Positions 1 to 64,000 of a DNA stretch of 64,000 nucleotides are shown one piece after another. The translations under genes and the position numbers were made by a program. The notes below the pieces were generated by a model. That model saw only the letters and a list, made by a program, of their open reading frames with translations. It ran no database searches and was not told the DNA's origin. The DNA lies in contig OY969763.1 in the NCBI GenBank assembly GCA_963702845.1, positions 5,696,001 to 5,760,000 on the forward strand, given 5' to 3'. The DNA comes from an uncultured Verrucomicrobiae bacterium (GTDB lineage: Bacteria; Verrucomicrobiota; Verrucomicrobiia; Limisphaerales; Palsa-1400). The first letter of the stretch is position 1, and each line of letters starts with the position of its first letter.

Positions 1-501
1 CCGCCATCGCTATCGCCCGTGACGAACCTGACCGTCCACGCGGGAACCAGTATTGTGTTCACGAATTACGCGACCGATCCAGATCCTGATGATTTCCTTG
101 GGTTCAGCCTGGGCGACGGCGCGCCCGAAGATGCACAAATCGATATTGTGACCGGCGTGTTTACGTGGACACCGACGGACGCTCATGCAAACACAACCAA
201 CCACATCACGATACAAGTCACCGACGACGGCGAGCCGCCGCTGACCGCTTTCGCCCCGTTTGACATCATTGTCCGACCACGCCCCACCTTCACCACCGTG
301 CAAGTTTCTGGGAATTCCGTTTTGCTGTCGTGGTCGAGCATTTCGAACAGAACCTATGACGTGTGGTTCAATAACGACCTTTCAGGATCGCAATGGCAAC
401 CACTCGGCTCAGTGGTCGCGACAAACTCGCTGAGCACCATCACCGATTCAACGTTTCAAGGTGCGGTCCAACGCTTTTACCGCCTCCAGTTGGAACAATA
501 A
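1..501 (+). CDS. 3' end of a secreted protein: putative Ig/cadherin-like (He_PIG-type) domain plus Verrucomicrobia-type C-terminal domain; truncated by the window start
   Basis: ATDPD..FSL..GAP..A.ID..TGVFTWTP..ITIQVTDDG motif; ends QRFYRLQLEQ. Confidence 0.8.
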   Translation, partial: PPSLSPVTNLTVHAGTSIVFTNYATDPDPDDFLGFSLGDGAPEDAQIDIVTGVFTWTPTDAHANTTNHITIQVTDDGEPPLTAFAPFDIIVRPRPTFTTVQVSGNSVLLSWSSISNRTYDVWFNNDLSGSQWQPLGSVVATNSLSTITDSTFQGAVQRFYRLQLEQ

Positions 502-534
502 ACGCCCGATCTTCCTAGAGGTGCGGTTGTTTAG

Positions 535-615
535 AGGGGCGAGGCTGCGCCGTCTCAGCCTTTGCAACACTTCGCACCGCTCCTGTAAAAGACTTAGCAG
601 GAGCTTCGCCCTACC
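535..615. repeat. Degenerate inverted REP-like pair (GGTAGGGCGAAGCTCC type)
   Basis: GGGGCGAGGCT..CTCAGCC (535-560) versus GACTTAGCAGGAGCTTCGCCCTACC (591-615), between convergent genes. Confidence 0.5.
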
Positions 616-769
616 GAAAAATAGTAACCACCACTTGTAATCACACCCTCTTCCCGGGCGGTGTGCGCAACTTCTCGCAATGCGCTAAGCGGAAGACAAG
701 CGCGTCTCACTGTTGAGATGAAATAAGGAAAGGAGAATGTTTTTTCGACGAACCAAGTCGAGGCGAAAC

Positions 770-1657
770 CTACCTCATCCAAGTCGGAAAGAAGGTTGGC
801 GGCGTGGTTTTATCGGTGTCGAAGCTCATGTGCCACTGGAGCTTCCAAAGATCTCGTGCACGGTAACGACGTGTCGAACCGTCGGCGAACACCATATTGA
901 CGCCATTTCCGTGCCTAGCCATGGCAAAGTTCGCTATCTCATGAGTAGCGTCCAAGTACTCGCCGTTGAACTGCGGTGGTTGAGTAGCAATTGTAGGATC
1001 CCATTGCGGTGCGCCGCCGCGCCACATCGAATCCGCCATGAGTGGAATCAACGGCGGTTTCGTCAGGGCGCTGGTGGTGCGCCAAAAACTCGCCGCTGGC
1101 CAACTATAGAGGGTGCTGACCATTCCGGATTTTTTCGCATAATTGAACGTCCACACATTGGCTCCGTAACTAGCGAGGGCCTTGCGATGTTGCGGGTCCT
1201 GCGGATCGATGTACGGCTTATTGTCGGTTCCAATTTCGAAGCTGGTGGTTGGTCCTCCCTGAGTTTGCGCGTTCGCGCTTCCCCACGCAACTCGCGTCTC
1301 CGGTTGGCCAGCCGGTGCTCCGTTCTGCATCTCGCCAGCCGTCGGACAAAGTAACAAGAATGGTTTTCTCCCAACATAATTACTTAAACACCCCACCCAC
1401 TGAGCGCGTTCCGGGAAACTCGCCTGGTCCCCATCGCAGTATGATCCTCTGTTATCTTCAGTATAATATGACCACATCAGTCCCCACTGGTGCAGATTCG
1501 ACATACATTGTGCGGAGTATGCTTTTTGCTTCGCCCTTGCCAGTGCCGGGAGAAGCATCGACGCAAGGATTGCGATAATGGCGATGACCACGAGCAATTC
1601 AATTAAAGTAAATCCACGCCCGCGCTCGCAATTTCCTTTGGGTTGTTCGGTCTGCAT
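770..1657 (-). CDS. Prepilin-type N-terminal cleavage/methylation protein with H-X9-DG motif (DUF1559-like)
   Basis: [38 protein letters not shown]; start uncertain (1657 or 1687). Confidence 0.9.
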
Positions 1658-2100
1658 AGGTGCTTGTGCCCTCAACTTCAGGGCCATTTAGCCAATGTGC
1701 TTTTAGTCTTGAAAATATTACGTAAATGACTCAGCGCGTATATCGCTCGTTTGAGCGATGGGGTGGTTAGATTGTTGTTTTTATACTATCAATTCGATCG
1801 ATCCGAAACAACGTCATTGCGCGACTTGTCTCGTGACGCGATAAAAACAAGCTTGTTGAGAAATTCGGTCTCGAGGGCTGAGGGTTTGAACCCGCTCAAT
1901 GAGGTTGGTCGCGAGAAGTTGCTGCCAACCAGCCCCTCCCCTCCCTCGAATTTGTTGATCACTGTCGACAGTAGTTACTTCATCGTATAACGTGTGTTGC
2001 GAGCTGAAGTCGGCTGGCCGGAGTGCCGAATGCCGTTCGGTCGCACCCATGTTCTTTGAAAGTTAATCGGAACGGAGTTGCGTGTTACTGTTCATGGAAG

Positions 2101-2158
2101 TAAACCGAGGTTAACCAAACCTAACCGGGGCTAACCGAAGTTAACCGAACCTAAAAAA
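2101..2158 (+). repeat. 10-bp period degenerate tandem array (core TAACC) ending in an A-tract
   Basis: TAAACCGAGG TTAACCAAAC CTAACCGGGG CTAACCGAAG TTAACCGAAC CTAAAAAA. Confidence 0.85.
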
Positions 2159-2250
2159 GTTCAATTTCCTGGCCAACGGCGACGAAATGCAACCAGCGCA
2201 TCGAAAAGCGGTTCTGGCGCGCCTTAAATCCCGTTAAGTAGTTTCCGGCG

Positions 2251-2320
2251 CCAGTCTGCGCAAACCTATGCAAACCCATGAAGCCTAATGCAAAGTTATG
2301 CAAGCCTGCGCAAAGCTAGA
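2251..2320 (+). repeat. 10-bp period degenerate tandem array (core GCAAA)
   Basis: CAAACCTATG CAAACCCATG AAGCCTAATG CAAAGTTATG CAAGCCTGCG CAAAGCTAGA. Confidence 0.8.
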
Positions 2321-2419
2321 GTCAGCAAAATTCAGGCAAATCGATGCAAGGTAACATGCTGAGCGAGGTTCGAACATGTCACCAACGCGTCCGAGTTGCC
2401 TCATCGAGCCTGCAAGAGA

Positions 2420-2448
2420 TTGACAAATGCCTTTTTCCCCGCAAAATT
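2420..2448 (+). promoter_or_regulatory. Probable sigma70 promoter of tRNA-Lys
   Basis: TTGACA at 2420, then CAAAAT/AAAATT after 16-17 bp, about 15 bp upstream of the tRNA. Confidence 0.5.
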
Positions 2449-2462
2449 GGTCGTTCTTGGTT

Positions 2463-2538
<76 letters not shown>

Positions 2539-2592
2539 CTTTTTTATTTCTCCCCATTTTTGACCTCCCGCGCAACTTTGGTAGGTTCACAC

Positions 2593-3687
2593 ATGTCTGA
2601 AACCAAACAACATCCGCCAACTTTGCTCGATCCGGTTCGTGTTGGCGCGTGGAATCTCCCCAATCGCATTCTGATGGCGCCGCTGACGCGGTCGCGCAGT
2701 GGTCCAGAACGCATTCCGAATGATTTGATGCGGGAGTATTATGTGCAGCGCGCTTCGGCAGGGATGATTTTTTCGGAAGCGACGTCGGTCGATCCGATGG
2801 GCGTCGGGTATGCGGAAACACCGGGGATTTGGTCGGATGAACAAGTCGCAGGTTGGAAGAAAATCACGGATGCGGTTCATTCGGCCGGCGGCCGGATGTT
2901 GTTGCAGCTCTGGCATGTGGGGCGTATTTCGCATCCGATGTTTTTGAATGGGGCATTGCCAATTGCGCCGAGCGCAATCGCCGCAAAGGGACACGTAAGT
3001 CATGTGCGACCACTGACCCCGTTTCCAATTCCGCGCGCACTCGAGTTAACCGAGATTCCTGGACTCATTCGGATCTATAGGCGAGGAGCGGAAAACGCGC
3101 AGCGGGCCGGGTTTGATGGCGTGGAGATTCATGGCGCTAATGGATATTTGCCCGACCAATTTCTTCAGGACTCGACCAACAAACGCACTGACGACTACGG
3201 TGGGCCGATTGAAAATCGGGCGCGGTTTTTGTTAGAAGTGACCGATACGGCGATTTCGGTTTGGGGACACGATCGCGTTGGCGTGCATCTCGCGCCGCGG
3301 GGTGATGCGCATGATATGGGTGATTCGAATCCGTTGGCGACGTTTGGACATGTCGCGCGCGAACTTGGTAAACGTCGCGTTGCATTCATTTGTGCCCGCG
3401 AAGCGCTCGGGCCGAATCGGATTGGACCGGAACTGAAAAAATTGTTTGGCGGTAGTTACATCGCCAACGAACGGTTCATTTGGGAGACGGGCAATCAGGT
3501 AGTCACGGTAGGTGAGGCCGATGCGGTGGCCTTTGGCGTTTCGTTTATCGCGAACCCAGATTTACCGGAGCGCTTCCTGCAACACGCGCCGTTGAACGCC
3601 CCCGACAAGGAAACCTTCTATTCGCGCGGGCCGCACGGATACACGGATTATCCAATTATGTTTCCTGCTTCAGCACGAGCCGTCTGA
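2593..3687 (+). CDS. Old yellow enzyme family alkene reductase (NemA/XenB-like)
   Basis: NRILMAPLTR, QLWHVGR, GFDGVEIHGANGYL, GYTDYP. Confidence 0.93.
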   Translation: MSETKQHPPTLLDPVRVGAWNLPNRILMAPLTRSRSGPERIPNDLMREYYVQRASAGMIFSEATSVDPMGVGYAETPGIWSDEQVAGWKKITDAVHSAGGRMLLQLWHVGRISHPMFLNGALPIAPSAIAAKGHVSHVRPLTPFPIPRALELTEIPGLIRIYRRGAENAQRAGFDGVEIHGANGYLPDQFLQDSTNKRTDDYGGPIENRARFLLEVTDTAISVWGHDRVGVHLAPRGDAHDMGDSNPLATFGHVARELGKRRVAFICAREALGPNRIGPELKKLFGGSYIANERFIWETGNQVVTVGEADAVAFGVSFIANPDLPERFLQHAPLNAPDKETFYSRGPHGYTDYPIMFPASARAV

Positions 3688-3712
3688 GATGGCCGTAGCT
3701 GCTGTTGCGGCG

Positions 3713-3940
3713 TCAAGCTTCGACGAGTCCGGCAGCGGCGGCTTTCACTTCCTCGGTTGTGAACGGTTTACCGCCGTAACCCCAGTCGCCACTTTTGACT
3801 TCGTCAATGACGACAAGCGTGTACGGGCGCAAGTTTTCACCTTCGATTGCGACCATTGTGTCGGTGAGATTGCGAACCATTTCCTGTTTTTGCTCGGATG
3901 TAAAAACGCCTTCGATGACCTTAACATTAATTAATGGCAT
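3713..3940 (-). CDS. 4-oxalocrotonate tautomerase family protein
   Basis: Catalytic Pro1 (MPLINVKVIEG), DWGYGG; AAGAAAGGAA upstream of the start. Confidence 0.9.
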   Translation of the reverse strand: MPLINVKVIEGVFTSEQKQEMVRNLTDTMVAIEGENLRPYTLVVIDEVKSGDWGYGGKPFTTEEVKAAAAGLVEA

Positions 3941-4159
3941 ACCATTCCTTTCTTGCTGAGCTCGAACACTAGGCGCGGAGCTCCTGGGCAACAACCGGTT
4001 TACCGGCAATAGGAAAATGCCTATTCGTCGATCAGCCAGTTGAACGGCTCGAACCGGCGTTCACCGATGCGGTTTTACGGAGCGCCGCTGCTCTATTTAA
4101 ACGACGCGCTGATATTGAAAATGTCCATCGGGCGCGGGTCGTTGCCGGTGCAGAAACTG

Positions 4160-5626
4160 CTACGGGCGGCTGTGGCCTTGTTCGCGGGCTTCGCGCAAAA
4201 TTGAGATGAGTTCCTGCACCTTCTCTGGATTGGCGGCAGCGAGGTTCTTGGTTTCGCCGATGTCGTCGGCCAGGTTGTAGAGTTCGGGGCTGGCGCTTTG
4301 TTTTGCTTTTGCGCCTTTGCCAGCGAGGGCAGGGGTCAGCAGTTTCCACGAGCCCTGACGGACGCCCATGCGGCGGCTGTGTTCGATGAGTGAAGGGCGG
4401 ACGGTGATTTTCAGGTTGCCATCGATGATCGGCAACAGGCTGAAGCTGTCGGGAGCGGAGGTGGGTGGAAGTTTTTGTTTCGTGATCCCCGCGCAGGTGG
4501 CAAGAGTGTCGACGAGGCAGACGAGTTGGTCGGAGGTGGCGGGTTTGATTTTGGCAGGCCAACGCACGATGAGCGGAATTCGCGTGCCGCCTTCGTAGGC
4601 GGTTCCTTTGGTGCCGCGCAAGGGACCATTGAAGGCGTGGCCTTGGTTTGATTTGACGTCGCCATCGCGCTGCGGAGAATCGCCGAAATCGAGGATACCT
4701 CCGTTGTCGCTGCTGACGATCAGGAGCGTGTTGGTGGCGAGATTGAGTTTGTCCAAAGCTTTAACAACTTCGCCCACCGTCCAATCGAATTCCTGAATGA
4801 CATCACCGCGCGGACCGGCTTCGCTGGCGTGACGGAAACGCGCGGCGGGCACGCGTGGGACATGGATGTCGTGCGTGGCGAGGTAGAGGAAGAAGGGCTG
4901 GCTGCGATTGCGCTCGATGAATTGGACGGCTTGGGATGTGAGTGTTTCGGCGATTGCGTCGTCTTTCCACAGCGCGGATTTTCCGCCGCTCATATTGCCA
5001 ATGCGGCCGATACCAGCGATGACATTGGCATGGCCGGGAATGCAGTGTTCGTAATCGACGGTGATCGGGTCTTTGGGATCGTAGTTTACGACGCGATGGT
5101 CTTTGACGTAGACGCAAGGCGCACGGTCGCCGGTCGCGGGAATGATGAAACATTCATCGAAACCGATTTCGAGTGGGCCGGGTTTGAGTTCGATATTCCA
5201 ATCAGGAGCGCTGTCGCTGAGGCCGAGATGCCATTTACCGATGCAGGACGTTCTGTAACCGGCTTTTTTAAGAAGCGATGGAACGGTGACTGTGCCGGGT
5301 TTGATGCTGAGCGGCGCGTTGCCGGGCAGAATGTGGTCGCCGGCGCGATTGCGCCAGGCATATTGGCCGGTGATGAGCGCGTAACGCGAGGGCGTGCAGA
5401 CTGCGGAGGCGGCGTGGGCGTCGGTGAAGCGCAAGCCTTGCGAGGCGACTTTGTCGATCGCGGGTGTTTTGACCTTTGTCGCGCCGTAACAGCCGAAGTC
5501 GCCGTAACCGATGTCGTCACCGAGAATGACTATGATGTTTGGTTTTTGCGCGGACGATTCGGCGGCGGCAGCATGCAATAAGCTGCTGCATACCATTGCG
5601 ACTAAAGTTCGTAACAACCAATTCAT
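4160..5626 (-). CDS. Arylsulfatase (S1, Cys-type)
   Basis: Signal peptide, PNIIVILGDD, CTPSR motif, GKWHLG, SSDNG, ELYNL. Confidence 0.95.
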   Translation of the reverse strand: MNWLLRTLVAMVCSSLLHAAAAESSAQKPNIIVILGDDIGYGDFGCYGATKVKTPAIDKVASQGLRFTDAHAASAVCTPSRYALITGQYAWRNRAGDHILPGNAPLSIKPGTVTVPSLLKKAGYRTSCIGKWHLGLSDSAPDWNIELKPGPLEIGFDECFIIPATGDRAPCVYVKDHRVVNYDPKDPITVDYEHCIPGHANVIAGIGRIGNMSGGKSALWKDDAIAETLTSQAVQFIERNRSQPFFLYLATHDIHVPRVPAARFRHASEAGPRGDVIQEFDWTVGEVVKALDKLNLATNTLLIVSSDNGGILDFGDSPQRDGDVKSNQGHAFNGPLRGTKGTAYEGGTRIPLIVRWPAKIKPATSDQLVCLVDTLATCAGITKQKLPPTSAPDSFSLLPIIDGNLKITVRPSLIEHSRRMGVRQGSWKLLTPALAGKGAKAKQSASPELYNLADDIGETKNLAAANPEKVQELISILREAREQGHSRP

Positions 5627-5670
5627 GGCGCGAGCTTACTTTGACGCGGATGCGGCGCAAAGGGTTTCAC

Positions 5671-6369
5671 TTAGATTTGCTTGCGCATGGCGAGCGACTT
5701 TTCCGTTGGGTAACTGAGGACTTTTTGGCCGGTTGGGCAAAGGTGTTTGACTTCGCAATTTGGACAGTCGGGTGTGCGGGCTAAGCAGCGGCGTCGACCG
5801 TGCCATATTAATAAATGGCTGAAGAGACACCATTCGTCGCGCGGGACGAGTTGCTGGAGTTCAGTTTCGATTTTTTCGGGCGTCGATTTGGTTGTCAGCT
5901 TCAGGCGATGTGAAAGGCGGTGGACGTGGGTGTCGACAACGATACCGACGTTGATATTGAAAGCGTTGCCGAGGACGACGTTGGCAGTTTTGCGGCCGAC
6001 TCCGGCGAGCGCGGTGAGTTCGTCCATGGTTTGCGGGACTTTGCCGTTGTGCTGCTCAACTAACGCACGACAGGCCGCTTGGATGTTTTTGGCTTTGGCG
6101 CGGTAGAGGCCGATGCGTTTGATGTCTTGTTCCAGTTCGGCGAGGGGGGCTTCGGCGAAGTCTTTGGCGGATTTGTATTTTTTAAAGAGATTTTCGCTAA
6201 CGATATTGACCTGCTTATCGGTGCATTGCGCGGAGAGGATGGTGGCGATGAGCAACTCAAGTGGGTTGGTGTAGTTCAATTCGCAATGCGCATCGGGATA
6301 AGCACGGCGCAGGCCAGCAATGATTTCCTTTGTGCGGGTGAGTTTTTGAGCTGTCGTTTGGCGTGGCAC
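5671..6369 (-). CDS. nth: Endonuclease III
   Basis: LLIATILSAQCTD, HhH motif LAGVGRKTANVV, VVDTHV, C-X6-C-X2-C-X5-C; GTG start inferred. Confidence 0.95.
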   Translation of the reverse strand: MPRQTTAQKLTRTKEIIAGLRRAYPDAHCELNYTNPLELLIATILSAQCTDKQVNIVSENLFKKYKSAKDFAEAPLAELEQDIKRIGLYRAKAKNIQAACRALVEQHNGKVPQTMDELTALAGVGRKTANVVLGNAFNINVGIVVDTHVHRLSHRLKLTTKSTPEKIETELQQLVPRDEWCLFSHLLIWHGRRRCLARTPDCPNCEVKHLCPTGQKVLSYPTEKSLAMRKQI

Positions 6370-6506
6370 GGTTGTGATTATACGGCGAACGACCAGCGGT
6401 ATGCACCCTGCGATTTTGCTGTACAAATCTTTCAGGGTTCAGTCACACGAAAATTCCGGCAAAAATCTTGATTAAAAGTGCGTCCGCGAGCATCTAAATA
6501 GGTGCA

Positions 6507-9500
6507 ATGATTCCCAATTTCGGCAAAGCGCGCGCTGTATTTTTGTGCCTGTCACTGGGCGGCTTTGTGCATTTGACGTGCACTGCTGCGGACGATGCGA
6601 AAAATTCCCCAAAGGTGAGCTATTACCGCGAGGTGCGGCCAATTTTGCAGGCCAATTGCCAGGGTTGTCACCAACCTGCCAAGAAAAAGGGCGGCTATGT
6701 GATGACGGATTTTAAACTGTTACTAGCCGGCGGCGACAGCGAAGGCGCAGCGGTGGTGCCGGGCAATCCGGAAAAGAGTTCAATTCTCAAGATGGTCACG
6801 CCCGAAGGACGGCGAGGTGCGGATGCCGAAAGGGAAAACGCCGTTGACGGACACGGATGTAACCACGATTCGCAATTGGATTGCGCAAGGTGCGATCGAC
6901 GACACGCCTGCGGATGCGAAGCGGCATTACGACACGGAACATCCGCCGGTTTATACGCGGTTGCCGGTGATTTCGTCGCTTGACTGGTCGCCGGACGGGA
7001 AGTTGCTTGCGGTTTCGGGATTTCACGAAGTTCTCTTGTTTGAAACGTCCACGAGCGGCACGCCGAAGCTTGCGGGGCGGTTGATTGGATTATCCGAGCG
7101 CGTGCAGTCGTTGCGGTTTTCGCCGGACGGCCAACGCCTGGCTGTGGCTGGCGGTGATCCAGCGCGCATGGGTGAGATTCAGGTTTGGGATGTGGAGAAG
7201 CGCAAATTGGTGATGTCGACGCCAGTCAGTTACGACACGCTTTATGGCGTCAGTTGGTCGCCGGATGGAAAGTTGCTGGCGTTCGGTTGTCCGGACAACA
7301 CTGTGCGCGCCATTGAAGCGGCGAACGGCAAGCTAGTCGTGCAGATGGGGTCGCATAGTGATTGGGTGTTGAGCACGGCGTTTTCTATCAAAAGCGATTA
7401 CATCATTTCCAGCGGACGCGACATGAGCGTGAAGTTGACGGAGGTTGCGTCGCAACGGTTCATCGACAACATCACCTCGATTACACCTGGCGCCTTAAAG
7501 GGCGGCATCATGGCGGTGGCGCAGCATCCGACGTTAGAGCATTTCGTGGCGGTTGGTTCGGACGGCACGCCCAAAGTTTATCGGACGTTTCGTGAGGTGA
7601 AGCGCGAGATCGGGGATGACGCGCAGTTGATTGCGGATTTGTATCCTATGACCGGACGCGTCTTTGCCGCGCGGTTCAGCGCGGATGGCAAACGTATCGC
7701 TTGTGCCGGCGGCATGGATCGCGTCGGCGAGTTGTTGGTGTGCAGTTACGATTACACGAATGATGTGCCGAAGGAATTGCGCGAAATTATGGGCAAAGTT
7801 CCGGGCGGCCGCAAGAAAGAGGAAAACGATCGCCTCGCAGAATACAAGAAACTGGGCATCCACGAAATCGCGCGTGCGTCGGTCCCGCAGGCGGAAATTT
7901 ATTCTGTAGCGTTCAATGCCGACGCCAGTCAAATCGCGGCGGCGGGATCGGACGGAATGATTCGTTTGTATAACGCGACCAACGGAAAAGTAGTTGTGGA
8001 ATTTCCCGCCGTCGTCCATTGCGACGAATTCGGAGGTGGCAAAAGCTTCGAGCAAACCGATCGATTACATTCGGGATGTCAGCCCGGTTATCGCGCACCT
8101 CGGGTGTAACGCCGGCACGTGCCACGGCGCGAAGGAAGGAAAGAACGGATTCAAACTTTCATTGCGCGGTTACGATCCGGAAACGGATTTGCGCGCGTTC
8201 ACGGACGACATGGCATCGCGCCGCGTCAATCTTGCCTCGCCCGACGACAGCTTGATGCTGCTAAAGGCGATTGCTGAAGTGCCGCATGAAGGCGGACGGC
8301 GCACGACGCGTGATAGCAATTATTACCAGATGCTCCGCCAATGGATTGCGGAAGGCGCGAAGCTGGACATGAAATCGCCCCGCGTGGTGAAAATTGAAAT
8401 TCTGCCGCTGAACCCAGTCGTGCAGGAGATCGGTTCGAAGCAGCAGATGCAGATCAAAGCGACCTACGCGGACGGATTTGTTCGCGATGTCACAGCGGAA
8501 GCATTCGTTGAAAGCGGCAATACGGAAGTGGCAACGATTGACACGAGCGCGATGATCACGACGATCCGCCGCGGCGAAGCCCCGGTGCTGGCGCGGTTTG
8601 AAGGCAATTACGTTGCGACGACGATTACGGTGATGGGCGACCGGACAGGTTTCGTTTGGAAGCAGCCGAAGACGTGGGGGAAGATTGACGAACTGGTCGC
8701 GGCCAAATGGGAGCGGATGAAAATCGCGCCATCCGGAGCTGTGCACGGACCTCGAATTTATTCGCCGCGTTTACCTGGATTTAACTGGTTTGCCGCCGAG
8801 CCCCGAGGAGATTCGGTCGTTTCTGGCGGACAAACGCCGCGACGCGCGTCAAACGCGATGCGTTAATCGATTCGCTCATCGGCAATTCGGATTTCGTTGA
8901 TTATTGGGCGAACAAATGGGCCGACATGCTGCAGTGCAACAGCAAGTTTCTCGGCAGCGAAGGCGCGGAGATTTTCCGCAACTGGATTCGTGATCAGGTC
9001 GACAAGAACACGCCGTTACGATAAGTTTGCGCGCGAAATTTTGACTGCGACCGGTTCGAACAAGGAAAATCCGGCGGCGAGTTATTGGAAGATTTTGCGC
9101 ACGCCGACCGAGGCGATGGAAAACACTACGCAGCTGTTTCTCGCGACGCGGTTTAATTGCAACAAGTGTCACGACCATCCGTTCGAGCGTTGGACGCAGG
9201 ATCAGTATTATCATTTGGCGGCGTTTTTCGCGCAGGTGTCTTTGGCGAAAGACCCGAAGAGCGGTGACCAGACCATCGGCGGCACGGCTGTTGAAGGCGC
9301 CAAGCCGCTGTTCGAAATCGTGAGTGATGCGAAGGAAGGCGAGATGAAACACGATCGCACGGGCAAAGTTTCTCCGCCGGAATTTCCTTTTGCCGCCAAG
9401 GTTGTGCTCGCGACGGCGAAAGCACCCGCACCGTCCAAGGATGGAAAAATTAAGGAACCATCCGGCGCAATGAAAGAATCTGACAAGCCACGTCGCGAAC

Positions 9501-11377
9501 AACTCGCTGATTGGATCACTTCGCCGGATAATCGCTTTTTCGCGTCGAGTTACGCGAATCGACTTTGGGGGTATATGCTCGGCGCCGGCATTATCGAACC
9601 GCTGGACGACACACGCGCGGGCAATCCGGCGCGCAATCCCGCGTTGCTCGAATATCTCACGCACGAGTTCATCAACAGCGGTTTCGACACGCGGCATATG
9701 ATGCGGTTGATTTGCAAATCGCGCACGTATCAGCTTTCGATTCGGGCCAACAAATGGAATGAGGAGGACAAGGTCAATTACTCGCACGAGATTGCGCGGC
9801 GGTTGCCGGCCGAAACATTGTTCGACAGCGTGTTCAGAGTGACTGGAACGATACCGGATATTCCTGGCGCAAAACCTGGTCAACGCGCGATGCAGCTCGC
9901 TGATGTGGCTATTGATAGCAACGGTTTACTCGCGACGCTCGGTCGTCCTGCGCGCCAGAGCGCGTGCGAATGCGAACGCAGCATCTGATATCCGCATGGG
10001 TTCGGTCATGGCGCTGTTGAGCGGACCGACTATTTCAACCGCAATCAATCAACCCACCAATGCGCTGGCCAAGCTCGTCGAAAGCGAGAAGGACGATCGC
10101 AAGTTGATTGACGACGTGTTCATGCGCGTTCTGAATCGACCTGCCACTAAATCAGAAGTGACGAACACGTTGGCATTGATGGCGGAAGTGGACCAGGACC
10201 GAGGGGTTGTAACGAATGATCTTTCCAATCTGGAGACGAAACTCGCGCCGTCCATTGCAAAACTGAAGACGGATCGCGAGGATGCAATCGCTCACGCGAA
10301 AACGAATCTGGCCGTCTACACTGAAATGACGGCGACATTGTTGCCGGAATTGGAGAAACGACATCAGAATGAAATCGCGTTGACGAAGCGCGAACTCACC
10401 GAATACGAAAAGATCGATTCCAGTGCAGGCAGCATTGCTCGAAACGAAGATACAATCCGGCGGAAACCAAAACGATTTGGGTGACCGTCGAACCAAAAAA
10501 AGTGTCGGCTGGGAAAAAGCAAAATGAAACTGACCAAGAATAGTGACGGTTCGGTTCTTTCGTCCAAAGGCAAAGGGCCGATCGATTACATCATCAATGC
10601 TTCGTCGCCATTGACGAACATCACGGGTGTGATGCTCGAAGTGTTGCCGGACGATTCGCTTCCCGAATATGGACCTGGCCGCGCGCCGAATGGTAATTTT
10701 GTTCTTATCTGAACTCGAATTGAAGTGGGGTGGCGGTACAAATTCGGCCAACACATTCGCAAAGTTCGTGGATGCTCGCGCGGATTTTTCGCAGCAAGAC
10801 TTCGATGTTCATAAAGCGATCGACGGCGTGACCAGCGGAGTCGAACGGCTGGGCGCTCGCAGGTGCGGCTGGACCGATGCGGCACACCGCCACATTCAAG
10901 TTGGAAAAGCCGCTCACCGACAGCAAAGGGCTCTCGCTTCGTTTCACTTTGAAGCAGCAGTTCGATCCAGAACACTTGATTGGCAAGTTCCGCATTTCAG
11001 TCACCAGCAGCGCCGATCCGTTGGATTTTGGATTCCCAGAAAACATTGTGAAAGCGGCGCGTGCTCCGGCCGGCCAACGCACGGCTGAGCAATCCGCTGC
11101 AATCATTGACCTCGTGCGCGTTTCCGATCCTGAATTTTGGAAGCGCAAAGGAGCGTTCGCAAAAGTTTCCGCGCCGTTGCCGGAAGACCCGAAACTTGCG
11201 GAACTCAAAGGCGGCCTAAAAAAAGCCGAAGAACCGATTCATCTCGATCCTGTCCTGGTGCAATTGCGCGAGGATGCGAAAGAGAGCATCAAACAAAGCG
11301 AAAATAAACGACTGACGGTAGTGCAGGACTTGACCTGGGCGCTGATCAACAGCCCCGGATTTTTGTTCAATCACTAG
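6507..11377 (+). CDS. Planctomycete cytochrome c + WD40 + Ig-like + DUF1549/DUF1553 protein, split by many frameshifts (probably sequencing indels)
   Basis: CQGCH, WD40 repeats, [49 protein letters not shown] spread over overlapping ORFs in different frames. Confidence 0.85.
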
Positions 11378-11386
11378 AAAGGTTTT

Positions 11387-12865
11387 ATGATTAGAATTGC
11401 TGGTGGAACGTGTAGCGATCTTTGTGATCCGCGAATGAAAATGACGCGGCGCGACCTCTTGCGCATTGGAGGCACCGGCATTCTGGGTCTCTCGCTCGGG
11501 TCGCTCTTGAAGCTCCAAGCGCTCGGCGCGCAAGGAACCGCAGCCGGCGGTCCCGGTTGGGGCGCGGCCAAGAATGTCGTGATGATTTATCTCCAAGGTG
11601 GCCCGAGCCATCTTGATTTGTGGGACCCAAAAGAGAACGTGCCCGATAACATTCGCAGCGCATTCAAACCGATTCCCACAAAAATTCCGGGCGTCAATTT
11701 CACCGAAATTCTGCCGGAACTCGCGAAGGTGAACGACAAGTTCACGATGATTCGTTCGATGAGCTACACGCCGAATGGATTGTTCAATCACACGGCGGCG
11801 ATTTATCAAATCATGACCGGTTACACGACCGACAAGGTCAGTCCGTCCGGCCAACTCGAGCCGCCGGATCCAAAAGATTTCCCGAACTTCGGTTCGCAAA
11901 TCGTCGCGCTTGCGTCCACTGACTGACCCGATGCTGCCGTTTGTCATGCTGCCGCGTCCGCTGCAGGAATCGGGCGTTGTCGGCAAAGGCGGCGGCGCAG
12001 GTTTCCTCGGCAAAGCCTTCGACCCATACACGCTCTATCCCGAAGGCGACGACATGGACATGAAGAAGATGGACAAGATTCGTGTCGACGATTTGAAGCT
12101 GCCGCCTGAAGTGTTTGCGCTTCGTCTGAAACGCCGCGCGCAGTTACGCGAGGCCATCGAGGCAAGCGATGCCCGACATCGACAAGGCCGTCGAAAACTA
12201 CAATCTCGACGATTACTACAAACGCGCCTTGGAACTGATCGTTTCCGGCCGCGCCCGCAATGCGTTCGACCTGACGCAGGAAACCGACAAGATGCGCGAC
12301 AGTTATGGACGCAACACCTTTGGCCAAAGCTGTCTGCTGGCGCGCCGCCTGATCGAAGCGGGCACGCGCGTTGTCGAAGTCATTTGGCCGAAAGTCGCCA
12401 ACTCCGACAATCATTCCTGGGATCATCACGTCGATTTCACCAAGCGCATGCGCGACTCAGTCCGGCGCCGATGCTTGATAAAGGTCTGGCCGCGTTTTTT
12501 GCCGACATGGATTCGACGCGGGCTTGCTCAAGGAAACGTTGGTCGTGGCCATCGGCGAATTTGGCCGCAGTCCGCAAAAAGGCATCAGCACTTCCGGAAA
12601 TCGCAAACTCGCGCCGATGGTCGCGATCACTGGCCCTATTGCTACACCTCGATCATTGCCGGTGCGGGAATCAAACGCGGTTATGTCCACGGCAAATCCG
12701 ACAAAACCGGCAGCAGCCCGACCGAAGACCCGGTGCATCCGACGGAGATTGCTCGCGACGATGTATCACGCCTTCGGCATCGAACCGGATACGATCGTCT
12801 ACAACCATCTCAAGCAACCGCGCGAATTGGTGAAGGCGAAAGCGGTCACGAAACTCTTCGCCTGA
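11387..12865 (+). CDS. DUF1501 protein, frameshifted
   Basis: [49 protein letters not shown] across several frames. Confidence 0.88.
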
Positions 12866-12895
12866 TAAATGGCGCAGGTGCGTTTCGGGAACTCC

Positions 12896-12961
12896 AAACA
12901 ACACATCCGCGAGCACGGCGACGACATGCCGGAGATCCGCGATTGGAAGTGGAGCGCGTAG
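12896..12961 (+). pseudogene. Remnant resembling the C-terminus of phosphoketolase (Xfp)
   Basis: Translates KQHIREHGDDMPEIRDWKWSA*, with no upstream gene body. Confidence 0.65.
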
Positions 12962-12976
12962 GGAAAGGGCGAAGCA

Positions 12977-13036
12977 GTCTAACGCTGCCGATGAGCGACG
13001 CGCATCGGCGCGTCCGCTCCATCAGGCTTATTAGTC
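12977..13036 (-). mobile_element. Integron attC-like site (60 bp)
   Basis: Minus strand GACTAAT AAGCC TGATGGAGCGGACGCG CCGATG CGCGTCGCTCATCG GCAGC GTTAGAC; hairpin with two unpaired Gs; overlaps the upstream gene's stop codon. Confidence 0.75.
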
Positions 13037-13456
13037 CTCCTGTCGAAACTTGTAGGGTGCGTTGGCATCGTGTGTCCTTCTCTGCGCGGGAGTCATACGC
13101 TCACGGATGACCCTCGTGGTATAGCCACCGACCAAATAGCCGTCTTCCACATACATCCAATCTGAAATATATGACGGCTCAAACTCAACCCTCTGCATGA
13201 ACTTCAACCTTGGCAAATTAGGCTCGTTGGAAATAACCCCGCTGGGTTTCTTGCCTGCAAAATCCAAATCGGCCAGCCAAATGTGCTCTCGTTGCTCCCC
13301 TTCATCAAACACTACCTTCACAAGGAAGCTCTTCTGTCCCTCGGTTGGATGGCAAAACGCCTCGATGAACTTCCTGAAACTTTTCTTTGCCTCGCGGATG
13401 GCAGCTTCCATCCGCTCATCCTCCGGCGAAAAGGGGACTGTTTTGTTGTCTGACAT
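13031..13456 (-). CDS. DUF2314/YegJ family protein (probable gene cassette)
   Basis: MEAAIREAK, EHIWL, GVISNEP, ISDWMY..GYLVGGYT; GTTAGCC 8 bp before the ATG. Confidence 0.88.
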   Translation of the reverse strand: MSDNKTVPFSPEDERMEAAIREAKKSFRKFIEAFCHPTEGQKSFLVKVVFDEGEQREHIWLADLDFAGKKPSGVISNEPNLPRLKFMQRVEFEPSYISDWMYVEDGYLVGGYTTRVIRERMTPAQRRTHDANAPYKFRQED

Positions 13457-13706
13457 ACGCCTGTGGCTAACTATGATTATGCGACGGGGTGTCGCGGTCA
13501 TTTTGAGAGACGAACGGTTGGTTCATATTGGTTGAGCAGACTATTGTTCTGCTGCCGCTGCGAATCAAGCGCAACAAACACTTGACCTCACCTTGGGCCT
13601 TTGGCACAAACGCCGCCGGAAAATGTGGCGGGTTCAAAAAAGCACGGGTGGGCATTCCGGAATCGGTATCCGGAGCTTGGGCGCGACGTCTACTTCCTTC
13701 GTTCGT

Positions 13707-13790
13707 TTGTACAATCCCTCCGTTCAATTGCACAGCGGCTCCGTACTGTTGTACGGCGGCTCTGTACGGTTGTTCGGCGGCTCTGTACAA
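13707..13790. repeat. Four 21-bp degenerate tandem repeats
   Basis: TTGTACAATCCCTCCGTTCAA / TTGCACAGCGGCTCCGTACTG / TTGTACGGCGGCTCTGTACGG / TTGTTCGGCGGCTCTGTACAA. Confidence 0.85.
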
Positions 13791-14006
13791 ATCCTCCCAA
13801 CCTCCAAAAACTAGTCCTAAACAATGGTATAAACACTTAGAAACAAGAAACATATGCAAAGAGATGGATTCATTCCCCGTGGCGACGATGCCTTCCTGGC
13901 CTGGCACGCGCGGATGTTCTGACCGGATGCCCGCGCGTATCCCCAAACAGTTATGCCCAAAGACATCGACCAGGGGTTGGCGCTCCCCATTCACAAAGCT
14001 ATCTTT

Positions 14007-16301
14007 TCACAACTGCGGATGGATTGCCCATTGCTTGTTCGGTTCCGCGCCCATCGTGAAGATAATTGATCCGCCGTTTTTCAGTTCGTTGAAGGGCAGG
14101 AATGGTGAATCCCAGTTTTTGCCATTTAGACGGACGGATTGAATGTAGATGTTCTTGTCGGAAATGTTTTCGGCGGTCATCACCCAATCTTTTCCGTTGG
14201 AAAGATGCATCGTGGCTTTGGGCAGTTGCGGTGCGCCGATGACGTAGTAATCGCTTGCGGGACAGACGGGATAAAAGCCCATGCAAGTGAAGAGATACCA
14301 GGCGGACATCTGGCCGCAGTCGTCGTTGCCGCACAATGAATTTGGGGTGTTTCCGTATTGCGTGGTGAACACCTGATGCAACAGCTTCGCGGCTTTCCAT
14401 GGCTGGCCGAGATACGAGTACAAATAAATGATGTGATGGCTCGGTTCGTTGCCGTGCCAGTAATCACCGATGCAACCGCGTTGATCGTTCGGTGGCAAAA
14501 CTTTTGTGGCGCGATTGGTGGCGAACAGGTTGTCGAGCTTTTCGATGACCACATTTGTGCCGCCCATGAGTTTGACGAGACCGGGCACGTCGTGCGGCGC
14601 GTACCATGAATATTGAGAGCTGGTGCCTTCGGTTACGTCGGCGGGATAACGTCTGACGCCGCCAAAAGCGTACGGGTCGAAGTCTGCGGCCCATTTGCCA
14701 GCGGCGTCTTTGGAGTGCATCCAGCCCGTCGTCGCATTGAAGATGTTAGTGAACGAGCCGGCGCGTTTCATGTAGTAGGCGTAATCGCTTTCTTTGCCGA
14801 GAGCTTTGGCCATTTGCGCGATGCACCAGTCGTCGTAGGCGTATTCGAGTGTTTTGGAGACGGATTCGTTTTCCTGATCGGACGGAACCCACCCGAGCTG
14901 GCGGTAGGCGGCCAGGCCGTCGTAGTCGGGGTTCATGGCGGTGTTGGTGATCGCTTCGTAGGCGTGTTGCGGATCGAAGCCGGTGACGCCTTTGAGGTAA
15001 CCGTCGACGATAACGGGAACGGCGTGATAGCCGATCATGCACCAGGTTTCGTTGCCTTGCAGTTCCCACATCGGCAGGAGGTGATCGGCGCTTTGGTCGT
15101 AATGCGCCAGCAAGGAATTGATCATGTCGGAGTCGCGTTTGGATTGAATGAGCGCGAGCAACGGGTGCTCAGCGCGGAACGTGTCCCAGAGGGAGAAGAT
15201 GGTGTATTTCGTGAATTTATCCGCGCGATGGAAATTCTGGTCGAAACCGCGGTATTCGCCGTTAACGTCCTGATGCAGATTGGGGACGAGGAACGAATGA
15301 TAGAGCGAGGTGTAGAAGGTTTCCTTTTGCTGCTGGTTGCCATCGATTTCAATGCGCGCAAGTTCCTTGTCCCAGCGCGCGCGAGCGGTTTCATGGACTT
15401 TGTCGAAATCCCAATCTGGAATTTCGGAGTCGAGATTGTGCAGCGCATTGGCAGTGCTGACTGTCGAAACGGCGACTTTGACCTGGATGACTTCACCTTC
15501 GTGCGTGGCAAACTGACCGAGGAATTGCGCGCCAATGCCGCTTGAGGAAGCTTCTTTGCGGCTGTGGAAACGATAATACTGGTAGCTGTTGTAGAGGATC
15601 GCTTTGCCATTCACTAAAATATAGGCGTCATCGAATGGGCGTGAGAAACGGGCGGCGAAATATAAATAGCGTTCGGGCGCCCAGTTGTTGACGAGGTGAA
15701 AGCCGGTGACGGTTTGTTTGTCTTCGAGGCGCACGCGCGATTCGATGACGCGACCGCGACCGCCGTCGATGAAGTGATTGAGGTCGATGAGAATGCTGGC
15801 GGCGTTTGTGGCCGGAAAGGTGAAGCGCATCATTCCAGCGCGTTCGCCGGCGGTGAGTTCGGCGATGATTCCGGGGCGCAACAATTTAACTTTGTAGTAA
15901 CCGGCGGAGGCGACTTCGTCGGCGTGCGAGAAGGCCGATTGATAGCCGGCTTCGGGATGGTCTTTGGTGCCGGGAGTTCCGTAGGGTCCGCCTACCTGTG
16001 GTGCGAATAGAAAATCGCCCAGATCAGGACAACCGGTTCCGCTGAGGTGCGTGAGTGAAAAGCCGTGGATGGTCGGGTCGGTGTATTCGTAGCCGGAAGC
16101 GGTCGACCAGTTGGTGGTGTCGGTGTCGGGACTGATCTGGACCATGCCGAAGGGAGCGGACGGGCCGGGATAGGTGTTGCCTTCGCCTTCGGTTCCGACG
16201 AATGGGCGGATGTAGTCGGAGAGACGGGTGTCGGCGGTCGCGGCGGTGGCCAAGGCGAACAATGCGAGAGCGGTGGCGAACGCGATGGATTTCAATTTCA
16301 T
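14007..16301 (-). CDS. GH92 alpha-mannosidase
   Basis: Signal peptide MKLKSIAF; GNTYPG..APFGMVQISPDT; SLWDTFRA; SKTLEYAYDD; HGNEPSHH; GNDDCGQMSAWY. Confidence 0.95.
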   Translation of the reverse strand: MKLKSIAFATALALFALATAATADTRLSDYIRPFVGTEGEGNTYPGPSAPFGMVQISPDTDTTNWSTASGYEYTDPTIHGFSLTHLSGTGCPDLGDFLFAPQVGGPYGTPGTKDHPEAGYQSAFSHADEVASAGYYKVKLLRPGIIAELTAGERAGMMRFTFPATNAASILIDLNHFIDGGRGRVIESRVRLEDKQTVTGFHLVNNWAPERYLYFAARFSRPFDDAYILVNGKAILYNSYQYYRFHSRKEASSSGIGAQFLGQFATHEGEVIQVKVAVSTVSTANALHNLDSEIPDWDFDKVHETARARWDKELARIEIDGNQQQKETFYTSLYHSFLVPNLHQDVNGEYRGFDQNFHRADKFTKYTIFSLWDTFRAEHPLLALIQSKRDSDMINSLLAHYDQSADHLLPMWELQGNETWCMIGYHAVPVIVDGYLKGVTGFDPQHAYEAITNTAMNPDYDGLAAYRQLGWVPSDQENESVSKTLEYAYDDWCIAQMAKALGKESDYAYYMKRAGSFTNIFNATTGWMHSKDAAGKWAADFDPYAFGGVRRYPADVTEGTSSQYSWYAPHDVPGLVKLMGGTNVVIEKLDNLFATNRATKVLPPNDQRGCIGDYWHGNEPSHHIIYLYSYLGQPWKAAKLLHQVFTTQYGNTPNSLCGNDDCGQMSAWYLFTCMGFYPVCPASDYYVIGAPQLPKATMHLSNGKDWVMTAENISDKNIYIQSVRLNGKNWDSPFLPFNELKNGGSIIFTMGAEPNKQWAIHPQL

Positions 16302-16323
16302 CGAGCGCCCAGCATAGCTACGG

Positions 16324-16388
16324 AAACTCCAAGCGCCAAACATCAAACTCCAAGGAAACTTCAAGCTCCAGGCTCCAAGCACCAAATC
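16324..16388 (+). repeat. Heptamer array (AARCWCC)
   Basis: AAACTCC AAGCGCC AAACATC AAACTCC AAGG AAACTTC AAGCTCC AGGCTCC AAGCACC AAATC. Confidence 0.85.
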
Positions 16389-16494
16389 GGAACAGTTGAA
16401 AAAACGTGCAAAAACAGGGGGTAAAATGACGTGTCGAAACTCACGAAACGCAAGCGGGCGTGGGGAATTCCGATTTTGAGTGTGTTTGATAGAT

Positions 16495-16556
16495 ATTTTT
16501 TTGTAGGCGTTAGTAGGTGACAGTAGGTGATAGTAGGCGGCAGCCGGTGGCAGAGG
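16495..16556 (-). repeat. 10-bp period array (core CCTAC on minus strand) ending in an A-tract
   Basis: Plus strand: T-tract then TTGTAGGCGT TAGTAGGTGA CAGTAGGTGA TAGTAGGCGG CAGCCGGTGG CAGAGG. Confidence 0.85.
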
Positions 16557-16717
16557 GGCTCGGGTGATCACGCTTGAAAGAGATGAGTCTAACAAACGGC
16601 GCAACGAGCGCGAAGAGCGGGATGAATGCGCTGTCGCCGCGCCAAGGCACACCGCTGGTGTGATTTGGCTCCCTTGCTCCCGGTTGGCGATGTTGTTTGT
16701 CGTTTTCATCGCCTGGT

Positions 16718-16745
16718 ATTGTAGTATGAAGTAGCTATTTGTCAA
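16718..16745 (-). promoter_or_regulatory. Candidate sigma70 promoter
   Basis: Minus strand TTGACA-N16-TACAAT, followed by an ATG at 16709. Confidence 0.5.
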
Positions 16746-16773
16746 TTAATGTAGTTACAAGGGGGGGCTAGTC

Positions 16774-16806
16774 AACGCAAAGACGCAAAGGGGCAAAGGC
16801 GCTAAG
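16774..16806 (+). repeat. 8-mer repeat (GACGCAAA type)
   Basis: AACGCAAA GACGCAAA GGGGCAAA GGCGCTAA G. Confidence 0.7.
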
Positions 16807-16954
16807 AAAGGGAGATGTTTAACGAGCGAAATTGCACGAAGGAATCTACCGGGCGACTGGGAGGCAGCCGACGTATCTGCTGGAATCGGTTCTGGTGACA
16901 ACGTATTATTGATGAAACCAATCCTGTTTTGAATTGGTCTGATTCTTTGTCCGG

Positions 16955-19900
16955 ATGATCCGCGCTATGACCAAACGTTATGCAGTCGCTCTCGCCTTGG
17001 TGGTGTTATCGCCTTCAGCGGTCTGGGCGGCGGCGAGTGACAAAGATGCGGTGGATTTTGGGAAGCAGGTGCTGCCGGTTATTTCTTCGAAGTGCTTTCA
17101 TTGCCATGGTCAGGACGAGCATTCGCGTAAAGCGAAGTTGCGATTGGATGTGCGGGAGGAGGCGATTAAGGAGCGCAAAGATGGGGTGTTCGCCGTCAAA
17201 CCGGGAGATGTCTCCAAAAGTGAATTGGTGAAGAGGATTACGAGCTCGGACCCGGATGAGGTGATGCCGCCACCTAAAGAAGCGCATGCAGTCAGTGCAG
17301 CCGAAACGGCGCTGCTGAAGAAATGGATTCAACAAGGTGCGCCGTATCAAAAGCATTGGGCGTTCGTTGCGCCGGTGCGGCCGACTCTGCCCGCGGTGAA
17401 AAATAAGAAGTGGGCGCGCAATGATATTGATCGATTTGTTTTGGCACGGCTCGAGAAGGACGGATTGAAGCCGTCGCAGGCGGCGGAGAAGTCGATTTTG
17501 TTGCGGCGTGCTTCATTGGATTTAACGGGGTTGCCACCGTCGGCGGCTGAGTTGGAGGCGTTCTTGAAGGACAGGGCGCCGAATGCTTATGAACGCGTGG
17601 TAGATCGGTTGCTGGCTTCGCCGCGCTATGGCGAGCGGTGGGCGCGGATGTGGTTGGATATTGCGCGGTATGCGGATTCGGCGGGCTACGGTTCGGATCC
17701 GTTGCGATTGAATATCTGGCCGTATCGCGATTGGGTGATTAAGGCGTTCAATCGGAACATGCCGTTTGACGAGTTCACGATGGAACAGCTTGCCGGGGAT
17801 TTGATGGAGAATCCGACGGAGGAAGAGCGGACGGCGACGGCATTTCATCGCAACACGATGACGAACACGGAAGGCGGCACGGAGGATGAGGAGTGGCGCG
17901 TCGCGGCAGTGAAGGACCGAACGGATGTGACTGTGCAGGCGTGGATGGGGCTGACGATGGGTTGCGCGCAATGTCACTCGCACAAGTTCGATCCGATTTC
18001 GCAGAAAGAATATTACCAGTTCTTCGCAATCTTCAATCAGACCGAGGACAGCGATAAACCGGACGAGCGTCCGACGATGCCGCTCTATAAACCGGAGGAG
18101 CGAAAAAAAATTCAGGAATTGGACGCACAGATCGCGGCGAAGGAGCGAACGCTGGAGGCTTCGACTCCTGCAGTTCTCGCGGATTTGGCGAAGTGGGAGA
18201 AGGAGCGGCCGGATTCAAATGCATGGACGGTTTTGGAGCCGGTGAAATTTGAGTCTGACACTCACGGCGGGTTCAAAAAACTTTCTGATAATTCTTTGCT
18301 CGCGACGAATACGCCACCGGTCAAAGACAATTATACGGTGACGTATCACGCGGCGGTTTCGAATGTGTCGGCGTTGCGCCTGGAGGTTTTGGCGGATGAC
18401 AGTCTTCCAGCACGCGGGCCGGGGCGGAATGCGACCGGGAACTTTTTGTTGAATCACATTGAGGTCACGGTGAACGGCAAGGCGGCCAAAATTGCACGAG
18501 CGACGGCGACATTTACGGAAACGAACTACAGCGTGGCTGCTACCATTGAAGAGATGTCCAAGCCGAGGAAAGGCTGGTCGGTGGATGGCACGACGAATAA
18601 ACATCAAAGTGCGGTTTTCGAATTTGCAGAGCGATTGCCGGTAGGCGAAGTGAAGGTCAAATTGGTGCAGCAATACGGGAAGAAACAAACAATCGGACGC
18701 TTCAGAATTTCGGGAACGACGGTGGCGACGCCGGTGATTGTTGTGCCGGAAAAGCTCGAAGCGGTTTTGGCTATCAGCGCTGATAAACGCAGCGCCGATC
18801 AGAAGGAGGAGTTGGCAAAGTGGTTTCGGCCGTTCGTGAAATCCATCAAAGAACAGGTCAATGCGATCGCGGCGCTCAAAACGCAACGCGATGCGATCAA
18901 GCCGGTGGAGTTGCCGGTGATGCGCGAATTGCCGGCGAAGGAGCGGCGGGTCAGTCATATTTTGTTCAAAGGCAGTTATCTCGCTCCAGGTGACGAAGTA
19001 TCGCCCGGAGTGCTGGGGTCATTCAATCCGTGGCCGGCTGGAGCGCCGACGAATCGGCTCGGCGTGGCGAAATGGTTGATGAGCCCGGAGAATCCGCTGA
19101 CGGCGCGGGTGGTCGCGAATCGATTTTGGGCACAGATTTTTGGGCGCGGGATTGTTGAAACGGAAGAGGATTTCGGGACGCAAGGGACGAAGCCGACGCA
19201 CCCGGAATTGTTGGATTGGCTGGCGATCGATTTGCGTGACAACGGTTGGAACATCAAACAATTTCTAAAAACGCTCGTGATGAGCGCGACCTATCAACAG
19301 AGTTCGCGCGTGACGCCCGAACTGCTCGCGAAGGACCCGCGCAATTATTTGCTCGCGCGCGCGCCACGTCGACGATTGGACGCGGAATTCGTGCGCGACC
19401 AGGCTCTGGCGTTGAGTGGATTGTTGAGTCCGAAAATTGGTGGTCCGAGTGTTTATCCGCCGCAGCCGGATAATCTTTGGCGCGCGGCGTTCAATGGACA
19501 ACGCTCGTATCCGACCAGCACGGGCGAGGATCGATATCGTCGCGGCGTTTACACAATTTGGCGACGCACGGCGCCGCATCCGAGTATGGCGACGTTTGAT
19601 GCGCCGAGCCGTGAGACGTGCACGTTCCGCCGGTTGCCGACGAATACGCCGCTGCAGGCGTATGTCACTTTGAATGATCCGATTTATGTGGAGGCGGCGC
19701 AGTCGCTGGGGCGGCGATTGGCGAAGGTTGCGGCGGCGACGTTGCCAAAACGAATTGAGTATGGACTCAAGCTCGTGCTTTGCCGCCAACCCAGCAAGAG
19801 AGAAGTAGCATCATTGTGCGAGTTGTATGAATCGGAGGTCGCTCACTACAGCAAGAGCAAGGATGAAGCGGTGAAGCTTTCGACCAATCCGCTCGGACCG

Positions 19901-19993
19901 TTGCCGGAAGGTCTGACCCCAGCCGAAGCTGCGGCGTGGACAACCGTCGCCAATATCCTTTTGAATCTCGACGGCCTTTTGATGAAGGGATGA
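16955..19993 (+). CDS. Planctomycete cytochrome c + DUF1549 + DUF1553 protein
   Basis: CFHCH, YGERWARMWLDIARYADS, CAQCHSHKFDP, PTHPELLDWLA, TNTPLQA. Confidence 0.93.
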   Translation: MIRAMTKRYAVALALVVLSPSAVWAAASDKDAVDFGKQVLPVISSKCFHCHGQDEHSRKAKLRLDVREEAIKERKDGVFAVKPGDVSKSELVKRITSSDPDEVMPPPKEAHAVSAAETALLKKWIQQGAPYQKHWAFVAPVRPTLPAVKNKKWARNDIDRFVLARLEKDGLKPSQAAEKSILLRRASLDLTGLPPSAAELEAFLKDRAPNAYERVVDRLLASPRYGERWARMWLDIARYADSAGYGSDPLRLNIWPYRDWVIKAFNRNMPFDEFTMEQLAGDLMENPTEEERTATAFHRNTMTNTEGGTEDEEWRVAAVKDRTDVTVQAWMGLTMGCAQCHSHKFDPISQKEYYQFFAIFNQTEDSDKPDERPTMPLYKPEERKKIQELDAQIAAKERTLEASTPAVLADLAKWEKERPDSNAWTVLEPVKFESDTHGGFKKLSDNSLLATNTPPVKDNYTVTYHAAVSNVSALRLEVLADDSLPARGPGRNATGNFLLNHIEVTVNGKAAKIARATATFTETNYSVAATIEEMSKPRKGWSVDGTTNKHQSAVFEFAERLPVGEVKVKLVQQYGKKQTIGRFRISGTTVATPVIVVPEKLEAVLAISADKRSADQKEELAKWFRPFVKSIKEQVNAIAALKTQRDAIKPVELPVMRELPAKERRVSHILFKGSYLAPGDEVSPGVLGSFNPWPAGAPTNRLGVAKWLMSPENPLTARVVANRFWAQIFGRGIVETEEDFGTQGTKPTHPELLDWLAIDLRDNGWNIKQFLKTLVMSATYQQSSRVTPELLAKDPRNYLLARAPRRRLDAEFVRDQALALSGLLSPKIGGPSVYPPQPDNLWRAAFNGQRSYPTSTGEDRYRRGVYTIWRRTAPHPSMATFDAPSRETCTFRRLPTNTPLQAYVTLNDPIYVEAAQSLGRRLAKVAAATLPKRIEYGLKLVLCRQPSKREVASLCELYESEVAHYSKSKDEAVKLSTNPLGPLPEGLTPAEAAAWTTVANILLNLDGLLMKG

Positions 19994-19999
19994 CCTGAT

Positions 20000-21448
20000 A
20001 TGACGAACTCCGATTTTGCCCACGGACGCGCGTTGACCCGCCGACAGTTTTTGCAGCGGGCCGGTTTCAGCCTCGGCAGCGTTGCGCTGGGTGGTTTGTT
20101 GGCGCGCGATGCGTTTGGCGCTGCGACGAGGCCTCTGGCGATAAAGCAGTCGATGATTCCGACGCGTGCAAAAAATATTATTTACCTGCACATGTCCGGC
20201 GCGCCGCCGTCGCTCGACATGTTTGATTACAAACCGAAGTTGAACGAGTTGAACATGCAGCCGTGCCCGGAATCACTAATTGCCGGGCAGAAGTTTGCGT
20301 TCATCAAAGGCGTGCCAAAGCTGTTGGGTAGTCCGCACAAATTCAAGCAGCACGGCAAAAGCGGCGCGTGGTTCAGCAACTTGATTCCGAATATCGCCGG
20401 GCTCGCTGACGACATTTGCATCGTGAAATCGATGTGGACGGATCAGTTCAATCATTCGCCGGCGGAGTTGTTTTTGTTTACTGGCGCACAGCGCGCAGGT
20501 AACGCGTCGATGGGTTCGTGGGTGACGTATGGGCTCGGCAGCGAGAACCAGGATTTGCCGGGGTTTGTTGTTTTGTTGAGCGGCGGCACCGACCCGACGG
20601 GCGGAAAAAGTCTTTGGGGCAGCGGATTTTTGCCGAGTGTTTATCAAGGCGTGCAATGTCGCACATCAGGTGCGCCGATTTTGTATTCGGAAAACCCGGC
20701 GGGGATGGATCGGGAGAGTCGGCGGCGCAGTCTGGATAAGTTGCGCGAACTGAATGAAGTCGAGGCGAAGCTTTATGGCGATCCCGAAACGCTCACGCGC
20801 ATCGAGCAATATGAGTTGGCGTATCGGATGCAAATTACGGTGCCGAATGTTTTCGATATTTCGAAAGAGCCCGAATCGATTCGCACGATGTACGGCGCGA
20901 AACCGGGCGAGGGTTCGTTTGCGAATAACTGTCTACTTGCGCGGCGGCTTGTGGAAAAGGGCGTGCGGTTTGTGCAATTGTTCGATTGGGGCTGGGACAT
21001 GCACGGCACCGCAGCTTCGAACGATTTGATTACCGGGCTGCCGATGAAATGCAAGGAAGTGGACCAGGCGAGCGCGGCGTTGATTGCTGATTTGAAACAG
21101 CGCGGGATGTTGGAGGACACGTTGGTGGTGTGGGGCGGTGAATTTGGACGCACGCCGATGAATGAAGCGCGCAATGGCTCGACGTTCCTGGGACGCGATC
21201 ATCATCCGAATTGTTTCACACTGTGGATGGCTGGCGGCGGTGTTAAGCCCGGTGTGGTACACGGCGCAACGGATGAATTTGGCTACAATATCGTGCAGGA
21301 CAAAGTGACGGTGCGCGATTTTCAGGCGACGGTTCTGCACTTGATGGGATTGGACCCGTATCGATTCAGCTATCAGTATCTCGGCCTCAATCAGCGGCTC
21401 ATCGGACCGACGGAAGAAGGGAAGATTGTGCAGCGGATCGTTGCGTAG
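20000..21448 (+). CDS. DUF1501 protein
   Basis: [50 protein letters not shown]. Confidence 0.93.
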   Translation: MTNSDFAHGRALTRRQFLQRAGFSLGSVALGGLLARDAFGAATRPLAIKQSMIPTRAKNIIYLHMSGAPPSLDMFDYKPKLNELNMQPCPESLIAGQKFAFIKGVPKLLGSPHKFKQHGKSGAWFSNLIPNIAGLADDICIVKSMWTDQFNHSPAELFLFTGAQRAGNASMGSWVTYGLGSENQDLPGFVVLLSGGTDPTGGKSLWGSGFLPSVYQGVQCRTSGAPILYSENPAGMDRESRRRSLDKLRELNEVEAKLYGDPETLTRIEQYELAYRMQITVPNVFDISKEPESIRTMYGAKPGEGSFANNCLLARRLVEKGVRFVQLFDWGWDMHGTAASNDLITGLPMKCKEVDQASAALIADLKQRGMLEDTLVVWGGEFGRTPMNEARNGSTFLGRDHHPNCFTLWMAGGGVKPGVVHGATDEFGYNIVQDKVTVRDFQATVLHLMGLDPYRFSYQYLGLNQRLIGPTEEGKIVQRIVA

Positions 21449-21454
21449 GTAAGA

Positions 21455-24289
21455 ATGAACTCGCAAAGATTACATTTTCTTCTGCTTTTGCCGCTGCTAG
21501 TTGTGCGGACGGTGTCAGGAGCGGTGGATGTTCAGGGGGCGACAAACGCCCCGGCGGTGAAGCATTGGTCGTATGTCGCGCCAGTCCGACCGGTGCTCCC
21601 GCGCGTCAAAAATCAAAAGTGGACAAGGAATGAAATCGATCGGTTCATCGTCGCGAGATTAGAGAAAGAAAAGCTGAAACCTTCGCCAGAAGCGGAGCGC
21701 GCGCGATTGCTGCGGCGTGTTTATCTCGACCTGATTGGGTTGCCGCCATCGCCGCAGGATGTCGAAAAATATTTTGCGGATAAAAGCCCCGACGCTTACG
21801 AGCAGGTCGTTAATCGATTGTTGGCATCGCCGCAATACGGCGTGCGTTGGGCGCGGCCATGGTTGGATGTGGCACGGTATGCTGATTCAGTCGGCTTTCA
21901 ACGCGATAATCTTTGGCAGCTCTGGCCGTATCGCGATTGGGTGATCAATGCATTGAATGCCGATGTGCCCTTTGATCAGTTTACGATCGAGCAACTCGCC
22001 GGCGATCTTTTGCCCAATGCGACTGTGGAACAAAAAATCGCGACCGGCTTCAATCGTTGCACGCCGATCAATGTCGAGGCCGGTTCAGACCAGGAGGAGA
22101 GTCGCGTCAACGAGGTTTTGGATCGCGTGAACACCCTTGGAACGGTGTGGCTTGGTTCGACGATTGAATGCTGCCAATGCCACAACCACAAATACGACCC
22201 GTTCACGCAAAAGGAATATTACCAGCTATTTGCTTTCTTTAACAATACACCGAAAGAATCCCGTTATGCCAACGCGCATACGACGATCGCGCTCGACTTT
22301 AATGGCCCGTATTTAAAGGTGCCCAATCCAAAAACCGACGAACAACGCGCCGCTATCGAAAAGCAAATTAGCGCGCTTGATAAGGACGCAGAGGTTGCGC
22401 GCAAAAACCTTGTTCTCGGGCAGGTAGCCTGGGAAAAGGAAACGCTGAGCACGATTTCAAACGTTGCGCAAATTTATGTTTTGGATGTCGCGAAATTTGA
22501 ATGCGAAAGCGGAACGGCTCACGAAATCCTCAACGACCAATCGATCATGCTTCATGACGATGACAATGACGCAGTTCCAGACCGCGATACCTATACCATT
22601 ACTGCCGAGACGAAGCTCACCGGCATCACAGGTTTTAAATTGGAAGTGCTCGCTGATCCTTCCCTTCACGGCGGCGGTCCGGGACGAGGCGATGCGCAGA
22701 GGCCTAATTTTATTTTGTCGCAATTTGAAGTGAGCGCGAAGTGCGGAAGCGAAAAGATGCAACCAGTCGCGATCCGAAAAGCGCGCGCCGATTTCAATCA
22801 GAAAAATTTCCCCGTCTTAAAGGCGATCACTCGCGACGCAAAGGCCGGGTGGGGCATCTCACCGCAATTTGGCAAAGATCATTGGGCGATTTTTGAAACA
22901 GCGTCGCCGATTGGTTCCGCGGCAGGAACAACGTTGACGTTCACGTTGGCGCAAAATTACGGCGGCTCACGTTTGATCGGACGACTACGGCTATCAGTGA
23001 TCACCGGAGATATCTCGCGCACAAATGTTCCCGCGGACGTGGTTACTATTTTACAAGTGCCCTCTTCCCAACGCAGCACCGCACAAGCAAAACGTATTGC
23101 CGATTACTACCTGAGTTGCCAGGCACCGCTACAAAAAATCGCAGCCGACCGCGCGAAATTGGAAAGCGAGCTAAAGACCGTTCAAACAACGACGACCCTC
23201 GCGATGGAGGAAATTCAATCGCGCGCGTCCACAATTTTCGTGCGCGGCAATTTTCTGGATAAAGGCGTTGTGGTTCAACCGGATGTTCCTGCGGTTTTGC
23301 CTCCGTTGACGGAAGAGCCGCGAAACCGTTTGACTTTGGCGCGATGGCTCGTCAGCACGAACAATCCTTTAACCGCGCGCGTCACGGTAAATCGATGGTG
23401 GACGGAGTTTTTCGGGCATGGACTGATTACGACGCCTGAAGATTTCGGCATCAAGGGCGATTTGCCCACACATCCGGAGTTGCTCGATTGGCTGGCGTGC
23501 GAATTGATGTCGCCACAAACGGATCTTCGCCCTGGCGAAAAACCGTGGTCGATGAAACACATCCATCGACTCATCGTCACGTCCGCAACCTATCGCCAGT
23601 CTTCACGGATCACTCCCGAACTTCGCGACCGCGATGATCTAAACAAACTTTACGCACGCGGCCCGCGCTTCCGCCTCGACGCAGAAATGATTCGCGACAA
23701 CGCGCTCACTGCCGCCGGCTTGCTGAGTTTGAAAATGGGCGGCGCGCCTGTGCATCCGTATCAACCGCCCGGTCTCTGGGAAAGCAAGGTCGGCGGCGTT
23801 CCGCTGCGATATGTGATCAGCGACGGCGAGGACCGGTATCGTCGCGGAATTTATACCGTAATCAAACGCACATCGCCTTACCCAAGCTTCATTACGTTTG
23901 ATGCTCCGAATCGAAATACGTGTGTCGTGCGGCGGTCTCGCTCAAACACTCCGTTGCAGGCGTTGACGACGTTAGACGACCCAGTTTATGTGGAAGCTGC
24001 CGGCGCGCTGGCAAAACGCGTTTTAGCGGAGAAATCATCGACGAGTGTTAAACAAAAGATCCAGTTTGCATTCGAGCTTTGCACCGCGCGTTTGCCTGAC
24101 AAATTTGAAGTCGCAGCTTTGCTGAAACTGTATCAGCAGCAATTGCAATCGTCGCAAAGCGCCGGGAACGACGCGCAAAAGCTGCTGCACGACAGTCGTC
24201 CTCCCGGAACGAACGCCGCCGAGTTCGCGGCGTGGTACAGCGTCGCTTCGGCAATCCTGAATCTCGATGAAACGATAACAAAAGGTTGA
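21455..24289 (+). CDS. DUF1549 + DUF1553 protein lacking the N-terminal cytochrome c domain
   Basis: HWSY directly after the signal peptide, WLDVARYADS, CCQCHNHKYDP, SNTPLQAL, LNLDETITKG. Confidence 0.93.
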   Translation: MNSQRLHFLLLLPLLVVRTVSGAVDVQGATNAPAVKHWSYVAPVRPVLPRVKNQKWTRNEIDRFIVARLEKEKLKPSPEAERARLLRRVYLDLIGLPPSPQDVEKYFADKSPDAYEQVVNRLLASPQYGVRWARPWLDVARYADSVGFQRDNLWQLWPYRDWVINALNADVPFDQFTIEQLAGDLLPNATVEQKIATGFNRCTPINVEAGSDQEESRVNEVLDRVNTLGTVWLGSTIECCQCHNHKYDPFTQKEYYQLFAFFNNTPKESRYANAHTTIALDFNGPYLKVPNPKTDEQRAAIEKQISALDKDAEVARKNLVLGQVAWEKETLSTISNVAQIYVLDVAKFECESGTAHEILNDQSIMLHDDDNDAVPDRDTYTITAETKLTGITGFKLEVLADPSLHGGGPGRGDAQRPNFILSQFEVSAKCGSEKMQPVAIRKARADFNQKNFPVLKAITRDAKAGWGISPQFGKDHWAIFETASPIGSAAGTTLTFTLAQNYGGSRLIGRLRLSVITGDISRTNVPADVVTILQVPSSQRSTAQAKRIADYYLSCQAPLQKIAADRAKLESELKTVQTTTTLAMEEIQSRASTIFVRGNFLDKGVVVQPDVPAVLPPLTEEPRNRLTLARWLVSTNNPLTARVTVNRWWTEFFGHGLITTPEDFGIKGDLPTHPELLDWLACELMSPQTDLRPGEKPWSMKHIHRLIVTSATYRQSSRITPELRDRDDLNKLYARGPRFRLDAEMIRDNALTAAGLLSLKMGGAPVHPYQPPGLWESKVGGVPLRYVISDGEDRYRRGIYTVIKRTSPYPSFITFDAPNRNTCVVRRSRSNTPLQALTTLDDPVYVEAAGALAKRVLAEKSSTSVKQKIQFAFELCTARLPDKFEVAALLKLYQQQLQSSQSAGNDAQKLLHDSRPPGTNAAEFAAWYSVASAILNLDETITKG

Positions 24290-24292
24290 ACG

Positions 24293-25735
24293 ATGAATCC
24301 TTTGGACGAGCATTTTTCACATATCAACCGGCGCTACTTTTTAAAGCGCACCGGTTTCGCGTTGGGCTCGATTGCTTTGGGCTCGTTGCTTGCAAAAACA
24401 TTTGGCCAAAATTCCCCACTGGCGAAACCCAGCCCACTGGCGCCAAAACAGCCGCAGTTTCCCGCGCGCGCCAAACAAGTGATCTACCTCCACATGGTTG
24501 GCGCTCCTTCTCAGCTCGACCTGTTCGATCACAAACCGTTGCTGGAACAGTATGACGATAAATTGTGTCCAGACGAGTTTATCAAGGGAAAGCGATTTGC
24601 TTTTTTGCGCGGACATCCAAAAATCGCCGCGTCGAAATTCAAATTTGCCCGCCATGGTAAAAGCGGTCAGGTCATTTCTGAACTTCTCCCGAATCTCGGC
24701 AACGTTGCCGACGACCTCGCGATTATCAACAGCGTGCGCACCGAGGAATTCAATCATGGTCCGGCACAATTGTTTTTACACACCGGCTTTGGCCGGCCTG
24801 GTCGCCCGAGTTTTGGCTCGTGGGTGACTTACGGGCTCGGCTCGGAAAATGAAAATCTTCCCGCGTATGTCGTTCTGCTTTCCGGCCCGCTCGCTGGCGC
24901 CGGGACGAGTTTGTGGTCCACCGGTTTTCTGCCAAGCATTTATCAGGGCGTGCAGTTTCGTTCGAGCGGCGATCCGGTCTTGTTTCTTTCCAATCCAGAA
25001 GGTCACTCTCGCGCTGATCGCAGACGCTTGCTAAATACAGTGTCGGCTTTGAACGAACATGCGCTTGCGGACGTGGGTGATTCGGAAATTGCCACGCGCA
25101 TTGGTCAATACGAAATGGCCTACCGCATGCAGACGTCCGTGCCCGAGTTGGCCGACCTTTCCAAAGAATCGCCGCAAACGCTGGCCATGTACGGCGCGAA
25201 GCCCGGCCAAGCCTCCTTTGCCAATAATTGTTTGCTCGCGCGACGCCTTATCGAACGCGGTGTTCGCATCGTGCAGCTCTTTGATTCGAGCTGGGATCAT
25301 CACACTGATATCGCTCATGGATTGCCGCGAAAATGTCGTGATGTTGATCAGGGCATGGCGGCGCTCATTGAGGATTTGAAACAACGTGGATTACTGGATG
25401 AAACGCTCGTGATTTGGGGCGGCGAATTCGGACGCACTCCCATGCAGCAGGTCCAGGCGGGCGACGGCAATAGTGCTAAGCCGGGGCGTGATCATCATAA
25501 GGACGCTTTCACCATGTGGTTGGCAGGCGGCGGGACAAAGCCCGGTATCACTTACGGCAGGACCGACGATTTCGGATATGGCGTCGCCGAAAATCCGGTT
25601 CACGTCCATGACCTGAACGCGACCGTATTGCACCTTCTCGGAATTAATCACGAGAAACTGACGTTCAAATATCAAGGGCGAGAGTTTCGACTAACAGACG
25701 TTCACGGCCAAGTGGTAAACGATCTTCTCGCGTGA
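24293..25735 (+). CDS. DUF1501 protein
   Basis: [38 protein letters not shown]. Confidence 0.93.
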
Positions 25736-25736
25736 G

Positions 25737-26231
25737 TTAGAGGGGCCCCAATTTTTTTCGCAGCGGCTCTAAATCAGCATCGGTTGCCACGAGTTCGGCG
25801 ATTTCATTTTTGTCGCCATTTTTGCGCGCCAAATCCAACCAATTCTTTCCCTCGTCAAGATTCCCGAGTTGAACGGCGTAACAAGCCATGTTGTATCGCA
25901 TCAACCACTCCTTCGGGAATCGGTCGAGAACCGACTTCAACGCATCGTAAGCCTCGCTAGTTTTTCGCAGTTCGTGCAGGGCGTAAGCGAGATGAATCCA
26001 GCCGAATGGGGCATTGGGATGTGTCGCTGTGATCGCTCGCGCCGCGGTGACGGCTTTTTCCCAAGCCTTTGTTTTCGCGTGAATCTGCCACTGCAGTTCC
26101 ATCACGATGAGGTGAGGTTTAAAGTGGGTGACTTTATCTAGCTCTGATTGCGCTTCGGCGGGATTGTTAAGTTCGAGCCAGCCTTGTGCGGCGTTTACGA
26201 AATGAATGTCTGGTGGCTCTAAATCTTTCAC
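25737..26231 (-). CDS. TPR protein with TPR-end-type C-terminus
   Basis: LEPPD..AAQGWLEL, YNMACY, DADLEPLR; GTG start inferred. Confidence 0.8.
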   Translation of the reverse strand: MKDLEPPDIHFVNAAQGWLELNNPAEAQSELDKVTHFKPHLIVMELQWQIHAKTKAWEKAVTAARAITATHPNAPFGWIHLAYALHELRKTSEAYDALKSVLDRFPKEWLMRYNMACYAVQLGNLDEGKNWLDLARKNGDKNEIAELVATDADLEPLRKKLGPL

Positions 26232-26239
26232 TGGAGGTT

Positions 26240-28951
26240 TCAAGGCGATCTGAGGCGGAAGAACCCTTGGGCGGAGTTCGTGCCGAAGACGTTGGTGATT
26301 TGCAATTGTCCGGAACCGTTTGCAAAGTTGGTGCTCACGTCGATCCAGCCTACGAGGTCCGTGGACGCTTGCAAGACCCATGGTTGATTGGCGAACCCGG
26401 TCGCAGTGATCACAAAATTTGAGCTGCTTAGGATCTGGGCACCGGTGACAACAGGTGCCGGAAGATTTGAATAAACGGCGGTTACGGTCGCGTTGTTCGC
26501 GGGCATAGTGAAGAGGGTGGAGGGCGAGAACGCATTACTCACAGCGGCGCCGGTCCATTGGAAAAAGAACTGTCCTGCCGGCGCGGGATTTGCCGACAAC
26601 GAAACAATGCTGCCCGCGCCAACACTTCCGGAGCCGGAACCGTTGTTGACGGTGAGTGAGTAGGCGCTCGCCGCATTGGTGCGCCAGTAGCGAAGGAATT
26701 GGCGGAGCGCGAGGGGCGCGTTGGTGGGCGACGCGCGGCCAGCCTGATCTTTGTCGTTGATGCCATGGCAATTCGCACAGGTGCGGACTTCGCCAGCACG
26801 GAAATTCAGCCAGTAACGTTCCTTCACTATGCTTTCATTAGTGACGCCGGTAAGTTGCCAGGTCACGGCGCGTCCAGCGGGCACAATCGTGGCCTGCGAA
26901 CCATCGGACATGATCTGGGTGCCGCCGACCGGCGCATTGTTCGCGGCGCTGGGATAATTGAAGGCGGTCGTCGCATACATCGGCGTGGCAAGGATTCGCC
27001 GGCCGGGTTGCACGGTATTTAAAGAGCCAAAATTATAGCCGCGTAAATAATCGGCTTCGAGAAATTGCAGGTGCGTGATGTTGTAAATCTTTCCCGTATT
27101 GGTGCCGAGGGTGGTGACGCCTCCAGGAACGGAGAGATTGTACGGTTGCTGTTTATCGGCGGCATCGCGAGCGGTGACATTGCGGCTCACCACCAAAGCG
27201 AGGCCTCGTTGCGCAAGATCCGCTTGGAAAGTTGGCATATCCACGGACTCCGAGGCGAATACCTGCTGCTCGATTGTAGCTGGCGGCGTGACGACCAGTG
27301 GCGGAACGGGGCGAGCGCGGACTTCGACCGGTTGCAATTCCCAAAGCGGTCCGGCATTCGTGACGAGCGTACCGCCATCCCAATAGATCGCGATATTCGT
27401 CAAACCACCGGTGACAACGGCATTTGTCACCCAGGTCGCGCCGCTCTTGGTCAAAGTCATGAGCCGGAAGTGGTACATCGAAGTTGGTGCGCTGGCAGTG
27501 CCGAGATTTGTGTCCCAGCCGCCGAAGTTGGTGCCGGTAAATGTTCGCGTGTATGCCGCCAGCAACGAACCGTCGGACATCGGCAGTGGATTTCGAAAAA
27601 GGCCGACGGGATTATTCGGCCCGTTCGCGCCCGACTTGGGCGTGATGTAACTGATGTCCATGTTGGTCGGGTTCAGGCCCGCAGCGCCAGTGAGCGAAAC
27701 AATCTGACCGGAGGCATGCGCGCCGCCGAAGATCGAAATATCCTGCGCGTCCACCCCGAAATACGTGCCCGGATGGACGGGATCCTCCGTGATTTGAATG
27801 AAGTTCTGGATGTAATTGGTGTTCGAACTGTTGATGCCAAAGCTGGCACGCGCCGAAGGATTGGTGAACGCGATCAGGTTTGGATCATTGATGAAACTGG
27901 GCAAAATGTTTGGCATTAACTCGTGACGGCCCACGTGGTTGAGCACTTCCTCATTGCCGCCGACCTGGTCCAACGCCCAGGGAAGCAGCAAATTGAAGCC
28001 GTTGGGATTTACACCGAGGGACGCGGAATAGTTGGTGTCGAAATCCACCGGCTCGGGAAACGTCTCCAGTGGGTTTGATGCAAGAACAACTGCGTTCGAC
28101 GCCTCGCTGGTGAATGTGAAAGCACCATTGGTTGAGCGCCCGAGGCGATCGTCAGCGGCGCTCGAATCCTGCACCAGGTGATCCCAACGCGTAACAATTA
28201 ACCGTCCGAAACTGTCCACGAACGGATTAAATACGCCGCTGGGAAGATGCTCGAGCATCCGCAGGTCGCCCGTTAGCGGATCAAGACTGTACGTGCCGCT
28301 GACTGTCGGTGCACCTTTGTATTCGTCGCGTTGCGGGTAAAGCCAGGATACGCCATTGAACGGCCGGTCGCTCGTGAAGATGATGCGACCATCGGAACCA
28401 TAGCAGGGACTAACGTTGTTGTAGTTCGTCGGTTGATTCGAAACTTTTATGATCGCAGGAGTGGCGTTGGAGGCAATGACGGTTGCTAGATTCGTCAACT
28501 CGTAGAGTTGCCAGAAGAAGACGTTGGTGTCCCCTGCAAAACGGGGAGCGCCGACCACCATGCTAAAGAGAACGCGGCTGCCATCCCAATAAATTTGCGG
28601 ATCGCGCACGTCGATGCCATTTGTGTGTTGGACTCCATCGACGCCATAGCCGGCGGCGCGCGTGAGATTCAACAACGAGCCGTTCGTCTTCGCGAGCCAC
28701 AAATCTCCGCCACGCGCCGCATGGGCCGTGTCGGGCAGATGATTGCCGAAAATTGTAACGACCGACAGGAACGTGTTCGAAACGGTGCCGTTCAACTCGC
28801 GTGGGATGGGCGGTTGCGTCACAAACACGAGCGGATTCGGCAACGTAATGGCGTGCGCAGGAAGGATGAGCAACGCCAGCCAGAGCATCGCAAGCTGGTA
28901 TTTGCAGCATTGCCGCATGCCTTTCATCGTTGGAAATTTTGTTGACAACAT
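26240..28951 (-). CDS. Secreted HzsA-related (hydrazine synthase alpha-like) beta-propeller protein with CxxCH, InlB-B-like repeat and C-terminal domain
   Basis: VRDPQIYWDGSRVLFSM, PCYGSDGRIIFTSDR, VPAGRAVTWQL..GEVRTCANCHG, FFQWTG..TLFTMPANNATVTAVY, GFFRLRSP. Confidence 0.75.
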   Translation of the reverse strand: MLSTKFPTMKGMRQCCKYQLAMLWLALLILPAHAITLPNPLVFVTQPPIPRELNGTVSNTFLSVVTIFGNHLPDTAHAARGGDLWLAKTNGSLLNLTRAAGYGVDGVQHTNGIDVRDPQIYWDGSRVLFSMVVGAPRFAGDTNVFFWQLYELTNLATVIASNATPAIIKVSNQPTNYNNVSPCYGSDGRIIFTSDRPFNGVSWLYPQRDEYKGAPTVSGTYSLDPLTGDLRMLEHLPSGVFNPFVDSFGRLIVTRWDHLVQDSSAADDRLGRSTNGAFTFTSEASNAVVLASNPLETFPEPVDFDTNYSASLGVNPNGFNLLLPWALDQVGGNEEVLNHVGRHELMPNILPSFINDPNLIAFTNPSARASFGINSSNTNYIQNFIQITEDPVHPGTYFGVDAQDISIFGGAHASGQIVSLTGAAGLNPTNMDISYITPKSGANGPNNPVGLFRNPLPMSDGSLLAAYTRTFTGTNFGGWDTNLGTASAPTSMYHFRLMTLTKSGATWVTNAVVTGGLTNIAIYWDGGTLVTNAGPLWELQPVEVRARPVPPLVVTPPATIEQQVFASESVDMPTFQADLAQRGLALVVSRNVTARDAADKQQPYNLSVPGGVTTLGTNTGKIYNITHLQFLEADYLRGYNFGSLNTVQPGRRILATPMYATTAFNYPSAANNAPVGGTQIMSDGSQATIVPAGRAVTWQLTGVTNESIVKERYWLNFRAGEVRTCANCHGINDKDQAGRASPTNAPLALRQFLRYWRTNAASAYSLTVNNGSGSGSVGAGSIVSLSANPAPAGQFFFQWTGAAVSNAFSPSTLFTMPANNATVTAVYSNLPAPVVTGAQILSSSNFVITATGFANQPWVLQASTDLVGWIDVSTNFANGSGQLQITNVFGTNSAQGFFRLRSP

Positions 28952-29031
28952 CGGGTACGATGAGCAGATCCTATTCCATTCGCTTCCATTCTCACAGAAA
29001 TCGAAGAGGCACGTAAGCGGTTGATTACAAA

Positions 29032-29105
29032 TGGAGCGGGTGAAGGGAATCGAACCCTCGTCTCAGGCTTGGGAAGCCCACGTTCTACCATTGAACCACA
29101 CCCGC
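29032..29105 (-). tRNA. tRNA-Gly(CCC)
   Basis: Reverse complement GCGGGTGTGGTTCAATGGTAGAACGTGGGCTTCCCAAGCCTGAGACGAGGGTTCGATTCCCTTCACCCGCTCCA. Confidence 0.97.
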
Positions 29106-29143
29106 TTCAACAAGGCTGAATTCTAAAGGCTAAAGGCCAAAGT

Positions 29144-30109
29144 TCAAGGCGCATCTCCCAACGCTTCTTTTGCAACCCAGCCGAAAACTGGATCGCAATT
29201 CGAGGCTTCAACGGCACCGTAAATAAACGTCATCGTTTTTGGCGCAAGTTCTTTGGCTTTCGGGTGGCGCAGTGGGTAGTAAGTCGGTTGGACAAATGGG
29301 CGGATGCCAATGGCAGGCCGGAACGTGAGTTGGTCGCTCAGCAAAAATGAATCGAGCCCCTGGCCACCCAGGCCGAATCCCGGGACAGAGTAAAGGACGT
29401 TGATCGTGCCACTCGGGCGCCGCAAGTAGTGCGACGGGGCAGGGCCGTTCGCTTCTTTGACGACAGCGAGTTCGCCGTAAGGTGTTTGATACGCGTTCGG
29501 ATCGCCCCCCGTAATTTTATAAACTGTTTTTGCCAACGGCAGCGAAGGCAATTTACCCAAGCCGACACCGAACCGTTCGAGCAACGTTTTCTTATCAACT
29601 ACATCTTCAGCGCGCAACCACGCGGACGTGCCTATCATCCCGTGAACAAATTGCGTCTTGTCCATTGGATCGATGACGCGCGGGTCGGGAACGATATCTG
29701 TCGCAAAGCAGTAAAGATAAAGTTGGCCGTTAATGACTTTGGACATTCCGTAGTTGAACTTGGCTCCGGGAAACGTCTTTCCTTCGTGATGTCCAACAGC
29801 GACCGTCCCGAGGCGCACGCCCGCGCCATCCACAACCTCCGTATTCGGACGAACCTCCCAAACGACGCTGTGCTTAGGCGTCAGGGCGGAGGGATTGACG
29901 ATCCGATTGCTGCGTAAAAAGCCGCGATGCGGCACGCCGAGAACGTGACCATTGAGTTCGCTGCCGTAACAAATGCGGCCGTTAGATTCGAACCGGCGAT
30001 TGTCCGGGAACTGTTTGATCAGCCGGGCGTCGTGGACATCGGAAATGTTCGACAGTGCGTGGACGCAACCGATCGCGAGAATCAAACAAACAAGCGCAGC
30101 CCGCATCAC
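29144..30109 (-). CDS. Hypothetical exported protein
   Basis: 321-aa ORF with a signal-like N-terminus, start overlapping the fabI stop codon. Confidence 0.7.
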   Translation of the reverse strand: MMRAALVCLILAIGCVHALSNISDVHDARLIKQFPDNRRFESNGRICYGSELNGHVLGVPHRGFLRSNRIVNPSALTPKHSVVWEVRPNTEVVDGAGVRLGTVAVGHHEGKTFPGAKFNYGMSKVINGQLYLYCFATDIVPDPRVIDPMDKTQFVHGMIGTSAWLRAEDVVDKKTLLERFGVGLGKLPSLPLAKTVYKITGGDPNAYQTPYGELAVVKEANGPAPSHYLRRPSGTINVLYSVPGFGLGGQGLDSFLLSDQLTFRPAIGIRPFVQPTYYPLRHPKAKELAPKTMTFIYGAVEASNCDPVFGWVAKEALGDAP

Positions 30110-30873
30110 ATCCCCATGATCTGATAACCCGAATCGACGTAGATAACCTGGCCGGTGATCGCGCCTGCGCCGTCGCTGGCGAGGAATGTTCCCGTCGCGC
30201 CGAGTTCTTCGGGCAGCACATTGCGTTTGAGTGGCGCGTGCGCTTCGTAGTGCTTGAGCATGTCCGTGAAACCGGCGATGCCGCGCGCAGCCAACGTATT
30301 CACTGGACCGGCGCTGATGCAGTTAACGCGAATTTTTTTCGGACCGAGATCGTAAGCGAGATAGCGCGTGCTCGATTCCAGCGCAGCTTTGGCCACGCCC
30401 ATAACGTTGTAGTGCGGGACAACTTTTTCAGAACCGTAGTAAGTCATCGCAACGATGCTGCCGCCGTCGGTCATCAAAGGTGCCGCGCCGCGTGCCAGAG
30501 CGATCAGCGAGTAAGCGGAGACGTCGTGCGCAACGCGGAAGGCTTCGCGGCTGGTGTTCACGAAATTTCCTTCGAGTGCTTCTTTTGGTGCGAACGCAAC
30601 CGAATGAAGGAGCAAATTGAGTTTGCCGAATTTTTTGCCGACTTCCGCAAAAACGTTGTCGATGTCGCCATCTTTAGTGACGTCGCACGGAATGAGCAGA
30701 GTGTCTTTGCCAAATGTGCCAGCCAGTTCTTCGACGTTTTCCTTGAGTCGTTCGCCTTGATACGTGAAGGCGAGGGTCGCGCCAGCTTTGGCCCACGCCT
30801 GTGCGATCGCCCAAGCGATTGACCGTTTATTAGCGACACCGACAACAAGACCGATTTTACCGTTCAGCAACAT
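30106..30873 (-). CDS. fabI: Enoyl-ACP reductase
   Basis: GVANKRSIAWAIA, HSVAFAP, YNVMGVAKAALE, ISAGPVNTLAA. Confidence 0.97.
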   Translation of the reverse strand: MLLNGKIGLVVGVANKRSIAWAIAQAWAKAGATLAFTYQGERLKENVEELAGTFGKDTLLIPCDVTKDGDIDNVFAEVGKKFGKLNLLLHSVAFAPKEALEGNFVNTSREAFRVAHDVSAYSLIALARGAAPLMTDGGSIVAMTYYGSEKVVPHYNVMGVAKAALESSTRYLAYDLGPKKIRVNCISAGPVNTLAARGIAGFTDMLKHYEAHAPLKRNVLPEELGATGTFLASDGAGAITGQVIYVDSGYQIMGM

Positions 30874-30915
30874 AGTTGGAATTGAGCAAGCGAGTGAGGC
30901 GATGTCAAGAAAACT

Positions 30916-30986
30916 GGTAGGGCGTGTCGCTCCGCGACCGCCTTATTTTTGTTGCAAACGGCGCGCCTGGAGCGACACACCCTACC
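30916..30986. repeat. Inverted GTAG-type REP pair
   Basis: GGTAGGGCGTGTCGCTCC ... GGAGCGACACACCCTACC; the right copy contains the deacylase stop codon. Confidence 0.85.
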
Positions 30987-32661
30987 TTCCTTTCCAACCC
31001 GGACCGCGCACGACTCGCCCAGGCATCGCGCCGGTGTGTTCACTATTCCTGATGACCTGAACGCCATTGACGAAAACGTGCTGCACGCCGGTGGCGAATT
31101 GTTGCGGATTTTCATATGTGGCGTGGTCCTGGATGCGCGCGGGATCGAACACCACGATGTCAGCGAAATAACCCCGCTTCAGCAAACCACGCTTTTTCAA
31201 ATGCAAGTTCTCGGCGGGCAGGCCACTGAGTCGACGGACAGCTTGTTCGAGCGGCAGCAAGTTTTCGTCGCGCGAATATTTGCCGAGCACGCGCGCGAAA
31301 TTTCCGTAAGCGCGCGGGTGCGGATGGGATTTTAGGAATGCACCTTCGGGCGCCATTGAGCCGGCGTCGGAACCGAAGCTGATCCAGGGAGTCTGTATTT
31401 CTTTGCGAACGTTTTTCTCATCCATCAGAAAATAAACAGTGTCCACGCGACTGTTGTCTTCAATCACCATGTCCATGGCAGCGTCTTCCGGCGAAGTGCC
31501 GCGCAGCTTCGCGACTTCAGCGAGCGTTTTGCCGGTGAGCGGTTTGAGCTTCGGATTTTTGAAGCCGCATAAAATAATTTTGTCCGGCGAACCTGCGGCC
31601 AAAAAAAAGTTTTCCCATTTATCGCTCGGCGTATCCATTTCCGATTTGACGCGCCTGCGAATTTCGGGATCGCGCAGGCGCTTGATCCATTCGCTCAACC
31701 CGCCTTCCTGGACCCACGGCGGCATCGCGGCGTCCAAGCCGGTTTCAGCGGCGGTGTAGGTATACATGTCGGCGGTGATGCGCAGGCCAGATTTGCGCGC
31801 GGCTTCGATTTTGGCAATGAGCTCGTCCATCTTTCCCCAATTCTTTTGGCCGGCGGCTTTGATGTGATAAATCTCCGCGGGAACATGCGCCGCGCGCGAA
31901 ATGGTAATGAGTTCGTCCGCCGCTTCCAGCAACTGGTTACCTTCACTGCGCATGTGCGAGATGTAATTGCCGCCGTACTTCGACGCTACCTTGCAGAGTT
32001 CGATCAACTCATCCGTCTTCGCGAAAAACGCCGGAGTGTAAATGAGCGATGAGCCGACGCCGAGCGCGCCTTCTTCCATCGCCTGGCGCACCAAACCACG
32101 CATGCGGTTCATCTCGCCAGGAGTCGGCGGACGATTTGCGTAGCCAACTTCGTGAATGCGCACAGTCGTGGCGCCCACGAATGACGCGACATTCGGCGAA
32201 ATGCCGCGTTGCGTCAGGTAATCGAGGAACTGGCCGAGCGTCGTCCACTCGATTTTGTAGTGGATGTCTTTTTGCCCGAGCATTTCATCCCGCTTCATTG
32301 CCTCGTTCAACGGGCCGGGTGAATCGCCTTCGCCAAAAACTTCCAAGGTGACGCCCTGGCGGATGTCGCTTTGGGAACGTCCGTCGTAAAGCAATGTATT
32401 CTCGGCCCAACTCAGCATGTTGATGAAGCCGGGGGCGACAGCCAATCCGGTCGCATCGATTTCCTTGAAGCCCTTGCCCGAAACTTTGCCGATGAGCGCG
32501 ATCGAATCGTTCTTGATCGCCACATCGCCGACGAAGCGCTTACTGCCGGTGCCGTCGTAAATCGCCCCGTTGCGAATGACGACATCGTATTTTGGCTCTT
32601 CAGCGGCGATGCCATGCGTTGCGAGCGCAAACACCGCAATTGCTAAGATGAACCGTGACAT
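30982..32661 (-). CDS. N-acyl-D-amino-acid deacylase family amidohydrolase
   Basis: IDATGLAVAPGFIN, SHMRSEG, GSDAG, HPRAYGNFARVLG, ADIVVFDP. Confidence 0.92.
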   Translation of the reverse strand: MSRFILAIAVFALATHGIAAEEPKYDVVIRNGAIYDGTGSKRFVGDVAIKNDSIALIGKVSGKGFKEIDATGLAVAPGFINMLSWAENTLLYDGRSQSDIRQGVTLEVFGEGDSPGPLNEAMKRDEMLGQKDIHYKIEWTTLGQFLDYLTQRGISPNVASFVGATTVRIHEVGYANRPPTPGEMNRMRGLVRQAMEEGALGVGSSLIYTPAFFAKTDELIELCKVASKYGGNYISHMRSEGNQLLEAADELITISRAAHVPAEIYHIKAAGQKNWGKMDELIAKIEAARKSGLRITADMYTYTAAETGLDAAMPPWVQEGGLSEWIKRLRDPEIRRRVKSEMDTPSDKWENFFLAAGSPDKIILCGFKNPKLKPLTGKTLAEVAKLRGTSPEDAAMDMVIEDNSRVDTVYFLMDEKNVRKEIQTPWISFGSDAGSMAPEGAFLKSHPHPRAYGNFARVLGKYSRDENLLPLEQAVRRLSGLPAENLHLKKRGLLKRGYFADIVVFDPARIQDHATYENPQQFATGVQHVFVNGVQVIRNSEHTGAMPGRVVRGPGWKGR

Positions 32662-32711
32662 AAGTTTATAGTCCCGGCTTCAGCCGGTCAGCGCAATGCG
32701 GCGGCGGATGT

Positions 32712-33347
32712 TTAGGGAGCCGGTGCCGGGATGACGATTTTTTGGCCGACTTGCAATCGGTTCCAATTAACCGAGGGATTCGCATCCTGAACCTTTTTCA
32801 TACTGATTTTCTTCATCCCTTCTGATTGGAATTTTCTATTAAAGGCCTGAACGATCGCCGAAAGCGTTTCACCGTCTTGGACAGTGTGCGGAAAACCATC
32901 CGTAGTGGCCGGAGCATCGGCGGTGGTAGTCGGCTTATCCTTGATCACCGGCGCGGGACGGGACGACCCCGCCTTTAACACCGCCTTTTCGATGTCCGCA
33001 ATCGACTTCTTGATCTCATCGGAAATCATCTGCTTGTCCGACTCGCGCTTTTTGTCGACCTCCTGGATTTTATCGCGCAACAGTTTCATATCATCGTGGA
33101 CCGACGAATTACTATTTGCCTTCGCCTGATCCTCGCTGATTTTGCTGAGGCGTTCCTCGAGCGCGTTGATCTTGTGCTGCAACGAAGCGTTGGCGGCCTG
33201 CAGCGCTTCCACATCGGCGCTCATGCGTTTATAGCGCTCCTCGGCGTCCTGTCTATCGGCCGCGGCGGCAGCCGTGCTGGCATTCTGGGCAAAAATGGGC
33301 AATTGCAGCGCGAGCAAAATTGAGGTGAGGCACAACATCCTTTTCAT
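32712..33347 (-). CDS. Coiled-coil protein with C-terminal LysM domain
   Basis: Signal peptide, coiled coil, HTVQDGETLSAI..DANP..RLQVGQKIVIP. Confidence 0.88.
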   Translation of the reverse strand: MKRMLCLTSILLALQLPIFAQNASTAAAAADRQDAEERYKRMSADVEALQAANASLQHKINALEERLSKISEDQAKANSNSSVHDDMKLLRDKIQEVDKKRESDKQMISDEIKKSIADIEKAVLKAGSSRPAPVIKDKPTTTADAPATTDGFPHTVQDGETLSAIVQAFNRKFQSEGMKKISMKKVQDANPSVNWNRLQVGQKIVIPAPAP

Positions 33348-33427
33348 GGATGCGACATTAAAACTCCCGCGAAATGAATTCAAGCTCGCGCTGGTTTCGA
33401 GAGGCCAAACTTTCGATCTTTTCCGAA

Positions 33428-33497
33428 GGAGACGAGGTGACGATGCTCACTTCTGGAAATCCGAAAGAAGTCAGAGCCTCCTGACGTCGGCTGCTAC
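33428..33497. repeat. GTAG-type REP (GTAGCAGCCGACGTCAGGAGGCTC on minus strand) with a degenerate partner
   Basis: CAGAGCCTCCTGACGTCGGCTGCTAC at 33472-33497. Confidence 0.65.
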
Positions 33498-33506
33498 AAT
33501 GGGCAG

Positions 33507-33740
33507 AAAAAAGTGGTAAAAAACTACTTTGACCTGGTTTGACTGGCCTTGACTAGGTTTGACAAATCCAGAACCAGTCAAACCCCGGTCACAGTAGCAG
33601 TCGCGGTGATTGGCAGTCGCAAAAAAGGGTAAAAAACTACTGCTAAATGGTGCTAAGTAGTGCGAAATGGTGCTAACTAGTGCTAAAAATCGGGAACTTT
33701 TAGCACTCGTTTGGCAGTTACATTCGCAGTAGGCATTGCA
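33507..33740. repeat. Two tandem ~114-bp modules, each leader + decamer array + 13-bp spacer + inverted hexamer
   Basis: Leader AAAAAAG(T)GGTAAAAAACTAC; (T/C)TTGAC x4 then GTCAAA; TGC(T/G)AA x5 then TTAGCA. Confidence 0.9.
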
Positions 33741-33870
33741 CTGTATTGAACTTCGGTCAGGCGGCAGGTTTAGTTTTCTAACGTTCTGGTGTTTAGTCAT
33801 ACACAAGAGGTTAATCTCTCGGTTGGTTGGAAGCTTCTTAGCAGTTCTGGTGTCCTAATAAGAATGAAAG

Positions 33871-34341
33871 ATGCGCGATAAAAATTTTATAGCCGAACAT
33901 CGCGGTGGGTTGCTGAAGATGCGTGATCACCGATTGCTCGCGAAGTGGGCCGCCGATTGTGCGGAGCATATCTTGAACGCGGTCTGGATGAATAAAGAAG
34001 ACCTGCGGCCATTCCGAGCGGTGGAGCAGGGGCGGGCGTGGTCGCGTGGTGAGAACAGAGTTGGTGATTGCCAAAAAGCTGCGGTTGCGGCCCATGCCGC
34101 CGCTCGGGCCTGCAAAGATCCGGCTGCGATTGCTGCGGCTCGTTGCGCGGGCCACGCCGTCGCGACGGCGCATATGGCGGATCATTGTTTTGGTGTTGGC
34201 TATGCTTTGAAAGCTGCAACGCTCGCTGGTCTCGATGTCGAACAGGAGCGGGCTTGGCAAAAAAGGCATCTGCCAAGACAAGTTCGTAAACTGGTTATCA
34301 CCGGACAAGCCCGCCGACGAGCATTGGGCAGGAGTATGTAG
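33871..34341 (+). CDS. Imm5-like putative immunity protein
   Basis: DHRLLAKWAADCAEH, AAVAAHAAAR, AGHAVATAHMADH, ERAWQ. Confidence 0.8.
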   Translation: MRDKNFIAEHRGGLLKMRDHRLLAKWAADCAEHILNAVWMNKEDLRPFRAVEQGRAWSRGENRVGDCQKAAVAAHAAARACKDPAAIAAARCAGHAVATAHMADHCFGVGYALKAATLAGLDVEQERAWQKRHLPRQVRKLVITGQARRRALGRSM

Positions 34342-34363
34342 GTGCGGTGAGTCGGTGAGTTGG

Positions 34364-34454
34364 TTCAATCGTCGCTACGCGACGAGTCGACGATCGACCG
34401 TTCTGATCCGTGGAATGAATTCCACGGCTACCTTCAAGAACCGCTACGCGGTTC
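34364..34454. repeat. Multi-hairpin REP-type element
   Basis: CGTCGC-TAC-GCGACG; CCGTGGAA-TGAA-TTCCACGG followed by CTAC; AACCGC-TAC-GCGGTT. Confidence 0.75.
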
Positions 34455-34502
34455 AACAATCATCCCGGCGGACGAAGAATTTGGTTTGAGCTCACAAAAA
34501 AG

Positions 34503-34539
34503 TTGACACGCCGTCCTAACTGTCATACTGTCCTATGAC
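34503..34539 (+). promoter_or_regulatory. Promoter with overlapping palindrome (probable GntR/YtrA operator)
   Basis: TTGACA-N17-TACTGT; GTCATA-N6-TATGAC directly before the ATG. Confidence 0.65.
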
Positions 34540-34541
34540 GG

Positions 34542-34946
34542 ATGATCTTTAAGGTCGATTTCAAATCTGGTAAGCCGGTTTATTTGCAACTGGTCGACCA
34601 GGTTCGTTATGCGGCGGCTTCTGGAGCTTTGCGCGCGGGGGAGCCGCTGCCGTCTGTGCGGCAGCTTGCGGAAGAAATGCGGGTCAATCGCAACACTGTC
34701 GCCAAGGCTTATAGCGAACTTGAAAACCAGGGCGTCATCGAAACCATTGCCGGCAAAGGCTGCTTTTTGAAGGAGAACAATTCTCCTTTTACCAAACACG
34801 CCAAGGAGGAACTGCTGGAGAAGGCGATCGATGGCGCTGTGGTCACGGCGCATCACCTGCAAATCGACCACGCAAGCTTTCTCGCGCTCGTTCGCGAACG
34901 CCTCGCGTGGTTTGAACGCAAAATCAAAGGAGGAAAAGATGAGTAA
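34542..34946 (+). CDS. GntR family regulator (YtrA subfamily)
   Basis: PVYLQLVDQV, LPSVRQLA..VNRNTVAKAYSELE..GKGCF; short C-terminal domain. Confidence 0.93.
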   Translation: MIFKVDFKSGKPVYLQLVDQVRYAAASGALRAGEPLPSVRQLAEEMRVNRNTVAKAYSELENQGVIETIAGKGCFLKENNSPFTKHAKEELLEKAIDGAVVTAHHLQIDHASFLALVRERLAWFERKIKGGKDE

Positions 34947-35841
34947 CGAAGCGCCCGCGATTGAAATCCGAAACCTGATCCGTCGCTACGGCAAGCTCGA
35001 CGCCGTCAACGGACTGAACCTGACGGTGCAACCCGGCAGATGTTACGGGTTCTTTGGCCGCAATGGCGCGGGCAAAACCACAACGATCAAATGCCTCCTC
35101 AACCTGCTGCGACCGACGTCCGGCGGTGTTCGGGTTTTCGGCCTGGACCCGCAGAAGGATGAGGTCGCGGTGAAATCGCGTCTGGCATATGTCCCGGATG
35201 CGGTCGCGTTTTACCCGTGGATGACGGTGCGCGACACGCTGAACTATCTCGCGTCCTTTCGCAAAAACTGGAACGACCAAATCGAGTCCGACTTGTTGAA
35301 GCGCTTTGAGCTGAATGAAAGCCAAAAGACCAGCCACCTTTCTAAAGGGCAGAAGACCCAACTCGCGCTGATCGGCGCAATTGCCGCCGAGCCCGAGCTT
35401 CTGGTTCTCGACGAACCTACGTCCGGCCTCGACCCGATTGTCCGTCGCGAATTCATCGAGACGGTCATCGGCGCGTATCAGAGCAGTGGTGCTGAGCGCC
35501 GCACGGTATTCGTTTCCACTCATCTTATTTCGGAGTTCGAAGGTCTTATCGACGATTTCACCATCATTGAGCAGGGGAAAGAACTCCTGACCATGAACGC
35601 CGACGCCGCCCGCGATCGTTTCAAAAAAATCCGTGCTCGCTTCGCTCAACCGATGCGCGACCTGCAACTCCCCGGCGCACTCAGTCAGCGGAGTGCCGGT
35701 CGCGACGTGGAGGTTCTCGCCAACGGCAACAGCGAACAGGTCATTGCGGCGTTGAAATCAAAATCCCCCGAAGACCTCACTTGCGAATCGCTCACGTTGG
35801 AAGAAATCTTCGTCGCCTCAAAAACCCTGAGCCGCGCCTGA
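34939..35841 (+). CDS. ABC transporter ATP-binding protein
   Basis: GRNGAGKTT, LSKGQ, LVLDEPTSGLD; AAGGAGG ribosome-binding site. Confidence 0.95.
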   Translation: MSNEAPAIEIRNLIRRYGKLDAVNGLNLTVQPGRCYGFFGRNGAGKTTTIKCLLNLLRPTSGGVRVFGLDPQKDEVAVKSRLAYVPDAVAFYPWMTVRDTLNYLASFRKNWNDQIESDLLKRFELNESQKTSHLSKGQKTQLALIGAIAAEPELLVLDEPTSGLDPIVRREFIETVIGAYQSSGAERRTVFVSTHLISEFEGLIDDFTIIEQGKELLTMNADAARDRFKKIRARFAQPMRDLQLPGALSQRSAGRDVEVLANGNSEQVIAALKSKSPEDLTCESLTLEEIFVASKTLSRA

Positions 35842-35842
35842 C

Positions 35843-38443
35843 ATGAACGCACTCATCCGCAAAGAAATTCGAGCAGTCCTGCCCGCGTGGGTGGCAACGT
35901 TGCTACTGGCGATCTTGCCGATGTGGCTTTACGCCGTCAACGCCGCGGGTTTTTTGTTAGGGGCAAAAACGGCACGACCAGAAATAGGTGCAGTTTCGGG
36001 CTATTGCTTTGGCCTCAGTGCCGTCGCTTTGGCCCTGCTGCCCTTTGGTCACGAATTCACGGCTAGAACGTTCAGTATGCTGCTTTCACAGCCGGTACCA
36101 CGCCAACGCATGTGGCTCGTCAAGGCGCTGTCGCTTGGTGTCGCGATAATTCTTAACTTAGCGATCTATTTACTTTCATTGTATATTGTTCTTCGCTGGT
36201 TTTACGGTGCGGATTTCTCGATTAAAGGTTGGTCAGAGTTGCGAGACATGTTGCAAGCAGCTCCGATGATCGCGCTTATCGCCTATTCAGGCGGCCTTTG
36301 GACAACCGTTCTCTTTCGCACGGTTCTGGGCGCGTTGGGAATAACCATTGTGGCGCCTTTGGCAGTCCTGATGCTGGAAGGTTGGATAGGTGGGAAAATC
36401 GGGCCACACTACGACGATGTCCTCCTGCCTTGGAGTATGATCGCATATGGCATCGCTGGTATAATTTTTGCCCGATGGTATTTCTTGCGCGCTCAAGACG
36501 TCCCCTGGGGAAGCCGAACCGTTTCACTGCCGAGCGGACAGACCAGCGTCTGGCGCGTTCTCTCCACCTTTCGGCGCAGTCACAAGTATGTCGCCCTGTT
36601 GCAAAAGGAACTGCAACTTCAGCAGGTCAGTTTTTTTATCGCGCTACTACTCCTGCTGGCACACCTCGGAAGCTTGCTGATCCGAGAATTTATTCCGCAT
36701 CAAACCAGGAGTGCGCTCTGGATGGTGATTGATAATGCGTGGATCCTTTGGCTCGCCTTACCGCTTTTTGTTGGAAGCATGGCTGTCGCCGAGGAGCGTC
36801 GGTTGGGCACGCTGGACGATTTGCTTACGCAGCCGGTTTCTCGTTGCGGCAAATTCGCAGTCAAACTCATCGTCACTTTTGCTTTGGCTCTTTTCTTTGG
36901 TGCGGTCATGCCATGGGCAATTGAAAAAATATTCCACATCCCACGCGTTTTGGCGTTCGACCTAATGCACGATGCAACGCTGGCCGATTTAGCGAAAATG
37001 ACACTGTGGATTGTTTCGTGTGCGTTTTTTGCCTCTGCCGCGATGCGCGGCAGTATCGAAGCCATTTGTCTGGGTGCTGTCGCAGTTCCCTTAGTCGTCG
37101 TGCTGATGAACGCCCTTGCAGGTTATTACAGCGCCTATGTAGCGGAAATCGCTGGCATCCTCGTTCTGCTATCGGCCCTTTGGCTGGCTTGGAGAAATTT
37201 CAGCTGCTCGCAAATTCGCTTGCCCGATATCGCGATCACATTGGCGACCGTTGTGACAACCGTCGTAACAGGGTGGGGCGTCGCGAGCTTCACTTGGAAT
37301 CGCGGTTGGGAATACTTCCTGCGCCTTGAACCCGAACATGGCGCACCGGTTCTTCATGCGACCGACCGTGTCAAAATTGCCTCCAGTGCTTTCGGTCCGA
37401 TCGCATTGTTACCCGATGGCCGAATTTGGATGGCCACATACAATTACCACTGGCGCGCTGTTTCCAAAAAACCGAAATCAGATGAAGTTTTGTCCGCTGT
37501 GACGGTGAGCAACGCGCGATTCCTTCCCGGCACCTGGAAGGATTTTTCCGTTGGGCCAGTTCTCTACGCCATTAAGGCCGATGGAACTCTCTGGCAATTG
37601 ACTTACGTTAAATTTCTTAACCGAACCAGGTTTCACGCTAACGAACTCAACCCGCCAAAACAAATTGGTTCCGATACCGACTGGGCCTCGTTAAGTGGCG
37701 GACGCAATTACATCCTCGCTTTAAAACGCGACGGATCACTTTGGGGCTGCGGCGCGAACGACTTTGGCCAACTGGGCCCCGGTCCCAAAAAGGGCACCCA
37801 AATTCTAAAACCAATTTGGCCCGGGTCGTCATGGTCGAGGGTCCTTACCGCAGACTATCAATGCCTGGGTTTTAAAAAAGATGGCACCTCATGGGAATGG
37901 GGCGGTCTCAATAGGAATGAAACGTCCTTAAAGGCCGATTTCCCGCCTTTCGAACCTCAACCCTCGGTGTTTGAAGGCACCAACTGGACGTCTTATTTCG
38001 CGAGCTTTCCCATTCATTTCGCAACGCGCGATGATGGCACGCTTTGGAGTTCAATTCCTGACAAATCTCTGAACGTCATCAAGGCGCCATGGACCATCTT
38101 CGGCCAACCGGTCACAATTGAGCAAGGACTTCATCGTTTGGGAACGGCATCCGACTGGCGCCTGCTCACGGCCCGGCATCCGATGTCTGCTTTAAAGACG
38201 GACGGCACATGGTTGGTGCATGATGGCAGTTGCGTCGGGCGACCGAGGAGCGAAGGGGTAAAAGTCAGTCGATATACCGATTGGATCACCGTTTCGTCTG
38301 ACTTCGATATATCAAAATCTGAGATAATCGGCATAGCCGCCGATGGAACGATTTCCAGTTGGATGGCTTTAGATTGGTATCCGTATGACATCGGCCCGTC
38401 GCACCGCCCAACCTGGTCCACCAACATCTTCGCCGCCCGATGA
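35843..38443 (+). CDS. Duplicated ABC-2-type permease fused to an RCC1/BLIP-II-like repeat domain
   Basis: Two transmembrane blocks (LIRKEIR..LLSQPVPR; LLQKELQ..LLTQPVSR), then repeats such as LALKRDGSLWGCGANDFGQLG. Confidence 0.8.
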   Translation: MNALIRKEIRAVLPAWVATLLLAILPMWLYAVNAAGFLLGAKTARPEIGAVSGYCFGLSAVALALLPFGHEFTARTFSMLLSQPVPRQRMWLVKALSLGVAIILNLAIYLLSLYIVLRWFYGADFSIKGWSELRDMLQAAPMIALIAYSGGLWTTVLFRTVLGALGITIVAPLAVLMLEGWIGGKIGPHYDDVLLPWSMIAYGIAGIIFARWYFLRAQDVPWGSRTVSLPSGQTSVWRVLSTFRRSHKYVALLQKELQLQQVSFFIALLLLLAHLGSLLIREFIPHQTRSALWMVIDNAWILWLALPLFVGSMAVAEERRLGTLDDLLTQPVSRCGKFAVKLIVTFALALFFGAVMPWAIEKIFHIPRVLAFDLMHDATLADLAKMTLWIVSCAFFASAAMRGSIEAICLGAVAVPLVVVLMNALAGYYSAYVAEIAGILVLLSALWLAWRNFSCSQIRLPDIAITLATVVTTVVTGWGVASFTWNRGWEYFLRLEPEHGAPVLHATDRVKIASSAFGPIALLPDGRIWMATYNYHWRAVSKKPKSDEVLSAVTVSNARFLPGTWKDFSVGPVLYAIKADGTLWQLTYVKFLNRTRFHANELNPPKQIGSDTDWASLSGGRNYILALKRDGSLWGCGANDFGQLGPGPKKGTQILKPIWPGSSWSRVLTADYQCLGFKKDGTSWEWGGLNRNETSLKADFPPFEPQPSVFEGTNWTSYFASFPIHFATRDDGTLWSSIPDKSLNVIKAPWTIFGQPVTIEQGLHRLGTASDWRLLTARHPMSALKTDGTWLVHDGSCVGRPRSEGVKVSRYTDWITVSSDFDISKSEIIGIAADGTISSWMALDWYPYDIGPSHRPTWSTNIFAAR

Positions 38444-38465
38444 CACAGCAGCCGTCGTTATGCGA

Positions 38466-38678
38466 TCAGACCGCCACCACTTCATCCGGGCAAAAGAAAT
38501 CAAATGGCGGCAACCCTTCTTCCCTTGCGATCGCCTTGCTGATCTGCACGGCTTGCGCCGCCATGGTCGCGCTTTTGGCGTAGTCTCCGACCTTGGAAGC
38601 CATGATCGAGCCCTTTTGCAGGGCGCTGAGTTCACGTTTGAGATCCAAAATTACCGAGTCTTCCGTTTGTTTAGTCAT
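38466..38678 (-). CDS. Small hypothetical protein
   Basis: 70 aa with GGGAGGG ribosome-binding site. Confidence 0.55.
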   Translation of the reverse strand: MTKQTEDSVILDLKRELSALQKGSIMASKVGDYAKSATMAAQAVQISKAIAREEGLPPFDFFCPDEVVAV

Positions 38679-39011
38679 AAAATTCCCTCCCGTTCAAAAA
38701 GTTGATGTGACGGTCGCATGTCCGAGGGCTAGTGGCTATACGGGGTTTGCTGAAACCGGATTGCACGTTTTTGAGAGCAGTTTTTGCGATTTTGTGGTGA
38801 GCAAACTCACATGGGTATTGCTGAGGAACCACTATGCTAAACTGCGACACTGTTTGTGTAAGCGCCACAATGACAGCGCTATCCGCCGCTACTCAACCCT
38901 TCGTAAACCATTCCTCATCCAGAGGATTAGCTATTTATCAGGCTTGCCTGATGAAAAAACATATTGGCAATTCGAAGGGCTCGTGGCATTTAATCCGGCC
39001 CTACATCTTAT

Positions 39012-41558
39012 ATGACAAAAAAGAACTTATGCTTCTTGGCCAGTTTGTTCGTGGCCGTATTTGGTCTCGTTCCCGGCGCGCTCGCCAGTGAGGCGGACAT
39101 CCATATTCCAGACCTGACGCAAGTGAGATTTGCTGGCTTGGGCGGCGTGAGCGGCGAGACGTTGATGTACGCTGGCATCGTTATCTGTTTTATTGGAGCC
39201 GTCTTCGGCTTGATCCAATACGTGCAGACGAAGGCTCTGCCGGTTCATTCGAGCATGGCCAACGTCTCCAACACCATTTGGGAGACTTGCAAAACGTATT
39301 TGTTCACCCAAGGCCGGTTCCTCGCGATCCTGTGGGTGCTGATTGCGGCGTGCATGGTGTATTACTTCATGGGCCTGCAACATGAAGCGCTCGGCAAGGT
39401 CATCGTTATTCTTCTGGCATCCATCCTCGGTATGTTGGGTTCGTACGGCGTGGCATGGTTCGGCATCCGCATTAACACCGTTGCCAACTCGCGCGCGGCG
39501 TTCTCTGCGCTTAAGGGCAACCCGCTGGCCACCCTCGGCATTCCGCTGCGTTCTGGAATGAGCGTCGGCTTGCTCCTCGTGGCGGTCGAACTCTTCTTCA
39601 TGATTTGCATTCTGATTTTCCTGCCTCGCGATCTCGTCGGACCTTGTTTCATCGGCTTCGCCATCGGCGAGTCTTTGGGCGCGAGCGTTTTGCGTATTTG
39701 CGGCGGTATTTTTACGAAGATCGCAGACATCGGTTCGGACTTGATGAAGATCGTCTTCAAATTGCCGGAAGATGATCCGAAGAATCCTGGTGTGATCGCG
39801 GATTGCACCGGTGACAACGCTGGCGACAGTGTCGGACCGACGGCGGATGGTTTCGAAACCTACGGTGTGACTGGTGTGGCGCTGATCGCATTCCTCGCGC
39901 TTGCCTTGGCCGCAACCCCTCAAATCACTGCCACGCTCATCATCTGGTTGTTCGTGATGCGCTCGTTGATGATTGTCACGTCCCTCATTTCTTATTTTGC
40001 AAACGAAGTCCTGAGCAAGAGTCTCTATGGAAGCAAAAAGGATTTCGATTTCGAAGCTCCCCTGACGCACCTGGTCTGGCTGACTTCGGCAGTTTCAATC
40101 GCAATTACGTTTATCGCCAGCAAAGTGTTGCTGGGCGATTTCAAAGATGGCGCGGGCGTTGCCCAACCAGACCTCTGGTGGGTTTTGTCGGTGATCATCA
40201 GTTGCGGAACGATCGCCGGCGCGCTCATTCCTGAGTTCACCAAAGTGTTCGTCAGCACGAACTCGCGACATGTCCGCGAAGTCACCAATTGCTCCAAACA
40301 TGGTGGCGCGTCGCTGAACATTCTGTCCGGTTTCGTCGCGGGTAACTTTTCCGCGTTCTGGATGGGCCTTTGCATCATGGTGCTGATGGCCGCGTCTTAT
40401 TACTTCTCGCAAAACCCGGCGCTGATGGGCTTGATGCCTGCGAAGTTCGCATTTGCCGCGCCGATTTTTGCGTTCGGTCTCGTCGCATTCGGATTCCTTG
40501 GCATGGGTCCGGTGACCATCGCCGTCGACAGCTACGGCCCCGTTACTGACAACGCTCAATCGGTCTATGAACTGAGCCAAATCGAAGGCCGTCCTGGCAT
40601 CGCCGCTGAAATCAAGAGCCAGTTTGGTTTCAATCCTGATTTCGAAAATGCGAAGCATCAGTTGGAAAAAGGTGACGGCGCAGGCAACACCTTTAAAGCG
40701 ACGGCCAAACCGGTGCTTATCGGCACGGCAGTCGTCGGCGCGACCACGATGGTGTTCGGCATCATCATGCTCTTGCAGAGGATGTATGAAATCCAATTGG
40801 CTTCCGGCCAAACCGGCATTTTTAAACCGGTGGTTGATGCGTTGAGCATCGTGCAGCCGGAAATCATCCTCGGCCTGATCATGGGCGGTTCAGTGATTTA
40901 CTGGTTCACCGGCGCTTCAACGCAAGCGGTCGTGACCGGCGCCTATCGCGCGGTGGTTTACATCAAAGAGAACATGAACCTCTCGGCGACGACGGCGTCG
41001 GAAAAGGACAGCAAAGAAGTCGTCCGCATCTGCACGGTTTACGCCCAGAAAGGCATGTGGAACATCTTCATCGTGGTGTTCTGCTTCGCGCTCGCGTTGC
41101 CGTTCTTCAATCCGTATTTCTTCATTGGTTACCTGATTGGTATCGCGTTCTTCGGACTGTTCCAGGCCATATTCATGGCGAACGCCGGTGGCGCATGGGA
41201 TAACGCAAAGAAAATCGTTGAAGTCGATCTCCGCCAAAAAGGTACCGAACTCCATGCGGCAACTGTCGTTGGTGATACTGTCGGTGATCCATTCAAAGAC
41301 ACTTCGTCGGTCGCTTTGAACCCGGTGATTAAGTTCACCACCTTGTTCGGTTTGCTCGCTGTTGAAATCGCAGTCACCATGAAGGACCAAGCGGTGAAGA
41401 CTGGCATCGGCGTAGTCTTCTTCGTCATCGCGCTCATCTTCGTTTATCGCTCGTTCTATTGCATGCGTATTCCCGAAGACACCGCCGCCGATGGCAACCT
41501 CGTTCTCCCGCACGACGTGCACGGGAAGAAAGAAGGCTTGGAAAAGTCGATGACCTAA
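39012..41558 (+). CDS. hppA: Membrane-integral pyrophosphatase, divergent subfamily, predicted K+-independent
   Basis: GGIFTKIADIGSDL, EDDPKNPGVIADCTGDNAGD, GNTFKA, GGAWDNAKK, GDTVGDPFKDT. Confidence 0.95.
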   Translation: MTKKNLCFLASLFVAVFGLVPGALASEADIHIPDLTQVRFAGLGGVSGETLMYAGIVICFIGAVFGLIQYVQTKALPVHSSMANVSNTIWETCKTYLFTQGRFLAILWVLIAACMVYYFMGLQHEALGKVIVILLASILGMLGSYGVAWFGIRINTVANSRAAFSALKGNPLATLGIPLRSGMSVGLLLVAVELFFMICILIFLPRDLVGPCFIGFAIGESLGASVLRICGGIFTKIADIGSDLMKIVFKLPEDDPKNPGVIADCTGDNAGDSVGPTADGFETYGVTGVALIAFLALALAATPQITATLIIWLFVMRSLMIVTSLISYFANEVLSKSLYGSKKDFDFEAPLTHLVWLTSAVSIAITFIASKVLLGDFKDGAGVAQPDLWWVLSVIISCGTIAGALIPEFTKVFVSTNSRHVREVTNCSKHGGASLNILSGFVAGNFSAFWMGLCIMVLMAASYYFSQNPALMGLMPAKFAFAAPIFAFGLVAFGFLGMGPVTIAVDSYGPVTDNAQSVYELSQIEGRPGIAAEIKSQFGFNPDFENAKHQLEKGDGAGNTFKATAKPVLIGTAVVGATTMVFGIIMLLQRMYEIQLASGQTGIFKPVVDALSIVQPEIILGLIMGGSVIYWFTGASTQAVVTGAYRAVVYIKENMNLSATTASEKDSKEVVRICTVYAQKGMWNIFIVVFCFALALPFFNPYFFIGYLIGIAFFGLFQAIFMANAGGAWDNAKKIVEVDLRQKGTELHAATVVGDTVGDPFKDTSSVALNPVIKFTTLFGLLAVEIAVTMKDQAVKTGIGVVFFVIALIFVYRSFYCMRIPEDTAADGNLVLPHDVHGKKEGLEKSMT

Positions 41559-41581
41559 TTCGGCAAACAATCTAAAACCAG

Positions 41582-41620
41582 AAACGGCCCCGATCGAAAG
41601 TCGGGGCCGTTTTGATTTTG
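41582..41620 (+). terminator. Intrinsic terminator
   Basis: AAACGGCCCCGA-loop-TCGGGGCCGTTT followed by a T-rich tail. Confidence 0.85.
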
Positions 41621-41660
41621 AGAATCACCGTTGCGGTTCTGCTGCATTTGTCGTTGTCTT

Positions 41661-44600
41661 ATGGCTTCGTCGATGAACTCAACACTGATGCGCTGGATCT
41701 ACGGATTGATTTACTTCATTGCAACAACTGTGCTGGTTGTTGGAGCTGAACCTGCGACCAGTAACCTTCTTACAGCGATCCCGGCCGGTTATCACCTCCA
41801 GGCTTATGATGATTGCGGCACAGAGGGGCGCCAACCGCATGTGTTGATGAAGGACTGCTACTTTTTCACCTTCAGCACTGGTGACACTGATGCCGGCCCC
41901 AAAGAACGCTCAGCCGTTTTCAGCTATAAAGGAATCCAAGCCGTCTATACCAACCTCGACCCAAAACTCTCCTATGTGCTCGCCCTGACGTATGCAAGCG
42001 ACCACGTTTACAAACGCGTTCAAAGCCTCGAAGCCAATGGCGTCGTTCTTCATGGGCCTTATGCTTTGCCAAAAGCCAAGGCGACTCGCGTCATTGTCAA
42101 AGTGCCCGCCGAAGCCATTCGTGATGGCAAAATGACTCTGTCATGGAAAATCCACGGTGAAGTCAACGCGACAGTTTCCATCATCGAGCTTTGGGCCAAT
42201 GCGCCAGCCAAAGGCAGTCTCGACTTCACCGCCCTCGCTGGATTGGCGTCGTGGTTCGATGGCCAGGTGATTGATCTCACCTACGACGGTGTGGCCGGAG
42301 CCAGAGTCACCCTGTCTGGCTCAAACCGAAAGACAATCGCCACGACTAATACCGGTCCAGATGGACTTTTTAGTTTTAGCCGCAAAGCGGTGGAATCGCT
42401 CGGCTCTAACGGCGAAATCATTTTGACCGCAGAACACGATGACCAAAACGGCCAAACAAAACTGAGCGCGAAAAATTTATTTTTCGAACCGGTGCATTAT
42501 CGCCCCCTTCCCAGCAAGACTGCAGGCGTCAGCAAAAACAGCCTGCTCTTAAATGGCGCATGGGTAATCAGAACGAACTCAGCGGTAGATTCGACATGGA
42601 AACCATTTCAAGTGCCCGGCCAATTCTTGCAGCAAGGATTCGACATTCCGCAGGACAAACCTGTGGCGTTAGCCAGGGAATTTGTTGTTCCAAAAGATTG
42701 GAACGGCAAAAAGATCATTCTGCGCTTCGACGCGGTTCATGGCGGTACGCGCTATTGGCTCAACGGCCACGAGCTCGGTTACAGCGAAAACCTTTTCACG
42801 CCTGTCGAATGGGACATCACCGGCGACGTAAAGTGCGGCCAGAAAAACCGGCTTGACCTCGAAATTAAAGTCGCGACTGTTTCGGAAGCGCTCTCTTATT
42901 CATCTGCCTACGCGTTCCACAATCTCGGCGGCATCGATCGTTCGGTGCGTGTCTTCGCTTTGCCACCAATTCACGTCCGTCAGATGCACGTAAACGCCGA
43001 TCTTGATGGACATTACTGCGACGGAACGTTGCATTTGAGTCTTGGTGTGGAAAGCACCAGCGAGCGCGCTGAAAACATTTTGGTCTCCATTAAACTGACC
43101 GACCCGGCCGGAAAAACAATTCACCATTCCCACCCCGTCACAAACGTCGAATCATTCCAAGGTTCCGGGACAGTCGAGGTTTCAAGTCGTGTGACCAATC
43201 CACTGCAATGGAGCGCCGAGAAACCAAACCTTTATCACCTCACGCTCGAGCTGCAACAACGCGGCAAACTCCTCGAACGAATCGAGCGCGAGATTGGTTT
43301 CCGCAAAATTGAAATTCGCGACCGCCAATTACTTGTGAACGGCAAGAAAGTAAAACTGGCTGGAGCCTGTCATCACGAATTCGACCCGCTCACGGGCCGC
43401 GCGAATACTGCCATCCACGCCGAAGAGGATGTCCGTCTGCTCAAGGAGGCAAACCTCAATCTGATCCGCACATCGCATTACCCGCCCACCGCCGAACTCC
43501 TCGATGCTGCCGATCGCATTGGCATGTACGTCGAAAGCGAAGCCCCGTTTTGCTGGGTCGGTGGCGGGCTGGACACCCCGACAAATCTTGATGCGACGCT
43601 TATTCCTACCTCGGCGATGATCGATTACAACCACAGTCATCCCAGCGTTCTCTTCTGGTCCCTGGCGAACGAGTCGCATTTCAATTTGCAATTTTTCCGC
43701 TCCGCTAAAATGTGCAAGGAGTTGGACCCAACGCGGCCCACGACATTTAATTTCGATTTTGCCAACAACCCGCTATGCGCCATCACCGACATCGCCAACT
43801 GGCATTATCCGCCGCCTTCTTTCGAGGATGTTTATCGCAACGACCCGCGCCCGGTTTATTTCGGCGAATACCTTTTTCCGATCTGCCACGAACAAACCGA
43901 TGTCCGCATCGATCCGGGACTGCGCGAGTTGTGGGGACAAGGTCAGACCGAGACGAACTCGGCCTTCGCTAAAGCATTGTTTGAGGATTCCAAAAAGCCA
44001 CCGATCAAACCCGGCCTCGTTCCCGGCGGCTGGACTTCGATTCAACATTCCGACCACTTGATCGGCGGCTCAATTTGGGCATCGCACGATGAAGATTTTT
44101 ATATCTCTGAAACAAATCATGTCGGCTACGCGTTTCATCACGGCTACTGGGGATTGATCGACGTGTGGCGCAGACCCAAACCCGAATGGTGGTTGGCACG
44201 GCATATCTTCAGCCCGATCTGGCTTGAGACCCGGCACCTCAATTTCGTTCCTGGTCAAAAGACGATCCGAGTGCCTGTGGAAAACCGTTATTCGTTTACA
44301 GATTTCAACGAACTGAATTTCGCCTGGCAAATCGGCGATCACAAAGGACGCCTCCATCCAAATCTTGCTCCGGGCGCTGACGGCGAATTAGAAATACCCG
44401 TTCCTCACGGTACCAAAAACGGTGATCAACTCCTGCTCCACGTCACCGCCCGCGACGGGCAAATTGTTGAAGAGTGCGCCGTCCGACTTGGAAACGAAAA
44501 TTCAGTACCACTGCTCAAGGCAACTTCTGGCGCACCGCGTTTTGTCGATGAGGGTAATAAAATCGTCGTGCAAGGCAATGGCTTCGGCCTCGTCTTTAGC

Positions 44601-45347
44601 AAGACAAAGGGAGATTTCGACGCGAGTGATTCGCGCCACACGGCAGCCGTCATTTCATTCCCGGCGCCTCATGTCACTCGCTACGATTTTGGCGACCTCA
44701 ACGGTCCCAACTCGCCACCTTACGCGGTTTTTCCTGAACTCGATACCCATCGATTCGAACGGATCGAAGTAAAAGAAGAACCCGTCGGACTCCGCTTAAT
44801 CGTGCACGACCGTTACAAAAACTTTAGCGGATCGACATCGTGGCTGATTGATAATGACGGCCGCGGCGTTGTGTCCTGCGACTACAAATATTCCGGCCCG
44901 ACGATGGACACCCGCGAAGCCGGGATTCGACTTTTGCTGAACGCAGCGTGCGATGAAGTCAAATGGCGGCGCTGGTCCGAGTGGGGCGTTTTTCCAAAAG
45001 AAGATATCAGCCGCACCGAAGGTTCGGCAAAAGCCCACCGTGACCCAAAACTCCGCCTGGCGCGGTGGAACCAACGGCCGGTGTGGCCATGGGCTTTGGA
45101 CGAAACGGAACTTGGGACCGCCGATTTTCGCTCCGTTAAATTTAATATTTATGAAGCTGGCCTAAGGTCGCCTAACGGCAACGGTCTGGTTTTGCACGCG
45201 AACGCCGATGCCCATTTCCGCGCGGCACTGACGCCCGGTGGTGTTGAAGGATTCTTACTGTCGCGCTGTAGCCTCGGACAAGTTCCGCTGACCGCCAACG
45301 ATCATGTGAAAGGGGAGTTTGTCGTGCAACTCCTGCCGCGGCGCTAA
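41661..45347 (+). CDS. GH2 glycoside hydrolase with extra N-terminal domains
   Basis: LRFDAV..YWLNG, WSAEKPNLY, GFRKIEI, IRTSHYPP, WSLANES; start uncertain (41661-41688). Confidence 0.9.
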   Translation: MASSMNSTLMRWIYGLIYFIATTVLVVGAEPATSNLLTAIPAGYHLQAYDDCGTEGRQPHVLMKDCYFFTFSTGDTDAGPKERSAVFSYKGIQAVYTNLDPKLSYVLALTYASDHVYKRVQSLEANGVVLHGPYALPKAKATRVIVKVPAEAIRDGKMTLSWKIHGEVNATVSIIELWANAPAKGSLDFTALAGLASWFDGQVIDLTYDGVAGARVTLSGSNRKTIATTNTGPDGLFSFSRKAVESLGSNGEIILTAEHDDQNGQTKLSAKNLFFEPVHYRPLPSKTAGVSKNSLLLNGAWVIRTNSAVDSTWKPFQVPGQFLQQGFDIPQDKPVALAREFVVPKDWNGKKIILRFDAVHGGTRYWLNGHELGYSENLFTPVEWDITGDVKCGQKNRLDLEIKVATVSEALSYSSAYAFHNLGGIDRSVRVFALPPIHVRQMHVNADLDGHYCDGTLHLSLGVESTSERAENILVSIKLTDPAGKTIHHSHPVTNVESFQGSGTVEVSSRVTNPLQWSAEKPNLYHLTLELQQRGKLLERIEREIGFRKIEIRDRQLLVNGKKVKLAGACHHEFDPLTGRANTAIHAEEDVRLLKEANLNLIRTSHYPPTAELLDAADRIGMYVESEAPFCWVGGGLDTPTNLDATLIPTSAMIDYNHSHPSVLFWSLANESHFNLQFFRSAKMCKELDPTRPTTFNFDFANNPLCAITDIANWHYPPPSFEDVYRNDPRPVYFGEYLFPICHEQTDVRIDPGLRELWGQGQTETNSAFAKALFEDSKKPPIKPGLVPGGWTSIQHSDHLIGGSIWASHDEDFYISETNHVGYAFHHGYWGLIDVWRRPKPEWWLARHIFSPIWLETRHLNFVPGQKTIRVPVENRYSFTDFNELNFAWQIGDHKGRLHPNLAPGADGELEIPVPHGTKNGDQLLLHVTARDGQIVEECAVRLGNENSVPLLKATSGAPRFVDEGNKIVVQGNGFGLVFSKTKGDFDASDSRHTAAVISFPAPHVTRYDFGDLNGPNSPPYAVFPELDTHRFERIEVKEEPVGLRLIVHDRYKNFSGSTSWLIDNDGRGVVSCDYKYSGPTMDTREAGIRLLLNAACDEVKWRRWSEWGVFPKEDISRTEGSAKAHRDPKLRLARWNQRPVWPWALDETELGTADFRSVKFNIYEAGLRSPNGNGLVLHANADAHFRAALTPGGVEGFLLSRCSLGQVPLTANDHVKGEFVVQLLPRR

Positions 45348-45372
45348 ATTTGAAAAGTCCGCGGCAGAATTA

Positions 45373-45828
45373 CTACCGGTCTTTTGACCGATGCATTGTG
45401 GCGCGTTTTAGTTCGCGGTCTGATTCCCGCTGCTTGATGTCATCGCGCTTGTCGTGTTGCAACTTGCCTTTGCCGACGCCAATCAAAATCTTCACGCGTC
45501 CATTCTTCCAATACATCGTGAGCGCGACGAGCGTGTTGCCTTTGACCGAAGCGAGCCCGAACAGTTTGCGGATTTCAGATTTGTGAAGGAGCAGCTTGCG
45601 CGGTGCCTTCGGGACGTGGCCAAAGATATTGGCCTGCGAGTATTCGCCGATGTGGGCGTTGTAGAGCCAGACTTCGTCCTTGTCGACGCGCGCGAACGCA
45701 TCGCTGATTTGCGCCCTGCCGGCGCGAAGTGATTTGACCTCCGAGCCCTTGAGCACAATGCCGGCCTCGAATGTCTCAGAAATGAAATAATCGTGCCGCG
45801 CCTTGGGATTGTTGAGGATTTCCGCCAC
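45373..45828 (-). CDS. smpB: SsrA-binding protein
   Basis: NPKARHDY..FEAGIVLKGSEVKSLR, RKLLLHKSEI, GKGK..HDKR. Confidence 0.97.
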   Translation of the reverse strand: MAEILNNPKARHDYFISETFEAGIVLKGSEVKSLRAGRAQISDAFARVDKDEVWLYNAHIGEYSQANIFGHVPKAPRKLLLHKSEIRKLFGLASVKGNTLVALTMYWKNGRVKILIGVGKGKLQHDKRDDIKQRESDRELKRATMHRSKDR

Positions 45829-45851
45829 GGCGCGCGATCCTTCGCTAGCTC

Positions 45852-46112
45852 TTACTTCTTGCCGCCGCGCTTTTTGGGCGTGGCTTCAATTTCCTCTTCA
45901 GCTTGAGGATCGGCGACCCAATCCATCTTGCCTTCAATGATTTCCAAAAGCGCGGTGTCGGCAGCACCGGTTCCGGGCGCTACTTCCAGCAGGGGACGGC
46001 TGCTGGCGCCGCCTACCGAGGTAAGTTGTCGCACCCGGCGAGACACGAGGTTAATCAGCACGTTTGTGTTGCCTACCTTCGCCAAAGCCTGTTTCATCAA
46101 TTCACTATTCAC
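45852..46112 (-). CDS. rpoZ: RNA polymerase omega subunit
   Basis: LINLVSRRVRQL..ALLEIIEGK; adjacent to smpB. Confidence 0.8.
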   Translation of the reverse strand: MNSELMKQALAKVGNTNVLINLVSRRVRQLTSVGGASSRPLLEVAPGTGAADTALLEIIEGKMDWVADPQAEEEIEATPKKRGGKK

Positions 46113-46298
46113 GAGCCCGGTAAGTTACTCGGTAAGGCTTTCTACGCAACCTAAAAAACTAGTGACAATTTGTAGCCGTTGACCTGAAGAGGTGGTCGTG
46201 ACCACTAGCCGGCTCCCCCGTTGTTGCCTCGACACCTACGAAAAGTGAGTTTTCGCTTGTTAAGTCCGCGCGTGACCGCGTACAAACCTACGTCGCAA

Positions 46299-47204
46299 AT
46301 GGCATCTAAAACCAATCGCACATTTGATTTATCCGCTTACCTCGACCGGGTTACCAAAACCGTCGATGGCGGCCTCGACAGACTGCTGCCGTCCGCCACA
46401 ACGAAGCCCGCCACCATCCACAAAGCGATGCGCTACTCGCTCTTTGCGGGTGGCAAGCGCATGCGCCCGGCGCTAACCCTCGCTGCCGCGGACGCGTGTG
46501 GCGGCAAATGGAGCGACACACTGCCATTAGCCTGCGCCGTCGAGTGCATTCACACTTACTCGCTGATTCACGACGACTTGCCTGCAATGGATAACGACGA
46601 TTTTCGTCGCGGCAAACCGACCAATCATAAAGTTTTCGGCGAAGGAATTGCGGTTCTCGCTGGTGACGCTTTGCTTACCGAAGCATTCGCGCTCGCTGCA
46701 AAAGCCAGAGGCTGGCCACGCTACTCCCACCAACAAATCGTGGCCGAACTGGCTTATGCGGCCGGTTCCCTGCAACTGATCGCCGGTCAGGTCGCCGATT
46801 TGGAAGGGGAGGGGAAGAAGACCTCGGCTGAACAACTTCGTTACATTCACGAGCGCAAAACGTCGGCGCTGCTTTGCGCTTCCGCGCGCCTCGGCGGCAT
46901 GAGCGCCAACTGCACTGCGGCGGAACTCAAAGCACTCACGGATTTCGGCTATCACGTCGGACTCGCGTTCCAGGTCATCGATGACATCCTCGACGTGACG
47001 AAGACCACGGAAGAACTTGGCAAAACCGCCGGCAAAGATGTCGCTGCCCAAAAAGCGACCTACCCCTCGATCGTCGGTTTAGAGAAGTCTCGGAAGATCG
47101 CCGCCGACCTCACCGACAAAGCCTTCGCCAGCCTTAAGCCATTTAAAGGTAAAGCCCGCGCGCTCGAAGCACTCGCGCAGTATCTTTTAAAGCGCCAGAG
47201 CTGA
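46299..47204 (+). CDS. ispA: Farnesyl/geranylgeranyl diphosphate synthase
   Basis: GGKRMRP, SLIHDDLPAMDNDDFRRG, FQVIDDILD, GKTAGKD. Confidence 0.92.
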   Translation: MASKTNRTFDLSAYLDRVTKTVDGGLDRLLPSATTKPATIHKAMRYSLFAGGKRMRPALTLAAADACGGKWSDTLPLACAVECIHTYSLIHDDLPAMDNDDFRRGKPTNHKVFGEGIAVLAGDALLTEAFALAAKARGWPRYSHQQIVAELAYAAGSLQLIAGQVADLEGEGKKTSAEQLRYIHERKTSALLCASARLGGMSANCTAAELKALTDFGYHVGLAFQVIDDILDVTKTTEELGKTAGKDVAAQKATYPSIVGLEKSRKIAADLTDKAFASLKPFKGKARALEALAQYLLKRQS

Positions 47205-47294
47205 CCACGGTTCTGTCGATGGGTGGTTGAAGTTCCAAACCCCCCTCGTTTTTGTAATGGCGCAAACTCCGCCGTGGAGTAACCATTCGCTCAT

Positions 47295-47867
47295 ATGGTA
47301 CCGATATTACTCATCATTCTATTGGCGATTATTGCTGTTGTCATAATCGTGGCGCTGTTTGGTGTCGGTATCTACAACCGTCTGATTCAGCTCCGGCAGA
47401 TGGTGAAAAATGCGTGGTCGCAGATCGACGTGCAGCTCAAACGTCGTCACGACCTCATCCCCAATCTCGTTAACACTGTCAAAGGCTACGCCGCGCACGA
47501 AAAAGGCACGCTAGACGCGGTGATTTCTGCCCGCGCCAAAGCCACCAGTGCGACGATCCCGGCCGACCGGATCAAAGCGGAAGGCGAACTGAGTGGCGCG
47601 CTAGGCCGTTTGCTCGCCGTTTCCGAAGCGTATCCGAACCTGAAGGCCAATGAAAATTTCCTCGGTCTGCAAAACGAATTGCGCGGGACGGAAGATCGCA
47701 TTGCCTTCTCGCGCCAGGCCTACAACGATTCCGTGCAACAATTCAACACTTCGATTCAAACGTTTCCCGCGGTGTTGTTCGCTGCGTTTTTGGGTTTCAA
47801 AGAAGAGCCGTTTTTCGAAACGCCTGCTGAAGAAAAAGAAGCGCCGAAGGTCGACTTCGGCGCTTAA
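47295..47867 (+). CDS. lemA: LemA family protein
   Basis: AWSQIDVQLKRRHDLIPNLV, EAYPNLKANENF. Confidence 0.95.
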   Translation: MVPILLIILLAIIAVVIIVALFGVGIYNRLIQLRQMVKNAWSQIDVQLKRRHDLIPNLVNTVKGYAAHEKGTLDAVISARAKATSATIPADRIKAEGELSGALGRLLAVSEAYPNLKANENFLGLQNELRGTEDRIAFSRQAYNDSVQQFNTSIQTFPAVLFAAFLGFKEEPFFETPAEEKEAPKVDFGA

Positions 47868-47883
47868 TCAAAAGCGAACTTTC

Positions 47884-47912
47884 AACGCTCCGCTATGGCG
47901 GAGCGTTTTTGT
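47884..47912. terminator. Intrinsic terminator between convergent genes
   Basis: AACGCTCCGC-TATG-GCGGAGCGTT then TTT. Confidence 0.8.
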
Positions 47913-50900
47913 TTACGGAGCAAGACTGGCTCGCAAGCGGAAGAATCCGTTCAGTGACGAATTGATGGTGAACTGGCCGTTGCCATTTGCATCAACTGTC
48001 GCGGTGTTTGCCAAATCAGTCCACGGCGCGTTGAACGTGGCGCGATATTGCAATTGATAAACCCGTCCGCCTTGGTACGGGCCGAACACGATTTTCACAC
48101 CGTTTGTCGTCGATTGGGAGGAGAACGACAGGTGCGAAGTCGGGTCGTTCGGCATCGTGCCCAAAACATACTCTGTGAAGTTCGAGTAGCCGTCGCCGTC
48201 GGCATCGGCTGAACCGGAAACAGAGTTGGTTCCCAGATAATACTGCGACCACCATGCCGGCACGCTGCCATTGGCAGGTTTATCCTGGCCAAGGCCGTAC
48301 GAGAACTTCACCGCGTTGACTACGATTACCTTGTTTTGTTCGCCGGTATTATTTTGCAATTGGATGGTGGCGGTTGCATCAGGGAAGTTGAGGTTCGATC
48401 CGAGGGACACCCAATGTCCGCCGACGGTTTGATCAACGCTCGTGAAAATTGTGAATGCCGAGCTCAAAACAAACACCTGGCAATTGGTGCTGTGATTCGA
48501 ACCGCTTGGCGACCAGGTTGCGACATCATACCGCCCCGCCGCCGGCAGCGCGGCATTGAATATCGCCGTCGCATCTGGAGAGAACGGATCGGTTGTGGTG
48601 TTTGCATATTGGAAGGAGTTGCCGTATTTATCGCCGGTCGCCGAACTGAACGTCCAGGCACCAAAAAGCAACGAGTCCGGTTCCTGCAGAATCAGAGTCG
48701 CAGTCGTTGTAAACGTGCCCGTAGCGGTCATAACCGCACCGTCAATCACACTGGTCACTTGAAAATAGTACAACGTGTCAGGAACCAAACCGGTCAACAT
48801 CACCGAGTGGTTCGTGCGCAGCGTCCCATCAAAACTCGAAACAGAACCGTAGCTCGGCGTCACACCGTATGCGACCTGCGTCGTCCCATTCGACAGCGAG
48901 TTCCAGTTAATAATCGCAGCGGTCGGATACCCAATCGCATTGACGTTATAGATCGGCGGCGGCAATGGAATCACCTGTGTCGTTGCTATCGCGGTATTGT
49001 TTGTTAAAAACGCGTCGGGTTCATTCGCCGTTACGGTCGCCGTATTGATGATTGTTTGTGGATCGGTCGGCGTTGTGACAGTGATCGTCATCGTCGCGAC
49101 GTAATTCACGTCGAGATAACCGACGTTGAAGGTGACAGTTCCCGCATCGGTATCAGCAATGAAATCCCCTTGAGAAGTTGTCGCGGTCACAAACCCTACG
49201 CTGTCTGGCAATGTATCAGCTACCGTCACGCCAGTGGCTGGTAGTGGCCCAAAGTTGGTCACCGAAATCGTATAGGTCATCGGGTAGCCCACAAACACCG
49301 TCGCAGGCGCAAAATTACCAATTCCCAGTTCAGCCGGATTCACCGGAACAACCGACGTAACCACGTTATTGGTTTGCCGCGGATCGGGAACTTCTGACGA
49401 GATGGTCGCCCTGTTCGTGAGGAATCCGATCGTTGCGGGCGCAATCGTCACGGTCACACGCGCCGTGCCATTGCTCGCAATCGTGCCAAGCAGGCACGTC
49501 ACATTCGTCGAATTGCTGCTAAATCCGCCTTGGCTGACGTTCACAGAACTGACGCCAACAGGCGACGAGAAGTCCGCCGTAAAAACTACGTTCGTCGTTC
49601 CAAGCGGCCCTTTGTTGGTGATGACATAATCGAAAACGTATGGCGTGTTAATCGATGCTGGTACCGGTCCGTTCGTTCCTGTCATCGTCAGATCCGCGAC
49701 GGTGAAGCTCGCCTGGTAGAATAGATTCAAAAGGTTCGAGCCGGGCGATCCCCAGCCAGTGCAAAGATCGTATCCAGCCACTGCCGGCCACAGCCCGTCA
49801 CTGAAATCATTGGTATTATTGCCGGAGGTCACGTCGTGAAACGCTCCCGTTGTTTTCGCTTTGCCGAGCGAATAGACAAACGGATTGATAAAGCCCGCTG
49901 GGGGTTGGCTCTTGGCGATATTGGTTTGGTTCACCAACGCCATAAATCCGGCCCACAACGGCGCCGCGCAACTGGTGCCGCCGAACGCACCGGAGGTGTG
50001 AGTATTGCCATTGGGATCATAATAAGTGACATAAACATTGTCCGCCGTCAGCGATACGTCCGGAATATTGCGAAAGTCCGTCGAACCCTTGTTCTTGGTC
50101 ATGCTGATGCCCTGTTGATACTTCGGGATATCGTAATAGTCGCCGATGCCGCCGCTGCTGCCCAGGTAACCATTAGGCGTTTGGTCAAAAGAAAATCCGC
50201 CGCCCCAATTCCAAACGACTTCCGATACCCAACCTTGTGAACCGGACGTCGAAAGCGTCGTGCCGCCCACTTGGGTGATGCTCGGGCTCTCCGAAGGAAA
50301 TTCAACCGGATTTACATCAGCATCGAAGGCATCAAAGTCACCAGAAGCATTGAAGAACGATTGTCCTTGCGCCGCCATCTGTTGGAAAGTCACTTCGATC
50401 GAATCATCCGGATCACCACCACCCCACGAGCAACTAATTGGCGCGACAAGATTGTCGTCCGCCATACGTCCGATCAGGTCCATCCACGGACTCGGGTTTG
50501 GCGCTTCATAGACGTAAATACGACTCAGTCCCGGCGCCATCGACATGCACATTTCGATGTCCAAACAAACTTCGGCATTGCCGAAGTCAGGCACATCTAC
50601 GCCGCCATCGATTGGCACAACAGTTAAAGGAACATTCGCGAGACCCGCCTTGGCGCGATACGCCGCGATGTCCGCGGCGTAAAATCCGTCGAACTGCAAC
50701 AGGCCAATCGTCTCGCCGTGACCGTTCAATGTTGTGTTGGGGACATAAGCTTTGCGGAAATCGCTGCCCATATAAGCGCTGCTCGGACCGGTGCCGCCTT
50801 TCGGAGCCGCATTCGAGGCCTTACGGCTTTTTGCATGCGGTTTCCAATAACTGCTCAAACCTTCAATCGACGAAATCGTTACTGGCGCATCGATGGCCGG

Positions 50901-51383
50901 CTCGCGGTCAGCGGAGAAAAACGTGCGCGCTTCCTTCGGATGCTGGTAAACGTTCATCGAAACGTTGAACGCCTTCTCGACGTCGTCGACCGACCCATCA
51001 ACGCTCAGCAATAAACGGTTTTTGTATGTCTTCGCTACGGTCAGCCCCTTCGACTTCGCCCAATCCTGCAGCGCGGCGTAATCCTGTTCGGTCGCACCGA
51101 AGCGCGTGCCGAATTCTTCCGGCGTGATGAACTGGCGAAAGTTCGGGCTAGTCGGGTCGGAGAGCGAGTCAACGAAATCCTTGATTGCCTGGCGGTCCTT
51201 GGGCGGCAGCGCAATCGCGAGCCGAACGCGTTCTTTCGCGGCCATGTGTTCTACAGCTTTTGCGTGTGCGACCGCTGCCGGAATGTGCGTGTTTGGTTTC
51301 GCCTGTGCGATTGACGAGCAAAGCAGCGACAACGCCGCGCAGCCGGCAATGACACGTGAGGATAAGTTGGTATGGAACTTCAT
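47913..51383 (-). CDS. S53 sedolisin-type protease with propeptide, 2x DUF11-like, FN3-like and golvesin-like domains and C-terminal domain
   Basis: EVCLDIE, ASGD, GGTSCAAP, YDLCTGWGSP; ADL..TN.GP repeats; DADGDGYSNFTEY; FFRLR. Confidence 0.9.
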   Translation of the reverse strand: MKFHTNLSSRVIAGCAALSLLCSSIAQAKPNTHIPAAVAHAKAVEHMAAKERVRLAIALPPKDRQAIKDFVDSLSDPTSPNFRQFITPEEFGTRFGATEQDYAALQDWAKSKGLTVAKTYKNRLLLSVDGSVDDVEKAFNVSMNVYQHPKEARTFFSADREPAIDAPVTISSIEGLSSYWKPHAKSRKASNAAPKGGTGPSSAYMGSDFRKAYVPNTTLNGHGETIGLLQFDGFYAADIAAYRAKAGLANVPLTVVPIDGGVDVPDFGNAEVCLDIEMCMSMAPGLSRIYVYEAPNPSPWMDLIGRMADDNLVAPISCSWGGGDPDDSIEVTFQQMAAQGQSFFNASGDFDAFDADVNPVEFPSESPSITQVGGTTLSTSGSQGWVSEVVWNWGGGFSFDQTPNGYLGSSGGIGDYYDIPKYQQGISMTKNKGSTDFRNIPDVSLTADNVYVTYYDPNGNTHTSGAFGGTSCAAPLWAGFMALVNQTNIAKSQPPAGFINPFVYSLGKAKTTGAFHDVTSGNNTNDFSDGLWPAVAGYDLCTGWGSPGSNLLNLFYQASFTVADLTMTGTNGPVPASINTPYVFDYVITNKGPLGTTNVVFTADFSSPVGVSSVNVSQGGFSSNSTNVTCLLGTIASNGTARVTVTIAPATIGFLTNRATISSEVPDPRQTNNVVTSVVPVNPAELGIGNFAPATVFVGYPMTYTISVTNFGPLPATGVTVADTLPDSVGFVTATTSQGDFIADTDAGTVTFNVGYLDVNYVATMTITVTTPTDPQTIINTATVTANEPDAFLTNNTAIATTQVIPLPPPIYNVNAIGYPTAAIINWNSLSNGTTQVAYGVTPSYGSVSSFDGTLRTNHSVMLTGLVPDTLYYFQVTSVIDGAVMTATGTFTTTATLILQEPDSLLFGAWTFSSATGDKYGNSFQYANTTTDPFSPDATAIFNAALPAAGRYDVATWSPSGSNHSTNCQVFVLSSAFTIFTSVDQTVGGHWVSLGSNLNFPDATATIQLQNNTGEQNKVIVVNAVKFSYGLGQDKPANGSVPAWWSQYYLGTNSVSGSADADGDGYSNFTEYVLGTMPNDPTSHLSFSSQSTTNGVKIVFGPYQGGRVYQLQYRATFNAPWTDLANTATVDANGNGQFTINSSLNGFFRLRASLAP

Positions 51384-51587
51384 AGACTAAAGAACGGGTC
51401 GGAGATGGGCAACTGGGACGCGACTGGCAGCAGGTTGACCGTTGGTTTGAATTAGCAGTCTCCGGTTTATTGTTTGGACCCTTCCCGGCCAGCATTCAGC
51501 GCGCGGCTTTGAGAAAGAGACGTTGCGTAAGCTGATAACGGAAACCAGCCCGTAAGGTCAAGAAATTACGGGCTCCTAAAGCGAGTG

Positions 51588-51707
51588 TTTAGCCACAGAC
51601 TGAACACGGATGTAACACAGATTCAATCAACTACAGGTTTCAATTTGTAAACCAATCAGTCCTCATCCCCAATCCGTGTTTGATCGGTGTTCAATCCGTG
51701 GCTAAAA
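51588..51707. repeat. Inverted pair of 11-mer repeat elements
   Basis: TTTAGCCACAGACTGAACACGGATGTAACACAGATT ... AATCCGTGTTTGATCGGTGTTCAATCCGTGGCTAAA. Confidence 0.85.
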
Positions 51708-51737
51708 ACCGCCTCGAACTACCGCGTCAGGGGCTAG

Positions 51738-52878
51738 TCACTTATCACTGACAAAGACCACGCTATCTCGCGCCCCCGCCGGAATATGCAAATTCACCCG
51801 CCGCGTATATTGCGGTAACAGACGCCCGCTCGCATCTTCGAATTCAACCTTCACCTCATGATCGCCAGGCGGAAGTTTGAACGACGTGAAACTCAAAAAC
51901 TGCGGCAGATTATCCCAACACCGCGTGTCGGCCTCCGGCGTTGTGAAAGCCGAAATTCCTTTGCTCAACGCCCCGGCCAACGCGAGTCCAATGCCGGCAT
52001 TGCGCGCATCCCCACTGCCTTCCGTGGCAAGGACGAGCCCACTAATGAGGCCGACATTCCCCGCAACATCCGTGCCCGTCTTGAACACAGCCTTGTTTGC
52101 CAAGACATGGTCCATCACCCGACCGCCACGCGTCCGCGCCTGGAAAGCCAAATCATCATAAGCCGGTGCTGGGAATTCATCGCGATCCACTTTCACCACC
52201 GCGCTGCGCACAACGGAATGTCCGTCGCGGAAGCGCAGCTCCTCCTGATATTCACCCGACGCATACTTCTCCGGTCCATTCCCAAACTCCACAAACACCA
52301 GCACATTCGCTTGCGCATCATAGGGCGGCAGCTTCAGCCCGCGTGCCAGGCCACACGCCCGCTTGTATGCATCGGCCCCATCCTGGTTCAATTTCACTGA
52401 GGCGAATCCATCGAGGTAATCCAGCAAAACATAATCGCTCGCAAACGTGTGCTCCTCCGCATCGCTGTCCTCCAGTTGCGCACTGCGGAAACACGCCCGC
52501 GCATTATCCGGTTCGCCATCCATCCAATAAAGAATGCCGCGATAGAAATACGCCATCACGCGTTCGTAGGGTTCGCCTAGAAAAGTTTTTTTCGATTCCC
52601 GGTGAAAATATCCGCGCGCCTGCTTTTGCGGTTTTATCATTCGCACGAATCCCGCTGATCGTCGTGATCGCCTCATCCAACAAATGCTTCGCCTCTGCAA
52701 ACTCGCCCTTCCTCAAATGCGTCACCCCATCCCGATACTCCCAAAGCACCAAATCTTTCGCCGGCACTGAAGTTGCGAACCCACCCGCCGTCGCATGCGG
52801 CGCCGTTGGCTCAGTCGTGGCGCAGCCCACGAGCAATGCGGAGGCGCAAACAACAACTGAGGAAAGGGGGAATCTCAT
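51738..52878 (-). CDS. Lipoprotein (COG3014-like, helical repeats) with one frameshift near 52625
   Basis: Lipobox LLVGC; FLGEPYERVM; EADTRCWDNLP; frames join by removing one A from an A-run (KTAK-QARGYF). Confidence 0.75.
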
Positions 52879-52933
52879 TGGCTCGAATTCGTTCTTTCAC
52901 GAATCCGTGTTTCGTTATCTGTGCCCAAAAAGA

Positions 52934-53566
52934 TCACCGATACGCCGCATCCGTCTGCCCCTGCTTCTTGATCCGATGCGAGCCATTCCAAATAACTTCA
53001 CTCGTATTCGGATCAATCAGCTCAAACGAATACAACACATAATCACTCGTGCCGGCGCTGGTTTTCGTCGTTTGTCCGACGAGCTTGCCCGTCAGCATAT
53101 AATCCGCGCCCTTGAACTGCTGAATATTCGGATCAGTCGCGCTCGTCACTTGACCGGTGCGTTTCAAATCACGTTCCTTTTCCAGTTCGCTAATGCGATC
53201 ACGCGCCAAAAACCGGACCTTACCCGACGCGCGTTCATTCAATAGCGCCATGATTTCATCCATGAAAATATCTTTGTTAAACGGAAACCGTGTATCGTTC
53301 TTGACTGGCAACAACACAATGCGCGGCGCCTTTTGCGCATTGGCAATCTCCGGCACACCCATGATCCCGTGCGCCATTTTTTCCGTGACGGCTATGATAT
53401 CCTGCGACTCAATCCCGGTCCCTACGACGAACCCTTTATCATCCGGTCGCATTTCGACCACGCCGACGCCACATGGTTTATCGATGCCGTTCGAGGCACA
53501 CCCAGCGATCACCGCCGCAGTCAAACCAATGGAAAGTGACGAAATAAATTTAGAACGGGCACACAT
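52934..53566 (-). CDS. LpoB-like (CsgG/HfaB-fold) lipoprotein
   Basis: Lipobox IAGC, VKNDT, GADYMLTGKL, LIDPNTSEVIW. Confidence 0.75.
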   Translation of the reverse strand: MCARSKFISSLSIGLTAAVIAGCASNGIDKPCGVGVVEMRPDDKGFVVGTGIESQDIIAVTEKMAHGIMGVPEIANAQKAPRIVLLPVKNDTRFPFNKDIFMDEIMALLNERASGKVRFLARDRISELEKERDLKRTGQVTSATDPNIQQFKGADYMLTGKLVGQTTKTSAGTSDYVLYSFELIDPNTSEVIWNGSHRIKKQGQTDAAYR

Positions 53567-53745
53567 AATATGACTAGATAGACGGGACCTCGCCGCGCCT
53601 GTTCAAATTATTGCGACCACACCGGACCGAAGTCAATTTTACACCGAACCCCGTTGGCATGCGATCCGCGTAGCTGTTCCTGACCGTAGCCCGAAAACAG
53701 TTGGTGCAAAGAATTGAGCCCGTGGTAAAACCAATAACACACTTT

Positions 53746-55044
53746 ATGAGACACAGAATTCTATCTGCCTTGTTTGCTGTCGCATTTGTAGCGACCACCT
53801 TTGCGGCGACTGAAAATAAACCGGACGATCCATATTTTCAAAAGTTCAACCCAACCAAAGCGCCGAAGACGTCTCACTTGTTGCTCAAGCGCGACGATCG
53901 CCTCGCCATTTGCGGCGACTCCATCACCGAACAGAAAATGTATTCGCGTATCATGGAGACCTATCTCACCGTCGCGTTGCCGGAGCTAAACATCGCTACG
54001 CGCCAATACGGTTGGAGCGGCGAACAAGCCTCTGGATTTTTGAAGCGATTGACCAATGACGTGCTGCGCTTTCAGCCCAACGTCGTCACGACGTGCTACG
54101 GCATGAACGATCACCGCTATCAACCTTACAACGACGAAATCGGCGGCACCTACAAGACCAACCAGGAAGGCATTGTGCGCGGCAGCAAAGCGGCGCATGT
54201 GCGCACCATCATCGTCGGTTCATCCGGTTGCATGGGGCAAAAGACCCCATGGGGTTTCGTCAAAGGCAGCTCTGAAGAACGCAATCTGAGCCTGTGCACA
54301 TTGCGAAACATCGACGTCAACATCGCCAAAAGCGAACACGTTGGTTTCGCCGATGTCTTTTGGCCGATGTTCACCGGTGATTACTTCGCGCGCGAAAAGT
54401 TCGGTGAAACTTATGCCCTCGCCGGCGGTGATTCAGTCCATCCCGATTGGGCCGGCCACACCGTCATGGCCTATGCATTCCTGAAAGCCCTCGGCGTCCA
54501 AGGCGACATCGGCACCATCACCGTTGACCTCCGCAGTGGCAAAGCGAAGTCCACCCAAGGACATGAAGTTGTTTCGACCGGCGATGGCACAGTGACCATC
54601 AAGAGCTCGCGTTATCCCTTCTGCGCCGCTGGTGCGACAAACGTGCACACCACCATTCGCTCCGGTATGGTAATCGTGCCGTTCAATCAAGACCTGAACC
54701 GTTTCATTCTGATTGGTAAAAATGCGAAGGCACAAACATACAAAGTCACCTGGGGTGAAGAATCTAAAACCTACACCGCTGACCAATTGAAAAAAGGCGT
54801 GAACCTCGCCGACGACTTCCAGGTAAATCCCTTCTCTGCGCCATTCAAAGCGGTGGATGAAGCCGTCGCCAAAAAACAGAACTTCGAAACCAAACAAATC
54901 AAAGAACAATTCCACGGCGCCGCCGGCCAGAAGGACATCGAAGAAACCGTCGCCAAAACCGAAGCCGAACGCGCTCCGCTTGTGGCCGCCATCCACGCTG
55001 CCTTCAAGCCCGTGACCCACACGATCACGATCACTGCCGAGTAA
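53746..55044 (+). CDS. SGNH/GDSL hydrolase
   Basis: GDSITE, GWSGE, YGMND, DSVHP. Confidence 0.9.
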   Translation: MRHRILSALFAVAFVATTFAATENKPDDPYFQKFNPTKAPKTSHLLLKRDDRLAICGDSITEQKMYSRIMETYLTVALPELNIATRQYGWSGEQASGFLKRLTNDVLRFQPNVVTTCYGMNDHRYQPYNDEIGGTYKTNQEGIVRGSKAAHVRTIIVGSSGCMGQKTPWGFVKGSSEERNLSLCTLRNIDVNIAKSEHVGFADVFWPMFTGDYFAREKFGETYALAGGDSVHPDWAGHTVMAYAFLKALGVQGDIGTITVDLRSGKAKSTQGHEVVSTGDGTVTIKSSRYPFCAAGATNVHTTIRSGMVIVPFNQDLNRFILIGKNAKAQTYKVTWGEESKTYTADQLKKGVNLADDFQVNPFSAPFKAVDEAVAKKQNFETKQIKEQFHGAAGQKDIEETVAKTEAERAPLVAAIHAAFKPVTHTITITAE

Positions 55045-55270
55045 ATACTCCCAATGGCGCGGCGAGCCGAAAAACTCTCACTCAACCCTGAACGGGTTGA
55101 AGCGACCCGTATTGTTGCCGCCCTGACCGTGCGTTGACCTCGATTCGTGGCGACGTCGATCGATCGTCGACGCAGTTATCGATCGGTTCCACACGAGGAA
55201 CGGGAACCCCTCGGTCTTGTATTTGACTCGCAAGCCCATCTACGCAATAGTTGCCGTTGTCGGACTCGTT

Positions 55271-55603
55271 ATGACTGCTATTGCCATTGTTACACTCTTA
55301 ACCGGCGTCCTGGTTTTCGTTCTCTGTTTACCATTGATCAGTCGCAAGATCCCTATGAACGGAGCCTACGGCATCCGTGTCCCTGCAGCCTTCGAATCAG
55401 AACAACGCTGGTATGACATTAACGCCTTCTGCGGCCGTCGCTTAGCTGCATGGTCCTTCCTCATCATGGCTACGGGAATAGCCGGCTTCTTCATTTCGCC
55501 AGAACATAAAGATAATTACCTTCTCGTGAGCGTCGCAGTAACCCTCATGGCCGTGGCAATCCCCGTCTTTCAGGTTCAAGCATGGAGTCGTAAAAAGGCG
55601 TAG
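55271..55603 (+). CDS. SdpI/YhfL family membrane protein
   Basis: KIPMNGAYGIR..ESEQRWYDINAFCGR between transmembrane helices. Confidence 0.75.
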   Translation: MTAIAIVTLLTGVLVFVLCLPLISRKIPMNGAYGIRVPAAFESEQRWYDINAFCGRRLAAWSFLIMATGIAGFFISPEHKDNYLLVSVAVTLMAVAIPVFQVQAWSRKKA

Positions 55604-55671
55604 GCACCCTTCACCTCTTCACCAGCTTCGCCAACCTCGCCATTTCATTTACCCGCGCCCACTTCGCCTGC

Positions 55672-57330
55672 TCACTCATCCACCTCTGCGCTCAACTCCT
55701 TTGCCTCCTCCTCCATTTCGACCTGCTCTGGACTCTTTCCTTCGAACCTCGCCCTCGTATCATCCACCTCCGACCGCGGGATATACCGTTGGAACACCGG
55801 CGTAAAATCATCCATCGAATACCCTTTCGCCACCGCTTCACCGATCCGCATCGTCCTTGGCCGCACGCCATAAGGCCGCAACACCCTCGCCAACCACACA
55901 TCCGTCACCCCTTGCGGCGCCTCCTTTGTTTTGCGCTGCGTCATCTCATTCCACGGCCGTCCCGACATCCAATTCAACCTTTGCACCAACGTCCGGCTGA
56001 ACACCCGCTCCGACTTCTCCGCCGCAAAACAACACAAGAGATCCATCAACAACGACGCAATCGGATTATTCTCCTGCGAAATCCCCGTCAACCCCACCGC
56101 CGCCTCCCTCGCCTTCACTGCCCAACGCCGGTCCGTCCCATCCGCCTCTTCGTTCCGAGCATTCACGTTTGCTGTCGTTTCCAAAATTCCGTCATTCGAA
56201 TTTTGAATTTGTTTCGTGTGGCCACCGGAGCTTCCGGTTCGGATTTCGAATTTCGAATTTAAACCTTCTCCGTTTCCTCCGTTCCCTCCTGTAAAACTCT
56301 CCATCTTCACCCCCGCCAAATCCGCCAGCACAAGCAGCGGCTCCCAAATATCCGCCGCCCGATCATTCAACCCCTCCGGAATCTGCGGTCTTGCCATCGC
56401 AATCACATCCCGATGATCCAACACAAACCGCGCACACTTCCGCCGCAACGCCTCAGCATCCAACAACCGCAACCGCTCACACGATTCCCCATTCGACTTG
56501 CGCTGCATCCGAATCACAATGCACCGATCCGCCAGCGTATCGGGCAACCGACCAATCGCCGCCATCACCTTCGGACACCAACAAGAATAACTCGCCAACC
56601 TCGACCCAGGTAGGGCGCGTCGCTCCGCGCGCGCCAACGTCTGACTGTTTCCCGTTCCTTCGTTCGCTTCGTTCCCCTCTGTCAATAATCCGTGTTCATT
56701 TGTGCGCGAGCCGGACGTTCCGGTCAGTGGTTGAAACCCTTCTTCCTCTCCGTGCTCTCTGTGGTTAAAAACTTCATTCGCAACACGAACCACAAACGCC
56801 GTCGACCGCGCATACCCCGAATTCAAAATCCCTCGAAGCTCATCATTCCCCTGCAAAAACGTATCCGCCTCATCAATCAAAAGCGTCGGCCTCAACTCCT
56901 CGATCACGCGAAAAAAAGCCGGCGACGAAATATTCGCCGCCACCACCGGCCTGCACACCAATTCCGAGAGCACCGCGAGCAAAGTAGTCTTCCCGCACCG
57001 TTTCTCTGGCGACTCGATCCCGATGTAAGTTGAAATATCCCTCAACTCGAACGCATAAGTATGCAAAACCCAAAGCGCGAGCGTCTCCGCCGCCCACCTT
57101 GGCAACACCACAAACCGCGTCAACACCGAAGCCAACTCATCCAACAACGCCTTCCCATCCACCGCCTCCTGCCAAGGCTCCACCTCCCGAATCCCGAGAG
57201 CATTGACCCGTGTTCGCATCCCGTTTGAAATCTGACCTCGTATCGTGAAGCGATCGTTGTTCGTCGGGCAACTAGCTGGAGGCGGGCTTGGGAAGCCAAA
57301 TTTGAAATTTGAAATATTTTGTTCATTCAT
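55672..57330 (-). CDS. DUF3631-containing P-loop protein with in-frame repeat insertions
   Basis: EPW..VDG..LL, SPEKRCGKTT, TLLIDEAD, LRGILNSG, LNDRAADIWEPL, RPYGVRP..AKGY..F.RY; GGGGG before the ATG at 57330. Confidence 0.88.
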   Translation of the reverse strand: MNEQNISNFKFGFPSPPPASCPTNNDRFTIRGQISNGMRTRVNALGIREVEPWQEAVDGKALLDELASVLTRFVVLPRWAAETLALWVLHTYAFELRDISTYIGIESPEKRCGKTTLLAVLSELVCRPVVAANISSPAFFRVIEELRPTLLIDEADTFLQGNDELRGILNSGYARSTAFVVRVANEVFNHREHGEEEGFQPLTGTSGSRTNEHGLLTEGNEANEGTGNSQTLARAERRALPGSRLASYSCWCPKVMAAIGRLPDTLADRCIVIRMQRKSNGESCERLRLLDAEALRRKCARFVLDHRDVIAMARPQIPEGLNDRAADIWEPLLVLADLAGVKMESFTGGNGGNGEGLNSKFEIRTGSSGGHTKQIQNSNDGILETTANVNARNEEADGTDRRWAVKAREAAVGLTGISQENNPIASLLMDLLCCFAAEKSERVFSRTLVQRLNWMSGRPWNEMTQRKTKEAPQGVTDVWLARVLRPYGVRPRTMRIGEAVAKGYSMDDFTPVFQRYIPRSEVDDTRARFEGKSPEQVEMEEEAKELSAEVDE

Positions 57331-57615
57331 ATCCCCCAAATGTAGCAACCCCACTTGGACAAAGGCTGTCCAAGTGAAATTTTTCCGCCTTCGATGGTAG
57401 TCGCTCAGGCTCAGCATGTTTTCCGCTGTCGCATGCACTTACTCCGAATCTAAAAGCGGGTGTTTCGAACTTGATTACGACGGAGGTTACTTCAAACTCA
57501 GGCAACTATTACTGCGGGGCAATCAAGCGACCAACAAGTTTCAGCCCGACATCTAATTTAGGGTGCCGAAGAGTAGTTCATAATGCATATCAACCAATTG
57601 ACGGTCTCGCAGCCT

Positions 57616-59968
57616 ATGTTCCGTCGGCTGCTTCTGCTGGCGATTATCTGCGTTTCTCTCAGCGCCTACTCTTTCGAAGAGCTTTTTAGTTTCCCGCTCC
57701 CTCCTGGGGCTCCGCGAGCCCGACTGTTGCTTGGTAAGGACGGGCTGTTTTACGGAACAACTCAGCAAGGCGGCGCTGGAAATCTAGGTGCAATTTATTC
57801 GATCTCCACAAATGGGATGCTCACCACATTATTCTCGTTCAATGGATCGAATGGCAGCTCCCCATATGGTGGACTAATCCAAGCAAGCGATGGATTGTTG
57901 TACGGAATGACCTCCAGTGGCGGGGTGAGTAACAAGGGAACCGTATTCAAAGCGACTTCAAGCGGTTTGTTTTCATTACTATTGTCGTTTAACGGTACAA
58001 ACGGCGCATCGCCAATGGGTGAGTTAACCCAAGGCGCCGACGGCGCGTTATATGGTACGACTGTAGGTGGCGGCATCGGCGGTTACGGCACGATATTCAA
58101 GATTACGACCGCTGGAGCATTAACTACACTGGCGGCATTTGACGCCACTTCGGGCCACTCGCCTCAAGCCGGATTAGTCCTCGCGTCCGACGGCAACTTC
58201 TACGGCACCACTGAAAGCGGTGGAGCGATGAATTACGGTACCGTATTTCGTGTAACACCGGCAGGCACGCTGAGCACTTTGGTGTCATTCGGGGGGACAA
58301 ACGGAGGTTGGCCATACGGCGCATTAATCCAGGCGTCCGACGGAAACTTGTATGGCATGACGGAAACCGGAGGGTCCTACGACTATGGCAACATCTTCAA
58401 AGTGAGCCTGTCAGGAACGTTGACTGTCGTATGGTCTTTTGATCAAACGAACGGGAGCAACCCGTTTTCCACTCTCCTCCAAACGTCCGACGGCTCGATT
58501 TACGGAACCACTGAATCGGGAGGTGCCGGATTAGGAACAGTTTTCCGACTGGATTCGAACGGAACATTTACATCTCTGTATCATTTTCTCGGATTTGATG
58601 ATGGAATAAACCCCTTTTCAGGACTTGTCCAAGGCGGCGATGGGAATCTTTACGGTACAATGTACGCAGGTAGCAATGAAGGTGTCGGAGCGGTTTACCA
58701 AATCACCCCGGCAGGAAAGCTAAAATCACTTACAACATTCAAAGCCCTCGCCGGAGCCGGCTCGGCCCCCGCACTAGTACCAGGTGGCGGATGGGACTAT
58801 ATACGGCATGACAACAGGGGGAGGACGTTATAGCGACGGCACGATATATAAAGTCACTAACTCCGCAGTTGTGACAAACGTTGTATCGCTCGGTGGGGCA
58901 CGCAGTCCAAATCCTGATTTGATTCAAGCTAAAGACGGTAACTTTTACGGAACGACCGCCAGTGGGGGATCAGGTAATTACGGGACTGTTTTTAAAGTGA
59001 CGCCGACAGGCAACTTAACTACGGCGCTTGTCTTGGATTACTACCAGACCGGCGGAGCTCCCACTGCTGGATTAGTCGAAGCCAGCGATGGCGGCCTGTA
59101 CGGCGTGACATATGCCGGTGGGATCAACGGGGCGGGGACTATTTTCAAACTGACGAACGGAGCGTTGGAGTCCGTCGTTATGTTGCAAGCTTTCAACAAG
59201 CAGCCCGTAGCTGGTCTTATCCAAGCGACCGACGGCTACCTTTACTGCACTTCATCTTCTGGCGGAGCCAATGGCAATGGAACTGTCTTTCGGGCATCGA
59301 CCAATGGCACAGTGACAACCGTCGCCTCCTTCACTGGACCGAACGGCAAGACACCTTATGCCAAACTCCTTCAGGCTATCGACGGCAACTTTTATGGTAC
59401 AACCACTTCAGGAGGCATTTCAAATCGTGGGACTGTTTTTAAAGTAACGCCGACAGGAACGTTGACGACCCTGATTTCGTTTACGGGCCCGAATGGCCGG
59501 TATCCCGTCGGATCATTAATCCAAAGCCCTGAAGGAAACTTTTTTGGAACTACGGAATGGGGCGGTGTAAACGATTACGGCACGGTTTTTAAACTAACCG
59601 GAGCGGGAGTGCTAACCACGTTAGTTTCATTCGATGGAAAGAACGGCCAACATCCCGTCTCCGCATTGCTTCTCGCCAATGACGGCAATTTTTATGGGAC
59701 GACCCGAGATGGGGGCTCCGGTGGCGCCGGCAATGTTTTTAGGCTTAATTCACTTCAACTGAACCCGATCCTTGCACCAATCATTAGTGCCAACAATGTC
59801 GTTGTTGTCTGGGAGGAGAGTTACCCGACGTTTACTTTGCAATCAAAAGCTGATCTATCTGCGTCAGTTGCTTGGATGGACGTTAACAGTCCTGCAGTGG
59901 TCACTAACGGAACCTTCGTTTTCAGTGAAGTGCGCTCGGGCAAAAAGTTCTTCCGTTTGAGGAAGTAA
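57616..59968 (+). CDS. GloVer-type tandem-repeat secreted protein with one frameshift near 58780
   Basis: Many repeats of P..GLIQASDGNFYGTT..GG..GTVFK; frames join as LVQVADG if one C is removed; ends KKFFRLRK. Confidence 0.9.
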
Positions 59969-60027
59969 ACCGACCTGCACATTCGTCCGTTTGCCATTTA
60001 CCGTCCAATACTTCAGCTACCAAGGCA

Positions 60028-60116
60028 TTTGTTACCTTCGATACAAGGTCTATAACGCCCTTTGTGCCGCTGCTAAAACCGCAAAATCACCAAAGTTTAC
60101 AAGGGTTGTCACGCTT
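60028..60116 (+). repeat. Degenerate copy of the 62574-62690 element
   Basis: Shares GGTCT.TAACGCCCTTTGT and AAAATCACCAA.GTTTACAAGGGTTGT.ACG. Confidence 0.85.
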
Positions 60117-60125
60117 GTTTCCTTG

Positions 60126-60166
60126 TTGATATTGCTATCAATCTACGCTAATATGTCTTGCCATAT
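60126..60166 (+). promoter_or_regulatory. Probable toxin-antitoxin operator palindromes
   Basis: TTGATA-N4-TATCAA and ATATG-N6-CATAT just before the antitoxin ATG. Confidence 0.55.
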
Positions 60167-60167
60167 C

Positions 60168-60416
60168 ATGAAGACCACCATTGAAATAGCCGACGACCTA
60201 TTCAAAAAGGTCCAGCGCCTTGCGCAAAAGGAAAACACCTCCTTCCGCGCTTTGACCGAAGCCGGCTTGCGCATGGTTGTTGCGACCAAACACACCAAAA
60301 AGCTAGCCCAACTTCCGCCGTTGGTCACTTTCAATGGCGGCGGCACAACCGACGAATTCAAAGACTGGAATTGGGACAAAATTCGTGACGAAATTTACCA
60401 CAAACACGGCGCATGA
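60168..60416 (+). CDS. VapB-like ribbon-helix-helix antitoxin
   Basis: MKTTIEIADDLF..A..TSFRAL.E.GLR; ATGA overlap with the toxin. Confidence 0.88.
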   Translation: MKTTIEIADDLFKKVQRLAQKENTSFRALTEAGLRMVVATKHTKKLAQLPPLVTFNGGGTTDEFKDWNWDKIRDEIYHKHGA

Positions 60417-60850
60417 TCGCAGTTGATACGAACATCCTCGTTTACTCCCACCGCGAGGAAAGCACCTTTCACGCAAACGCGAAACAGCTTATCGAAAAAC
60501 TCCGGGAAAGTTCTGCGGAATGGGCGATCCCATGGCCATGCATCCATGAATTCATCGCCATCGTTACAAATCCGAAAATCTTCAAAGTTCCAACACCACT
60601 GGACGCCGCATTTGCCTGTATCGACGCATGGCTTGCCGGAGACAATCTCCAGATCATAGCCGAAAGCGACGGATACCTGACGAGGCTCCGCGACCTTTCC
60701 GCGAAAGCCAAACTGCAAGGGGCCCGCATTCACGACGCCCGCATCGCTTCCCTTTGCCTGCACCACGGGATCAACGAACTCTGGACCGCCGACCGCGATT
60801 TCTCGGCTTTCCCACAGCTCCCGACGCGCAATCCGCTGATAACCGGTTAA
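60413..60850 (+). CDS. vapC: VapC PIN-domain toxin
   Basis: MIAVDTNILVY, HEF, IHDARIA, WTADRDF. Confidence 0.93.
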   Translation: MIAVDTNILVYSHREESTFHANAKQLIEKLRESSAEWAIPWPCIHEFIAIVTNPKIFKVPTPLDAAFACIDAWLAGDNLQIIAESDGYLTRLRDLSAKAKLQGARIHDARIASLCLHHGINELWTADRDFSAFPQLPTRNPLITG

Positions 60851-61077
60851 TTCTTCGAGAATATCTTCCACTTCATGCTCCAGACGTGGTCCGCCACGCG
60901 CGCGGATTGTTGCATTTGTTGACAGAACTATACCGTCAGATATACATAAGTAAGTTGCGCGTCATGCTAATCATTAAGCGGGCGATTAACTGGAATCAGT
61001 CTATCCCTGATTTCCGCGAGACGAGCCCAGCGCGCATCTTTACTGCATCGCATAGCTGATCGGGAACTAACGAATTC

Positions 61078-62559
61078 ATGAAGCAACGGAAACACTTTTG
61101 CATTGTTACGGTCCTCTTTGCTCTTTATGCGCCGCTGCCCATGCGCGCTGACGACTCTAGCGCTCAAATCATCCAGGAACTCAAGCAGCGCATCGAACAA
61201 CTCGAGAAAAAAGTCCAGTCGCTCGAACGCGGATCGGTTGTCACGAACACGCCGCCCGCAATTGCAGAACACACCTCTGCCCGCGCCGCCACCGTAGAAA
61301 CAGCATCGAAACCAATTCCCACCATAAGACTCGACGACCGCGGGTTTTCATTCGCGTCGGCGAACAGCAATTATGTGCTCCGTCTTGGCGCGGTGTTGCA
61401 GTTGGACACGCGCACTTTTTTCAACGACCCGGGCAATCCGGGTAACAATGGATTTCTGTTGCGGCGCGCTCGACCAATCCTCGCCGCCACAGTGCTGCAT
61501 GATTTTGATTTTTATTTCGTGCCGGACTTTGGAACGTCGGGCAATGGCGGCAACAATGGCACAACCTCAACCCCGCAAATCTTCGACGCCGCCCTGACCT
61601 ATCGCTACAACCCAGCCCTGCAGATTACCGCCGGAAAATTCAAATCGCCGGTTGGCCTTGAACAACTCCAGTCCGACCGCGATATCACCTTCAACGAACG
61701 CGCGCTGCCGACGGACCTGGTGCCCAATCGTGATCTCGGCTTTGAACTGCACGGCGATCTGTTCGACGGAACCGTCGGTTATGCGGCTGGCATCTTCAAC
61801 GGCGTCGGTGATGCGCGCCTGTCCAGTAATTCAAATGTGAACAACGACAAGGCATTCGCGGGCCGTCTGTTTTTCCATCCGTTCAAACCATGGGCGCTGG
61901 CGGGGCTCAAAGGATTCGGCTTCGGACTTGGCGGCAGCTTCGAAGATATTCAAGGAACGAACACCGCGAGTTTGCCCAACACTACCGGAGGCTCAAATCC
62001 CGGCTACGCGACCGTCGGCCAACAACAATTTTTCGCTTACACCAACGGCGTCGTGGCCACAGGCCAGCATTGGCGGCTTTCGCCACAAGGTTCCTATTAC
62101 TATGGCCCGTTCGGTCTGCTCGGTGAATACGGTATCTCCAATCAAAAGGTGCGTCTTCGCAGCGGCGCTCCGGCATACCTAAACAACACGGCCTGGCAGA
62201 TCACAGGATCGTGGGTCTTGACTGGTGAAGACGCGAGTTTCGATGGCGTAGTTCCTCGGTTCGACTTCAATCCATCGGAAGGCTCATGGGGCGCATGGCA
62301 GTTGGCCGCGCGCTATTCGCAACTCGACATCGACCACGCCGCTTTCCCGAGCTTCGCCGACCCGCGCGCATCCGCACGCTCCGCTCGAGAATTCGCGATC
62401 GGCCTTAACTGGTATCTCAGCCGCAACGTCCGCGCCGACGCGAGTTTTTCCCACACACAATTCGAAGGCGGCGGTCAAAGCGCCGGCAGTTCTGCTCCTG
62501 CAACAGTGACGCGCCACGACGAAAACGTCTTGTTCACCCGCTTGCAATTGGCGTTCTGA
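61078..62559 (+). CDS. OprO/OprP phosphate-selective porin family protein
   Basis: Signal peptide + coiled coil, FLLRRARP, GKFKSPVGLEQLQS, GAWQLAARYS, GLNWYL, terminal F. Confidence 0.9.
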   Translation: MKQRKHFCIVTVLFALYAPLPMRADDSSAQIIQELKQRIEQLEKKVQSLERGSVVTNTPPAIAEHTSARAATVETASKPIPTIRLDDRGFSFASANSNYVLRLGAVLQLDTRTFFNDPGNPGNNGFLLRRARPILAATVLHDFDFYFVPDFGTSGNGGNNGTTSTPQIFDAALTYRYNPALQITAGKFKSPVGLEQLQSDRDITFNERALPTDLVPNRDLGFELHGDLFDGTVGYAAGIFNGVGDARLSSNSNVNNDKAFAGRLFFHPFKPWALAGLKGFGFGLGGSFEDIQGTNTASLPNTTGGSNPGYATVGQQQFFAYTNGVVATGQHWRLSPQGSYYYGPFGLLGEYGISNQKVRLRSGAPAYLNNTAWQITGSWVLTGEDASFDGVVPRFDFNPSEGSWGAWQLAARYSQLDIDHAAFPSFADPRASARSAREFAIGLNWYLSRNVRADASFSHTQFEGGGQSAGSSAPATVTRHDENVLFTRLQLAF

Positions 62560-62573
62560 TCGGCCGGTTCGAT

Positions 62574-62690
62574 TTTGTAACGCCTCCGCAGAGGGTCTGT
62601 AACGCCCTTTGTAACGGGTAAAAACGCAAAAATCACCAATGTTTACAAGGGTTGTAACGATGTAACGGGTCAAACCCCCTGGAAGGGTGG
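62574..62690 (+). repeat. Iteron-like element with five TGTAACG copies
   Basis: TGTAACG at 62576, 62598, 62610, 62653 and 62661. Confidence 0.85.
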
Positions 62691-62740
62691 GGGTAGGGTT
62701 GTTGGCCCGACGCCGTTCGCTTTCGTGTCGCATCTACAGC

Positions 62741-62811
62741 TATCCGCAGTTAACCGCAGTCGCAGTAGATATCACTAAATCGCACCAGATCGCAGTAGTT
62801 TTTGATCACTT
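62741..62811 (-). repeat. Decamer array with the same leader as the 33.5-kb modules (hexamer TGCGAT)
   Basis: Minus strand AAGTGATCAAAAACTAC TGCGAT CTGG TGCGAT TTAG TGATAT CTAC TGCGAC. Confidence 0.8.
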
Positions 62812-62940
62812 CCATCTGCACCAAAATCCCCGCATATATTGGTGTTCAATCTGTTGCGAGGCGGACGTTCCGCTTCAATCAGTGGCTAAAAACACCGCAA
62901 ACTTGTAATCAGCCCGATTTCATGCTGAATTGTTCCTTCG

Positions 62941-64000
62941 ATGAAAAAGAATCAGCCGAATAACCCCCGCAAATATTCCAGCCTCGTTCTCGACGGTCCT
63001 GAACGCGCACCCAGCCGCGCCATGCTTTATGCCGTCGGGTTCAAACAGGAAGATTTCAAGAAGCCGCTCATCGGCATCGCCTCGAGCTGGAGCATGGTCA
63101 CGCCGTGCAACGCGCATTTGGACAAGCTGGCCATCGAAGCTGAGCTCGGCGCAAACGCGGCCGGCGGCAAAGCGATCATCTTTAATACCATCACGGTTTC
63201 CGACGGTATTTCGATGGGCACCGAAGGAATGAAATATTCCCTCGTCTCGCGCGAAGTGATCGCCGATTCGATTGAGACGGTCGTCGGCAACGAAGGCATG
63301 GACGGTTATGTCGCCATCGGTGGATGTGACAAAAATATGCCCGGCGCGATGATGGCCATCGCCCGCATGAATCGTCCGGCCGTGTTCGTTTATGGCGGCA
63401 CCATTTTGCCCGGCTGCATCACTGGCGATCCGCGCAAGCTCGACATCGTTTCCGTTTTCGAAGCCGTCGGCGCGCATGCGAACAAAAAGATCGACGACGC
63501 GCAGCTTCAAAAAATCGAATCGTGCGCTATCCCCGGACCTGGTTCCTGCGGCGGCATGTACACCGCGAACACCATGGCCAGTGCGATCGAAGCGATGGGA
63601 ATGAGCCTGCCCAACAGCTCGGCGCAAAATGCGATTTCTAAAGCGAAGAAAGAAGACTGCCAGCGCGCGGGCGCCGCGGTCGTCGACTTACTCAAACGCA
63701 ATATCCGGCCTTTGGATATCATGACGCGTAAGGCTTTTGAAAACGCGATCACTGTCGTTATCGCTCTCGGTGGTTCCACCAACGCTGTGTTGCATCTGTT
63801 GGCCATTGCCAATGCTGCAGGCGTGAAGCTTTCTATCGACGATTTCACGAAGATCGGCAAGCACGTTCCAGTGCTCGCTGACTTGAAGCCAAGTGGTCGA
63901 TACCTCATGTCCGAGCTCGTCGCCATCGGCGGCATTCAGCCGTTGATGAAGACGTTGCTCGATGCTGGTTTGCTGCACGGCGATTGCATGACGGTCACTG
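62941..64000 (+). CDS. ilvD: Dihydroxy-acid dehydratase, truncated by the window end
   Basis: [66 protein letters not shown]. Confidence 0.96.

Follow-up and report, generated by a model that had tools for sequence, protein, structure and literature searches.

What kind of element is formed by two repeat modules that share one scaffold while the repeated hexamer differs between them? They lie in the window, by which we mean the entire 64,000-nt stretch analysed (G000:C1:5696001-5760000, G000 being the 6.03-Mb genome of the window), and were originally predicted to be tandem binding-site cassettes occupying positions 33507 to 33740. The two leaders, which start 114 bp from each other at 33507 and 33621, the arrays, the 13-nt spacers and the inverted GTCAAA (33577) and TTAGCA (33700) are all present as described. 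The likeness noted between the "tails" of the modules is also real, but each tail is in fact a second inverted copy, 11 bp on (GTCACA at 33588; TTGGCA at 33711), and while the modules do lie inside the predicted interval, the feature continues to 33864. The assumed polarity had to be reversed: the supposed leader is a T-tract at the 3′ end, and a predicted promoter at 33864-33800 heads the unit. The two modules form the tail of a larger, gene-less unit of 358 bp, running from 33864 to 33507 on the minus strand, with the following parts and neighbors:

33507..33864, minus strand: whole gene-less unit, with C-box promoter (predicted), leader, module B, module A* and T-tracts, delimited by the C-box alignment and the sequence
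33835..33864, minus strand: C-box, with palindrome TTCTTA(T)-N16-CTAAGAA; it is predicted to be a site for an activator or an operator and overlaps position -35 (48 non-redundant sites aligned, 10 of them in G000)
33808..33813, minus strand: -10-like hexamer TAACCT, 17 nt past the AAGCTT that ends the C-box (TA-N3-T at that position in the alignment)
33798..33800, minus strand: ATG, 7 nt past the -10 box, a leaderless-type start (ATG at +30 to +33 in 42 of the 48 sites)
33700..33730, unstranded: module B, inverted arm: TTAGCA, TTGGCA (11-bp period) and a degenerate third copy
33687..33699, unstranded: module B, 13-nt spacer, fixed in length and free in sequence (13 nt in 23 of 25 modules)
33641..33686, unstranded: module B, direct arm: five copies of TGC(T/G)AA with a 10-bp period
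33621..33640, unstranded: two phased A-tracts and CTAC (T-tracts on the unit's own strand)
33577..33604, unstranded: module A*, inverted arm: GTCAAA, GTCACA and a degenerate third copy
33564..33576, unstranded: module A*, 13-nt spacer
33528..33563, unstranded: module A*, direct arm: four copies of (T/C)TTGAC with a 10-bp period; this variant of the frequent TGCGAC type recurs in locus L211
33507..33527, unstranded: two phased A-tracts and CTAC, 3′ end of the unit
32712..33347, minus strand: neighbor outside the unit, a LysM-domain gene co-directional with it
33871..34341, plus strand: neighbor outside the unit, an Imm5-like gene

The ATG at 33800 (minus strand) opens a frame of 109 codons, which was considered as coding and rejected, since it has no Pfam match and the period of 10 shifts the frame with copy number; it is probably non-coding. 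A sigma-70 promoter scan of the unit, which requires a -35 box, returned no promoter, and a terminator scan called no terminator at the tracts. The Rfam check suggested in the original prediction gave no match at the gathering score (best E 1.1, far below threshold), so that assignment to a known RNA family was dropped. Beyond the unit, a REP-like palindromic repeat with matches in the sister species G001 lies between the Imm5-like and GntR genes (window 34365-34460).

The proposed genome scan for leader plus array did yield further copies. A profile of the two found 17 modules at 12 places in G000 (best E 7e-27; 11 of the 17 are profile seeds), and the corresponding pattern had 22 matches there, overlaps counted, with none for the reversed-pattern control in 31 genomes; judged against this and the shuffle controls, the modules are not chance occurrences. 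The genome holds 216 period-10 clusters, as compared with 22 for period 11 and 7 after shuffling in 6-nt blocks, and an A5 or T5 tract borders 148 of 229 arrays (random expectation 58 +/- 6). The main module types are A (TGCGAC) and B (TGCTAA), which are stacked at five G000 loci in either order, and the window pair consists of B and a TTTGAC variant of A. Instead of a local duplication with a single swap, we see two pre-existing module types paired in a stack; the real coherent change is that from TGCGAC to TTTGAC, which is also found at another host site in L211, where two inverted GTCAAA copies accompany it. The strict module scaffold does not extend past the genus, being present in 3 of 31 family genomes. 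Elsewhere in the window, a degenerate A-type module without an inverted arm, one of the 17, lies at 62758-62810 on the minus strand (G000 position 5758810), behind the start of an ilvD-like gene, and is followed by a GTTACA repeat module that is also present at 4107000; further period-10 arrays of other types, adjoining A/T tracts, occupy 2097-2285 and 16493-16558.

The inverted copy was claimed to track the direct copies, and it does: counted by eye, a matching inverted copy lies 12-14 nt on in 16 of the 17 G000 modules. This count is the test of the claim, because the larger parse of G000 and fetched loci (30 rows, reduced to 25 modules by removal of five chance rows) required an inverted copy within one mismatch and is only descriptive. 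It distinguishes five types, namely TGCGAC with near variants, TGCTAA, TGCAAT, TTTGAC and a 9-bp-period TGCAA, in agreement with the idea of phased, putatively protein-binding cassettes that exist in hexamer variants; the types recur in relatives with matching inverted copies. Spacer sequences have a mean pairwise identity of 0.47, and the innermost pair of facing hexamers is perfect in 16 of the 25 modules and mismatched in 9. One change in L205 stands both in the last of the direct copies and in the first of the inverted ones, whereas the mismatch persists in four sister copies; this is the pattern expected from template switching between inverted arms. As described in PMC8604942, such switching homogenizes inverted arms with no need for selection. 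Between G000 and the sister species G002, an orthologous B+A pair differs at 5 of 84 hexamer positions and at 10 of 26 spacer positions, the latter divergence being near the synonymous difference of the capsid gene described below (41.5%); copy-to-copy homogenization could add to the low hexamer divergence. In the 9-bp module, a 1-nt deletion runs coherently through all copies. Hexamer types would likely arise by slippage in the direct arm combined with template switching between the arms, stacking and swapping of modules would likely come from unit-unit recombination, and selection would act mainly on geometry.

The C-box is a 30-bp imperfect palindrome. Its first pattern had seven matches in G000, all on the same strand as an A or B module and 160-570 bp from it, and in G002 an A module lies beside each of the six matches. 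A matrix built from 48 training sites recovered nine strong G000 sites, adding two to the seven already placed at modules; at the head of the 9-bp module there is a tenth C-box, shorter than the rest. Eight of the ten therefore head modules, and the other two head pairs of genes for a small terminase (TerS) related to Mu gp27 and a large terminase (TerL). The alignment of 48 non-redundant sites (L163, L201, L202 and L212 excluded), to which the window's minus-strand site belongs, reads TTCTTAR-N16-CTAAGAA-GCTT, then 15-17 nt, TA-N3-T and the ATG, and from this we infer a promoter of the activator type whose start is leaderless. In two comparisons the C-box is followed by extra DNA, but it aligns as a promoter, and the candidate integron attI-like unit was dropped once the -10 box and ATG had been seen. 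No verrucomicrobial LexA-type motif lies within 300 bp of any of the 10 C-boxes. C-boxes are present in 5 of 31 family genomes and in 3 of 301 order genomes searched, and at 18 loci in genome collections and 44 in metagenome collections, where titled records are mostly Verrucomicrobiota assemblies. A loose pattern had 70 matches in IMG/VR, which we take as chance since neither a module nor TerS is nearby. One metagenome contig (L194/L195) has three C-boxes within 1.6 kb, suggestive of tandem units, and many units begin, past the C-box, with an ORF of 65-68 aa, presumably KTSC-like (L160, L182, L185, L198, L208, L220, L222, L321).

The two new C-boxes lie 63 bp before the TerS gene at 5840969 and 650 bp before that at 4753165; TerL follows in both cases, and both sites are outside the matrix training set. 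About 130 bp after the stop of the TerL at 5838310 there is a two-copy A-type remnant. The linked terminases belong to families PHROG 426, 5909 and 2 and to Pfam families; the assignment of TerS to the Mu gp27 family rests on a weak Pfam match (PF11985, E 0.003) and on PHROG 426 (E 1e-5 to 8e-10), its fold and ring shape are predicted from family annotation, and a PDB sequence search with the TerS alignment found no real match. Among 59 C-box sites in public contigs, kin and duplicates included, a period-10 array lies downstream in 42 and a TerS gene within the retrieved DNA in 12; in 10 of these 12, the array shortly precedes TerS. In L214 and L215 the TerS ATG is immediately preceded by arrays of TGCAAA and TGCTAG, which resemble type B, and L323, from another family, has the same layout. 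In G000, an array lies within 400 nt of 8 of 13 gp27-like genes, as compared with 123 of 2423 long ORFs. The original comparison with iterons fails: the arrays are accompanied by no initiator or recombinase gene, and the linked genes are terminases. It is also doubtful that the hexamers are "specificity variants" for different proteins: close TerS relatives can bear different arrays. In a tree of 88 TerS domains, the array type follows the phylogeny loosely; for instance, the related TerS of G000 4753165 and L243 bear CCGAAC and ATCACC arrays, respectively. Such counter-examples led us to reject a one-to-one TerS-array code, and the one clade with AT(A/C/T/G)AAG arrays is explained by shared descent. 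No full TGCGAC or TTTGAC module stands directly before TerS among the 88 domains. A 369-aa gene without a PHROG family (G000:C1:5843184-5844293; dN/dS about 0.15 against G002, indicating purifying selection) accompanies A modules in three species, and a similar C-terminus occurs in L227 beside an array and TerS. Five prophage- or satellite-like islands in G000 (near 134, 1715, 2249, 4296 and 4828 kb) carry replication genes and a second-family TerS-TerL pair, thereby accounting for five of the nine second-family TerS, and have neither arrays nor boxes.

Other TerS genes, the head genes and further array units are preceded by two other promoter-like boxes, the T-box with 27-28 copies and the P-box with 33. 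The T-box is a palindrome, CACTTGGACA-N5-TGTCCAAGTG, with a -10 box and ATG, found at window positions 57352-57376 and at 27 further G000 sites; one T-box unit with three arrays precedes recA (4979324 to 4978828). The P-box is a 9-bp-phased TTTCCC run before TTTTTGAC, and its 33 G000 sites (e.g. 5239816, 2597562 and 5227034) stand in front of the head genes, of four TerS genes and one DnaB-like gene, and of many array units that have no gene. With a boxA-like motif included, arrays lie downstream of a box in 51 of 90 cases and upstream in 4, and 76 of 229 arrays are covered by boxes, compared with 5 +/- 3 at random. G000 has one head module (C1:5239999-5250045), located among host genes with P-boxes in front and conserved in five relatives; it codes for a protease, an HK97-type capsid protein, an adaptor, a portal, a TerL in two frames and a TerS piece. 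The capsid gene is single-copy and 89-90% identical across three genus members (dN/dS 0.10-0.12); over six genomes dN/dS is 0.10-0.16 and the gene order is the same, which indicates that the gene is kept under purifying selection in the genus. The dN/dS rows for the gene beside 4107413, the frame of which is doubtful, and for two TerL comparisons of only 26 codons were left out. No tail genes were recognized beside the head module in the ORF listing, and no Mu-type capsid was found. Two IMG/VR phage contigs contain a homologous TerS-TerL-portal-protease-capsid block with no 10-bp array near TerS (the TerS alignment retrieved 2 matches, a single-protein query 0), and the A, B and T-box patterns had 0 matches in IMG/VR; these two results mean that the arrays did not arise by plain inheritance of pac sites from phages.

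Comparison of orthologous loci, as proposed originally, revealed filled, empty and swapped sites between sister species. Three sites empty in G000 hold units in G002 (L069, L071, L079), where the inserted DNA ends about 10-45 bp from the C-box and near the tracts. In two aligned filled/empty pairs the spacer DNA is replaced and there is no target duplication, although a short one could have decayed, as these sites are old; the third has 1.1 kb of extra DNA. An rpsA-like site carries type A in G002 and type B in G000, and other units persist at orthologous sites across species. The window's unit is absent upstream of the LysM orthologue in G001, which retains its own -10-like box, and next to the Imm5-like gene in G002, which is located elsewhere; both contexts are rearranged. 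At 7 of 8 loci examined in the fragmented G001 and G002 assemblies, TerS homologues adjoin other host genes. One host spacer can be occupied by a TerS unit in one species and, in another, by an array unit that lacks a gene (L231 versus G000:C1:625859-626382; L238 versus G000 940 kb), and such spacers represent recurrent slots. The unit and site comparisons identified no enzyme of movement.

The modules, then, appear to make up the 3′ half of one gene-less copy of a unit that is scattered over the genome and consists of the palindrome with its predicted promoter, a variable leader, and 10-bp-phased arrays adjoining A/T tracts. Complete copies carry a Mu-gp27-like TerS gene, and we see about an even chance that the arrays dock host-kept TerS, acting as operators and possibly as packaging starts. 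Docking is suggested by the complete copies, which place the same predicted promoter before terminase genes. The observations themselves comprise the layout, the common C-box, the array-terminase link, the presence/absence and swaps, the constraint on hexamers and spacing, and the conserved single-copy head module. If the arrays are docking sites, an activator at the C-box would switch on TerS-TerL, and the phased arrays, bent by their A-tracts, would be wrapped by oligomers of TerS. These oligomers would thereby silence the promoters of the units themselves and label places on the chromosome where cutting begins and from which DNA is packaged into the HK97-type head encoded by the host. The small terminase of SF6 has been modelled (PMC4737164) to select bent DNA via a ring of weak HTH contacts, and such contacts would keep phase and tracts while tolerating hexamer drift. 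Against docking, arrays are missing near TerS in the two related phage contigs, and array type follows the TerS tree only loosely; an array lies within 400 nt of only 1 of 9 second-family TerS and 5 of 17 TerL ORFs; two separate frames make up the TerL at 5838310; the capsid query matched only 6 of 31 family genomes, with several TerS in all 10 relatives tested; and the C-box is retained at 8 of 11 loci, although a gene-less docking site needs no promoter. It is possible, if doubtful, that the whole represents a domesticated, distributed packaging system, with many stand-alone terminase pairs, one head module, three shared promoter boxes and hundreds of kept phased arrays, which would transfer DNA from chosen chromosomal addresses and in which arrays would spread and swap because they are transfer start points.

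The same layout could instead describe a portable regulatory cassette, in which the C-box promoter and operator arrays put the downstream host gene under a phage-derived regulon and the binder, TerS-like or another HTH protein, regulates without packaging. At 10 of 11 G000 loci the unit is oriented into the beginning of a host gene, but selection against antisense transcription also predicts such co-direction, the downstream genes have no common function, and in sister species the same genes are found without a unit or with one of another type, the G001 LysM gene having a -10 box of its own. The excess of arrays downstream of boxes and the T-box unit preceding recA would fit regulation as well, as would the precedent of Gram-positive phages, in which repeats upstream of terS are bound by specific activators (PMC3753634); in that RinA/Ltr case, however, the repeats lie upstream of the promoter, and the arrays here are downstream. 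On balance we regard pure regulation as rather unlikely. The filled and empty sites, the changed neighbors of most sister-species TerS homologues, and the coherent deletion in the 9-bp module, which is hard to reconcile with strict phasing, would all be natural for a selfish MITE-like repeat, spreading by means of the C-box and tract as its ends, its arrays devoid of host-valued binding and homogenized by slippage and by template switching, which operates without selection (PMC8604942). Yet there is constraint on the hexamers and on the length of the spacer, whose letters drift, orthologous sites keep units across species, and no linked transposase is seen; assignment to MITEs or non-autonomous IS was rejected for lack of terminal inverted repeats and target-site duplications, and we consider selfish spread quite unlikely to be the explanation. 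More improbable still is a small RNA or attenuator, in which a predicted leaderless transcript would fold direct against inverted copies into a long hairpin at a U-tract, with pairing as the cause of covariation. The promoter, ATG and U-tract have the polarity of a transcript, for the minus strand of 33500-33800 the computed folding energy is -82.5 kcal/mol, with z -3.7, and module folds have z-scores of -1.4 to -9.3, but folding is expected of any inverted repeat; moreover, the inner pair is often mismatched, the loop is fixed in length and free in sequence, many C-box units outside the genus have an array and tract without an inverted arm (e.g. L164, L174, L210, L216), and the terminator and Rfam searches were negative. 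A plasmid or satellite iteron origin was also discarded, as no replication initiator adjoins the arrays, their neighbors are varied host genes, and the arms, between which such an origin would have an AT-rich unwinding region, are 13 nt apart.

Returning to docking by terminases, its closest parallels come from phages and from elements that co-opt their heads. Gene transfer agents (GTAs) have head and packaging genes that are vertically kept, selected and split over loci with shared promoter boxes; known GTAs have tails and one terminase and, to our knowledge, package without dedicated dispersed sites. The head and packaging genes described here are likewise vertically kept under purifying selection, judging by the capsid gene; unlike GTAs, there are many terminase pairs, and no tail was recognized beside the head module. 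The linked TerS belong to the gp27 family of the phage Mu gp27/gp28 pair (PF11985, PHROG 426), but the partner head genes are HK97-type and the window's unit is gene-less. At the pac site of phages SPP1 and SF6, direct repeats and bendable DNA extend across the promoter and gene start of the small terminase (G1P), which lowers transcription from that promoter (PMC4737164). Complete units similarly have repeats at or beside the TerS gene; however, those phages have one site per genome, while here about 230 arrays of dozens of types are distributed over the host chromosome, many units, including the window's copy, are gene-less, and arrays are absent beside TerS in two related phages. In SaPIs, a non-phage small terminase directs packaging from pseudo-pac sites in the host chromosome (PMC6687093); these are chance homologues, whereas the present units are multi-copy, promoter-headed and constrained, and lack a linked integrase or replication module. 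The RinA/ArpU/LtrC activator repeats are short direct repeats near terS that occur in specificity variants upstream of the promoter (PMC3753634), and differ from the arrays, which are downstream of a predicted promoter, stacked and provided with an inverted arm.

Searches of the openly available literature returned no description of these units. What is new is a C-box promoter by which the modules are tied to two pairs of TerS and TerL genes, a series of hexamers that covary with their inverted copies, orthologous sites that are filled, empty or swapped, and a conserved capsid gene sharing a promoter box with TerS units. An odd repeat thereby becomes a defined unit that connects, within one genome, phased arrays at many places with orphan pairs of terminase genes and with a capsid gene under selection. 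The natural series of TGCGAC, TTTGAC, TGCTAA, TGCAAT and 9-bp TGCAA on a single scaffold is a ready panel for the question of sequence versus shape in small-terminase recognition. If terminases do dock at the arrays, bacteria can hold addressable packaging sites of their own, as opposed to the random packaging of GTAs or transduction from chance pseudo-pac sites.
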